DNA of 63,998 bases, filler included, from Basidiobolus ranarum (taxonomy: Eukaryota), in the NCBI GenBank assembly GCA_040143965.1. It is 9 parts of 9 records of this genome, joined end to end, with 100 filler letters (N's around TTAATTAATTAA, not from the genome) between each part and the next. Parts side by side here need not be neighbours in the genome. Positions count along the whole stretch, not along the records: positions 35,883 to 42,938 come from JASJQH010001186.1; 8 more parts are not named here. One strand, given 5' to 3'. The notes beneath the pieces are model-generated. The model searched no databases, was not told the origin of the DNA, and saw only the letters and a list, made by a program, of their open reading frames with translations. Each line of letters begins with the position of its first letter. Positions within the stretch are counted from its first letter, which is position 1. The translations under genes were made by a program, and so were the position numbers. Shown piece after piece: positions 1 through 63,998 of the stretch.

Positions 1-99
1 AAGATCTGGCCTTATGAACAAAGATTGCTCTAAAAGAATTGCAAAAGAAGAATAACATACTGAATCTAGAAATGAGGCTACACAGAGGATCCCTTGTCC

Positions 100-670
100 T
101 TATCTGCTTTAGCTATGACTACCAACAAGGATTCTCAGCCATTGTACATTAATTCTGGAACCTTTGAACATTTCACAAATGAAACAGGCTGGTTTGTTCA
201 TTATGTAGAAATCCCAATTAGAAGTGTTTTCATGTGAGATGACTACACTTTGGATGCCATTAGAATGGGAACAATTCAAGTCAATATAACTAGAGCCATT
301 GAAGAGAAAGTGTGTACTTTAAAGGATATGCTGCATGTTCCAGATATTGCCAAGAACTTAATGTCTGTGTGTAAGGCCTGCTCCAAAGGGCTAAAATTCA
401 GTTTTGATAAGTCAGGATGCATCATCACTGATCAAATTGGGAATTAGTTAACTTTGGGAGAAAAGGATAAGAACTTATACAATCTTACATATTATTCAAA
501 ATGTTTATGTGCAAATATAAGTCCTTCCAATCAAGAAACTATTTGATTTTGGCAAAAGAGATTTTGTCACATTGGATTTGTTTACTTGAGAAAAAAGATT
601 AAAAATGTCCTCATTTCTGGAATGCAAACTAACCCCCCAACCAAAATGGAAATTTGTGAGGGTTGAATAT
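100..670 (+). mobile_element. Degenerate Ty1/Copia pol fragment (protease to GAG-pre-integrase region)
   Basis: Reads YINSGTFEHFT...LKDMLHVPDIAKNLMSV...FWQKRFCHIG, matching Copia 'DSGAT.H', 'VLHVP.L..NL.SV' and 'WH.RLGH' motifs; in-frame stops present. Confidence 0.8.
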
Positions 671-1049
671 ATTAAAATGAGGTAAATAGCAGCTCATTAA
701 TTAGTAGTTAGTTTATTCATATTCAGAGAAGTTAGCACTCAATTCTGCAATTCAAAACATTGTTTATTGCTCTAATTGAAAGAAATATCCATCAGATCAC
801 TTTTGCCAATTTTCACTTTTTCTCCAAACTTCTCTAAACCATCTTAAACTTTCACCCATGGTTAACAGGCTTGTTTGTTATGATCTAAGCACATATAATG
901 GTTCTATATCATAGTAAACTGTTGATAGGACATCATCAATTTGATAAAGCTCAGATGTCTAATTCACAAATCCAAATCTTTTCCAAAACACTTCCAAATC
1001 CCTAAACACTTTGATCAGGTTATGCACCCCAAGCTAGCTATTAAAGGAA

Positions 1050-1620
1050 TGACTATTAGTATTATTACCAGTATTTCTGCATCTGCAGGGAAGTTTGATG
1101 GTGAAGACTTTCATCTTTGGAAGTTCAAGATGCAAATTAGATAGAAGAAAAAGACCTTGGGGTTTTGTTACAGGAGAAGAACTATAGCCAAAGGGATCAC
1201 CAGAAGCTCTCCTTGCCCTTTAGCAAGAAGCAGAGGAAAGCACTCTATACACTTTGTTTACATCTCAGAGACTCTCAATTGAGGCACATAAATTCAGCCA
1301 AAATCATCCAAACTACTGGGGAAACACTTTAGGGACTATATGAGACTGAATCTCTTGCTTATAGGCTATATCTTGGGCAAAAATTAATCTCAATTCAGAT
1401 GAATTCTGATGTTTCTATGGCAAATCTTGTAAATCAGATAAGAGGTATGGCAGATCAGCTCTCATCTATTGGAGCGTCTTTTAATGAGGATGACTTAGTC
1501 ATGACACAATATTAGGGAGCCTGCCAGACAAATTTGGAAACCTTTCAATTTCCCCAGAATCAAGATCAGAGCCATCAACAATAAAATATGTTAGTGCTAG
1601 GCTTTGAACAAGGAATCAAG
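1050..1620 (+). mobile_element. Degenerate Ty1/Copia gag fragment
   Basis: KFDGEDFHLWKFKMQI followed by frameshifted UBN2/Retrotran_gag_2-like helices (..VNQIRGMADQLSSIG..). Confidence 0.75.
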
Positions 1621-2857
1621 GAGATCTCATTAGAGTTGTAAAGATCCAACAGTTTTCAATAATGGTGCCTCTAATAGGAAATCAATAGACTTGTTCCATT
1701 GGACCAGGTCAGATTGTATCACTCAATCCAGCCTGCTACCACACCATCTAGTGCAATCTGTCAATTACCATGGCTAGGTCCTATAACACTTGATCAGACA
1801 CTATTAGAAACAAAATGGCACTATCCTATCACAATCAGACACAATGAATTTTTTTTGAGATATTGTGCCAGCCCATATCAAGTTACCCAATTTAGTTTTG
1901 CCACATTAAGTTTTTGGCCAACTGACAGAGCAAGTTCATCCCCTCTTTGTACCTTACCAATTACTGAATGTGCAACAATAAGCAATTTATACTATAATTA
2001 CCCAATCAAATGTTTAACCAAGACATTCACAAGCTTTCAGGCCAATCATTTGTCCCTCACTGACACAACATCCTGATTTTCAATTGGGCTCAATGGCTCC
2101 TGCATTATGAAACTCCAGTGGTTCTGGCGCACTGGTGACAAATTGCAGTACTCAATGATGGATTGATCTGCAGTATTATAGTAATGATCAGGATTGCTTG
2201 ATTCATCATTTTTAGATCAGCAATTCATTCATTCAATCATGTAAGTTTCTGATTGCATAAGAATGTGAATGAATTAAGCCATATTGAGCCAACACAGCTG
2301 CACAAGCTTTTTATTGACAAACATTTTTGGTATAATTATAGTGAAATTGCTTGTATTAATAGGCTATCATTAATTGTTGGCTATATGATGATTTCATGCT
2401 ATGAGTGTTTCATGAAGAAAAAAGCAATTGTGAGACAACTAAAGTGATTGATGCTATATTTAACTGCAATCCACATTGATTTTGCATGATGTGCTAAATG
2501 GTAAAGATAGGATAATGTAAGTATCAACAAGAGCATTCCACAGTTGCCCAGGTTTGTAGTAATATATGCTGCTTTGCTTCTGTTATTTTTGTTGTCTCCT
2601 TGATATTTCCACAGAAGAAACTTTGCTTGAACATCTGCACTGAGTTGGTTGGTTTGATCCTGCTGAAGTTCCTCTACCTTGGCCAGCATTAGTTGTGGCT
2701 TGAGGTCAATGTGCTGTGTTATGTGTTGGCTCATTAAGTGTAGTTTTTGATTTGTTTGTATCTTCAATCTCTTCTTCAGAGATGGAGACTTTACTTAATA
2801 GGTCAACCAGCCATTGCTGCTGGTGCCCAGCTCTACACGTCAACCTGGAATGTCTCG

Positions 2858-3260
2858 CCTAAGGTTTGTTCTTGACAGTTATTGATTCTTTAACCATGGT
2901 GGAAGCTTAAACTCTTTCAGCTGCCTGTGGCTATGGTCACATGGCAGTACATGTTGGAGCAAGTTGTCAATCTTGAGGTTTGTTTTTGACAGTTCTTGCC
3001 TCTTCAACCACAGTAGAATCTTCATCTCTTTCAACTGGCCATGGCCGCAGTCACATGGCTGTATGTATTGGAGCAAGTTGTCTACCTTGAGGTTTGCATT
3101 TGGCAGCTCTTGCCTCTTCAACCATGGTAGAAGCTTCATCTCTTTTGAATGGCCACTGTGACCTCTGTAGCATGGCAGAATGCATTGGAACATATTGCCT
3201 ACCTTGAGGTTTGTGTTTGACTGTTATGACTTCTTCAAGCTTAGTATGATCCTCACTAAC
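2858..3260. repeat. Diverged tandem repeat, about 4 units of 114-117 bp
   Basis: CTTGAGGTTTG-like anchor recurs at about 2859, 2972, 3086 and 3203, with similar flanks (CTCTTCAACCA.GGTAGAA, CATGGC, TTGGAGCAAGTTGTC). Confidence 0.75.
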
Positions 3261-4849
3261 TCTCTCAAACACCCATTGTCTTGGTCTCATGGGGGTACAT
3301 ATTGTAATGCATTGCTGTCTTAGTAGATTGGTCTCAGGTGTCAGATCTTCATCCAGCAAAGTGGAAGGTTCAATAATACATGCAGTTGGCATTTGTTGCT
3401 GTCACATGGTAGTACACATTAAACCTGTATATCTTTCTGGTGGCATGCTCCATGGAGCTGACTCTTCTCCAGATGTAAAAAGCTCACTGGTTGGTTTGGT
3501 TAAATCAGATAAATAGTGTGCTATGATGTGTGAGAATGCAGGCTGTCATCTTTCCAGTTCTTCATCAACTGCTTGCTCTTCATTAAAAATGGGAGAAACT
3601 TCACATACTCTCCCAAACCAGTGTCACTGCTGATGAGTACTACTAGCATATGACCCAACTCATTGGGCTCTGGCCCTTGATGGAGGTGTTACATCATTTC
3701 TAGTGGGCAGTTGTGTAGATTCTTCTTCTGGAATAGATATCTCATCAGGAATTTCTTTGAATTGGAGAGATCTAGTACATCAGTGCAACTATCTAGACTG
3801 CCCCAATTCACCTTTGGCAATATCTTCTGGTTCAATAAATTGTCTTGCTTTTCTCTTTACACCTCTGTTAATTACTCTTGCCATAGTGTCCTGAAAAGTC
3901 GTTTTGGACTCTGCAACCTCCTAAACAGTTGCTGCAAAATCTCATTGAGTAGTGGTAGATATCTATTGAGAACATCTTTTGTCTCTAAAGTTGAGGCTAC
4001 AGTGGTTGCTTCTGGTCCATATAAGCTAAAACACAATTGGAATTATGTCTTGGTGGACTCAAAATCATAATTCCTATTTCTCAATTGATGCATTCTATCC
4101 TCATGAGTCTTATTGTATATATTCTTGCAGACTTCTGAAGGCATGAAGATATAGTATTCTCTCCAAAGCAGAGTCAAAAGTTGCATCCACTTTTGTCTAA
4201 TACCCCTTCCCCAGCTTCTGTCAAGTTTATCAATAACTCCCATATATCCAAGCAACAATTCAAAGTGGATACCTGGGCATCTGTAAAATCATTAGGCGTG
4301 TGCTGCTTTGTGCCACCCATACCTTTATTCAACTGCATGAGCAAAATTTTGGAAGTGGTGGTTTCCTGTACCTAAGTAGGTTATGAATCAGGAAGAATCT
4401 GTTTTGACGTGATATATTACTATCATATATTTAGCTGTGATGTTAGACTTTATTGATTTCAATCAGAATTAGGGATCTGTTTATAGAATCGGTTAAAATG
4501 TCCAAGTTAATTTTCTATAGTGTGATCAAGTATAATGTTTTCTGCTTTGAACCATTTTGATATGTATGCAAAATAAACTGATTCAGATTAAAAATCATTA
4601 ACTTTGCTGATGTAGTTTATTATGTTATTTCCATGAAATTACCCATAATTGAAATAATTAGGATAATAAATGCAAACAGAAATTTTATTGTACAAAATGT
4701 AGGGAATTTTACCATGATGATTGCCATTCTTATATAAATAACTCATGCATGCCAGATCAATCAGTATTGTGCCAGCTACATACAAGATTAAAATCATGCT
4801 CTCCATCTACTCTAAATGGTCATTCCTCATTAATCCAAAGGCAACTACT

Positions 4850-5680
4850 AGCTTTGCTATCACCACCCTAAAGGCTATATTTGAGAAATACTGTGGCTCA
4901 TATACTCCAGTACCTACCAGAAAGCAGCTAGTAAATTTGTTTTGTTACTACAAAAACTATTGTCCAATCAGATTTCAGTGCACTATTCATGGTAGCAAAA
5001 GTGGGAGAAGCTTCCATACCAGGCTTCACATAAGAGAGAGTTATCTGCTTCAGTGATGAATGATGTTGAAGGTGCCTGAGACAAAAGACTTAGAGACTCT
5101 AATTTCCTTCCATTTCCTGGAGTATTTCTCAATAGAGTTCATATCAGAAGTATTCTTGACACTTTTCCAGTCAGAATTAACAGGCCCAAAAGCAACCAAC
5201 AGCTATTTTATTCTGGCAAGTACAAAGCCTACTATGTAAAGTTCCAGGCTTGGACAGATTTGGAAGCAAACATCATTTGGTTTAGTGGGCCACATCTAGG
5301 GAGACATCATGACAAAAGGCTTTGGTTGACAGGCATGCACCATTTGTAAGACATGAGAAGACTATGGCTGATTTGGCATATGCTGGGGAAGAATGCAGAA
5401 GGCTAGGATGTGTCACAGCTAACAAGAGGCCCAGAGGAGGGATACTCACAGAGAGGCAAAAGCTTGATAATCATATTTTTTCCCATTTTGGAGCAAGAGT
5501 AAAACTTAGCTTTGGTTTCCTAAAGAGATATAACACTGTGGCAGGAAGGTATAGAAGACAATAATTTTGTGTGCCTTAATCAATGTTAGGCAAAGTAGTC
5601 AAAATCTTGATTAATTTGCAAAACATTGATACTCAAAGATATTGATTGAGTGCTCTAGACTTAAGACACTATGAATAAAG
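4850..5680 (+). mobile_element. Degenerate PIF/Harbinger- or ISL2EU-like DDE transposase (DDE_Tnp_4 family)
   Basis: LDTFPVRINRP...FYSGKYK...GPHLGRHHD, then after a frameshift MADLAYAG...KRPRGGILTERQKLDN...RVKLSFGFLK. Confidence 0.75.
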
Positions 5681-5865
5681 CTTTCATCATCTTTTGAATA
5701 TGAAATAATGTCTGAAAGTACTTTTCCTATATGTACCACAAATGTAATATCACTGTTTCTGAAATGATAAAGAACATCATGCTGGATAGTGCCCCATCAT
5801 GTCAGTTTGTGCTGGCACACTTTCTAGCTGGCCTGATCTGGCTGAATAAAATAGAACAAGTCTAA

Positions 5866-7093
5866 TTGTCTGCAAATGTTGCAAGAAACATGGCCACATA
5901 CTCATGGATTGCAGAAAAATGATTGTTGCCAAAAAGCTAAAATTGGAACAAGCAAATCAAGTAAGCACTGTCAGGGATCATCTATTTGAGTCTGCCCAAT
6001 CAGTACCCACTAAGGAAGACTCAGATGTTTGGTACATTGATTCAGAAGCTATTCAACCAATGTCAAACAAGAAGATTGGTTTTCCAGCTTAAAACCTATC
6101 TAAACAAGGAAAGTCTACTCCAGTAATGACTTTGCCCTAGATATAGTAGGGAAAGGCACAGTGGAGCTCTATTTAGACTATATTTCAGCTACACCATCAG
6201 CAAAATTGGAAGATGTACTCTATGTACCAAATACAGCCAAGAATTTACACTCAGAAAGTCAAGCAACAACTCAAAGACCAAAGGTTGCATTCAACAGGCT
6301 GGATGCACTAGCATAGATCAGAATAATACCAAATTAGCTACGGCAATCAAAACTCAAACTCATACAAGCTAGAAGTCAACAAGTTTCATTCAAGCATGCA
6401 AACATGGTCAAAACCAGTCAGAAAGTCTGTTAAACATGGCATAGAAGATTAGGTCACATTGGAGAATATAAACTGACACAAATGATCTGAAATCAGCTGG
6501 TGTCGGGCCGAGATATGGATAATATCACTAAATTGGATATGTGTGAAGGTTGCATATTTGGAAAGTGTCACAAACAGCCATTTTGAAGCTGGGGAGAGAT
6601 TAAATCCATTCATAATTTTGCACCTGTGCCTTCTGACCTAGGTAGCCCCATGAAAAATTTCTCACTTGGTGGCAAAAGGTACTTTATGATCTGTATCAAT
6701 GAAAAAACAAGATACACCTGGATATTCTTTCTCCAATCAGAATCTGAAGCGTTAGCTACACTTAAGCACTACAAAGCAATGGTAGACAAAGAATCAGCAC
6801 AAAAAACAATGGTACTATGGAGTGACAATGGTGGAGGACACTGCTCTAAAGACATAGCTAGTTTCTTTTCTGAAAATGGAATTGAGCAATAGGAAGACCA
6901 TAGTGGAGATGGCAAGATCAATGTTACATGATCAAAAGTTAGATTACCAAGATTGAGCTGAATATGTCTCCACTGCAATCCATGTCAAGAACAGATGCCA
7001 AACAAGATTACTACAAAATTCTACTCCTTTTGAAGCCCTGTATGGATCAAAACCAAGTGTGAATCATTGCAGGATCTTTGATTGCACAGCATC
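5866..7093 (+). mobile_element. Degenerate Ty1/Copia gag-pol (CCHC knuckle, protease, integrase), cut by contig end
   Basis: CKCCKKHGHILMDC zinc knuckle; WYIDSEA protease; WHRRLGHIG; CEGCIFGK; RYFMICINEKTRYTW...WSDNGGG integrase core; many stops and frameshifts. Confidence 0.85.
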
Positions 7094-7193
7094 NNNNNNN
7101 NNNNNNNNNNNNNNNNNNNNNNNNNNNNNNNNNNNNNTTAATTAATTAANNNNNNNNNNNNNNNNNNNNNNNNNNNNNNNNNNNNNNNNNNNN
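7094..7193. other. Artificial contig linker N44-TTAATTAATTAA-N44; also at 14274-14373, 21451-21550, 28623-28722, 35783-35882, 42939-43038, 50088-50187 and 57232-57331
   Basis: Identical 100-bp spacer with stops in all six frames; intervening segments shrink steadily (7080, 7077, 7072, 7060, 7056, 7049, 7044 bp). Confidence 0.97.
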
Positions 7194-8474
7194 GATTTAA
7201 GTGCAGATATACACGTAAAATTCACATGTTAGGAGGCATATTAGATATCAAAGCAGCGTGGATTTAATGGAATGTACAAATTATCAGGTGAACATGTGCA
7301 AAAGGTAATGCGATAGATTAGCAGGCTGCCAATGAAGCATCGTTCAGAAATTTAGAACTAGCAGTAATAGTAACGGCTACATACAAAATGTATAGAGTGT
7401 AGAGTTATGTAAATGAAAACATGTATTGCGTTGAGCCATGCAAATTACCTCTAGCTATAACAATCTATTGGCTCCTCCCGTTGCTGACTCCTTATTGCTC
7501 GCCTAGTGATAGACAATAAAGTAGTAAATAATAATCGATTTGCTGTCCAATCCAGATAGCATGAATTTCAGGATTCAAATGACCTGCCAAAGGGCAGTTT
7601 TTCCAACCCATCAATATGGTTGGCATTATAGGGTCCTATTATATTAATACTACATAAATAGAAATCTGGGATTTAATTAGTAGCACAGACAGTAGGGTTC
7701 ATATATGATGATATAATTAACATATGCATGTTTCATCCGACGTTTCATTTGTGAGTCAACGGCAGCCACTGGGACCGCAAGAGTAGCTTCTAAGAATCAG
7801 GTTGAGATGGGTAATGATTGTACGCTTATGCCAAGTTTTCCATTCTAGACAGGGACTTAAGTACCACTCGATGATACTCAACTCTCATGGCGAGACGTTT
7901 GGAAGTATGACTATCTTTTTCTCTACTTGAGATTATTTAGCAAACTAATCTAACAACGCGAAGAATTCTAGTTATTCTGGAGCATATCGTGCACATGAAG
8001 AGATATCATGGGCTTCGGAGAAGTAGACACCTAGAAATTTACACAGCCTAAGATGTTCAGTAGAAGTTTCTTAGGGATCAGCGAGAGGTGAGGCTAAGAA
8101 AGTCTTCAGGCTCGGACTTAAGTTATCCAAAAGAGAGATGGATGATTTCGAAGGTTCCAGTCTATGACAAGCATAACTAGATTCTCAATTCGATTACACC
8201 GTTTCATCAGTTTACATTGTTCATAGTAGAGAATCTTAGGTCTAACTGGCACTCTATAAATCAATAATGCTCAGCTAATCTTATTTAATCATTAAAACCC
8301 AACGGCCTAGGGCTCGAAGGAACTAATGCAAGACATTACACAGATCAACGTCAGCTTGAGAGTGTGGCAAATAAAAGACTTAAATATTATATTGATACAT
8401 AAATGATCATAATAAGTGGGCGTTTTTCTCAAGGTTTCAGGGAAGGAGGTTGGAATGGAAAGGTGTTACGTTGC

Positions 8475-10511
8475 TCAACTTAGATCGATCAAATCCTTGG
8501 TGAAATCATTACTAGTAAACGCTCGTTCAACAACAGGACAATGCAACAATTCTTCCGCATTATCAAACAGCGGCCACAACTCGGGTGGTAGGCCTGCGAA
8601 AGTTTGAGCAATTCTGGCTTGGAATTTTTGTAGAGGGCTAAGTTGCGGCTCTTGTTCAGATTCTGCTATATCTCGTGTACGAGAGCGGAAAGAAATGGTA
8701 TTCAATGGGAACGACCTAGTTGTGTTTGTGGGTGGAGGTGGAGTATTCGATAACCGGCTAGTGGATACATCTCGTATGAATATTTTCAATATTTGATCAG
8801 GAAATTCACGAGCAATCTTGGAATACCTAGCAATTACTGTTAACAGTGCACGGATCGAAAGGAGCAGGCACAAACTTACAATTCCATATCGAGTTCACCA
8901 CTGTCGCCCACTAGAATAAATTTGCGATGCGGGAAATCCTATGGATGACGTTAGCTAAATGAGCTATCATAGTGACGATAGATATACAAGTACCTTCAGA
9001 ATTTCCAAAATTGCTTCTTTCTTGCCGATATCCGCGGATTGCCATAACTTGCCCCATTTGTCAACCATCTTTAAATGGGCACTACCCACCGGAAATGTGA
9101 ACTTCTCAAAGAATGACTCAAGTGTCGGAAAGAGTTCCCAAGGAGAATTACTCACATAATGAATAGATGCACCTTTGAACCACTACAAAACTCGATGTAA
9201 GATATTTATCTCGATATAATTCAGCATTTTCAGCTTACCCAATAATGATAAACGTTGGCCATTCCGGGTACCTGTTTTATGTACCAAAAGTTAGTAAAAG
9301 GTCCTACGGGCATCATGATAGAATAGTACCTCTTTAAGATCCTGCAAGAATGTGTTGGTAAGAATCTCACGGGTACCCAGGGAAACATTTGATGCTTTAA
9401 TGGTATCGTCAATATCCTATAACAATACGTGAAAAATATCAATCACTGAACACTGAGAGCAATATAGACTTGAGAAGTACCGAAATAATTGATATTCCAT
9501 AGGGCTCAATCAAGTTTACAACACCATAAGCAGGATTCGCTAAAGTAAGCCCAGCGTTAATACGAATCGCAATGAAAATCAACTGTAGCATAGAGTAGTA
9601 TACCAAATTCCGTTGCTGTAGCTCGTACTTTAAGCAGTTTTCTACTTCCATCCTTCGGATCACACATTATCTTGGCGTCGACAAGTTGGCTAGGCGCTTC
9701 GATACACCCTGAGAAGTGTCCCGCTTCTGGCTCCAAGACCGTCTCCAAAGCAGATCCTCCATGAATACTGCTTGCGTCAGATTCATTGAGTTCACCATTA
9801 AGCTCCATTTGGCTTGCTTCAGTGAAGCCAACTACTTTAATGTTGACTTGAGGTATCTGTGCTCGCGAAACTAAGAATAACCGTGACCGTGCTTCCAAAG
9901 TAGAGCATATTTCGTGATGATTAGACACGCCAGCAAGTCTCTTTGCAAAGCCTAAGATCCAAAGTTAATCGTTATAAAAAAAGTGAATAAATATGTGCTA
10001 TATATTACCTAGCATCACTTTTTTACGTCGACTTCCTTTGTTAGTACAAAATACCCATCCCTTCACTTTGGCAGTCCAATGGGGTTCGTTGTATTCATCT
10101 ATTTAAGGCAAAGGATGAGTCAAGTTTTAGTTGATACCAAATTCGATGTCTAGAAAAAAGAATGATACCAAAGCTTTTCTTAGCGTAAGTAGGGAACATC
10201 AAGCATTCGTGCACCAAATTTTTGACTTCTTCTGGTGGAAATGCTGCTTCTGTCTGTTTACAAATATCCTCTTTTGGTTCTAAAGCGGGTTCACTCCAAG
10301 TACCATTTTTTTGAAATGCTTGATGCTCTGAGCTATAAGGAATAGGCTCTGAACGTGTCGATGTATTGGTAAATTTTCGAGTAGGAGAGGTATAGAAATC
10401 CCTGTCGCTAGAGTTTGTGTCAAATTGAGGATTTGATTCTTCTTCCTTGCCATCTCGTTTTGGACGAGCTGGTAAGGAGGGTGGATTTGTACGGTTCAGT
10501 TGTGTATCCAT
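8475..10511 (-). CDS. APP1: App1-like phosphatidate phosphatase (multi-exon; start approximate)
   Basis: Spliced segments give ISDIDDTIK (DxDxT), VSNSPWELF, DFPHRKFILVGDSGE.D, YSKIAREFPDQILKIFIRDV. Confidence 0.85.
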
Positions 10512-11334
10512 TGTACGTTTACACTTCCAGACCTGTGCCTCAAGATATTATGAAGAAAACTACTTCCATATCACGTGAAGATTCAGTAGCAGTGACTTCA
10601 TATCTGAAATAACTCAAGGGTTACACCGTTACCAAAATTGTTAAAGTGGTAATTATATTACTATATAATATCAATTAATTTTAGATCGTCATCAAAAAAT
10701 ATTGATAAATAGACTATTCAAATTGTAATTGAGGCGGATAGAGATAAATAAAGTAAAAGTTAGATGTGAAGATTATGTCAAGTATTATTCAAGACACCAC
10801 GCCTTGTGTACTATTCAAGGATGGGTTTTTTTCGCTGCGATCAGTGCTGTATATTCACACTTTACAGGATGAATATATATTTTGGATTAGCTGTTAGTTA
10901 TTTATAGAAGCTATTTGAATTTCAAGTAGCCCCCAAAATACACAATCCAAGTAGTTGGGCAAATCTTGATTCAAACCGCCCCATGCAAATCCCTGAATCA
11001 CTACTCTAAGCATAATCTTTTCTGAATCGATGACAGCCTCAATTTGTGTGGATGCTATAAGCTATCAGGCTTGTATCAGCAGTGTATTGGGGAGAATATG
11101 GTGCATTTCACTGTGTCCAGAGGCTTGCATATTCTGTTCACTACATTTATTCATATTGAGTATGGACTTTGTTGATTACATTCCGTGCACTGCCTGACAA
11201 TATGGTGATGGTGGCTGATGGGAAAGTACGGCAAGGATGAAAATGAGAATGGAGTCAAAGTGTGCCTCGAGTATGACGGCAGTGCTGGTGACGATAATGA
11301 TGGATATCGCTGGGAAAATAGCTTATTTAATTAA

Positions 11335-11468
11335 CTCGACGATCATATTGTGATGGACTTCCTCGAGGTCAAAAGGTTTTCAGGATCTGCACGAACTTCA
11401 TTGGTCTGGAAATGAAGATTGGCAGTCCATTCACCACTAGCTTGTTTTTGGCTAAAGTGAGAGTATAT
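11335..11468 (-). repeat. Inverted duplicate of the 3' end of the M64 peptidase gene
   Basis: Reverse complement matches about 14139-14273, with a run of about 90 bp identical (AAACAAGCTAGTGGTGAATGG...GACCTCGAGGAAGTC). Confidence 0.9.
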
Positions 11469-12549
11469 ATCAATTTCTTATCTGTAGCTTTGACAAAGCG
11501 TTTAGCATTTAAAGCCTATTTATCATGTGGCTAAATGATCTGTTGATATCGATACCCTACCAATCTTTACCCTATGTATGAGTTAGCTAGGTCGATCAGC
11601 TGTAGTAAAGGTAATCCGCATAAATATGAAGTCATCCAGCCCAATACACACCAGATACTATCAATAGATGTGGATTTCTACCTCTAAAAACACAATGAAA
11701 GTTATGTTCTGTACGTGAGAGAATTCCATTGAATGGCCTCTCTTGACGGATCGGCAGGCTTTGACCATAGTGTCGCAAGCTTTCATATTCTCAATCCTCT
11801 TTAACCACACAGTTAATGTGTGAGCATACTTTATATGGCCCTGATTTGAGATAATCATTTAGAGTTTTACTACATAGACGCTTCACTCACGGACTAATGA
11901 ATGGAGAAATAATATACACCCTGGGGCCTGTTGTTAAGCTCCATTAGTCCATTGCTGAGATCAATTTCTATTTGAAGGTGTCCTGTTCTATTGGCCAGGC
12001 TAAGTTTTCGTTGCACATGACTATCTAAATAGTTGATAAAAGGAATGCAGAGCCTAGAGACTAAGATTAGATGAAACAAGACCCAGGTAAGGCTATTAAA
12101 AAGCATTTTCAAGTGCGACAACAAAATGATCTGGCCTAAAAATCGATGTTCCAGAGATTCGTCACTAGTGATAAACAAGCTCATTGCATAAATCAAATAG
12201 CTACCACGTGGTTGGTATACTGATGATGAAGTTCAGCCCAATACTGCTTTTCACTAAGCTGCTTGCAGGGCTGGGTAGGTGACTGCATCTGTCAAGTAAT
12301 TGGGTAATTTGGTCCAAATACATATTCAGACAGGTAGATTCATACAATAGTGGGGTACAGGATTGATGTACATGAAATATTGGAACCACCAATCATCTTG
12401 ATTCAACTAAAAATATATGAGCAGTAAAAGGTAGTAATGTTCTCATATCTTTGAAACAAGAACAAACCTCAAGTGTATTCGACCTCACTACATTTTCTAA
12501 TATATATAGCTCGGGAAATGTGAGATCATTGTAGCTCATTTAAGCCATA

Positions 12550-14273
12550 ATGAAATCAGCTTCTTGCCTGTTACTTTGCTTATTCTCCTTCGCTACAGCC
12601 GATTTCTCCTCATCTCATCACATCCTCGCTTCACGGGATGGAAGATCTTGTCAAATCATCCGAGAGGGAACTACGCAACAAATCCGAGTGTTGAAAGACA
12701 CAGGTGATGTATTGGTTGAAGAACGCCCGCAAAAAGTCGACCATCATGGCTCAGCACCTACCCAAAGTGGTCGCATATTGGAACTTATCGGTCATGATCC
12801 AGATGCTGTTCGCAATAAACTCAACGAACATTGTGATCGCATCACAGAGGTGTCGAAGAAATTAGTGGCTAGGGCTATTAGTGATGAGGTGATTCCGATT
12901 AGTAAGAGCGGAGATCCAGCAAACCGTATTGATGTGGTGTTCATGGGTGATGGTTACCAAGAGTCCGAAAAACAGCGTTTTGTCAATGATATGAAGCGGT
13001 TAACAGAGGAAATGTTCACTGGTAACACTTTTGCATCTTACCTTCCTCTCTTCAATATCTGGGGTTTATTTAGGCCATCTGTGGACTCAGGAATTGGTAT
13101 TGGAGGTAAACCAAAAGACACCCCATTTGGACTATATCGGGATGGTACTGAGCTTCGAGGAATTTACCCTGCCAAAGAAGATGAGGCTCGAGCTGCTTGT
13201 AACGCTTTGAAGCCTTATCAATGCGATTTTCCAAGTTTAATCGGAAACGATGACTATTATGGCGGTCTTGGTGGAGAATTCGTCATATCCACTCGCTCTC
13301 CTACATCCGGTACCATTGTTCTTCGCCATGAAATGGGCCATAGCTTTAATAAAGTAGGAGAGGAGTATGACGGGGGTGAGGTGTATGAAGGAGTGAATTC
13401 TGCCCCTTCTCTAGATCAAATCACTTGGAAACAATGGCTTACAGGGCCTCTTAAAGAGCAGCGAAACGTCCAAAGAGTACAAAATTACGCATGGTATGAT
13501 CTTGCAAAGGGACCATATAATATCTCCTTTACTTCTGACGGAAAATACGATCGCTGGTTCATGAGACTCAGTGTTTCTGGAGCTGAGGTTCCTGACTCTT
13601 TTGAGGCTTTCCTTGATGGAAAGCCTCTTGCCTGGAATACATCAGGAATTCTCGATCGTAGCTTTTACACATGGTTTGAAGACCAATCCCCACTTAGCGC
13701 AGGCAATCACACGTTATTATTTAAATCTGGGATCGAAGCTAAACCTGGTGCACCAATCAGACAATTGTGTTCAGTAACTTTACATGAATATGGCAAAGAG
13801 CCAGAGTATCATTGGGATAATGCTTATATCAATGCATATCCAACTTTCGATATCAAGCAACGTAAAACCTATCGTCCTAGTAATGAGCGTTGCCTGATGC
13901 GTAACATGGCTTCAGAACAATTTTGCTCCCCTTGTAAAGAAGGTCTCTGGTTGAAGTTCCTCTCCCGTGTATCGGTCATTGACGAGCTTAAAGCGACTCC
14001 AACTCAAAATGGAATAGATGTTGCGATCAACCTGGCGCCTATTAAGCTTGCTCACCTACGAAAGAAAAGCGTGAACGATGAGAAGTACACACTTACTTGG
14101 TACAAAGATGGCAAAATACAGCTACAATACACCAACAAGTATACCTTCACCTTACCCAAGAAACAAGCTAGTGGTGAATGGACTGCCAATCTTCATTTCC
14201 AGACCAATGAAGTTCGTGCAGATCCTGAAAACCTTTTGACCTCGAGGAAGTCGAGCAGAATATGTTCGTCGCG
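12550..14273 (+). CDS. Secreted peptidase M64 (IgA peptidase-like zinc metalloprotease), intronless; runs to contig end
   Basis: Signal peptide; RIDVVFMGDGY; YGGLGG; LRHEMGHSF...GEEY (HExxH); YRPSNERCLMR...FCSPC. Confidence 0.9.
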
Positions 14274-16853
14274 NNNNNNNNNNNNNNNNNNNNNNNNNNN
14301 NNNNNNNNNNNNNNNNNTTAATTAATTAANNNNNNNNNNNNNNNNNNNNNNNNNNNNNNNNNNNNNNNNNNNNACTAGCTATTTCCCTTTACAGGATTCA
14401 ATTATGTCTATTTACTATCAGTTTAATTTTAATGAATCTGATATCAACTTGGTGAGCGAAATTCCGGGGAATTTTCCGTTACTAGGTACAATTTCTACTA
14501 CCCATTGGAACTACTTAATTTCGATGGTAATTTATCGTCATACACCACCCCCTCTCTCAGTAGCCAATAGTCAGCAATAAGGTAATGATCTTCTGCGAAA
14601 TTCCGGAATACAGTAAGAAAGGCAATTAACTATGCGAATCTCCAAGCATCCTTTCAAGCAGTTGGTGATTGCGGTACCAAGGTGGTTTTCAATAAAGAAA
14701 TACTTGTGATAGCTGATCTTCCGTATGGCATGATGAATAACGTATCATTTCGGCTTGAGATTTGGGCTTGAAAAGTGATGGAATATATACACCCAATGGT
14801 GATAGGAATTTTGACGGTTCTTCAATCTTTAGTCATGGGTTTGATAACAACGTTGATTGTCGTAAATGAAACAAAGTGGGCGCTAGTGGAAAAAAGATGA
14901 CGAAAACAATATTTGTACCATAACGATTCTTAGTCATTGTGCACTCGATCATTAAGCATTTCTATCATTCTTGTTTCCCAAATGTCTAAATAAAACGAGC
15001 TCAAAAAGCCTACAGGTGTCAAATTCATGCAGTCCGGAGAAGTATCTCCACCTAGATATTAGCAATGGCAACATTTTTTGAACATCACGATCATTAAATA
15101 AATGGATGGTTAGTGTTAGTACTCTGACATGAGCGATGAATCAAGTTTGATTGGAGCACCATCTACAAATCTGTATATGACTAAGAAGCATTCGGTCGGA
15201 AATTCGGATTCCGATATCTTATGCGAAAACTGGTAACCTCACTTCAATCAGACTGAGTCAATATGCATTCGAAAAGTCTAATTTACAGTAATGATCTTTT
15301 ATGTACGGATGCCATGTTGCTGATAGGCATAAAATCAATGTACATAGAATGTCTACATGGCAGTCAAGTAATACAGAAGATGCAGGCTTTGGGCCCAATG
15401 GAAAGGAAATCCAAGGCACGGATCTTCAAACATTTGCTCCGCAATGAGGCATATATCTCAGTTGAGATCCAACATCATCCGGACAAACTCAACTCTTTGG
15501 CAAGTACCCCAAAGAATGTCCTCCTCTCACGGTATCGGAGAGAGTTAGCAATACGAAGGAAAGGAAAGCCACTATGAGATCTGATACCAAGCCAAATGTC
15601 AGTCTTCTTAGCATTGTACTTGATACATTTGTAGGGCAACATATGCGATAGCTCTAACACTAGGTGGAGTTAATCGAGCAGGTTAGTCACACCAGGGTTG
15701 CTGTAGAAGACTAGACACTACCGGGATCATCACCCCATTACTTGCGCTATTCTCTAGAATCCACTTAGCTCCATCACGACGTTGTTGCATTTGTCTACGG
15801 ATCCAGTAACGGAAATTACTTTGCCAGTTAGTTTTGAAGAAGCCTTTGATTCTTAAAGTGTTAGAAATCAAGATTGAGACTGCATGGGCAATGGCAGTTC
15901 TGAGGCATGCATAGTACAATGCAGTGCAGTGTAATGTATCAAATACTCTGGTCTATCAACATTGATGAATGTTTATTCCAACTGATTGCTTGTAGAGTTG
16001 ATATCAGGGCCGCAACGTGGCACACTGCTCATCGGCTTCACTCATCTCTAATGAATTCGCGAGAAGCCCCTACCATATCCAAATTGGGAGGTCAGGGAGA
16101 CTTGACCCTAAACTAAAAATGACTGGAATGAGCTGAGATGTGACGACGAATCATTTATACTTCTGATATCAGGTTGGGAATATATTCGATGACAGCTTAT
16201 TTTGAACAATTAATGGCCAAGGCCTATTTATGGACACAAAGCGCTTGCCTCTTTTGTCAGCCGTCAGTTAAACTTCTCCAATTAATAGTGTGCACATTTA
16301 TTGTTAGAATAAGTTCGAGTCCGCAGCGTCTGATCTGTGACGAATCTGGCATAGAAGCCTTAGATACAAGTAGATGAATCACATGTAAGATAAGGGTTAG
16401 TAGGGCATTTATAACGTAACGATCGCATTCTCTTCTATATTTGGAGTATATTCTGCATATAAGCAGGGAGAACATATGAGTGATTTTCCTTAACTCATCA
16501 ATATTACTATACAGCGCTGTGGAAATGAAAAGTTGGTGATAATTAACTGATCACTTCATACAAATTGAAAATAGGATGCCATCCTGAGGTGATTAGTCTG
16601 ATCTGGCGCTTGTTAGGTTTCCGCAGGCTCAAACGTATGCTCATTCCGGAATTATTACTCTTGAGCAAATATATATATACTTCCATTCAATCACTCGTCA
16701 CAATATCTCCGATCCCTTGGCCTAACGTTGCTATCCCTTTCTTTCAATTCTTAGTTGGTTGCATCGTGCACGTATATTAAACGAGACTCCTCTTATACTG
16801 CTTATTAGGCATCGGCTAATCATCTCCAAATTACACCGTCGCGTGGAAAAATA

Positions 16854-18080
16854 ATGCTTTATTCCGGCCATTCATCTACAACTCATGATAAAAGCCCATT
16901 TGAACCCAAGATTTATTATCTATCACCTGGAAAAGGCCTTCAGATTCCTTATCATCCACGTATTACAGAGAAAACCTTGCAACCTAGTGTCTTCGTCATA
17001 AATGAACTTTCATCACTCTCGACATTTGCCACATACAAAACGGTGCACACTTCGAATCTTTTTGAAGTGGATGTCCCCAGCCTCTCTAAGATTTCCCGTA
17101 GATTTGTTTTTTCAGCACTCAAACGCCAGAAAGCCGAAGGTAAAACTGAAGTACCATTCCGATGCCATCTAAAGAAGAAATTGAGGAAGAGAATGCGAAA
17201 GGACGATGTGTATCTAGATTTACCACTTCTCATTGCTCTAAAGAGTCGGAAGGATCTTTCACTCCAAGAATTGTATGGGTCATTTTCCGAAATGTTGGGT
17301 GCTGGCTCAGGTGGAATGGTCCGCTCTACGTATTCTATCACCACTGGGAAGAAGCATGCTATTAAAACGTATAGATCGATACGAGGGTCGGAGAGTAGAC
17401 GACGCTATTACGAGAACATCAGCAACGAAATATATATCGGCGCATCACTTGATCACCCTAATATCATTAAAACAGTGGATGTGACTATGGAGGGTGGTCA
17501 AATTCATCAAGTAATGGAGTTTTGTACCATGGATATGGTTACTCATTTTAAATGTGAACAGGTGGACCAAGATCAAATCAATCAATATTTTGTGCAAATG
17601 ATGAAGGCTTTGAGATATCTCCACCAAAGAGGGGTTGCACATCGTGATGTGAAGCTAGAAAACTTTTGCCTTGGTGAAGATGGCTATATTAAACTGATTG
17701 ACTTTGGCTGTGCATTTATCTTCAATGATCCATTGAACCACAACAGCCAAAAGTTAGCTACTTCAGTAACTGGTACTGATCCATATATTGCCCCAGAAAT
17801 ACACAAGGGTGAGGCTTATGATGCAGCAAAGGCAGATGTTTGGTCTGCTGCAGTTGTTCTAATATGTATGATCCTTCGAAAATTCCCCTGGGAGATTGCT
17901 CTGACGACTAACAAGGCATATGCTAACTATCTTGCTCACCGATGTGATGATAGTTTTTACAAACATATTCCTTCTGAAGTGACTCCATTACTCCGTTTAA
18001 TGCTAAATCCTAATCCAGTCCACCGCCCCAACGTTGAAGAAATCTTTGAGGACTGCTGGTTTCAATCTTTGTTAGACTAA
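16854..18080 (+). CDS. HAL/NPR (Sat4/Hal5-like) Ser/Thr protein kinase
   Basis: LGAGSGG, HAIK, EIYIGASLDHPNII, HRDVKLEN, DFG, GTDPYIAPE, DVWS. Confidence 0.9.
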   Translation: MLYSGHSSTTHDKSPFEPKIYYLSPGKGLQIPYHPRITEKTLQPSVFVINELSSLSTFATYKTVHTSNLFEVDVPSLSKISRRFVFSALKRQKAEGKTEVPFRCHLKKKLRKRMRKDDVYLDLPLLIALKSRKDLSLQELYGSFSEMLGAGSGGMVRSTYSITTGKKHAIKTYRSIRGSESRRRYYENISNEIYIGASLDHPNIIKTVDVTMEGGQIHQVMEFCTMDMVTHFKCEQVDQDQINQYFVQMMKALRYLHQRGVAHRDVKLENFCLGEDGYIKLIDFGCAFIFNDPLNHNSQKLATSVTGTDPYIAPEIHKGEAYDAAKADVWSAAVVLICMILRKFPWEIALTTNKAYANYLAHRCDDSFYKHIPSEVTPLLRLMLNPNPVHRPNVEEIFEDCWFQSLLD

Positions 18081-18999
18081 TTTACTTTTACACGTTAAGT
18101 GCATTCTCTCTCCTCCAGGCTATGTTAAGTCTTCTTTATGTTATGAAATAACTAGGGCCTCTGTACAGATTGTTTTCATATATTCAGTAGCTCAATATTC
18201 TATGTGTAATGTATACCCCAGTTTGTAAAGATATTTATTAGATGAAAATACCCAGGGCACAATAGTCTATATTGTACATATGTATGATTAGATGGATCCA
18301 ATATTTGGAGTGTTTTACAAACCTTTACAGAATTGGCTTGACCCAGAGAAACATCTAGTACCTATTCCTTGCTACTATGTCTCATTGATCGAAGCAATTC
18401 AAAACGACAATAAAAATATAAATTGAGCGCGCAATCTTTACCATTGTTAATAGAGTCACCATCTTTTAGAGTGGTTATATTAATATTAAGCGGGTTTTCA
18501 GAATTATTCTTAAGTTAGCCAGAATCGGAAGAGAGTTGTCTAGAACAGACACATACACCAATACAAGTTTAACTATAACACAAATTTCAAAAGTTGCGCA
18601 ACTGGAAAATATACAAAATATTGAGATTTGAACATTACAGGAAACCCGTACTTGAATTGGAAATCAGCCTGATGAAATATCCAGGCCAAATTCCAGCGTG
18701 CAACGTAATCAATACTAACAAAATATCTTCCCGCTTATAATGACAAATCAGTGGTTTGGAAACCCCTATGAGTAGGTTTTGGGCTATTTTTCCGAGTGTT
18801 CTAATTGTGGCTCAGCTGAGGAGGTAAAAGAGGTGTTGTACCTGTGAATCGTTGACCCTTTTCGATTAGCTACGTACTGAGGAGAAAAGTACGTCGGGCC
18901 GAAGAGTGTAGTTTGGTTGTAACCACTACGCCCAGATGAGAATCTTGTTTTACCAATCAAAAGGCCATTTTTGGAGATTTCATGAATCTAGCAGGTCAT

Positions 19000-19900
19000 T
19001 CCAGTCTCAAGGTTGTTCCGATCACAGTGTTGAGTGTTTATGGTATATACACCTGGCCCCATAAGGTCTTGATTTAAGTATTCTTGGGCATGCTTTGAAA
19101 TTCAACAAATCAGTGCTGGTCGTATCATCAATATTCCAGTTATATGTGCGTCCAACCAAGGGTAGATTTACTTGAGGCATCTTAGACGTTACCAGGGATC
19201 AGGTCAAACAAAAGTGTTGGGGATCGGAGGCAGGCAAAAGCCAGGTTGATACGCAGCTATAATGGATCCAATACTTCCACTTGAAAACAGATCAATACAT
19301 GTGAGTGAATTGTACTCCATATGTAAAGAAAAAGATTCCATGGTTATTCTAGAACTTATGAAGAGGTGGTAGAACTCGTTAAAAGACTTACTTTTCCACT
19401 AGTACAACGTATATCTGCATTCCTACTATCAATAGAATAGCAATACAGTTGGTTGCTCTATGAGCCTTGCATACTTGCCTGAAACACAAACCAACTGATT
19501 GATTTCGAATTGTGTTACTCCGATCATGATCGATGACCACAAATTGATATTTAACTTTGATGTCCTGCCCCAACCTATGGCGCTCGCCCATCTAATAACC
19601 ATTAAATGATTCGAGCTGCTCTACTCCCTAACCGGATATTGTGTGCACATGTGTGATTTATGCCTCCAAGCTTGAACCCAGCATCCCTTACGTTAGGAAG
19701 TGGTATCCGAGGAGCTACCTGGGAGATGAGTCATCAGTGAATGCCAAAATGACTGAGCTTGATAGGGACTTCTCCTCCAATGTCTAAACTAGATTGAAAT
19801 GCTTACACACAGAATGAACCTGACCTTGCGATCGTTATTTTTGATAGCATTTGAGTAACAGCTTGTCACATGAGTTTCCATACTGTCGTCAGAATGGGCC
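19000..19900 (-). mobile_element. Possible highly degenerate non-LTR (LINE) reverse transcriptase remnant
   Basis: Weak, frameshifted motif order on the minus strand: KSFNEF (KAFD-like), SPTLLF, NIDDTT (YADD-like). Confidence 0.3.
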
Positions 19901-20774
19901 AATCATTGGTCGGGCTCATTTGACATTTGGATATCTATGACACAGTAACAAAGCCTGCAGTTTGTTGATGTGCAGTGATATGGATTGCACTCATAGGATA
20001 GTATCAGAGGTCTCTACATCAATCTAAGATAGCTTCGCAGCTATGCACCGACGATAAAAAACTATCTAGATCCAATCATTTCTAGGGTCATGTGAATATA
20101 CCCTTCTTGATTTCGGGATGTTTATCTACCATGTTTGGGTCCTGAGGATTCGAACTAACGGTTGGCAAAAGCTGATGCTCTTATCGTAGATTCTTCTCTG
20201 GTCTCTCCAGCCACGAATTCTTGGATCTGAAATTGCCCCCTTTACTTTGACACTGTCTAACGCCTTAAAATCCTGATGGATTTATACCAATGATCACTCT
20301 GGAAAAGCCGATGTCGACTTTGGACTTCGGCCTACATGATTTCAAATCAAGTCCATTTTCTGATCCTGCTTGGATCAGTGAGCGCTTGTGCTATTCGAAT
20401 CCCAAAACTAACCAAAAGAGCAGTTCAACCATCTACTACTACGGGATCGTTACTGTATTGCAAACTCAAAGTATACATCTACAGACTAATACAGGATATC
20501 CTGGCCACATTTGTAGTTGTCAGTGCATTCCTACAAACCCTCTTTCGTAGGTTTCCTGCCCTTTCTGTTATGAGTCTGAACCCACAAGGTCTGAAACACT
20601 TCCGCCTGACTGCTCTAGCTGCATTGTAAAATGGGGCATAACTTCAAGTAAATATGAATATTTTATAAGACATTATGATCTGGCAAAATGTATTAGATAT
20701 ATACATGATAAATAATAGATATAAACAATGATCTAATAAGATTTCTAAATAATGTGATAAAAAAGGAATCATTG

Positions 20775-21450
20775 CTAATTCTGAAAATACTGGTGTGGTA
20801 TCAGCAGGGGATCATAGAATTCCTGACTGAATCTAGCCTCCGGGACATAGAGCCCAAGGTTGAACTGATCAAAGCTGCAGGCGCTTTGTTCATAATAGGG
20901 TGGAAAATGATATGGCCATGTTGCTTCATTAGGGAGCGAAATTTCCGAGAACACTGGCGAATCTAAGTCAGTGGTAATATCGAGCTCCTGTGTATCCAAT
21001 GCTAAATTTAATGGCATTTCGCCCAGTGTAACATCTAAAAAGGATGGGCGATTGCCCGAATTCAGGTGGGCACCATCTGCGGTAGGAGTGAAACAAGTGA
21101 GATTGGGATCCCCGCTGACCGGATACTCAGGACATCTCTGGTGTTTTTTATTGATACCGCATTCGCTTTTCTTACATTTTCTCTTTTGTTTCACTGGACT
21201 ATACTTGTAATCGGGATACTTTTCCTGGTGCTCTCTCTTGAATTCTTCGGCCAATTTCTGGTAGTATTCCTTCTCCTGGAAACTGGCGGTCTTCCACATC
21301 TTGCCAATTACTTTTGATACCTCTAAATTGGAAATCCCTCTATTTTGAGCGAAAACACTTGCTTGTTTGTCCTTACGAAACAAGAAGAACGGATTTGGTG
21401 GTCTACGTGGCTTCTCTACTTGGCTTTCCTTTAACTTGTTAGCAGCTGAT
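20775..21450 (-). CDS. MATA_HMG-box transcription factor (SexM/SexP/Rox1/MAT1-2-like class), 5' end cut by contig edge
   Basis: Frame open to the linker: KPRRPPNPFFLFRKDKQ...ISNLEVSKVIGKMWK...YYQKLAEEFKREHQEKYPDYKYSP. Confidence 0.9.
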
Positions 21451-21550
21451 NNNNNNNNNNNNNNNNNNNNNNNNNNNNNNNNNNNNNNNNNNNNTTAATT
21501 AATTAANNNNNNNNNNNNNNNNNNNNNNNNNNNNNNNNNNNNNNNNNNNN

Positions 21551-23167
21551 GTTAGGATAGTTGCTTAGAAATGCATTCATATCTATATCCCCTATATTTA
21601 AGACTGGATCGCTTGCGAGTAATGGATCAATACCAAGTGAAGATGCCAATGACTCAATATTCTGGTTCAGCTGATCCATTTCGCAAGTGATGTCTTCAAG
21701 TGATTTGTAAGTTCCATTTAGACAATTTGAAGGTGTGTCGTGAATAGAATTGAGTTGCGGATTTGGCGCAATGTTTACTGGGCTCGACTTCATTGATCCA
21801 ATTGGCTGGGAGCTAATACCGCTATTGTTAGATGGCAGTGTATGTGAGGCAGCTGGATTTGGTACTGGAAGTTCAATATTGGGAGCTATCAAAGCACTCA
21901 CGCCAGAAGGCTGTGGCAGAGAGTGCTTGGCAGTAAGAAGATCGATAGATGATGGCGCATCGCTCTTAGGATTTGGGTTGGCAGGTGTTGCACACTTGGA
22001 AGGTTCCGTATAGCTATGTGTAGTTCCATGCGACGTTACATTCTGTTGGGTAGAAGTAAAAATGGAAGGGTCTAAGTGGTAATGTGTCAGCTAGAAGTAG
22101 AGAATCACAAGTTATCTCAGAGAACTTACCAAAGCCGGGAATATTAAGAGCTGAAGAAAAATCCATTGTTGAAGGATCAAAATCCAGATTCAGGTCTTGA
22201 AAATCCTCATATTCCGCCTGAGTATCATCTGTGTTTCCAAGAAGCAATCTACGTTTTCTGGGTATGATTTCTTTACTTTTCTTATCTGATGAGAATACCG
22301 AAGCAAGAAAACGTAATATCTTATCAATGGTTTCTTGTTGTCCATTGTACTTCTCGCGAGATGAAAGGGTCTCTTGCCATAATTGCTGGTTTTCCTTTTG
22401 TAAATTCCTAAGATCAGCGCTGATGGTCAATTGATGCTTTCGAATAGAGGCGATCTCACCCATAACATTATTAAGATCTAAGCCACCACCCTCCTTCTCA
22501 TCTACCTCACGACCTCGTTTCCGAGTAACCAAGTAAAGTAGATCTGGTTGATTTTTCAAAAAATGAGGATTACTAAACTCCCAATGTTCTGCACCCTCAT
22601 CCGACTGTAATACACCTTGTTGAAGATGGGGAATTTTATGGAATCCATACATATTGAGTTGTCGAACAAAGCTAGAGAAATTATTATGTTTGAAAAATCT
22701 TGGAAGGACCTCTTTCGCAAACTCTTCGTGTTTAGTTACTATAATAAGTGATGTTTGGATTAGTTCATTAAAAGAACATGAAAATATAAGAATAGTCGAA
22801 GAAAATCTACAACAGACATACCTATAAAAGAAGTACCATCGTCTGACCAACGGATGAGCTCGTTAGTAGAGGAATCGCCTACCATTCTATGGAAGTTTAA
22901 GCTAGTGAGTAAATTGGAGAAAGAAACAAAATATTAAGTTGTACTTTACTTGTGAAGCTTGTTTAGGAAAGCAGGAACGTTTTTCGTGTTATGGGTCCGA
23001 GTAGATGAGCCAATGTTGGGGGTAGCGGGAGGAGAGGGTGTATGAGCTGGAGTTGTGATAATCGGCGTAGGAGAATCCGGAAGTTGAGTAAGTAGCGGTA
23101 ATTTGACATTGCCATCGACATTTGGGATCAATTGCTTGGGTGTGATATTGACGGTATTTTGTGTCAT
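21551..23167 (-). CDS. HSF1: Heat shock transcription factor (multi-exon, 3' end cut by contig edge)
   Basis: VPAFLNKL / MVGDSSTNELIRWSDDGTSF / FAKEVLPRFFKHNNFSSFVRQLNMYGFHK; coiled coil ending IDKILRFLASVF. Confidence 0.92.
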
Positions 23168-24233
23168 TACGCTTTCAGAGAGGCAAATGAAAATATTGAG
23201 TAGATACAATTCACAGATCAACAACTAAAAGTGTTCTTCCAAGTGTATACCAAAGCAAACCCACTAATCCTCGTTTTTAGTAAAACGAATAATATAATAT
23301 TCTAAACATCGGGATGAGGGTTACAAATATTTTTGGTGTCCTGATCGCACGTGACTTGACCGAATAAATGAGGTACCTGTCAAGCATTGACGTTGCAACG
23401 ACCATTGAGATTATATTACACTGTAATAGAGTAATTATGTGGTAACGAAATTCATCGAAATGGAAAGCAAAGTAAGGTGATCCAAGTTCCTAAAATCCAA
23501 TTCAGAGCTGCTCGACGATATATACTGAATTAAACTGCTCTTTTTGAATTGATATTACGCGAGAAATAATTGCACTTTAAACTTGGCCAATCAACTTTTG
23601 AGGTATGGATTTAAGCTCCCGAAGTACAGTAGCAAGGATATATTATACGTATAAAATTTTATTATCTAGATATGAGCTTGGAGTTTTTCTTCACCAGTTG
23701 CCAATCCTTTGTTTTTGGAAGTAAAACTGCACGATCTGATATGATCTTGGCGTTGTTATTGGGTACTCCGTATCTCGTGATGATTCGACATAGATCCAGT
23801 AGACATTGGATACGCTGAATCTCACTTAAAAGATAAGTGAAATTCGTATATTTGATTGTTGACTTTATGCAGAGAAAAGAAAGCTCTTGGTGTGATGGAT
23901 GTTCTGATCATTGTTGATAATATAATGGATGCTTCGATATACTGGTTCAATTTGAAACACTATGACTGTTATAGAGTAATCGCGTAACTGCACATTTACA
24001 CATGTGCATTGAATATGCAGCCATCCAACAATTGCCAAGTTTCAAGATGTATTACTGACTTTCTAATAGACATTAAGCCAATCCTTTGTGTACCATATTG
24101 TATACGGGGTTTTCGAAAGTTTTATTTTCTTCTGGCTATCAGTAAGCTGAGTTGCTTGTGTTATATACCAAACAAGTCTAGTTGATTAATTCTCATACAA
24201 GTGAGGTCGAAAGTGAAGGTCAAGGGGTAGTGA

Positions 24234-27200
24234 TTACTTTAATGAAATGACTGGGAAGGAGCGGTGATATTTGAAATCATAATGAGCAGATTTGGTTATT
24301 TGATCGAAGTTCTTTTGATCAAAGGCAGACATCTCCGAGTCTTTGATTGTGTTTTGTAAAGAGAGGCTATTTCCGATGCAAACACGTATGACACTTTTGA
24401 CATCCTATAGAATCCGATTAACATAAGTTGACTGAGACAAGAGAATCTTTCATCCGTTGGTACTTACTGTTATAAACTCATTGTACGATAGTTCAGAGAA
24501 TACTTCCGATTCCCCTAATCCTATCAAGCTTTCCATGACGGATTTTGCCGTCTGAAAGCTCCTGAGCGCGGTAATAAACAAATCGTGAATCTAGATAATA
24601 AACAGTTCAGAAAACAAGTACGAATGGTAAGTTTCAATGAATCCTACCGAGATGGCTTCTATTTGACGTAGAGTTTCTTGATAATCATTGTAAGAAAGAG
24701 GGGCAGGAGAAACAAGTCGATTATACATGCGGAAACGGTGCCAAAAACGTGTATGCTCATTGTTGAACTTTAATGAGGGTTTCTTGATGTGACCAGTGCG
24801 ATGGAAAGCAGCAATTGTCTATTTTATCTACTAAGGATTTCATCACTTAAAGTCTAGAAGCAATTGAAGGGATTTCTTACCAAATAAACACCTCTTGTGG
24901 TTTCCCTTAAACCAACAACAAGGATTCGTTGGATTTCGAGGGGCGATAATGTACTGAGGAAATTTTGGGTATCTTGGCTAGGGATGGCTTTCTCTGATAA
25001 TACGTCAATCATATGTCTAAGAAGTACAATATTCAAGTATCAGACATACCTCGCCCTTGAGCGCATGTTAGCGTAACGTTTGCTATTCTTTCTAGATGTT
25101 GATTGTGCGCACCAAGAAGATAATCCATGTACCTTTTTGTCGAAGAATTCATCAATAAAGATACCCAAATGATGAATGAAGTGGCTACACTTACCAGTAT
25201 ACCATTAAATATTCGTGCTCCGCAAATAACTCCAGATCAAACCCTAGCTGAGCAATCTGAACCATCAAGTTTAACTTGCGATGATAAACCCAGGACGAAT
25301 AAAAGAATGGGAGGGAAGAGGGCTATAAACAAATAATGTAAGATTGATAAGGGCAAGACGTGTGCTTATATGTCGGTATGGAAATTATACATCATATTTG
25401 AAAATCAGATGGAACTGCTCATCAATGTGCTCTGCCTATAATGAATCGAACTGGTTAGAATAAATGTAACTCTAGAATGTAAGTAGCGTTTGTGTACCTC
25501 TTCTTGAAGGGTTTCCCATTCACGGAGTAGCTTACACATCACTCGTCTTTGTCGTGAGCGATTTTGGCAGTACACTTTAAACGTATCAATAAAGGGCTAT
25601 TCATCCTTGATTGTTAGAAGCCAGCACAGCACAGATTTTAAAAACATATATTTACCTTGGTGGCTCTAGTTAAGAAGTTGGTAACAAGCGCATATAATTC
25701 TTTGTGATTGGTGCTGCCTAATGGGGCCTCTAGGATCTCCAACGGAGGTCGTACACTTTGTATAATAGAATCCCGGAGGAAATAAAAAACCGGAAGACTT
25801 CCGAGTATACGATGTTCTGAGTATAGAACAGACTACAAAAACAATGCCGGTTTACCACCAAAGTCGATTAAGCAACAACTAAATCAATAGGATTGGTACT
25901 TGGAGATAAGATCTTGAGACCGCACAGGCTTGAGGCTGTGCTTGAGAAAAGTGAAAGAAAAAATTCTAAAATGGACTGTGTTAGTGACTTCGTTACCTGC
26001 ATAAGTACAATGTAAAATACAACAATCAGGGTTTCCACGGATTTGCACGTAGTAATCGTTGATATCTTAGATAGTCTACTACAAAGTCTCGATAGGTTAG
26101 TGTATGCCTATAGTACAGATAGAATAAATGAAAGAGTTTCGAGAATGTAAATGTTGCCGAGCAAACCTCTTCTACAGAAACTAATGTAATAGGTCGGGGA
26201 GGGGCTTGCGCCACTAATTTCCTATTGATTAAAGGATCGAAGGCTAAGGGTCGACGTTACTTAGTACAAACAAACAATATACGACGTGATGATTAGGATA
26301 CAGACCATCTTTTACATCTTCAGCAAAACTGAGAGTGTGTTTGATTCCATCAGGACTGGGCCCATCAATCAATGACTTGGCAAGGTCGAATTCTTTCTGA
26401 GCCTCCGAAAACTGCATTCCAGAAATATATATCAAGCCAAGTAAGTATCCCTAGAGAAAGATTGTAAGCCAGGATTTGGTTTAAAATTAATAACATGGTG
26501 CTTACCCTTCGTAGTTGAATTCTAGAAAGAAGCGCCTTAGCATGAGATGTTTCGATCAACTCTCCTTGTCTGAGTTGTATTTGCTCACCTGTCAATCGTA
26601 AGGTCAGTTACCCATATTCCCAGGGAAGAGCGTCTCGCCTATTTACCTTGTCCCGCGGTCTCGATTATTTTGATAAGCCACACTTCCGAATCTTCCAACA
26701 GTCTTAATACCTCGGTTTCTGGATAATCTTCGTAAAAGCTCAAGCCATACTTATTGGTGGTGAAATCCTCCTCCTTTTCAAGCAAAGTTAAAGGCGTTAT
26801 GGCAAAATGCGTAGAGCACAAACATATCCAAATAAAACTCACTTCGTAGACATTCCCTTTAATCATCTCCTGCCATACCAAGTGACAGCATTTGATCACT
26901 CCCAACACATATGATTTAAGAACTAGAGTGACGAGGTTTTCATCAAATTCATTGCGTCCATCAATTTCAGGGATTCTAAACACGTTGTGGACATAGAGAC
27001 ATGTGAAAATCGTCTGTGAAAGTGAGTGGCCAGAATGCCATGATAGCTATATGAAGAGAATTTGAGATTTTCAATGATGTTCATATACGTGCATTGAAGA
27101 CCAACCTCACAACAGCATAGTTTATCCATGATTCCAAGTACTTGGGAAGATGAAAGCAAAGAAGAGACGTCAAAATATTTACTTTCTTCTTGGCCTTCGA

Positions 27201-27736
27201 CATTCATGCCCGTATCCATTTTGGGATCCATGATCTACTTGATAGAATTCCAACATTTTGAAGTACAGTTAAAAGATGATATTAAAGAGGCCAATCAAAA
27301 GTGAAAAAGACCTCGATGGCGGCCATTGAGTCGTAGAGTCCAAAGCTTTCCAAGCGAACCAGTTGACCAACGTCAAAATCTTTAACCAATATAAAAAGAA
27401 ATCAGCCAAATATAGTATGATAATGAGCATTAATAGAATGTAAACCATCAGTTGCTTCATCGAGGAATTTGGTAATATCCTTCCATTCAGGTAATAGATA
27501 GTTTTCTTCACGAGGATTTATTTTCAAATTAGAGATCGCTTCTGTTCTGTACACGTAAACATCAAAGTACTTGGGAATAAAAAGAAAAATAGCGAATACC
27601 CTGTACACTTTTTGAATTTCCATTCCTCGTGCTAGAAAGAAGAACAAATGGTTTGTTCAACCAGAACAGAGTCTAAGGATGCTGCATCTCGTGGAATATG
27701 TACATACCTTGCTCCATTTAAATTAGCTTCTGTCAT
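24234..27736 (-). CDS. MAK10: NatC N-acetyltransferase auxiliary subunit Mak10/NAA35 (many introns)
   Basis: WKDITKFL; IMDPKMDTGM; LKSYVLGVIKCC; EEDFTTNKYGL; FDPLINRKLVAQAPPRP; C-terminus YDFKYHRSFPVISLK*. Confidence 0.9.
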
Positions 27737-28409
27737 TATTTGACTCTAACAGTTTTGGAAATATGTTGCAAACATTTCAGGCTGTGGCCTATTTAATATT
27801 AGTATCAATATTTTGGTCCATTTTGATGGCTTCCGCATACAAAATTTCCCATCCATGAGCCTATCAAGTTTACATCGGATATGAAGTCCCAAATCACGAT
27901 TAATTGTAGCTGATCAGCTTCAAATCATCAACACAAATCGAGTTTGTCTAAACACTGATACAGCGAAAAGAGGTTTTGTTCACGAACACTGAAGCCAAAG
28001 CTATTTTGCTTACTCTGACGACTGTTGTCGCAGCAACATTTAACATATCACTATTGCTAAATTGACTGCTACTTGGCGCTGATTGTTTTCTAGTTCTGGA
28101 CACTACTAATTACTAGAGATACCATCACATATCCAACATATAAAGTACTCAAACTGTTAGGATAGGGTTCTGTCGAGAATAGTACGTATTACGGAGCTTA
28201 AGGGCAGTGTAACAATTAACATTTAGCTCTGAGTTCATTGTACCCCTAGTTTTTGCTATGCACCGAGTACCGCTTAGGAAAGGGGAATGTACTATTCCCT
28301 AAACACAGCTGGAGTAGGGGGCAGGTTTGAATCCAGAAGTTGATAATTTGCCTAATAAGGTAGTCAATGCCAGATGAATATCTTTGCATTGAGACAGTAA
28401 TGCATGAAG

Positions 28410-28622
28410 TTATTGTTGAAATTAGCATTGCCTAAACACCTATATAGTCATATATAGCTTAGTACTTAGTTATCTTTTAATTCACTAAGATATTATCAAT
28501 TATTCTCAATCGGAATTTACTTAAATATTTTTACCAACTTAGAAGTTCTCAGATATATAGATTTTTCAAACTTGTGCTAGAAGCCCCAAACTTTGCACAC
28601 ATGTTCCTGGGACCTTCCTTAA
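28410..28622 (-). repeat. Copy of an interspersed non-coding repeat family (also at 44340-45520)
   Basis: Reverse complement matches 44480-44670 (TAAGGAAGGTCCCAGGAACATGTGTGCAAAGTTTGGGGCTTCTAGCACAAGTTT...). Confidence 0.9.
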
Positions 28623-28875
28623 NNNNNNNNNNNNNNNNNNNNNNNNNNNNNNNNNNNNNNNNNNNNTTAATTAATTAANNNNNNNNNNNNNNNNNNNNNN
28701 NNNNNNNNNNNNNNNNNNNNNNACATATGAACAAGACTACATCAATTTTTTTCTTCCAAAGTACTTTGAATATACAAAAGATTTACGTATGAAAGTGGAG
28801 TATGTTATAGTGAATATGATAAGGGTTTCATGACTGAAAATTCATACTATTCTGCTTAGAGTTATGTAGGAAGGT

Positions 28876-30900
28876 TTATATCAAGTACTTGATCCTCACC
28901 CCATCTTTGGTCTGTCCTTCTCTTTCAATGATTCTATTTAGACGTGTAAGCTCCCATCGGATAATTAACGTGGCAGTCACACCAATAACATTCAAACCTA
29001 CATTCACCATATTACTACCAATGAATTTGGGCGCATCTGAGGGCCATCCTTGATACAAAAGGTATGTAGTAAATATGACACCGAGTTGAGCCTTTGTGTG
29101 AAAGACAATGGTTGAGTAAAATGAAAATGAATCCTGATCGTAACCAATAGTGTTCATTTACCATGGTAGATGCTATCCCAGTCGTGGCAGCTACTCCTTT
29201 CTCTCCATTGGAAGAACTAGTGGTCCAACCCATAGCCTTAAATGGAATATTTAATATAGTGATCCATTATCTAAACCTTAACGAAATTCACTCACTAAGG
29301 GTACTAACGGTCCTTGTCCTAATGCTGCTACAAGTACTCCAAAATAACGAACACCAAGTGGACCAGCAAAGGATAAAATACAGAATCCAGTGGCGGTTAT
29401 GGTGAAAAATATACACATTGGAATTGAACGAGCATTAAATCTATCCGCAAGTCGAGGAACAATAATGGCAGTAGTCATCTGACACACCGCGTATGGAACT
29501 ATTAAAAGAGAAACTTGAATGGAGGAAAATTTCCCACCTCCAAGTAGAGAAATAATCACCTATATGGTTGGATTAAAAAATGTTAACCTTGGAAACGGAA
29601 TCTTAAGTATCCATCGGGCTTTATCACTTACTGGTACATAGTATTGAAGGGATGTGGAAACCATAACTGGACACATATATAAAACACCAAAGAAATAAAC
29701 TACCAAGAAGTTGTGAGTATGTTTTGAGAATGGTAGGTTTCCAAGTCTAGGCTATATTATACCTCGATAATTTTTCAATTGCACTAAAACCTCCTTAAAT
29801 CCGGCATGATGAGATCCTTGAGCTTCTGACTGGATTCGTGCATTAGCGATGAGTTTCTCTCTTTCCGTTAAGAACCGGCAATGATCAGGACTATCCGGAA
29901 GCATAAAGTAAACAGTGAGGCCTACTATGACGGTCAAGGAACCATTGATAATAAGTAGCCTATATTGGAGTGTAAAAAAATACTAAGAAAGGGGGCTTTC
30001 CGAACATGAGCTTGTAATCCTTACCATTTCCAGCCGTAGATACCTCTAACCCCATCCATCAACTGCACACCAGCAGAAATGAAATTCCTACGAGGCAAAG
30101 CATAGATCAGCACCCATATAGAGCATGAAGATGAATGTCATCTTACCCAAATACACCAGAGGCACTGGAGGCAAAGTAATATGTTCCAACCCGACCAGCA
30201 ATTTCTTTTTTGCGATAAAATTTGGTCAAGTAAAGCGCCATACCAGGCCATAGCTATACATTTGTAATTAGAATTCATGGCAAATGAAGTGAAATTCTTG
30301 ACCAAGTTCCTACCCCAGCTTCGGCCACTCCCAAGAAAAATCTTAGGCTGAAGAATGATGCAGCATTGTTCACGAGAGCCATTAGACCAGCGATCGCACC
30401 CCATGTAATGCAGATTCTAGCCAACCACTTGGATGGAGAAAACTTGGTCATCATCAAGTTCGAAGGGATCTCGAAAAAAGTATAACCAATCTATTCAATG
30501 GTTCAGTTAGTCCATTGTAATATCACTTGCTTTGCATAAAAAACACCTACATAAAATATGGCCACCCCTAAAGCAGACTGCTGTGCAGTGAGATTAGCAG
30601 TAGTAAGTAGATCGTGGCCTTTTTCCTTATTCATAGTTAAAGCTACGCCAACATTGGATCGGTCAGAACTACTAAAGTAGTACATTAGCCATAGCAAAGG
30701 CAAGATATGCTTGTCAAGTTTTCTATCAATTGGAGTTAGTATCAGAAAAGAATGCTCCAATAGATTTAACTTGTGTCATACCGGGTCAGCTTGGCTTCCT
30801 CCGCTGGGTCAAAGTCTTGAAATTTCTCGTTATCAGAGGAAATCTCCAATTTATCGACTACAAGTTGTTTTTCGAGGTTTTTCTCTTCCAAAGTTGTCAT
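28876..30900 (-). CDS. MFS transporter, Dal5/anion:cation symporter family (multi-exon)
   Basis: RKLDKHILPLL...SSDRSNVG; FEIPSNLMM; RFFLGVAEAG; LPDSPDHCRFLTEREK; 12-TM-type hydrophobic segments. Confidence 0.9.
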
Positions 30901-31777
30901 ATTCAACACTGTTCTGTAGCACGGCTTTACATCTATTCGATAGATTGCTCTTATATGTGCTTCACTCAAGAATACTACCACGACCATCATTCAACTATGC
31001 TAAAAAATCACTAAACCTCCCACACAGGTTCTAACTTTTGATTAAAAAATCACCCCCCCACAGTTACTTCGGTCTTGGAAAATACCTGGCTAGTTATTAT
31101 TTGGGATAATGAATCATTCGGTTACACTTTACGAAAGTATGTTCTATACCCTAACCCTAACATGGGAATTATCCACTAGGTAATTAGGGTTTGTAATCGG
31201 AATTCACATGTATGGTCATTTCCATATGTAATATACTAGTATAAACAAGTCGTGTGAAGAGCAAACAATGAATTCAGGCTGGGAGACAGTCACCGGCATG
31301 AAGTGTTACTACCCTTGGTCACGTTATAGAGTAAAGACTTCCTGTCAGCCACAATACTCACTTGCTGATTTTATCCAGCATCATGATCAGCATTACGATC
31401 ATCGAGTGAATTAATATCCGAAACAAAAAGGTTGGATGCAGTGTATGATAATAAATGCATTGTTATTATGTGTTATGGGAAATGTGACTCTGGGAAATGC
31501 GATCACTATTCTCACAGTGTCATGGTAATTGTTGCCTTTAATCTCTGATGCCTTACTTATGGCAATTATTACCTTAAATCCTTTATGTTTCACTTAGCAT
31601 TCAGTGAGGAATTTTTGGAGCCATTGAATGAAATAATACGATAGCAACATAGAGTACACTGCTGAAACGAAACCTTGTATAACTATGAAGGTTAGAAAGT
31701 AAGCAATATTGTCTATGATAGGAAAGTAAGTTCAGTGATTTCATTGTCTCTGATCTATTCAATATCAGCTATAACTT

Positions 31778-32340
31778 CCTGGAGGTATTCTAATCCGCTT
31801 TAACCCGGTGTTAATTGCTGCTTCCTGTAATCGCTTACTTGTTCTTGTACACCCTCATAATCTAGTTCAAAATGAAACTGAAGATCTAACTATAAGGTAT
31901 TGAAGACTATAGTACATCCATTATACAAACTCACAGACGCGGATTCACTCTACCCTCTAGCTATCTTGAAATTAAAAGATGCTTCCGTGCTACTAGCTAC
32001 CAAGGATATCCATAGGAGTATAAGTTTACAGGTACTATTAATTGGTGATCTCTACCTCAGAGATTGATACTATCTCACCAGTCCTACGTCGAATTAATAT
32101 TCCTATTGCTGATATCAGACTGTGCGTTGAAAGGAAGCAAGAATGTCCATTAATCCGAATATTAAATTTTCACTGGCTATGATGTTGGTAGAAAGAGTCT
32201 TTGTAATGATAATGGTGAAAATCTTTCGTTTCCGGAGAAAAGAGGAGTATTTCTGGCCAGAATTGTATCTTTTGGCTACAGTTGTGCTCGAAAGGGCTTC
32301 TTTGATGTAAAGCTACATATTTGCGTTGTCATGTCTCTTC
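31778..32340 (+). pseudogene. Trypsin-like (S1A) serine protease pseudogene
   Basis: PGGILIRFNPVLIAASC, IVHPLYK...LAILKL, SPVLRRINIPI...C, GYDVGRKSLCNDNG...LARIVSFGYSCARKG occur in trypsin order, with stops/frameshifts and altered catalytic residues. Confidence 0.7.
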
Positions 32341-34016
32341 ACTTATTACTCTGGCGTTCTAGGTATGTTTAAAAATATGCTTTGATCCTGCTTATCAACC
32401 AAAATATGGGATATATTCAAAGGTTAGCAAACTAAGGTAGTTGGATAGATAGTACACAGTTCATTATATATATATATATATATAATTTATATCCAACGAA
32501 TGTATAATGAATATTATTATCGCCGCCACTGTTGCTATCACGATTGTCGTTTTTTCCTTATTCCTTTCCCCTGAATCTTTATGGCCATCATTTAATACTT
32601 GGTAATTATCACGATTGGGCCTAATACCACTGATTTCATGTTTTGGATGGCGATCGGACCTATCCCCGCCTATACAAGGTATGGTGTTTGTTAGTAATAT
32701 CTTGGTTACTGAAGCAATCCTTGTCTCGTTGATCAGAATATAAGTTGGCATTTTCATGGTGAACTTTAGTTAGATTGTCGATTGAAGTGGTTGATTTAGC
32801 TGTTTACGAAGGGTTATCAACTGCAGTTAAAACAATCTTAAAAGAGACTTGCCTTGGTTTTTACTAAAGGTTATATTATGATAATCTACTGTCAAAGCGA
32901 ATAAAGATCAAAGAGATGTTGAATCCTGACACGCTTGTAATAAATTTTGATAAGTACATCTGAGAATATCAGCAATCTGTTGAATCTAATTGCCACACAG
33001 GTGTAGTAACAGACTTTCAACAGAAATTGAAAGAGAATTTTGAATTTGTTGAAACATACACTAACTACCAAGTTTCAGTTAGCTTTTATACTAGCACTAA
33101 TGACTTATTCACTTTGGGATGTTTTATTTAAATCAAAACATCTTTACATTAATAGACTCAACTGGACACCAATACATAAACAGGCCCCAAATATCAGTCA
33201 CTGAAACTTTGAATGTTATGCCACATACACTGCTATATGATATTAGAAATAGTTCGTATAGTGCTCACATTCTATTAAATGGAGTTTATTTGATAGGCAT
33301 GATATTGATATGGTGATGTGTTAGACTAAAAGATAGGACAAATTGGAATGCCAATAGTAAAGTATAATCAAAGTTTCAATACCAATATGGAATGAGAATG
33401 ATAAAAAGTGAATCTGCAAGTATTAAGCAATGTTGCCACACTTGACTGTTATTTATCAGAAGGAATCTAGAGTTAAGTTTGAGAAAACTTGCTAAGTTTA
33501 TCAGATCCAATTATTTTGTAAGCAAGCGCCCGTTTCAGGCAATTTACAACTCACTTACCTAGTTTCTTTCAACACTTATGAATCACAAAGTTCCTATCTA
33601 GCACACTAGTATTTCTGCCAACTGAATACCCAACAATTCCAAAAAGTGTCTGACTGTTACACTCAAATAACAGTAAGGTCACCTTAAATTCCTATTCAAA
33701 AGCCCGGTGTGAACAGCTCTTATAGTGAATGCTCCTGATTTTGACTCTAAAGCAAAAATGAGTCTCTACTTGTCAGTAAGTGAAGCGATGTTAAAGGAAC
33801 CTTTGGAAAGGCATCTTAAACATCAAACTCGTTGTTTAACGGTTTAGAGGCCAATCAAGAAAGGGATATCAGATGCTAAGATTAATTAGGTCTTTTGAAA
33901 TTGTGGGATCAAGGATAGTTTTCTCATTTAGATCGTACACTAGGTTTATTTCATGACACAAGATACAAATACAAAATAGTTTCAAATAAAAAATATAAAA
34001 ATACAATAACCAAAGC

Positions 34017-35205
34017 TTAATTACTTTTGACCTTGTGACAGAAAGGATAGTCAGTGTAGCCCTCAGCTTCACCAGAGTAGAAAGTAGATCTGTCATATTT
34101 GTTGAGTTCCCATCCATTGCGAAGACGTTCAGGAAGATCAGGATTAGCAATAAAGGCACGGCCATATGCAATCAAATCACCAGTACGCTTGGCAATATCA
34201 GCAGCAGTCTTTATGGCATTGGAGAAGCCAGAGGAAGAAATAAATGGTCCCTTCCAGATTTCACGGAAAGGTTGCAAAGTATCTTCAACTTCAGCGGAAT
34301 CACTCATAATGTTGGCACGAGCTTCGATAAAATGAAGATAAGCTAAACTGGGGTGGTTCTTTTGGAGTTGTTCAGTCAAGTAAGACCAGGTCTTGACAGG
34401 ATTTTCGTCAGCCATGCCTTGGAAAGCTCCGCCAGGAGAGAAGCGGATGGCAGTACGTTCAGCACCAACAGCATTGACAACAGCATCAACGACTTCCAAA
34501 GCAAAACGACCACGGTTTTCGACTGACCCACCATACTCATCAGTTCTATTGTTACTACTAGTGTTGATGAACTGGTCAATAAGATATCCGTTAGCTCCGT
34601 GGATTTCAACACCATCAAAACCGGCTTCAACGGCGTACTTGGCAGCACGTGCATATTGCTCAACAATCTTCTTGATTTCTTCAACTGTAAGGGCGTGAGG
34701 TTCTTCGTAATCATCTCCTGCCATGGTCTTACCCGGGCAGACAATAGAAGAAGCGCCAACAATTTGCTCTTGGTTAGGGTTTAAGTACTTGGAACCAACG
34801 CGGCCTATGTTATTTTAAGAATCCCAATTTTTTTGGTTAATAAAATCCACTTAATTTTTACCCACTTCTATCCATCTAGTACTTACCAAGATGCCATAAT
34901 TGGGCAAAAATATACCCATTTTTTTCGTGCACTGCAGCAGTGACCTTCTTCCAGCCTTCAACTTGTTCATCATTGTAAAGACCAGGAGTACGAGGATAGC
35001 CACCTGCTAATCTATCGATAACAGTAGCTTCCGTGATCAAAAGACCACCATCTGAAGATCTTTGCTTGTAATATTCAACTTGGAGAGCAGTTGGAACAGC
35101 TTCGAGAGTTGCTCTAAGCCTTGTCAAAGGAGCCAAGACAACTCTGTGTTTGAGTTCGTTGTTACCAACTTTGATTGGTGAAAATAAGGCTCTTTGAGTG
35201 TTCAT
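34017..35205 (-). CDS. Old yellow enzyme (NADH:flavin oxidoreductase), 2 exons (34887-35205, 34017-34804)
   Basis: LFSPIKVG...HRVVLAPLTR; QLWHLGR; AGFDGVEIHGANGYLIDQF; YGRAFIANPDL; GYTDYP. Confidence 0.95.
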
Positions 35206-36955
35206 ATTTGCTTTTAGAATCTAGAAAAAAGTTAAAGGAATAATAAAAAATCATTCAATTTGGCCTTGTATTTATACAAACCGTAAATATCAAATACTTA
35301 ATAATCACATTTATTACGTAAAATATGAGCTGACAAACTATTCTAGATCGAAGTTGATTTGTAAGCAAAAGAAATGTTGAAATATCTAGCAACAATATAA
35401 TACGCCAGGATTTAACAATCCACCGGCATAATTATCTTTGCGGTTATCCGAATTGATTATATCCCATTCATTAAAAATATCTAAATTAGCATCAATCATC
35501 AAAAAGAGCCGATCATTATGCAAAATATCTAAGATATAGAAAGCCATTCGTAGTACATAAGTTCATCGCATCCAGAATATAGGCTTGAAAGACGGCCTGC
35601 TGGTATTAAATTAGTCTTCAACTTCTATATCTGTTCTTGTCTGATCTTAAAGTATGAGTAATTACAGATGGAGCAGCGGTTACTGTGATTTCATTATGCA
35701 AAATATGAATCTGTTGGGAGAAGCCCAAAGTGAATAGATATAGGATATACTGTCATTATATGATTACCAGTAAAGCTTTCTANNNNNNNNNNNNNNNNNN
35801 NNNNNNNNNNNNNNNNNNNNNNNNNNTTAATTAATTAANNNNNNNNNNNNNNNNNNNNNNNNNNNNNNNNNNNNNNNNNNNNCCCCCTCCCTCTTCCGGC
35901 CACATCTACTTTTTAGTCGCATCTGGGTTACCAATGTTAAACAAGAATATGTGGTAGGATTACTCTATTCAGCTCTTACCTCGCTTGTGAATATTCATTT
36001 CGCCTTGTAGATCAATCAAATCTGATGAGAAGTTGAAATGCGTAACAACTCTTAATATTTGGGAGTGTTTCCGTGGGAGATTACTTGAGTAGGTTCGGTA
36101 CACAGTCTCAAAATCATCAAGCGTGTTTCCCTTGCATGGAGTCCAATATATGACGAAAACACAATCTTATACACGAATGAACGCTTTCTGTAGCCGATTC
36201 AACGGTCAAGGTTAAGGCTAGAGTAAGACTGGGAGGACTTTAACTTGATGGACGAAGGTCAATGCTTTTGAAATTCTTTGTGGATATAAGAATCAATGTA
36301 GTTTATCCGAAACTAATTTGACTTTCTTTCGTTTCCTTTACTACGAATCCCCTTAAAGATTATCAAATATGTATACAGAGTAACAGAAAGGTCACAGGAG
36401 GAAGAATCTTTCTTTTTAGGAATGAACTGGGTTTCGACTGATGTAGTGAATTTTTCCATCTGGGTAGATATCTCAACCTAGTATGGCATATACCCCAAAG
36501 GTGAATACCGCAAAGGTAATTATTACTCAACTCTTGGACTACAAGTGTATGCAGCTGAGGAGTAAAAACTCTTTATTAATGCTGTCCTATTTCTATTAAA
36601 GACCATTATCTAAGACCGTTTCCTTATTTTATTCATTTTGCTTTTTACTTTGGTTTCTGAACGACCAGAAGTCTAACTATGATGACCAATAATGTGGCGT
36701 GAATAGTGATGGCGACATTTGTCCCTTGCTATAGAGGTTCGTAAAATCTTCAGTGTTCTGTTATTAGTTAGACTGAATTTTGGCATGGGGTCATCAGAGG
36801 GGGGTATTTCGGGTACAACATATAATCCATTCGTCGCTAAATGGGTTAGTTTATTCAAACTATTAACATACAGTTACCCAAAAATCCAAACCTTTTATAC
36901 AAGAAAACCCCTTTCTCATTATCATTACTCTACTTAGTAAACAGTCAAACTAATA

Positions 36956-37923
36956 ATGACAAATACCCTGGTCGCTTGGGATTTTGACTGGAGTTTGTTC
37001 GAAGAAAACTCTGATACTATCATTTTTAAACGTTTATCACCAACACTTTATCAGAAACAAAAGGAGCGAGCTGGAAAGGAACAATGGACCGATTTGATGG
37101 TAAATATTCCTGAAAGATTTTCAAGTTTTCTATTGAACTAAGAGCAACCTCCTCTCTCATATAAGGCTTCCTTGTTAGTAGATTTACATAAAGAAGGAGT
37201 TTCACAGGAGCAGTTGGAGAATTTCTTAAGTCAATTGAAATTGGTAGCTGAATTTTACATCACCATATAACTTCAAGTTCGACGTGGTTAAATAGGTATT
37301 TTTTAACCTCAAGGAACCTGAGATGATACAGTCGGTACTTCTATCTCAGAACAAAGGAGCTCAGCATATCATTCTATCCGACTCCAACACAGTGTTTATC
37401 GATAGGTCTTTAAAGGTTCGTTCATTTCTTATGAACTTTGAAGCCATTCGAAAATATAACTCTTACTGTTACAGGCTTCCGGTGTATTAGACTCATTTGA
37501 ACTCATTCGGACTAATCCCGCTCAATTCGATGCCAATGGGTGTTTACGAGTAACTCGTTTAACAAACCAAAATGAACCACATATGTGCCCACTTTGTAAT
37601 GTTAATATATGTAAAGGTAAAGAGATGAAGAATTATCTTGCGGGTAAAGAAGAATTTGATAGAATCATTTATATTGGTGATTCCAAGAATGACCTTTGTC
37701 CTAGCTTGTTATTAAGAAGGTAATTTTGGTGGGAGATGATACTAGTGAATATGCTAACATATACTAACCATGTTGTAGTCAGGATATTGTGTTGGCCAGA
37801 TCTGGTTTTTCGTTGGTACCTTTGTTAATGACTGCCCAAAAGGAACACCTGCTAGCAGCTCAGGTGATTGAGTGGAGTGATCCAAAGCATATACTGGTGT
37901 TGTTCAAACAGTTGTTTGAGTGA
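36956..37923 (+). CDS. PHOSPHO1/PHOSPHO2-like HAD phosphatase (multi-exon)
   Basis: WDFDWSL (DxD), ILSDSNTVFI, TNPA.FD, C.VNICKG, IYIGDSKNDLCP. Confidence 0.88.
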
Positions 37924-38487
37924 GAAATCATCTGCTGAGTAGAAATAAGCAATTAGAAACTCTGAGTGATCTCTAGTCACTGTCTAATAAAAATGATATC
38001 CAAATAATGTATAATGCTTTGTATAAATTGAAATTGCACAATGAAAATTCAAGTAGTGAGAATATGTAATTTTGTTAGCAGCGTGACTTGTAGTTATATT
38101 TGTAATTTAGTGGCAGTGATGAGCATGATGGCCTTGAGTATATATGGTGTTAATCCCATTCACTAACGCTCTTTGTGGACTAGATTTATCGTAACTTGGC
38201 CTATTTACAATAGGCTAGAACTGCTCAAAGTAGACTGTTACATTTCACTTAGTAATGTCCTTGTAACGCCTCCTATTACGAATCATGCTCTTAATAAGGT
38301 GAGACTGATTTGGATTACAAATTCAGAAAATAGTTTGATGCTCTAGAAATTCTTCGGGCTAAGGTTTTGGGGGAGGTGGATGGAGATCATTTAAACAAAG
38401 TGATTTGGGGGAGGTTAGGAGAGAGGGAAAAATTTAGATTAAATTAAACTTCAGTCAGAAATATCATTTTCGTAAAGTTTGAACAAT

Positions 38488-39765
38488 ATGTTGGCTGGAA
38501 GTAAGTTCCCTCTCTTTCTAAAAGTTACTTCCTTTCAATGTGTAACCATTTCCCTCCATAGTCAAGAATAGTTTTGGTATCACTAAAAGGGCTGCTAATG
38601 CCTGGAACTCAGTATGTCGATTTTAATGCCGAGCTGTGATTGTAGTACAGGAATTAAACGTATCCATTTTTTCGTAGCGTGTAGGATCCGTCGCTCTTAC
38701 TTCTAGACTTCAGGCTAGAAACCCTCGCGTACTATCAAGGTTCTATAGTGTTAACAAGGAAACTGTCGCTAGAGATCGCTCTACTCTTGGTGTAAGTGAA
38801 ATTGATTTTGTTTGCTCAAACACCTTATCAATAGATATGTATATATACACGTGTACATATGCTAACCAATATAAAACTATCCTACCTAGACATTTACTTG
38901 GAAGAGCGCGGCGTTGTTCTTGACCACGGGTGCCGGTTTATTTTATTATTTCAGCTTAGAAAAGGCAAAGATGAAAGAAGCACAAAGTAGGTTAAATGGA
39001 GAATTTTCCAGTCTCTATTAACTGGCTTTTCTCCGCAAACAAGAAAATGTTGGACTAACATTATTGTGAAATCTTCTCTGGTTTAGAGAAAGTTGTAGGT
39101 GAAAACAAATATTATGGAAAACCTAAGCTTGGTGGACCTTTTGAATTGGTTGATCAGAATGGAAAGGCAGTTACGGATCAAGATTTCGCAGGTCGTTATA
39201 TGTTGGTATATTTCGGATTCACTCACTGTCCCGATATCTGCCCAGACGAGCTTGATAAAATTGGAGAAGTCATCGATGCATTAGGTAAATCATTTATGAT
39301 TCAATTGCTTGAAGAGGTAACTAACCTTTCTTCGATTTATACAGACGCAGACAAGTCGGTTAAGGAGGAGATCGTTCCAATCTTCATTACTTGTGATCCA
39401 CAACGTGATACTGTCGATAAAATCAAAGAATATGTTAAAGGTATACAATTGCTTTATGTATTTCTCAAAAGATGAAGAAACCCGGATTAATGTTGTGATT
39501 CGTGTCCCTAGACTTCCACCCTAAGCTCATCGGTATGACTGGAAACTTTGATCAAGTCAAAAAGGTCGCTAAAGCATACCGTGTTTACTTCAGTATGCCA
39601 CCTAATGTTCAAGAGGGTGAAGATTATCTCGTCGATCACTCGATTTTCTTCTACTTAATGGGTCCCGATGGTAAATTCATCGACTGTTATGGTAAAGAAA
39701 GCACTGCCGAAAGAGTTACTGTACAGATCAAAAAGCATATCGAAGAATATCGCTCATCTCATTAA
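38488..39765 (+). CDS. SCO1: Mitochondrial copper chaperone Sco1/Sco2 (multi-exon; start approximate)
   Basis: GKPKLGGPFEL; YFGFTHCPDICPDEL (CxxxC); DFHPKLIG.TG; DYLVDHSIFFYLM. Confidence 0.95.
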
Positions 39766-40079
39766 ATGCTCTGAATAAGTCAACCGCATCTAGCATTAGA
39801 ATTTTTGTCTTCTATATACGCTCATTTCTCATCAACTGGCTTAGTTTGGTACCTGTGGTGATATGTGATCAATAAATCAGTCAAGTATGCGATATACTCG
39901 ATGCATTGCTAAATGTGTGGAGGATTGGAAGATGTAAGCTAACCCTGAGGATTATGTGCAACCTTAGGCTTCCACATTATATAAATAATTGTAGGCGCAT
40001 TTGTTTTAATGCTCATGTTACGTCATGTTATGATGCTTTATTTCTCCATGGAATCAAGTAATTCACCATTCGAATGCAG

Positions 40080-41579
40080 TTATGTAGTATACTTTAGGAT
40101 TGCATCCGTGAAGTCTTTCAAGCCTTGCTTTGAAGAGCCACCTTCTTTAACCGCCTTTTTCACTAGATTTCTAAGTTGTTCCATTTGTTTTGCTATCGCT
40201 TGCCCTTCATTGGAATAGAATCGATCAATTACATGACTGATTACCGTTGCATCAGCAATTCCATTTTCATCTTTCTCAACTTCTATAGCAACGTGTAAAC
40301 CATCCACCAGAAATCTGGTATTTAATTTCTGCTCCGCAAAGCAAGGCCATGCAATTAGAGGTTTTCCTAGTGAGATGGCCTCAATAGAAGAACCCCAACC
40401 ACAGTGAGTAAGGAAAACACGAACAGCACGATGCGCAAGAACTTTAGGCTGAGGTGACCAACTAACAATAAGGCCCTGCTCTTTCGTATCCTTAAGGAAA
40501 TTTTCAGGGAGTGATGAAGTACAGCCTTCAGGTTGACGTAGCACCCAGAGAAAACGTCGGTTTGTAGAGAGAAGTGCTTGGGCTAAATGATGTATTTGGG
40601 GTTCAGAAAGAACTGCAACGCTCCCAAATGAGATATATATTACTGAGCCCTAGAATGATATTAAATAAATATGGTTCGGTTATTTTCTGATGTTTACAAT
40701 GGGTACTATTTGAGACGCGATACTTACTTCTTCTTGGGTATCTAGCCAGTTCAAACACTGTTCTTCCTCAGAACCGTTTTCGGTATTGCTTATGTTATTA
40801 GCAGAGACACTCCGTTTATCTTGATCAAAAAAGTTCGCCGATAACATGGGCCCTACGGTCCAAATTGGTACACCTTGAGCTTGTAAAACCTCCCCAGATC
40901 TTATAGAGTCAATCACATCTTTTTCCAGTTCATATACGGTATTGCAAATAATTCCTGCCGCATCTTTAACACGCGCTGAGTGTCTCAAAAAATAACCAAA
41001 CATATACTTTGAAGAATCTTGTAAATGAGATGGCAAATCAGAAAGTCTCAGCTCTTTTGGAAAGCCTGAGATATTTATGAGTTTTTTCGACGACGGGGAG
41101 AGGTAGCCATCTTTATGAAAATCTTCTAGTTGAAACATTATTGATAGTAGAGAAGCAGGAGGAGTATAAAAGATGAATCTAGGAACGCTATGACGATCGG
41201 CGATATCCTGAGCCCAACCAAGGAAAGTGTCTGTAATAATAGCTACTAACTTCTTCTTTTCCGATAACTCTATTACCAAATTCTCTAGCCCTTGAGCTAA
41301 AACTGGACCTTCAGTAGCCTCTGCGAGCCTGGGCAGATTATCAGTGCCACCTTCGCCTTCCGGAAGCCCTTCACTAAGACCAACTATCTTGACATCTGCA
41401 ACAAGGTGTGAATGTTCTTTGGCGAGTATCTGTTTTGCACGTGATAGGTAATAAGTTGTAGTCACAAATGTAATTTCAAATGTTGAAAATAAAGCGGAAG
41501 CCAAATGAAGAGCAGGTGTGATGTGGCCCAGAGCGGGGAACGGGAAAATAATGAGATGGGGACGGGAAGTAGCTGCCAT
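40080..41579 (-). CDS. Plant-type family 1 UDP-glycosyltransferase, 2 exons (40728-41579, 40080-40649)
   Basis: PFPALGHITP catalytic His; CLNWLDTQEE/GSVIYISFGS; full PSPG box WSPQPKVLAHRAVRVFLTHCGWGSSIEAISLGKPLIAWPCFAEQ; AVKEGGSS; GTAAGT...CTAG intron. Confidence 0.93.
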
Positions 41580-41750
41580 GATAAATAAATGATATATCAC
41601 GTTGTAACAATGGCACTTATAGTATAATTTATACTTGGACTGTTGAGTTCTCGACACAACCAGATTGTGTTTTACAAACATATATAGATTTTGTAGAAAT
41701 TGATTGGTTATTGCTACGCACACGGGAAAGACTGTGTATGTAACGTAATG

Positions 41751-41766
41751 CTGCGGATGTCCGCAG
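41751..41766. promoter_or_regulatory. Perfect inverted repeat CTGCGGA-TG-TCCGCAG (CGG-N4-CCG) in the bidirectional UGT/DUF1772 intergenic region
   Basis: Palindrome seen directly; CGG-Nx-CCG is the typical Zn2Cys6 site geometry. Confidence 0.45.
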
Positions 41767-41850
41767 GTTTAACGACTTGTTTGAAATCGACTGTATATAT
41801 ATGTCAGGAGTACTAGTGATAAGAAATTAAACTCGCACCACTACAACACC

Positions 41851-42318
41851 ATGAATACTAACTTTGATGCTATCAATTTTCTTCATGTTATCAAAGCAGT
41901 TAGCGTAACTTCTTCAGGCCTTTTTGCTGGCGCAGCGATATACATTACCTATGTGCAACACCCTGCTCTTATGACCGCCTCGCCTAGGGAAATGGTAAAT
42001 CAATTTCAAGTGTTCTACCCTCGAGCAGCCAAATTACAAGCCACTTTAGCGCTCACCGCCATGGTTGGTTCAGCTGGAGCAGCTTATCTCACTGAACGTC
42101 AAATCTATATAATCCCATCTGTTCTATTTGCAACAGTTGTAGGATACACACTCTTGAGCATCAAAAAGATCAATACTCGACTATTGACCATGAAAAAAGA
42201 AGACCCTAGTCCTAATGTTCAGCAACTTATTAAAACTTGGGGCAGAAAGCATTTCGTTAGATCAGTATTATCTTCGGTCGGATTCGGTGTATTGATTTAT
42301 GATGTATTCCGTCGTTAG
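41851..42318 (+). CDS. DUF1772 / anthrone oxygenase-like membrane protein
   Basis: GLFAGAAIYITYVQHPA; four hydrophobic helices; IN.RL...W...HFVRS C-terminal motif. Confidence 0.8.
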   Translation: MNTNFDAINFLHVIKAVSVTSSGLFAGAAIYITYVQHPALMTASPREMVNQFQVFYPRAAKLQATLALTAMVGSAGAAYLTERQIYIIPSVLFATVVGYTLLSIKKINTRLLTMKKEDPSPNVQQLIKTWGRKHFVRSVLSSVGFGVLIYDVFRR

Positions 42319-43038
42319 ATTATTATTCAAAAATTTTGTCGACTAGTTAATAAAGTAAACTCTGATTCTACTTTAGTCAAAAATAAACGATGTCCTTTTC
42401 CGAGCTAGCTTTAATCTGGTAGCGTGGTTACAGAGGGCATTTGCAACAAAGGTGATGGAGTTAATGCAAACACCAATTGTCACTTGGGATTTAAGCGTAT
42501 GGAATTGTTATTAGAGTGAATAAAGATATTCAGACAAAAGTAGAGAACGGTGAAAGATAGAACTTCAGTAACCTTTCGTGTCAGCCTCTATCAGCAATTC
42601 CATTGCTTTCTGACCATATATTAGAAATTATTCCATAAGCATGAAATTCATATTTACGTAGTTCGATAAAGGCAGTCAAGATGCCACATTTTCTAGCCTG
42701 AATCGCGATAAGAAATAGGATTGATGATGACGGCCCTATCGCGATGGATCATAATATATTGCACTAAAGATAGTTGAAGATTCATCTACAGAATAGCTTT
42801 GCCTTTTTTGTAGATTTCAGTTAGGGTTTAGGGTTAGGGGGGATGAAAAGCACCAGATGGTGTAGACTTTATTTAGCTTAAATACTAATCTAAACAAAGT
42901 GACAATCAAGACATCAATCTTTTGAGATATTGTGACAANNNNNNNNNNNNNNNNNNNNNNNNNNNNNNNNNNNNNNNNNNNNTTAATTAATTAANNNNNN
43001 NNNNNNNNNNNNNNNNNNNNNNNNNNNNNNNNNNNNNN

Positions 43039-43149
43039 ACTGTAAGCGGCGAGAGTGGTGTAAGTATAAGAAGCAGTCAACTCCATGTTGATCTGGTTAT
43101 TGATACCTTCCTCAGAGGCAATGGCAAAGTTCTGTTTGGCGAGAGACAT
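43039..43149 (-). CDS. Ferritin, N-terminal fragment cut by contig edge (absent from the ORF track)
   Basis: MSLAKQNFAIASEEGINNQINMELTASYTYTTLAAYS matches eukaryotic ferritin helix A (RQNY...E.AIN.QIN.EL.ASY.Y). Confidence 0.85.
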
Positions 43150-44339
43150 GATATTCTTGAGATACACTATATCAGTTGTTGATAGCTATTTCATAAGAGG
43201 TTTCCACATATTTATATCAGTCCAGGTCTTGTAACAACTGGACTCACCACACCCCCAGTTGATATATTCAATGAATACTTCCCATGATGTGAAATAGTTT
43301 CTTTAAAAGGCAGATCGCTAGATAAGAAATCCTGACTTAACTCAAAACAATAATGTATCTCAAAGGGAAATCCCGGGAGAAATTATTGCGGGGCTCCAGA
43401 TGATTATCATGAATCATCCTTTTACTGCGTGACAGAAAGAAGATCAGTATATTTAGATCATTCCTAGTTTAGGTATAGGGTGGTGCTCACACATATGTCC
43501 ACTACCCTTGATACAAATGTTGTGTCGGGGCGGTTTTGGAATTTAATATGGAATGGTATATAGTGGAACGAAATCCCCAATATTTGTCGTATTTAATTTC
43601 GGAACAATTTAACACTATTAGAGGTAAAGAGTTCTGAGAATTTGAGGTAGATTATTTTGCAATGCAAAATATTTCAAATCAATTTGGACACTTGGGATTT
43701 TCTCAATCGAGTTTGGTTTGAGGTTAGTCGTAGCTATGGAGTTACATATATTTCGCAACTCTTTATTCACCACAGTAGCCAACAAACTAATTGGTACAAT
43801 CATTTTAGGATACTATATTTCTGTAATCACTGAGTATGCCTTGAAAGTCCTTAGTTTGAGATAAATCGGTTACTATCCCATTGAATCCTGTGGCTGTAGC
43901 CTTTTTGTTTAGACTTATATATATATAATTTGAAATTTTAATTTCGCCCATGCATAATTACTATTAACCTCTGATGATAACAGTGCAGTTGTAACAAACC
44001 CCATTATATATATCAAATTGGACTGTATATACTGAATTTTAGAACGATTTAGAACTGTGGGCCTTAACACCTTAGTAGCTGAACCCGTATGGATGAGTTT
44101 TAGTGGGTACCAGTATATTTCCATTAATCAGTTTGTTCTCTACCTCACTGGAAGGTGTGATTTTTGAATTGGTCATTTCTTTTGACCCAAGACTCTGCAA
44201 TTCAATATTCTCAACGCTCTCAGTAGACCAGCTCTGGTTATCCTCATCATTCGTTGACTATTGCAGTTCTAAGACTATTATTGATTTCTGTAAGATATAA
44301 ATAGTTGTACTAAGACTCAAGTAGTTCCACCAGAAGACA

Positions 44340-45520
44340 CTGTCAGAGTATTTGGGAGCCTGGTGGAAGTGTTTTGGAGAATTAGAGAAATTGGTGGTTT
44401 TTCACTTATTGATTTATTGAGTATTCAGTAGACATTTATACTTTTGTCTTGATATAAGAGAACTAGCGTGCATAATGTGTTAAGGAAGGTCCCAGGAACA
44501 TGTGTGCAAAGTTTGGGGCTTCTAGCACAAGTTTAAAAAATCTATATATCTGAGAACTTCGAAGTAGATTCCTCATGAGAATAATGGGTAATATCTTAGT
44601 TCAATATAGGATAACTAAATACTAAGCTATATATGACTATATAGGTGTTTAGGTAATGCTAATTTCAACATGGAGAACTAGAAGAATTGATGGCTTTCAC
44701 TAATCAATTTATTAAGTAGAAAGTTGACGTTTATAGTTTTGTCAAGATGTAAACAAACCAACGTGTAGAATTTGTTAAGAAAAGTCCCAGGAATATGTAT
44801 GCGAAGTTTGGGGCTTCTGGCACAAAGTCTGAACAAATCTATATATCTGAGAACTTCTAAGTATATTCCGATTTCGAATATTTTGTGATATCTTAGTTCA
44901 ATGTGGAATGACTAAATACTAAGCCATATATGCTTAGGCTATTTTATTTTTAACAATCATAACCATCATCCCTGGAGTAAATGAAGTCCCTTAGCATAAT
45001 GGTGCTATGGGGAGCAAGAGTTATGATTCAATGTAAACAAAGCGTAACAGTTGAATATTAATCGAAATATGTCAGAATTAGTCGCCAATGAGTGACCCAC
45101 AGCACTTTGTGTCCGTGGTACAGTATTCTTATTGCTATTCTGATACATCTCAAATAACAGCAATATAGAAATCCTGGTGACTTGGTATTGCTACAAAAGA
45201 CATAGCTTAAGCATCTATACAGTCATATAGTTAGCTACCTAAGTTTCACTATGTTATTATTCAATACCTTCATGAGGAATTTACTATAAATATCTTCACT
45301 ACCATGGATGTTCTCTGATTATATGATTTTCTCAAACTTGTCCAAGAGACCCCAAGCTTTGTACACATGTTCCTAGGATTTTCTTGAACATATTCTACAC
45401 ATTGGTTTATCCTGACAAAAGTATAAACGTCAACTCACATTCAAATAAATCAATAAATGAAAACATCCTATTCTTCTAATTCCCCAAATCACTTTCAACA
45501 ACTGCCAAAATACTTTAACA
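44340..45520. repeat. Non-coding repeat cluster: two tandem direct units (about 44340-44670 and 44670-44940) plus an inverted unit (about 45200-45520); MITE/foldback-like
   Basis: Shared core CC(C/T)AGGAA(C/T)ATGT.T(G/A)C.AAG.TTGGGG at about 44490 and 44786 (+), and at about 45350-45378 (-). Confidence 0.75.
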
Positions 45521-46899
45521 CATATTGGCTGTGGATTTGATGCTTTATATGTGGTAATGAATGAAGTAACCAGGTCTAACAACGACTGATTTTGCAACAT
45601 ATCCAAGATGCTCCAGTATTAACCCATCAATAGGTTAGTGGTAGATCCTAATCCTGACAGTACTGACATTCACAATCTTGAATTTGTTTCTAGAAATCAA
45701 TTCCAACTAATATTACGTGTAGATTATCAAATGTGTTGAAGTACATGCTGGATATGTCAAATTATGGTACTTCTCAAAACAATTACATACACTGAATATG
45801 AGTGAAACTTTATTTAGAGTAAGTGGCTACTTTTGCTATCTAAGCTTGAAATCTCGAAATATGTTATGTCGTTCCTGACTATCCCTAAATATTCAACTAC
45901 AATTAGCTACCGCGGCACATACAGGGTCTGGTATCACTATCAAGTAATTGCTAGAGGAAGAAATACACCGCCGGAATGATGATTGCCAGCTAATAGCTCT
46001 AAAGGAACTTGAGTGGTGACCAACGTAACCATATGTACAATCATGTTGTATAGGATGATCTGATGTAGATTGGTTAGAGTAGTATGGTTAACTTATGTGC
46101 TCCATACTCCGCTCTTCATTAGTATAACTGCACTTGGACACATACAAAGTTGCTCTCTACGAACGTTAGACAAACTCTAGCAGATCGCATCGGCTACATC
46201 TAGCATAGCACTTGATTCTAAGTAAGGATAGTATTTGATATTCAAGTGCCAACGGAGTCTCATTAAGCATTAATCTATCTTACAATTGGAAAGTGTTAAG
46301 TCCTAAAATATGTCGATCTATATCTCACCAAAGAACCAACTGCAGAGAGGTTCGCATATCTAATACCTCTCTAGAGGTGTGCTAATTACGGAATGCATAT
46401 GAAGGAGCCAAGAAGCATTACTTCTTTTAAATAGAATATGATTATGATAGGATTAGTGTATCTGCTCAAATGAAGTAACCACTTTTCGAGATTCATACAT
46501 CTTAACCCAATTTGGTCGAGCTACGGGAGCGAGTATAATCGCAGATAAGACCTGGGTCTCTGCAATGTAAATGGCCTAACCCTTAAGCTGCACCCCAGTC
46601 AGCCATCGAGCGTCGAAACAATAGCCGATAAATGAAAGTTCATATCAGAGTAGTTGTAAAATTATCATAGCCGCATTATTTGTTTGGTAACCGCATTAAT
46701 GTTTCGGATTAATTGGGATATTCTAGGCACTAACTAATAATGGAATACTCTCATTTAGTCTCAAGAAACATGAATGAGCGCAACCCTTAAAATCACTACC
46801 TAGAAGAAATTGCCCTTTCCTCCAGATATTCACTCAGTGAAGATCAATTGCTTATGTTCCGAGCGCAAGTCACAAAATCAGTGGTTTTTATCTACATGC

Positions 46900-48800
46900 C
46901 TGAAACGTACTAGTCATTAGTTGAGGTGGTCTGACGTTGATACCAACGTCAAGGAGTGTCAATGTGCACCCAATGAAACTTTTGAGAGTGGAATTGATTG
47001 GATGCCTCTTGAAATTTACGAAGAATCAAGTTGGAAGATATTCCCTTCATTAATATACATGGATGATCCGTGATTCAGCCAGAGCGCCTGTTTCAGGGGT
47101 TTATGACCTTCCTGTACTTCGGATGATAGCCTGCAATGAGAATACCATCAATTCATTCTGTAACACTCTATATTCAGCGGGGTTTTAGTAGTGTATCACC
47201 GAGAGTATTTCATATGGTCGCAAGGCTGACCAACAAACTTCTATCAAAAGCCGGATTCTCATGGCATATCTTCGCTGAGATACAGCGTTTGTTTCATAAA
47301 TCCCAGATCTCAAAATAACCACCAATGTAATCTCAGCCCCCACATAAGGTATGCAGCCGGGTTTAGTGCAGGGAATAAGTAGACATATGAATCATGTAAC
47401 ATCTAAATCTCCCCAATCCTTGTTCCAGCAGCAATGTTCTAAATACCTAAACCTTGTTTATTACCAGAGTCATTGAAGGTGCCTTGAAGAGGGATGGTCC
47501 AGGTGGATACCGATTTGAAATCAGTACGTCCACTTGGTAAAAAAGGAAATATTGATTTTTAGTATCTCTAAAACTTCTACGAAATACGCCCACAAGTTAA
47601 TTGCGGAAAGTTAGACGTAGCTGGCTTCTTCTGATGATGCTATCTCGTTGGCCACCGATACTGGAAAGCGATGTTATCAGTATAGGGAAGAGCTAGTCAT
47701 AATCTATGAGTAGACCTAAATAGAGATCATTTGGAAGTAATCTCCACATCTCTTGAGCCGAGTCCTTGTCCACTTTGAAGAAATTTATCCAAGCCCATGC
47801 TCCATGGAATAATAATATCGTATGTAGATCCAAATACTTTATTTAAGAACAATCATGCTACAAATGGAGAGGGGTTATAAGACTTTTGGTTTACCAGGAA
47901 AGGGGAAATGGAAGGGTGAGGCTAGGGGCTACAGTGCGAAATGCTGAGCAAGGCATTGAAGAGAAAATTTTCTAGATGAATGACGATCATGTATTTACCG
48001 CATAGATCACTGCTGCATGGTCAGCCTAAAAACCAAGTTGGGCTTTCCATTCAGCATGGTCAGATGTACACAATGAAGACTCACCACCAGCCGAATCAAG
48101 CAATCCATAGATAATTTGGAAAATTAATCCGTGGAACTTCAAAATCGTGTTACGTCAACATTTGATCAGTACTGTCAACAGTGCGGTTGCTTGAGCTATT
48201 ATGATGCGGCGTACCAACGGTCAGTATAGCCTATCCAGTAGCTCCTTCTCCAAAGCTCGAATATCTCCGTATGTTGTTGACCCTCTAAGCTACCTTTCCT
48301 GGGTTACCATTCTACACAGAATATTGGAATATGAATTTGGCACCGGGCTTACAAAGTCTGACAACGTATCCGATCGGACAAAAAAGTGATCGTCTATGGG
48401 GCGTATCTGTTACTCGTAAGACTAGGTTCTATTCCTGTATTGGAGAGATGACCAAAGCGTCAGGTTTTTAAATAACCTCCTTCAAAGCCCACTGGGATTA
48501 AGTTGAGTGAAAGAAATGGGCCTAATTGCTCAAGAAAGCAGGTAGATAATCCTTTAATGTGAAGACACATGTATCATCCATTGGAAAAGAAAGGAGGTTT
48601 GTGAACCTGGTGGGGCTACCAATCTGGAATAATCATTTCTTGAATAGGTACAGATCTCAATTGATTTACATGGGAAGGCTGTAGACAATCGGAGTCTTCA
48701 AGAGAAATGCCACTAATACTAATAATAATATGTAGCAACAAATTGCTATTGGTGCTTTGTCCTTATGCCCGTTGCGACCCTGGTGAAGAACAACCTTGCA
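46900..48800 (+). mobile_element. Possible degenerate non-LTR (LINE) RT remnant
   Basis: Scattered motifs in RT order: IQRGF, SPILV, LASSDDAISL (ADD-like); heavily interrupted. Confidence 0.3.
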
Positions 48801-49696
48801 TCTTTCAGAGTATTCTGGGTCACATAAGTCAGCCTACATTGACCGTAAATGAGCAACTGCCCGCCGTTTGCCTACTGATTTATATGATTGTTTAACATTA
48901 AAGGGACCACAAAGCGATGATGCTGCATCCCTCTTCAATTAAACTAGTGCGACTGGATGCAAACATGAAACCTCCATTTTTCCCTCATAGAGGCAGTCAT
49001 GGAATGCCGGCCAAAATCTAACTCCCTCTATCCTAGATTTCAAGGCTTAATTACCTTGGCAACCCAGCAGGACAGGGTCAATAAGATTCGTGCTCTGGTT
49101 TTATCCTAATCAGTTGGTAACTGGACCGCCATGCTATGCTCATACATGTTTGACATTTATTGTGCTGAGATTGTCAACGCACAGAGCCCACAAAGCGAAT
49201 CGTTAGATACCCATTGATGGTCTCACATCCACAGCTCATGGCCTGTATATTGAAGTCAAGAGTCATCAAAAGCAGTGCTATTACTGACTGATCAAGTATG
49301 ATGGACTAGGGGCGACCTTAAACTTTATTCGAATTGATTTCAAAATGCTATGAGACCCCTTGACTTCGACCGCGATTGGTAAGATTTCTACCAAATCTAA
49401 CAATATCAGACTATTAATGCTGTACTAGGAATATTTCGTGCCGCCCATGTTGCTTGATTGGCCTGATGCAGATATCCAATCAGTCCAATTCGAAGATTGG
49501 CTTCATTTAGAAGAAATAAAAGGTCAAGTGGTGGTGGTCGAGTAGCTAATTAGGCTTCACTCCGTTTCGGTGTATAATTGTACCTTGATCCAAATTGAAC
49601 TTTATTTCTGTATCTCTAGTAGTACAACATCTTCTGCTGTTAACTCTTACCTTTAGAATCAGTATTCTGCTACATAGCCCAAACTCTCTTTTGAAT

Positions 49697-50087
49697 ATGA
49701 ACTTCATCACAAACACTCTCTTTGGTTACAAAAAGATACGCAACATGCCTCAGAGCGTTGTTTCGCCTTATGCTGATATCAAGCCTTCCCAGGCAATGGT
49801 AATGGCTTGCCCACTTACCGATTCCCCCGCACAGGAAGTGACGATCCTAGACATCTTGGGGGAGGAGCGAGTTGAGAGAATCGTAGAACGATTCTACCAC
49901 TATAACCTTACTGATAAGAACACTAAGCTGTTTTTCCAAGGGATAAATGTGGAGCGATTACAACGTATGCAAACCAGATTTCTAGTCCACCTACTAGGCG
50001 GAAAGCCCATCAACCCCCGTAAAATGAGCGCTGGTCATAAACGTTTGCTGGATCTCAACGATAGACACTTTGACGCCGTGTTGGGTA
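49697..50087 (+). CDS. Group I truncated (2/2) hemoglobin-domain protein, 3' end cut by contig edge
   Basis: LGEERVERIVERFY...D....LFF...RLQRMQTRFL..LLGG...MSAGHKRL...HFDAV. Confidence 0.85.
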
Positions 50088-51396
50088 NNNNNNNNNNNNN
50101 NNNNNNNNNNNNNNNNNNNNNNNNNNNNNNNTTAATTAATTAANNNNNNNNNNNNNNNNNNNNNNNNNNNNNNNNNNNNNNNNNNNNATTCCTGCCGGAT
50201 TTGGGAGTGTGCTAATTTCGAAACATGTATATAACACTGATGGTCCGTTTCCGATGTCTTGTAACTTTTGTCTCCGCGGTCGGTTCGTTTTAAAATTTAT
50301 ACCTGAAGTAGAATAATAACAGGGAATAATATCCCTAAAGTTTAGTAATGATTTGTCCAGTAGTTCTGGAGATATTTGCATTTCTTTGCTTGTTTCGGTG
50401 ATTGTGAGACGTGTAGGAAAGGTGTAGATATGAAACTGGGTGACGGGCAAGGTTTGCTTATGCGCTTTATGTGTACGAAATATTGTGTTGATTGAGACAT
50501 TATGTTGTCTCCAAATTTGCCATCGCTTTTGTCTGATAATCCAATTTCGTAACATAATCCTATTTCCTGGTTCTTCGTACCAGTAATACCCTTGCTTGTG
50601 CTTCTAGATTATCCATCTCAACGTTCAATCACTATAAGCATGCTAATAACTTACCTATCTGGATTCTTTAGTTGCATTGAAAATATAAGAGTAAGATGAA
50701 CACAATAAGCATTTATGTTGGCTTATATCGTCTCCTCTATTGATTGTTACCATTTTCCAATTCCTATATTGTCAGAATCAATATTTCAAATACAGATACA
50801 ATATTTAAGGAATAGAGGGCTTATGCGAAATTTTAAAGTAGTTGAAAACAGAAAAATTGGACAGTTAAAGTATATTTTTACAACTGTGAAAACTTGAAGA
50901 GCCAGCCTTGCTAAACATACTGTGATAATACTCGCTGTGTGTATTTTGACAAGGCAATAATGAAATTGATGAGTCTCCTGCAGGTCCAACAATAGTACAA
51001 AGATTGAGTGACGGTGCGTAACAAGATGACTATGAACAGTGTTATGGAATACAGAAGTTGTCAACCTTTCACTGTCTGAAAGCAATATCACAGTAGGTAG
51101 CATACATTAAAATACTGAAAGCTAGATATTGATTTTGTGTGAGATCACTAAGTGAATTGGCATAGAAGAAATGAATGAAAGCCTTTGAAATATGATACAA
51201 AGAGACGAATATTGTTAGCGAAGGTCAATGATATTTACTGAAGATTTATATAAAGGCAGTATAAAATTAGTAGTGGTAGATGTATAGTTCATATACTGTC
51301 ATTTAATGACCATGTCCGATGTTCAAATAAGATTCAACAAATCTCCATTTACTGTAATACTGGTAGAAAAACTCACTGCAAGAGATTAAAAAGTAG

Positions 51397-51469
51397 GGGG
51401 CGTTGGCCTAATGGATAAGGCATCAGACTTCGGATCTGGGGATTGTGGGTTCGAGTCCCATGCGCCTCG
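51397..51469 (+). tRNA. tRNA-Arg(UCG)
   Basis: 73-nt cloverleaf: GGGGCGT acceptor, D-arm TGGCCTAATGGATAAGGC, anticodon loop CT-TCG-GA, T-loop GGTTCGAGTCC. Confidence 0.96.
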
Positions 51470-51754
51470 TTGTTATTGTTTTGTCTCTTTTTTGATAAAA
51501 TCGTTTTGCGCGCTTGTTCGGACGTAGGAAAAAATCTCTGTCGCTGCGAGTTAGGATTCTGAATAAAGTCTAGATTATCAAGATTACCATCCGTAAAGAA
51601 ATGGTAGTACCATAAGTTGGATGATTTGGTGTAGAATGGGTTCCAGACTAGACTTCAATCAGAACATCTATGATAATTTGTGATGACTGTCTAAAAATTT
51701 TGATTACAGCATGACTGAATTTTACGTTTACCATTTGACTCTTATTCATGCAAC

Positions 51755-52794
51755 ATGGTCAAACTACCTAGTATTAAGTTACCGTCAAGAACTTTGAATC
51801 TTTCAAACTTTCCTTTGAGAAATCAACGCCTCAATGTCAGCTTACCTTTTATTTTAGCTAAAAACCTGAGCTGTAAGGATGATTGTTTTTTGTTCTTGTT
51901 CCGCATTATTGATTCGTCATAATACTTGCTTGATAGATGACTAAATATATATACATAATTATAGCTTATGAATCTTATCAAAGACAACCACTTTATGACG
52001 GCCACATTCCAACCTCTACGCTAGAAAAAAGTGCACTTTCCGTTAAAGCTGCTTTTACGGCATTATTCAATCCATTGCGAGGAGGTAATACTGGATTTCG
52101 ATATATCTATATGTATTTTTTTAGACGTAAATCTTACTAGCTATATATACTTCTAGATATGGTTGCAGTTTTGGGCGAAACAACAGGCTCTATGATACTT
52201 CCCCGAATTCGGGATAAGATGTTGGCTGACCCTGTTGGTCGTAGAATTCTTCGTGAGAAACCACTACTTAACAGCAAAACTTTAGATTTACCTAAACTTC
52301 GAACTTTGCCTGTTGGAACCTTTGGTCGTGAATATGTAAAGTGGTTAGATGAGCAACAGGTTACACCTGATACGCGTGCCCCAGTAAGTATGCTTTTATG
52401 TTCTTCCGTAGTTTGATATTAACAAAAAAACATTATGTAGGTACACTACGTAGACGATCCAGAGCTTGCCTACGTTATCAGACGCTATCGTGAAACACAC
52501 GACTTTTACCATGCTCTAACCGGATTCGGTATTAGTGTTGAAGATGAGTTGGCCTTGAAATGGTTTGAGTTTGCGCAAACTGGCTTACCAATGACCCTTC
52601 TGGGATCGGTATTTGGTCCATTGCGTTTACCTTCAGTCGAACGGAAGCATTTGTTTGAGGTGTATGTTCCCTGGGCTATTCGTTGCGGATCAAATGCCAA
52701 GTTCCTAATGAATGTGATGTATGAAGAGCAATTTGAACGACCTTTAGACGAGCTCCGCAAAGAATTAGGCATCTATTTGCCACCACAGCTTTAA
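51755..52794 (+). CDS. COQ4: Ubiquinone biosynthesis protein Coq4 (multi-exon)
   Basis: DMVAVLGETTG; GRRILREKP; RYRETHDFYH; ELALKWFEFAQTGLPM. Confidence 0.95.
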
Positions 52795-53374
52795 AGACTG
52801 CGTTTCATATGTAGCGATATGCTGAAACTGACAGATTTACTTTATCACCGTATCTTCCATTTTTGCTTGATTTTGTTAACAGAAAGAAGAAATAAACGTC
52901 TGATGTATAGAATTTTTGTTTAGAAATCTACCTATGTATCTCCATCAAACTTCAAGTGACAATCTTCAAATTATGGAAATTAGGCTACATTTCTCATGTA
53001 TATCAGGTGATTAAGTTCCAAAATTTCTTTCAGAAGGAAACTCAACCCTTTGATCTGTGGACAATAGCGAACATTGCCATACACCCCCTCTCTCTTGAAA
53101 CTTGGAGGGTATTACCAAAATCATTTATCCCAATATCCAGTATTCCATTGCAGTTTGCACACAAAAAAATCATTCTGACCCACTCATTTTTGGAATACCA
53201 GGAATCAATACGTGACTGCCTAATACACCGGTTTGGAAATAGCTATCATATTAGTAAACTATTTTAGATGAAGTTTTCACTACAACCCGAGAAAAAAAAG
53301 TGATTGATATTGAGTTGACTTTTATTTGACTGCGTGTTGAGCTTTCTTGTATTTATTTATATCCATAAGATAGT

Positions 53375-54804
<1,430 letters not shown>

Positions 54805-55139
54805 AATTTATCTGGGTCATTCATAATTCTCCCAGTCACTTTTGTGCTTTAATTAAGTGTAAAATCTTTAATCATTCTGATTTTGTTTAAACTAAAAAGT
54901 CATTTGTTCTGGATGATTTTTAATAGACACATTAAAACCTTTATCTCAGCATATTAATCAACGAGTAAATATCAGATATAAAATTCATGCGCAAATATCA
55001 TTGAAAAACCACCAGGGCAAAAAAGGAAAAATCATCGAAGAAAAAAAAGGTGCTAGTAACGTATGTACTAAATATAATCAAGTTTTCAGAAGCTAGCAAG
55101 TGTCAATTACTGGAGAATACCTAATACTATTTTATAACC

Positions 55140-56219
55140 ATGGCTGACGTTATTCGTAAAGAAGTTTTATATTGTGGAGGTATGTGATCCCATAACAGTT
55201 TTCATTTATTAGTTTTGACTATAGTCAGACTCTTCGTTTTGTTACTTCCATCACTAACTTCGATTTTTGAAATTAGTTTGCACTTTACCACCGGAGGTTC
55301 GTTAGATCCCTTTTGTTTTTTTACTCTAAGAAGCAATCCAATTAGTTGCTAAGCAGGTCTATCTTTATTTATATCTTTAGTTTTGCGAGTTTGGAACCAC
55401 TTTAGAGAAGTGTAAGCAATGGCTTCAAAGTGGACACCCCGAAGAATATGAAAAATTATATTCTGCTAGCGCAGGTGAGAGCTGACTATGTTTACAAATA
55501 CCATTTCTTGTTGCAAAATCTTAACCAAAGTATTTTATTTAGATATCGAAGAAAAATTAGGCCAAACCTCTTTGGATGATAAAGCTACTGAAGGAGAGGA
55601 AAAGAAACCAGTTAAGAGTAAGTGGTTTCTCCCTTGGAATAGAGAGAATAATGTGAATAACATCAATAACTTATTACCTAGGTAAAAACCTTAGTAAGGC
55701 TGAAAAAGAGCTCCAAAAGAAACAGGTTGAGTTTATTTTGACACATAAACAGTTGAATACTCGTATAGAGCGCTAAACTAAGTAACCCATATATGATTTT
55801 AGAATGCTAAAGTTTTCATTGAGCGTGTGGAGAGAAATAAGCGCAAGTTTATCACCACTGTTCTTGGCCTCGAAGTATTCGGTACTTATACCATGTAAAA
55901 ACTAATTTCTTGAAATTTGTGGTATTTATTATGATCCATTCCCAGACATTGACCTAAAGAAAGCAGCTAAGATGCTTGCCAATCGATTTGCTTGTGGTTC
56001 CTCTGTTGCCAAGAATAAGCAAGGTTTGGATGAAATAGTCGTCCAAGGAGATTTCTCAGAAGAAATTCGTGATTTGATCCTTGAAAATTGGAGTGTTGTA
56101 AGTTATACCTGCCACTTGAACTAAAAATACAAAATACCATATTCATCTTCTATTTTCAGGTGCCTGAGAACAATATCGAATTGGTTGAAAAGAAAAAGAA
56201 GAAGGCCACCCCACCATAA
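55140..56219 (+). CDS. TMA22: Translation machinery-associated protein 22 / DENR (SUI1 domain; many short exons)
   Basis: VLYCG/VCTLPPE/FCEFG; ERNKRKFITTV.GLE.F; KKAAKMLANRFACGSSV; EIVVQGD. Confidence 0.93.
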
Positions 56220-56801
56220 TTGAAGCCATATTGTCTATTTTCTTGATCTGAAATAAAAAACCTGTTTCTTTGTGAGAAATTCTCAACACACTTTATATGA
56301 TTGAGCTACAAATTATACACCTATTGCTGAAAATAAGAAGTCTCTTTATTAAGTTCAACATTGAAGTTGTTATACCAGTGTTATATAAGAGCGTCCTTGA
56401 TATTAGCACATTAAAATAGAGTGAAGTATTACCAAATCAGTAGTACCCAAGAAAAACAAATAGTATCGTGATTATTACGAGTAACCCTAATGTAACAGCG
56501 TCACTTCGCATTATACAATCGCCTCTATATTGTGCACACTGGAGTACTCATGGCGGTCTGTTTTGATGCTGTGTTTAGCAATGAACAAAAGTATTCTCTG
56601 TTATGTACAGACTAGGAAGCTAATAACTCATATGGGGATTCCAATCGTTAAAATGAATACTACTAGTATCTTTACGGATATTTTGAATCTGTGTACATTC
56701 AAGTTGTTGAAGATAGGTCTGTTAGAGTATTGAATACTGTATCACACTATACTGGATCCAGTTGACTTTTTGATAAGCAACTGAAGTGACCAAAGCAAAA
56801 A

Positions 56802-56874
56802 CGAGGCGCATGGGACTCGAACCCACAATCCCCAGATCCGAAGTCTGATGCCTTATCCATTAGGCCAACGCCCC
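56802..56874 (-). tRNA. tRNA-Arg(UCG), identical to the 51397-51469 copy
   Basis: Exact reverse complement of the first tRNA gene. Confidence 0.96.
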
Positions 56875-57681
56875 TTACTGTATTCTTCAATGCCCGATGT
56901 TGATCACCGATAAGATAGCAGTCGATGTTGACATGCACAGAAGAATAAGGGTTTTGGAAGCGCTAAGTATTTTGTAAACAATATCTTACTTTAATCTACT
57001 CAAATGTTAATTTGTTAATATATATAGGGATATATAAGTGTCTGAGAGCTTGGGTTCTTGGATTCAATCTTTGATAGTGTGTAATTTTGTATTTTGCTCT
57101 TGGTAACAACACCAGAATCTTCCTAGAATATTTACTCCAGCGAGTTATTCAATAATTTGACATACATAAATTCTCAAAGCAAGCATTAGCAATACGTTTT
57201 CATTATGACTAACTTATCTTATCTGGTGAACNNNNNNNNNNNNNNNNNNNNNNNNNNNNNNNNNNNNNNNNNNNNTTAATTAATTAANNNNNNNNNNNNN
57301 NNNNNNNNNNNNNNNNNNNNNNNNNNNNNNNATCAAAGCTTGGACTAAACTTAGGTATAGAAGTGCATAAAGTATGACATTTCAACATTTTACTATTTGT
57401 TTGTCAAGACAAATCCCGGAAGCAGTCACTACCGTGAGCAAATTTAGGATTAGCAAGATAGAATACATCCAGTCGATTTTGTGGGAAAAATAACCTGATC
57501 TGTCTACATCTAGTTTGCGCCACCTAATTTACATTCTGGGAATCAACTTGCTTAGAAAACGGATCATATTGCCTTCAGTTTTGTCGAAACTTGGGTGCTC
57601 AACTATAAAAATAGCTAGGAGAAAGCTATTCTTCTACATTTTACAATACTATTTTGAGCCCAGTATCCTTTTAAAATAATA

Positions 57682-58068
57682 ATGAAATTCGCTACATTAG
57701 CTATTGTCTCTACCATTCTTACTCTGACTGCCCAAGGTTTACCTATGGGTAAAGACATCAAAGTACTAGTGGGAGACAAGAGAGATCTACACAATCTGTG
57801 TGGCAACTGGTTCTGCGGCCACACTAAGCGTGAGGAGACAACCCCAGAAAGTCCAGTCAAATCACCAACTGATAACTCTGAGCAAGAACTTCTTACTAAT
57901 ATTGAAAAGCAAACAATTCGTGTACAACCGCTTATCACCAGCAAAAAGCGGGATCTACATGACCTTTGTGGCAGATGGTTTTGTGGGCATACAAGAAAAA
58001 GAAGCGTCATACTTCGCAACTATCTCAGATCCTCTATAGAAAAAAGTGTGTACAAGTTTAGCAGTTGA
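57682..58068 (+). CDS. Secreted Kex2-processed repeat peptide precursor, copy 1 (type A)
   Basis: Signal peptide; DKR-DLHNLCGNWFCGHT-KR ... KKR-DLHDLCGRWFCGHT-RKR. Confidence 0.92.
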   Translation: MKFATLAIVSTILTLTAQGLPMGKDIKVLVGDKRDLHNLCGNWFCGHTKREETTPESPVKSPTDNSEQELLTNIEKQTIRVQPLITSKKRDLHDLCGRWFCGHTRKRSVILRNYLRSSIEKSVYKFSS

Positions 58069-58448
58069 ATATTACTCCATCAAACTGCAGCAAAATCTGG
58101 TTCGAGCAATTGCCAACGGTTAAACCTCTTGTTTGTCGGGAAATGCGAATATACCAGTTTACGTACTATGCAAGAGTCAGTTATTTCTTCCCATTTTGTC
58201 AACAAATTTGTTGTAGTAAATTTTGAATACGCTTACTATCAAATAATTTAATAAACTATTTGCTGTTACTTATGGCATATCTAATTTGTTTTCGACTAAA
58301 AATCTTATCATCGTAGCAGATGAACCACCTATACATATTTTTAAAACCATTACTCAATATGTATCGGGTTAGAATAATCAGGATAATTATTATTGAGAGT
58401 GTATTTGGTTTTTTCGGAAATAACCCGAGATGTTGATTTATACCACTT

Positions 58449-58477
58449 AATATTCTGGGAATCCAACAACTGAGAAT
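58449..58477 (+). promoter_or_regulatory. Conserved upstream motif AATATTCTGGGAATCCAACAACTGAGAAT of the peptide genes; also at 60640, 61958 and 63356, with variants near 57533 and 59653
   Basis: Near-identical 29-mer about 290-320 bp upstream of the ATG of copies 2, 4, 5 and 6, while surrounding sequence is more diverged. Confidence 0.7.
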
Positions 58478-58740
58478 TTAGGATGAAACTGCCTCACTAA
58501 GCATCCAAATGACAGAAAGATCTCTTCAGAGATATCTCTTGACATGGAAGATATTTATCAGAATCTAGCCTAGTTTGTATAGCGTAATATTCTTGGAACG
58601 ATGTGACCGGGTATTGCTTATTGTATATAGTTAGCCTGAGAGACGACCACAATGCATATAAGTAGCTAGTAGGTAGCCGAACCATAGTGTCCAATCAATT
58701 CTCTTGCAACATCAACTTGAAATATCATTCAAATACAGCC

Positions 58741-59130
58741 ATGAAATTCATCAGTATCTTGGTAGTTTCCACTGCTCTTACTTTACTGACCGTACAAAGT
58801 TTACCTGCGGATCAGGGTTTCAAAGTTGTATCAGGAGATAAAAGAAACCTTCATGACTTGTGCGGCAGGTGGTTCTGCGGTCATACTAAACGTGAGGAAA
58901 CCTCAGTAGTTGTTCAAATCGAAACAACAAGCACTGACTCTAAAGAAATTACTTCTGCTAAAATTGAAGGGCAAACAGTACATGAACAACCATCTACCAT
59001 CAGTGACAAGCGGGATCTACACGACATATGTGGAAGGTGGTTTTGTGGGCATACAAAAATAGGAAGTACTTCTCTACGTGATAGTCTTCGGTCATTAAAA
59101 AGAAGAAGTGTAATTCTTCCCAACGTATGA
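58741..59130 (+). CDS. Secreted Kex2-processed repeat peptide precursor, copy 2 (type B)
   Basis: MKFISILVVS signal; DKR-NLHDLCGRWFCGHT-KR ... DKR-DLHDICGRWFCGHT-KIG; start placed at the MKF ATG by homology. Confidence 0.92.
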   Translation: MKFISILVVSTALTLLTVQSLPADQGFKVVSGDKRNLHDLCGRWFCGHTKREETSVVVQIETTSTDSKEITSAKIEGQTVHEQPSTISDKRDLHDICGRWFCGHTKIGSTSLRDSLRSLKRRSVILPNV

Positions 59131-59809
59131 GTTCGGTATAGTAAGGTCTGTGTAGAATACAACTCGCAACTGGCAGCCATAATAAGTATTCTCCAAAGAT
59201 TTACATGCATACTCTATGCATAGCTAAGACGGTATTACCGATACCTCACTGACGCAATATCAGGCGTTTCTAACCTTTTTGTCTATTATACTGATGTAAT
59301 TATAAACACTTTTTCCATGAACCCAACTTAGTAATATAATAAATCTCTGATGATTGTAAACACATAACACCTTATTCTTCTTGAGCCATGTCACGTATTA
59401 ATAGGTAAATAATTTTAGAAGTTATCTTGAAAAGAGCCAAATACGTCACTGAGATCTTACCATCTTACTTGGATTTTGTCTCTATCCTGGCCAATGTCGA
59501 GTATAGTTACTGTGTGAGAACAACTATGGATCATCAAAATCGAATGAATCTGCTCAATTTTATGAAAGCATCTCCAACCCTCTCCCTACTCATAATTTCC
59601 ATTTTGAGAATCAAGTCACTATCTATTTTCAGCTTGTGTTACCTAGCTTTTGTTCTGCGAATTAAGCTACTGAGAACGAAGAACTAACTTCTCATCACTC
59701 TTGCATTCGAGATATGATGGCCAAGCTATATAAGCAGTGAAAAGACAGAATGATGTTCATAATATTGTTCTGTTACAGTAGCAAGCTCAATTGTCCTTCA
59801 ATAAGAACC

Positions 59810-60175
59810 ATGAAGTTCGCATCTTTAGCCACCGCCTTTACTGTTCTTACTATGACTGCTCAAAGCTTACCTTTGGGCCAAAATGCCAAAAGCTTAACTG
59901 GAGACAAGAGGGATTTGCATGACTTGTGCGGCAGGTGGTTCTGTGGTCATACTAAACGTGAAGAAGCCTCTATAGTGGGTACAGATGAATCACCAATTAC
60001 TGACTCTGAGCTACATACTTCTATTATAATCAAGGAGAAAACAATACGAGAACAAGCATCTACCACCAGCGACAAGCGAGATTTACATGACCTGTGTGGT
60101 AGGTGGTTCTGCGGGCATACCAGGAAACGAAGTGTAATTCTTCGTAACAATCTCAGATCCGCCATAGATGTGTGA
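59810..60175 (+). CDS. Secreted Kex2-processed repeat peptide precursor, copy 3 (type A)
   Basis: MKFASLATAF signal; two DKR-DLHDLCGRWFCGHT-(KR/RKR) cores. Confidence 0.92.
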   Translation: MKFASLATAFTVLTMTAQSLPLGQNAKSLTGDKRDLHDLCGRWFCGHTKREEASIVGTDESPITDSELHTSIIIKEKTIREQASTTSDKRDLHDLCGRWFCGHTRKRSVILRNNLRSAIDV

Positions 60176-60951
60176 GTAACCTCAGACGCTGAGAAGTACA
60201 TCGTATCCTCTGATAAATCTTGTTTGATTCATTGTACACCAGTTACTTCCCAAGATGTTAGAAAGTAAATTTTGTGAGCTGATGCAGTCAATTAATAAGT
60301 AGTAGTTTTTTGTAGCAGTAAATCTGTGCTTACTCTAGTAATCATTTGTTAAACAATACCTCAGAAATTAGTATCTCTTACTCTATTGTAAACAAATATG
60401 TCATATTAAATTTTGAACCCAATAATATTATCAATTTAAAGTTTAAAGGTAAAGCGAAAGCGAAAAATTAGAAACATCACAAGATCTCTCAACTGAAATG
60501 CAAATGTAGTGCGTACAGTGATCGAATCTTTAACTGGATAGGTTGATCCAGAAATTGTCGCTTTTTTGCATCCAAAGATTGTAGTAGTCAACCTGCTTTT
60601 TCATCCTCATGTAATTTGAGATACTAGTTTGCATCACCTAATATTCCAGAAATCCAACAACTGAGAATTACTCTGTTTCATCCTATTTGTTCTAAGAAAT
60701 GCTCACTAGGCAACTAATTGACAGAGGCGTATTCTGTGGATATCTCCAGACACCATCGAGATATTCACCAGAAATGAAAATCATCTAACCTGATTTGTAT
60801 ATTCTGGGAACAACACGACTGAGCCTAACTAATGCCAAGTATTTTACCTGAGATATGACCATGGAATCATATAAATAGCTAGGTGACAGGATGATAATCT
60901 TCAATCAACTCTGTTACAACATCAGCCTCGAGTATCTTTTTATATATAGCC

Positions 60952-61335
60952 ATGAAACTCATCAACATCTTCGTAGCTTCTACTGTTCTTACTCTGGCAG
61001 TACAAAGTTTACCTGCAGATCAGGATTTCAAGGTTGTGGCAGGAGATAAAAGAGACCTTCATGACTTGTGTGGCAGATGGTTCTGCGGTCATACTAAACG
61101 TGAGGAAGTCTCTGCAGCTGCTCCAATCGAAACTATCACTAACTCTAAGCAAACGACTCTTGTAAAAACTGAAGAGCAAATAATGCATGAACAACCATCT
61201 ACCATCAGTGACAAGCGAGATTTACATGATTTATGTGGAAGGTGGTTCTGTGGTCACACCAAGAAGCGAAGCGTTTCCCTACGTGATCAGCTCAGAGCAT
61301 CAATAAGTAATGGTGTAGATTCTCTCAGTAGTTGA
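60952..61335 (+). CDS. Secreted Kex2-processed repeat peptide precursor, copy 4 (type B)
   Basis: MKLINIFVAS signal; two DKR-DLHDLCGRWFCGHT-(KR/KKR) cores. Confidence 0.92.
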   Translation: MKLINIFVASTVLTLAVQSLPADQDFKVVAGDKRDLHDLCGRWFCGHTKREEVSAAAPIETITNSKQTTLVKTEEQIMHEQPSTISDKRDLHDLCGRWFCGHTKKRSVSLRDQLRASISNGVDSLSS

Positions 61336-61629
61336 ACTCAGTACAACAAAGCCAGCGTTCCATTTAATTTAACTTATAATTAGCAGCTCTATCACCAGCA
61401 ATTTAAAGATTCACGTTCTTCATATGTCCTGTACATAACTAACAATGTACAATCAATGCTTTACTGACCTGGAGTCAGCTGTTTGTTGTCTTGATGTCAA
61501 CCAAACTGTAGTAATTTCAAATGTTTTTTTTGTGTTCAATCAAATAATTTAATAAATCTCTTATTGTTGTAAATCAGGCAAGTATTTGACTCTTACTTTG
61601 GTCGGCAATTGAAGAACGTAATATATATA

Positions 61630-61835
61630 GCTGTGGTAGGGTATAAAAACGATCTTCATGACTTGTATGGCAGATGGCTCTATGGCCACACTCTGAGTGA
61701 AGAAATATCTCCAAAGAGTCTAATCAAATCCCCAAACACTGACTCTGAATGAAGATTACTAAATTCGAGGAACAAGCAGTATATGAGCACTTACTTACTA
61801 CCAGTGACAAGCAAGGCTGCCTGATTTGTGAAGCA
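61630..61835 (+). pseudogene. Decayed peptide-precursor copy (type A-like)
   Basis: AVVGYKN-DLHDLYGRWLYGHT-LSEEISPKSLIKSPNTDSE*; no signal exon or ATG; KR sites and both Cys lost; second-core remnant after AGTGACAAGC. Confidence 0.85.
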
Positions 61836-62276
61836 GACGTCTATTTGTCAGGAAGTTAAAACCCGTTATGGAACCATTATCCAGATCAAGTAATCCGAAT
61901 ATTATCAGGGTTTACCTGCTTTTTCCCAACATAATTTGACACATCGTTATATTGCTTAATATTCTGGGAATCCAGCAACTGAGAATCTAGGACGAAACAG
62001 TGCCATCCTAGATTCTAAGAAATGTATACTATGTCAAACAGCCAGATTGCGGAGGCGTAATGTGAGAGATTTCTCTTGGGATCTTCGCCAGAATGGAGAT
62101 GGTTTGTATAGCATAATACCCTGCGAACAATGCGACTGATTATTGCAAATTCACTATTGATATGTATTTTAACTATGATATGGTCCACCAAGCCTTATAA
62201 GTAGCTAGACGATAGAACGATAGTCTACAATCTGCCCTATTGCAACATCAATTTCGAGTATCTTTCCAATACAGCC

Positions 62277-62687
62277 ATGAAATTCATTAGCATCTTTGTA
62301 GTGACTATTGTTCTTGCTCTGACTGTACAAAGTTTACCTGCAGATCAGAATTTCAAGGTTGTGGCAGGAGATAAAAGAGATCTTCATGACTTGTGCGGCA
62401 GATGGTTCTGTGGCCACACTAAACGTGAAAAAATTCCATCAACCGTTCAAATCGAGGCACCAATTACAAACTCAAATGCTAAAATTGAGGAGCAAACATT
62501 ACATGAACAACCGCTTACCGTCAGTGACAAGAGAGAATATGAACAACCATCTACCATCAGCGACAAGCGAGATCTACATGACTTATGTGGCAGATGGTTC
62601 TGTGGACACACAAAGAAAAGAAGTATTATTCTCCGTGATTATCTCAGATCTGCAATCGAAGGTATTCTACCCAATTCCAGTAGTTAA
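62277..62687 (+). CDS. Secreted Kex2-processed repeat peptide precursor, copy 5 (type B)
   Basis: MKFISIFVVT signal; two consensus cores; extra DKR site from a 36-bp internal duplication. Confidence 0.92.
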   Translation: MKFISIFVVTIVLALTVQSLPADQNFKVVAGDKRDLHDLCGRWFCGHTKREKIPSTVQIEAPITNSNAKIEEQTLHEQPLTVSDKREYEQPSTISDKRDLHDLCGRWFCGHTKKRSIILRDYLRSAIEGILPNSSS

Positions 62688-63670
62688 CTATTGTATCGTG
62701 CTGTATTGTGCAGCTGTTGCAGAATCTAGGAGAGCTCTCATCTATCTCACAACTATACTGTTTGCTGGAAGGCTGGTTTTATGAGCATATCTTCCATTTC
62801 AATTCATACTATACCTTTACTGACCTGGAGTCAGTTGCATCTTACCTTGTTTCCAAGTAATTGTAACAGTAAACTTGAGAATCTTTTTTTGTCAAACGCT
62901 TGAATAAATTGACCAGTGTTAATATTGAATCATTCGTTTGATGACTGGATATTTGAAAATTACTAGCCATTAATTATACAAAGATATTGGTTGTATCACC
63001 AAATTAATATTATCTTATCCGTGGACGAGTATTACTGATGTTTTTGGCTTCACATCAATACTGAACAACTACAAGAGTAATTCAAAAGTACCTATCACAA
63101 GCAGAAGTTACGAGGTTGTTGAAAAGAAAATAGCTTACCATCTGCTGTTTAACATTAATTCATTCACCAGCTATAGCTCTACATATTGGAATTTCAAGTC
63201 CTTATACTGATACCAATACTCTAGACATTCAAGCTGATTTAACGTTAGTATAGAAATACATTCTAATCTTCAGAGTTACTTTGACTATCGAAAGCACTGC
63301 AGAGATCAACCAGCTCTATCGTCATAAAATCGAATATATCGATTTAGTGTCACTCAATATTCTTGGAATCCATCAACTGAGAATCCAGAATGACACTGTT
63401 TCATCGTATTCCTTCTAAGAAATACTCACTAAAATCAATAAGCAACCAAATGACTAAATATCACACGGTACTAGCAAGATATTCCCTAGAATCGTCAATA
63501 TCTAGTCTGTATATCCTAAGGTTCTAGGAATAATGCGACTGAGCATCACAAATGATATGTATTTTGCTCGAGATGCGACCACTTTATTATATAAGTAGCT
63601 AGGTGGTAGAACGACAGTCTTCAATCAATTCTGTTGCAACATCAACCTCAAGTGTTATTCCAATATAATT

Positions 63671-63998: not shown

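Follow-up and report, generated by a model that had tools for sequence, protein, structure and literature searches.

How a fungus comes to carry a glycosyltransferase gene that reads like one of a land plant is the question raised by a locus of Basidiobolus ranarum. Basidiobolus is an amphibian-gut and litter fungus and an occasional human pathogen, and the UDP-glycosyltransferases (UGTs) of plants are behind a large share of both the chemical diversity of plants and their tolerance of xenobiotics. A sequence-only reading of the 63998-base window (the whole stretch of DNA analysed here) had singled out the gene as plant-like along its whole length and had offered two explanations for it, horizontal acquisition or a rare lineage close to the origin of the plant UGTs.

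Gene structure and family assignment

The gene lies on the minus strand, with its ATG at 41579 and its stop codon at 40082..40080, and these limits (40080..41579, two exons) are those that the sequence-only reading had placed. The spliced translation has 473 aa, is letter-for-letter identical to K7432_012893 (NCBI, Basidiobolus ranarum; database protein P0003), and scores 70.4 bits against PF00201 (UDPGT; cut-off 19.5, E 1.7e-19), with exon 2 alone scoring 69.7 bits. Exon 1 (40728..41579, minus strand; 852 nt, 284 codons, residues 1-284) encodes a predicted N-terminal acceptor-binding Rossmann-like domain plus linker and matches PDB chains by phmmer at E 2.4e-20 over residues 4-283, while exon 2 (40080..40649, minus strand; 570 nt with the stop, residues 285-473) encodes the predicted C-terminal UDP-sugar-binding domain and matches solved UGT chains at E 1.8e-38. 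The matches extend from one end of the protein to the other. Between codons 284 and 285 the splice model places the sole spliceosomal intron, in phase 0 (40650..40727, minus strand; 78 nt, GTAAGT...TTCTAG, GC 0.31). The one short GT-AG intron that had been proposed is thus borne out, its length falling within the 60-100 nt of the introns in neighbouring genes, and every plant-UGT motif quoted in that first reading is present, including one that spans the splice junction. The likeness to the family far exceeds what chance would produce.

The PSPG box (40329..40460, minus strand; 44 residues, W348-Q391) follows the pattern W-x-P-Q ... H-C-G-W-x-S ... E ... W-P ... [D/E]-Q and matches the PSPG region of 8ino_A in a gap-free alignment. 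It has HCGWGS in place of HCGWNS, a variant seen in 23 of the 354 relatives where the motif was found, and it ends in EQ, as do 152 of 305 relatives (149 of the 305 end in DQ). His19 (codon 41523..41525, minus strand), the predicted catalytic base, is invariant in the 14-sequence alignment A1, and the column of its predicted dyad partner, Asp117 (codon 41229..41231, minus strand), reaches at least 90% conservation there; the two positions correspond to H17/D118 and H24/D126 of two plant enzymes described in a portion of PMC9549646. The AlphaFold2 model (pLDDT 89.6, pTM 0.89) has a GT-B fold with a C-terminal helix crossing back, and no membrane segment is predicted in it. Among the Foldseek matches listed from the PDB, all are UGT or glycosyltransferase entries (TM 0.77-0.89) and the organism-named ones are plants; the closest clusters in the Atlas, scored at 0.98, belong without exception to Streptophyta, and the Atlas model reaches TM 0.85-0.88 against Streptophyta clusters. 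Judged from sequence and model, the product is a complete plant-type family-1 UDP-glycosyltransferase, having the dyad, the PSPG box and the GT-B fold, with catalysis as a prediction.

Proposed function

As proposed, the gene product would be a GT-B glycosyltransferase, soluble and inverting, of the type marked in plants by the PSPG box. Its N-terminal domain would hold a small lipophilic acceptor, whose hydroxyl, amine or thiol would be deprotonated by His19, polarised in turn by Asp117; the deprotonated group would then attack C1 of a sugar presented by the C-terminal domain, which would bind the UDP-sugar through the PSPG box. In plant UGTs, a PSPG box ending in Glu-Gln points to a UDP-glucose donor, and since the box ends this way here, UDP-glucose is the most likely donor. 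The likely role is the glucosylation of phenolic or xenobiotic compounds, whether that serves to detoxify chemicals of plant litter or the gut or to tailor a fungal metabolite. What the data show is the gene model, the family to which the product belongs, its fold and catalytic motifs, the integration in the genome and how scarce fungal relatives are; what we infer is the donor sugar, the acceptor class, and which way and how long ago the transfer considered below took place. If this is true, a resident, duplicated plant-type UGT would be a concrete case of a fungus with plant-style phase-II chemistry, and the enzyme would be a soluble, probably promiscuous glucosyltransferase and a possible biocatalyst.

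Residence in the Basidiobolus genome

The gene had been described as lying tail-to-tail with an intron-rich SCO1 gene on the same contig. The window as a whole is not a single contig but nine pieces joined by spacers of the form N44 + TTAATTAATTAA + N44, and the piece with the UGT gene spans 35883..42938 (7056 bp, no N), between artificial joiners at 35783..35882 and 42939..43038; its length is the same as that of the contig recorded for P0003. The SCO1/SenC copper-chaperone gene (38678..39765, plus strand, 5' limit provisional; Pfam SCO1-SenC) sits on the same 7056-bp piece, and therefore the linkage stands. Its end at 39765 and the stop codon of the UGT gene are 314 bp apart, which makes the two genes indeed tail-to-tail, and SCO1 has at least four introns of about 60-100 nt each, as read by eye. 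The same gap-free piece holds fragments of a Put_Phosphatase gene with several short introns (36941..37923, plus strand; PF06888, 76.6 bits) and, head-to-head with the UGT gene, a single-ORF Anthrone_oxy/DUF1772 gene of 155 aa (41851..42318, plus strand; PF08592, 44.4 bits, cut-off 27.3), the two ATGs being 271 bp apart. An old-yellow-enzyme gene at 34017..35220 was also considered as a linked neighbour and was rejected, as it lies on a different contig piece.

It could be argued that some other organism present in the sample, a plant or an alga for instance, was the source of the 7-kb piece or of its UGT part. The contig is short, the window is an artificial concatenation, and the Atlas clusters nearest to the DUF1772 neighbour come from Mollusca, Pseudomonadota and Ascomycota at 0.86-0.89, a mixture that is uninformative on its taxonomy and fungal affinity. 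Against such a contaminant or chimera, however, stand the lack of any N within the piece, an intron that resembles those of the neighbours, and the codon usage of the gene, which matches that of the genes on its own contig and on eight others (GC3 0.32; when RSCU is correlated with that of all remaining genes pooled, its 0.79 is the top value among 11 gene sets). Moreover, a paralog of 78% identity sits on a separate 10.7-kb contig of the same assembly, and the plant proteins in the libraries never rise above about 38% identity; therefore no sequenced plant could be the source. Contamination as the source of the contig is accordingly unlikely, and to the whole scenario of a foreign or chimeric piece we give very little credence.

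The gene is thus physically integrated in the B. ranarum genome, on a gap-free contig with intron-rich genes, with host-like codon usage and a paralog on a second contig, and the claim of a protein that is plant-like end to end yet belongs to a fungal genome holds. We are highly confident that it is a resident plant-type UGT gene of this fungus.

The composition of the gene is wholly host-like and carries no trace of the foreign origin considered below, a point against that origin.

Distribution of relatives

Scanned with HMMER, 1.84 billion representatives yielded 8187 matches at E<=1e-3, and 1093 cluster representatives matched at E<=1e-30. The protein libraries include NCBI and UniRef, and organism labels came from part of the listings, most of the best 150 representatives being unlabelled; what follows therefore concerns the organism-named matches. 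In a listing of 115 matches, 95 are named, and these comprise 91 plants, two Basidiobolus proteins, one Blyttiomyces and one Symbiodinium. Every organism-named row in a separate listing of 120 matches is a land plant, with no fungus among them, and in a third listing three of the five matches are fungal (two proteins of B. ranarum, one of Blyttiomyces helicus). The only named non-plant relatives are thus the 78% paralog, the protein of the chytrid Blyttiomyces helicus at about 40% identity, and a weak Symbiodinium match. The named plants lie at 30-38% identity, the nearest being the mosses Sphagnum, Ceratodon and Physcomitrium and the lycophyte Diphasiastrum.

Among the organism-named matches listed there is no broad fungal clade of relatives, and none is named from another Basidiobolus species; among them the distribution in fungi is patchy, with two species, and nesting of the gene within a broad, vertically inherited fungal clade is not seen. 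Full-text searches turned up no account of the family for Basidiobolus or for chytrids, although supplements may list it, for example those of PMC11291939, a transfer survey across 44 early-diverging fungi.

For bacterial and archaeal relatives, the pattern FL[TS]HCGW[NG]S was run over 185,579 species genomes; it matched one stretch and none was confirmed, this being a narrow test. In a plasmid collection, tblastn found six weak partial matches, 24-33% identical over 19-41% of the protein. Four of them, used as an outgroup, are bacterial macrolide-type GT1 proteins (Streptomyces, Pseudonocardia and Clostridium plasmid genes; L001-L004). They resemble the UGT in their GT-B fold and recognisable C-terminal nucleotide-sugar domain, but differ in being only about 21% identical (mean 20.8% for the Basidiobolus proteins, trimmed alignment) and in being separated in the tree at 97/98, and a bacterial origin of the UGT was rejected. 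Also dropped was P0008 (851 aa, 11 matched stretches), the second-ranked match, as tandem repeats of one UGT segment.

Phylogenetic placement and origin

The main maximum-likelihood (ML) tree and a quick tree were built on 61 rows, namely four bacterial proteins and 57 proteins chosen by hand so that labelled groups and the clades closest to the UGT were represented, with about 310 others left out. A FastTree analysis took in the 221 of 262 database proteins that are 400-560 aa long plus the four bacterial rows, with the exon translations P0001 and P0002 set aside. The outgroup consisted of four distant bacterial GT1s (L001-L004) and one dinoflagellate protein (Symbiodinium), all long-branched, and the tree contained no labelled streptophyte-alga, animal or ordinary fungal UGTs.

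In the 61-row tree, Basidiobolus and Blyttiomyces form a clade at 99/97, and two proteins that carry no organism label, P0005 and P0020, are its sister group at 94/91. The two B. ranarum paralogs, the B. helicus protein, P0005 and P0020 thus make up a small lineage that branches among deep streptophyte UGT groups. Together with the plant UGTs, these five rows are split from the outgroup at 97/98. The phylogeny therefore groups the gene with plant UGTs against bacterial GT1, but the branches that nest the five rows among plant groups in the ML topology reach only 57/71 and 53/88. The exact placement varies by tree: with mosses at 95 in FastTree, beside a Selaginella/fern/seed-plant group in the quick tree, and in a polytomy in the ML tree with support, the ML bootstrap being incompletely settled (correlation 0.986). 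When the 51 plant-side rows were constrained to group together without the five rows, the cost was 1.16 lnL, and this tree was not rejected (AU p=0.234, KH 0.253; iqtree2 on two saved trees with PMSF site frequencies). In the trimmed alignment, the mean identity of the Basidiobolus proteins is 33.5% with the clade of mosses and 33.7% with that of lycophytes, and mosses and lycophytes are 34.7% identical to each other, the same distance as from Basidiobolus to either.

Two kinds of history can be read from this. It can be hypothesized that the clade and the streptophyte UGTs derive from the same ancient eukaryotic stock, the clade being either a product of vertical descent in fungi with loss in nearly all of them or kin of the source of the plant UGTs. 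Such a relic would agree with the tolerance of the constrained tree, with an identity to each plant group (30-34%) that is as low as the identity between plant groups, and with the union of a chytrid and a zoopagomycete at 99/97, as old vertical descent would give; a passage of PMC10513242 also has UGTs confined, within Archaeplastida, to streptophytes. However, only two fungal species appear among all the named matches, in libraries with NCBI and UniRef proteins, so that a great number of losses would have to be assumed under vertical descent. In all three topologies (ML, quick and FastTree), moreover, the clade is nested among the plant groups and not outside them, and the UGT gene is intron-poor where its neighbours are intron-rich. 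The first reading's alternative, a rare lineage near the plant-UGT origin, has then to be reckoned with, since the constraint costs only 1.16 lnL, while the topologies run the other way. We regard a relic or sister lineage as unlikely, though a serious competitor. Less probable still is the special case in which the clade is the sister of all streptophyte UGTs, a survivor of a non-plant eukaryotic stock that supplied the streptophyte ancestor, such that any transfer ran towards plants; we consider that improbable.

The history that we consider most likely is the other one, an ancient transfer from streptophytes to fungi. A streptophyte UGT would have entered fungi long ago, from a donor of bryophyte or lycophyte grade or from an alga; after the transfer the gene would have come to use codons as its host does, would have acquired or retained its one intron, and would have been duplicated. 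A single intron beside the at least four of SCO1 agrees with a gene that came later, out of a family with few introns. The horizontal acquisition first proposed finds its basis in the scarce fungal relatives and the plant-like protein, but there is no supported nesting in any one plant group. For the whole statement, that is, a PSPG-type UGT with the function proposed above that stems from an old transfer in the direction streptophyte to fungus, we estimate a probability of roughly 0.55.

The number of entries is a further matter. Basidiobolus and Blyttiomyces may have received the gene separately from one unsampled donor lineage, represented by P0005 and P0020, or one of these fungi may have handed it on to the other. 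Although they come from different phyla, the identity between the two (40.8%) barely exceeds that to P0005/P0020 (39.5% and 37.8%), P0005 and P0020 form the sister group, and the Blyttiomyces branch is long (1.11). Yet the fungal pair forms a clade without P0005 and P0020, and because of this 99/97 clade, a single entry or a fungus-to-fungus route is favoured over two independent entries. An intermediary or repeated transfer seems to us rather doubtful. The Blyttiomyces genome, according to a section of PMC6784888, came from single cells sorted from a spruce-pollen enrichment of bog water, said to contain the DNA of many non-target species; its label is less certain than that of a culture.

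A portion of PMC10513242 raises the question of whether the streptophyte UGTs were inherited or acquired; the clade provides a test of this question, because it sits among the weakly supported branches at the base of the streptophyte UGT radiation.

Comparison with known glycosyltransferases

The land-plant family-1 UGTs (CAZy GT1) share with the Basidiobolus protein a collinear length of about 470 aa, the His/Asp dyad, the 44-residue PSPG box, the GT-B fold, a C-terminal helix running back to the N-domain, and the lack of a membrane anchor. The nearest are those of Sphagnum jensenii (P0028), Ceratodon purpureus (P0267-P0274) and Physcomitrium patens (P0271) among mosses and of Diphasiastrum complanatum (P0032, P0284-P0286) among lycophytes. 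The Basidiobolus gene differs from all of these in its fungal genome and codon usage, in the 30-38% identity, and in belonging to a clade of its own with a chytrid protein. Solved plant UGTs are the best matches in both sequence and fold, and all are soluble small-molecule glucosyltransferases; they include NtUGT1 (8chd), NbUGT72AY1 (8j2v), Phytolacca UGT2 (6jem), the Polygonum indoxyl UGT (6su6), UGT74AN3 (8ino) and the xenobiotic N-/O-glucosyltransferase entries 2vce/2vch/2vg8. At 24-30% identity, this likeness is one of sequence and fold and carries no substrate assignment.

Fungi also have characterised phenolic UGTs, of which part of PMC10334773 describes MhGT1, UGT58A1, UGT59A1, UGT61A1, UGT62A1 and UGT66A1. 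These belong to the same superfamily (GT1, PF00201) and probably do the same job, the glycosylation of phenolics for detoxification or tailoring. None of the six is among the organism-named matches listed, and they are set apart from the Basidiobolus UGT by description; in that part of PMC10334773, UGT58A1 and UGT59A1 are membrane proteins, in contrast to the anchor-free model of the Basidiobolus UGT. In UGT nomenclature, members of one family share at least 40% identity. The first reading's statement that typical fungal GT1 enzymes diverge from the plant pattern agrees with their absence from the match lists, which is its basis here.

Closest of all besides the paralog are the B. helicus protein BDK51DRAFT_43047 (P0006), P0005 and P0020, at 38-42% identity in the trimmed alignment and 30-41% by pairwise BLASTP. 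These three proteins and the Basidiobolus UGT have N-terminal motifs in common that are missing in most plant rows. They differ in detail: P0006 is missing the first Trp of the PSPG box, and P0020 is interrupted by two long insertions, possibly introns left unspliced.

Gene model and contig

The plant-type family-1 UDP-glycosyltransferase gene (UGT) is on the minus strand, where exon 1 starts at the ATG at 41579 and runs for 852 nt up to a GTAAGT donor, followed by a 78-nt intron (40727..40650) ending in TTCTAG and by an exon 2 of 570 nt that terminates at the stop codon 40082..40080. The spliced translation of 473 aa is identical to a Basidiobolus ranarum protein named by NCBI as hypothetical protein K7432_012893 (P0003), and together with the ATG, splice sites and stop this match bears out the boundaries 40080..41579 drawn by the sequence-only reading. 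All the motifs listed there were found in UGT, including the one spanning the splice junction, and the single short intron resembles those of adjacent genes, as had been described; it is AT-rich, as theirs are. The sequence-only observation thus stands, and it describes a real feature: UGT is a known kind of enzyme in an unexpected host.

The window contains a spacer, two 44-N runs around the 12-mer TTAATTAATTAA, repeated about every 7.1 kb (7094-7193, 14274-14373, 21451-21550, 28623-28722, 35783-35882, 42939-43038, 50088-50187 and 57232-57331). The nine pieces decrease slowly in size (7093, 7080, 7077, 7072, 7060, 7056, 7049 and 7044 bp, and a last, partial one). They are separate contigs, artificially joined, and any linkage argument across the spacers is invalid. 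The UGT piece, 35883..42938, has 7056 bp and no N, in exact agreement with the contig size recorded for P0003 in the protein database. Four genes lie on it: Put_Phosphatase (PF06888, a PHOSPHO-type HAD phosphatase; ~36941..37923, plus strand, at least four short exons and several short introns), SCO1 (plus strand, ending at 39765), UGT, and an Anthrone_oxy/DUF1772 gene (41851..42318, plus strand). The earlier claim that UGT sits tail-to-tail with an intron-rich SCO1 on a shared contig holds, since the two are separated by 314 bp within this gap-free piece and SCO1, read by eye, has at least four introns of ~60-100 nt. The DUF1772 gene is arranged head-to-head with UGT, 271 bp (41580-41850) separating the two start codons, and this divergent pair may have a common promoter. 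An old-yellow-enzyme gene at 34017..35220 was rejected as a linked neighbor, as it sits on a different contig. The remaining pieces bear ordinary eukaryotic genes (protein kinase, HSF, Mak10, Coq4, GCD14, MFS transporter).

A contaminant or a chimeric join as the explanation of UGT appears very unlikely, because its GC3 (0.32) falls within the 0.29-0.37 of ten other gene sets from this and other contigs, its RSCU correlation with all other sets pooled (0.79) is the highest among eleven sets, its intron is like those of its neighbors, a diverged UGT paralog sits on a separate 10.7-kb contig of the assembly (identity 74% in exon 1 and 78% over the full length), and no plant protein in the libraries searched is more than ~38% identical to it. 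UGT has one intron versus at least four in SCO1, a scarcity that fits a later arrival out of an intron-poor family.

Protein family, fold and predicted function

UGT matches PF00201 at 70.4 bits against a Pfam cut-off of 19.5, and both of its halves align almost end to end with UDP-glycosyltransferases among PDB sequences (E 1.8e-38 for the C-terminal and 2.4e-20 for the N-terminal half). The AlphaFold2 model, computed from a 14-sequence alignment (pLDDT 89.6, pTM 0.89), has two Rossmann-like domains and the C-terminal helix typical of the family, and neither a signal peptide nor a membrane helix was found in it. Among the Foldseek matches listed against the PDB, all are UGT/glycosyltransferase entries (TM 0.77-0.89) and the organism-named ones are from plants; they include NtUGT1, the xenobiotic N-/O-glucosyltransferase entries 2vg8/2vch/2vce, NbUGT72AY1, Phytolacca UGT2 and Polygonum indoxyl UGT. 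The ESM Atlas neighbors are exclusively Streptophyta clusters, with a score of 0.98. In the 14-sequence alignment His19 is invariant and Asp117 nearly so, at positions equivalent to the catalytic His/Asp dyad of plant enzymes as described in passages of PMC9549646. We conclude that UGT encodes a predicted small-molecule glycosyltransferase that is soluble, inverting and dependent on a UDP-sugar.

The PSPG box is complete, from W348 to Q391. Among the 354 retrieved relatives whose motif could be located, 23 share the HCGWGS variant of this box, and the endings EQ (152/305) and DQ (149/305) are equally common. A terminal Gln of the PSPG box points to UDP-glucose as donor, and since Gln is the terminal residue here, UDP-glucose would most likely be the sugar donor. 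By analogy with its family, UGT would probably glucosylate phenolic or xenobiotic small molecules. Passages of PMC10334773 describe the few characterized fungal phenolic UGTs as having this role; however, those enzymes did not turn up among the named relatives of UGT. With an anthrone-oxygenase-like gene head-to-head to it, UGT might act on an aromatic polyketide (anthrone/anthraquinone), but no polyketide synthase was found on the 7-kb contig, and this is therefore a lead only.

Relatives and phylogeny

Searching 1.84 billion cluster representatives with HMMER gave 8187 matches at E<=1e-3, of which 1093 reached E<=1e-30. The high rank of the second match, P0008 (851 aa), is misleading: it is made up of a 74-aa UGT segment repeated in tandem ~11 times, which reflects either an error in gene prediction or assembly or a genuine array of exons in some plant. 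The N-terminal exon retrieved five proteins at E<=1e-5, namely UGT itself, the B. ranarum paralog, the database protein P0005, Blyttiomyces helicus BDK51DRAFT_43047 (P0006) and one legume protein (25%). A 14-sequence profile retrieved 115 proteins at E<=1e-20, and the 95 that could be named by organism, names coming from word-indexed searches only, comprised 91 from plants, two from Basidiobolus, one from Blyttiomyces and one weak Symbiodinium match. When the profile was built from the four nearest unlabelled sequences, the mosses Sphagnum, Ceratodon and Physcomitrium and the lycophyte Diphasiastrum were the best matches with a name, and all organism-named rows among the 120 matches listed were land plants. 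No fungi beyond Basidiobolus and Blyttiomyces appeared in the exon-query list or in either profile list, and a narrow test of 185,579 species genomes gave no bacterial or archaeal relative with the hallmark motif. Plasmid matches were partial, at 24-33% identity.

According to parts of PMC6784888, the Blyttiomyces genome came from single cells sorted from a spruce-pollen enrichment of bog water, with DNA of many non-target species, and the contaminant screens named were bacterial and mammalian. The species label of P0006 is less secure than one from a culture. Judged by sequence, P0006 is no simple pollen carry-over, because its similarity to Basidiobolus far exceeds that to any UGT of seed plants.

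In a FastTree phylogeny of 225 rows, UGT grouped with Blyttiomyces, P0005 and two moss-type rows (support 95), and the sister of this clade was one containing lycophytes. The IQ-TREE set (LG+C20+F+G4, PMSF) had 61 rows, 57 of them proteins hand-picked to represent the labelled groups of plants and the clades closest to UGT, and four of them bacterial GT1s. Here the Basidiobolus pair (100/100) was joined by Blyttiomyces (99/97) and then by P0005 and P0020 (94/91), and this five-row clade together with the plant UGTs split from the outgroup (97/98). Support for the deep branching order was below 80%, with a bootstrap correlation of 0.986, not quite settled. Mean identity of Basidiobolus was 33.5% to the moss clade, 33.7% to the lycophyte clade and 20.8% to bacterial GT1s, and that of moss to lycophyte was 34.7%. 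On the tree and these mean identities, the Basidiobolus lineage belongs fully to the plant-type family and is no less deep than the major groups within it.

Origin of the gene

The horizontal acquisition proposed by the sequence-only reading is plausible and unproven. The five-row clade is nested among plants in the ML topology, but the branches concerned reach only 57/71 and 53/88, and the best tree constrained to place the 51 plant-side rows together without that clade was only 1.16 lnL worse and not rejected (AU 0.234). The constrained topology corresponds to the main rival, in which the clade would be the sister lineage of streptophyte UGTs as a whole, either a remnant of vertical inheritance after massive loss or a trace of the donor stock; we regard this as distinctly less probable than transfer into fungi. 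Passages of PMC10513242 restrict UGTs among Archaeplastida to streptophytes and offer transfer from another eukaryote as one explanation. The most economical history, to which we give a probability of about 55%, would be that fungi long ago acquired a streptophyte UGT by transfer, after which the gene would have been fully domesticated and duplicated in Basidiobolus; in a variant of this history the transfers were separate, or one fungus passed the gene to the other. A full-text literature search returned no report of this gene family in Basidiobolus or chytrids, and UGT is absent from text passages of a transfer survey of 44 early-diverging fungi (PMC11291939).

Other features in the window

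In the last contig piece (57332-63998), ~6-8 diverged copies of a unit are arrayed in tandem, the period being 1062-1394 nt, and two of the copies are 64% identical (E 6e-70). Each copy has a small ORF whose N-terminus is signal-like and within which a peptide of roughly DKR-D-LHDLCGRWFCGHTK, bordered by dibasic KR sites, is repeated; Pfam gave no match for these ORFs. They look like precursors from which Kex2 would release repeat peptides, possibly of a RiPP-like or pheromone-like kind. The first piece has at its end (6587-6889) a match to an rve (retroelement integrase-core) fragment at 31.5 bits, slightly below the cut-off of 32.6.
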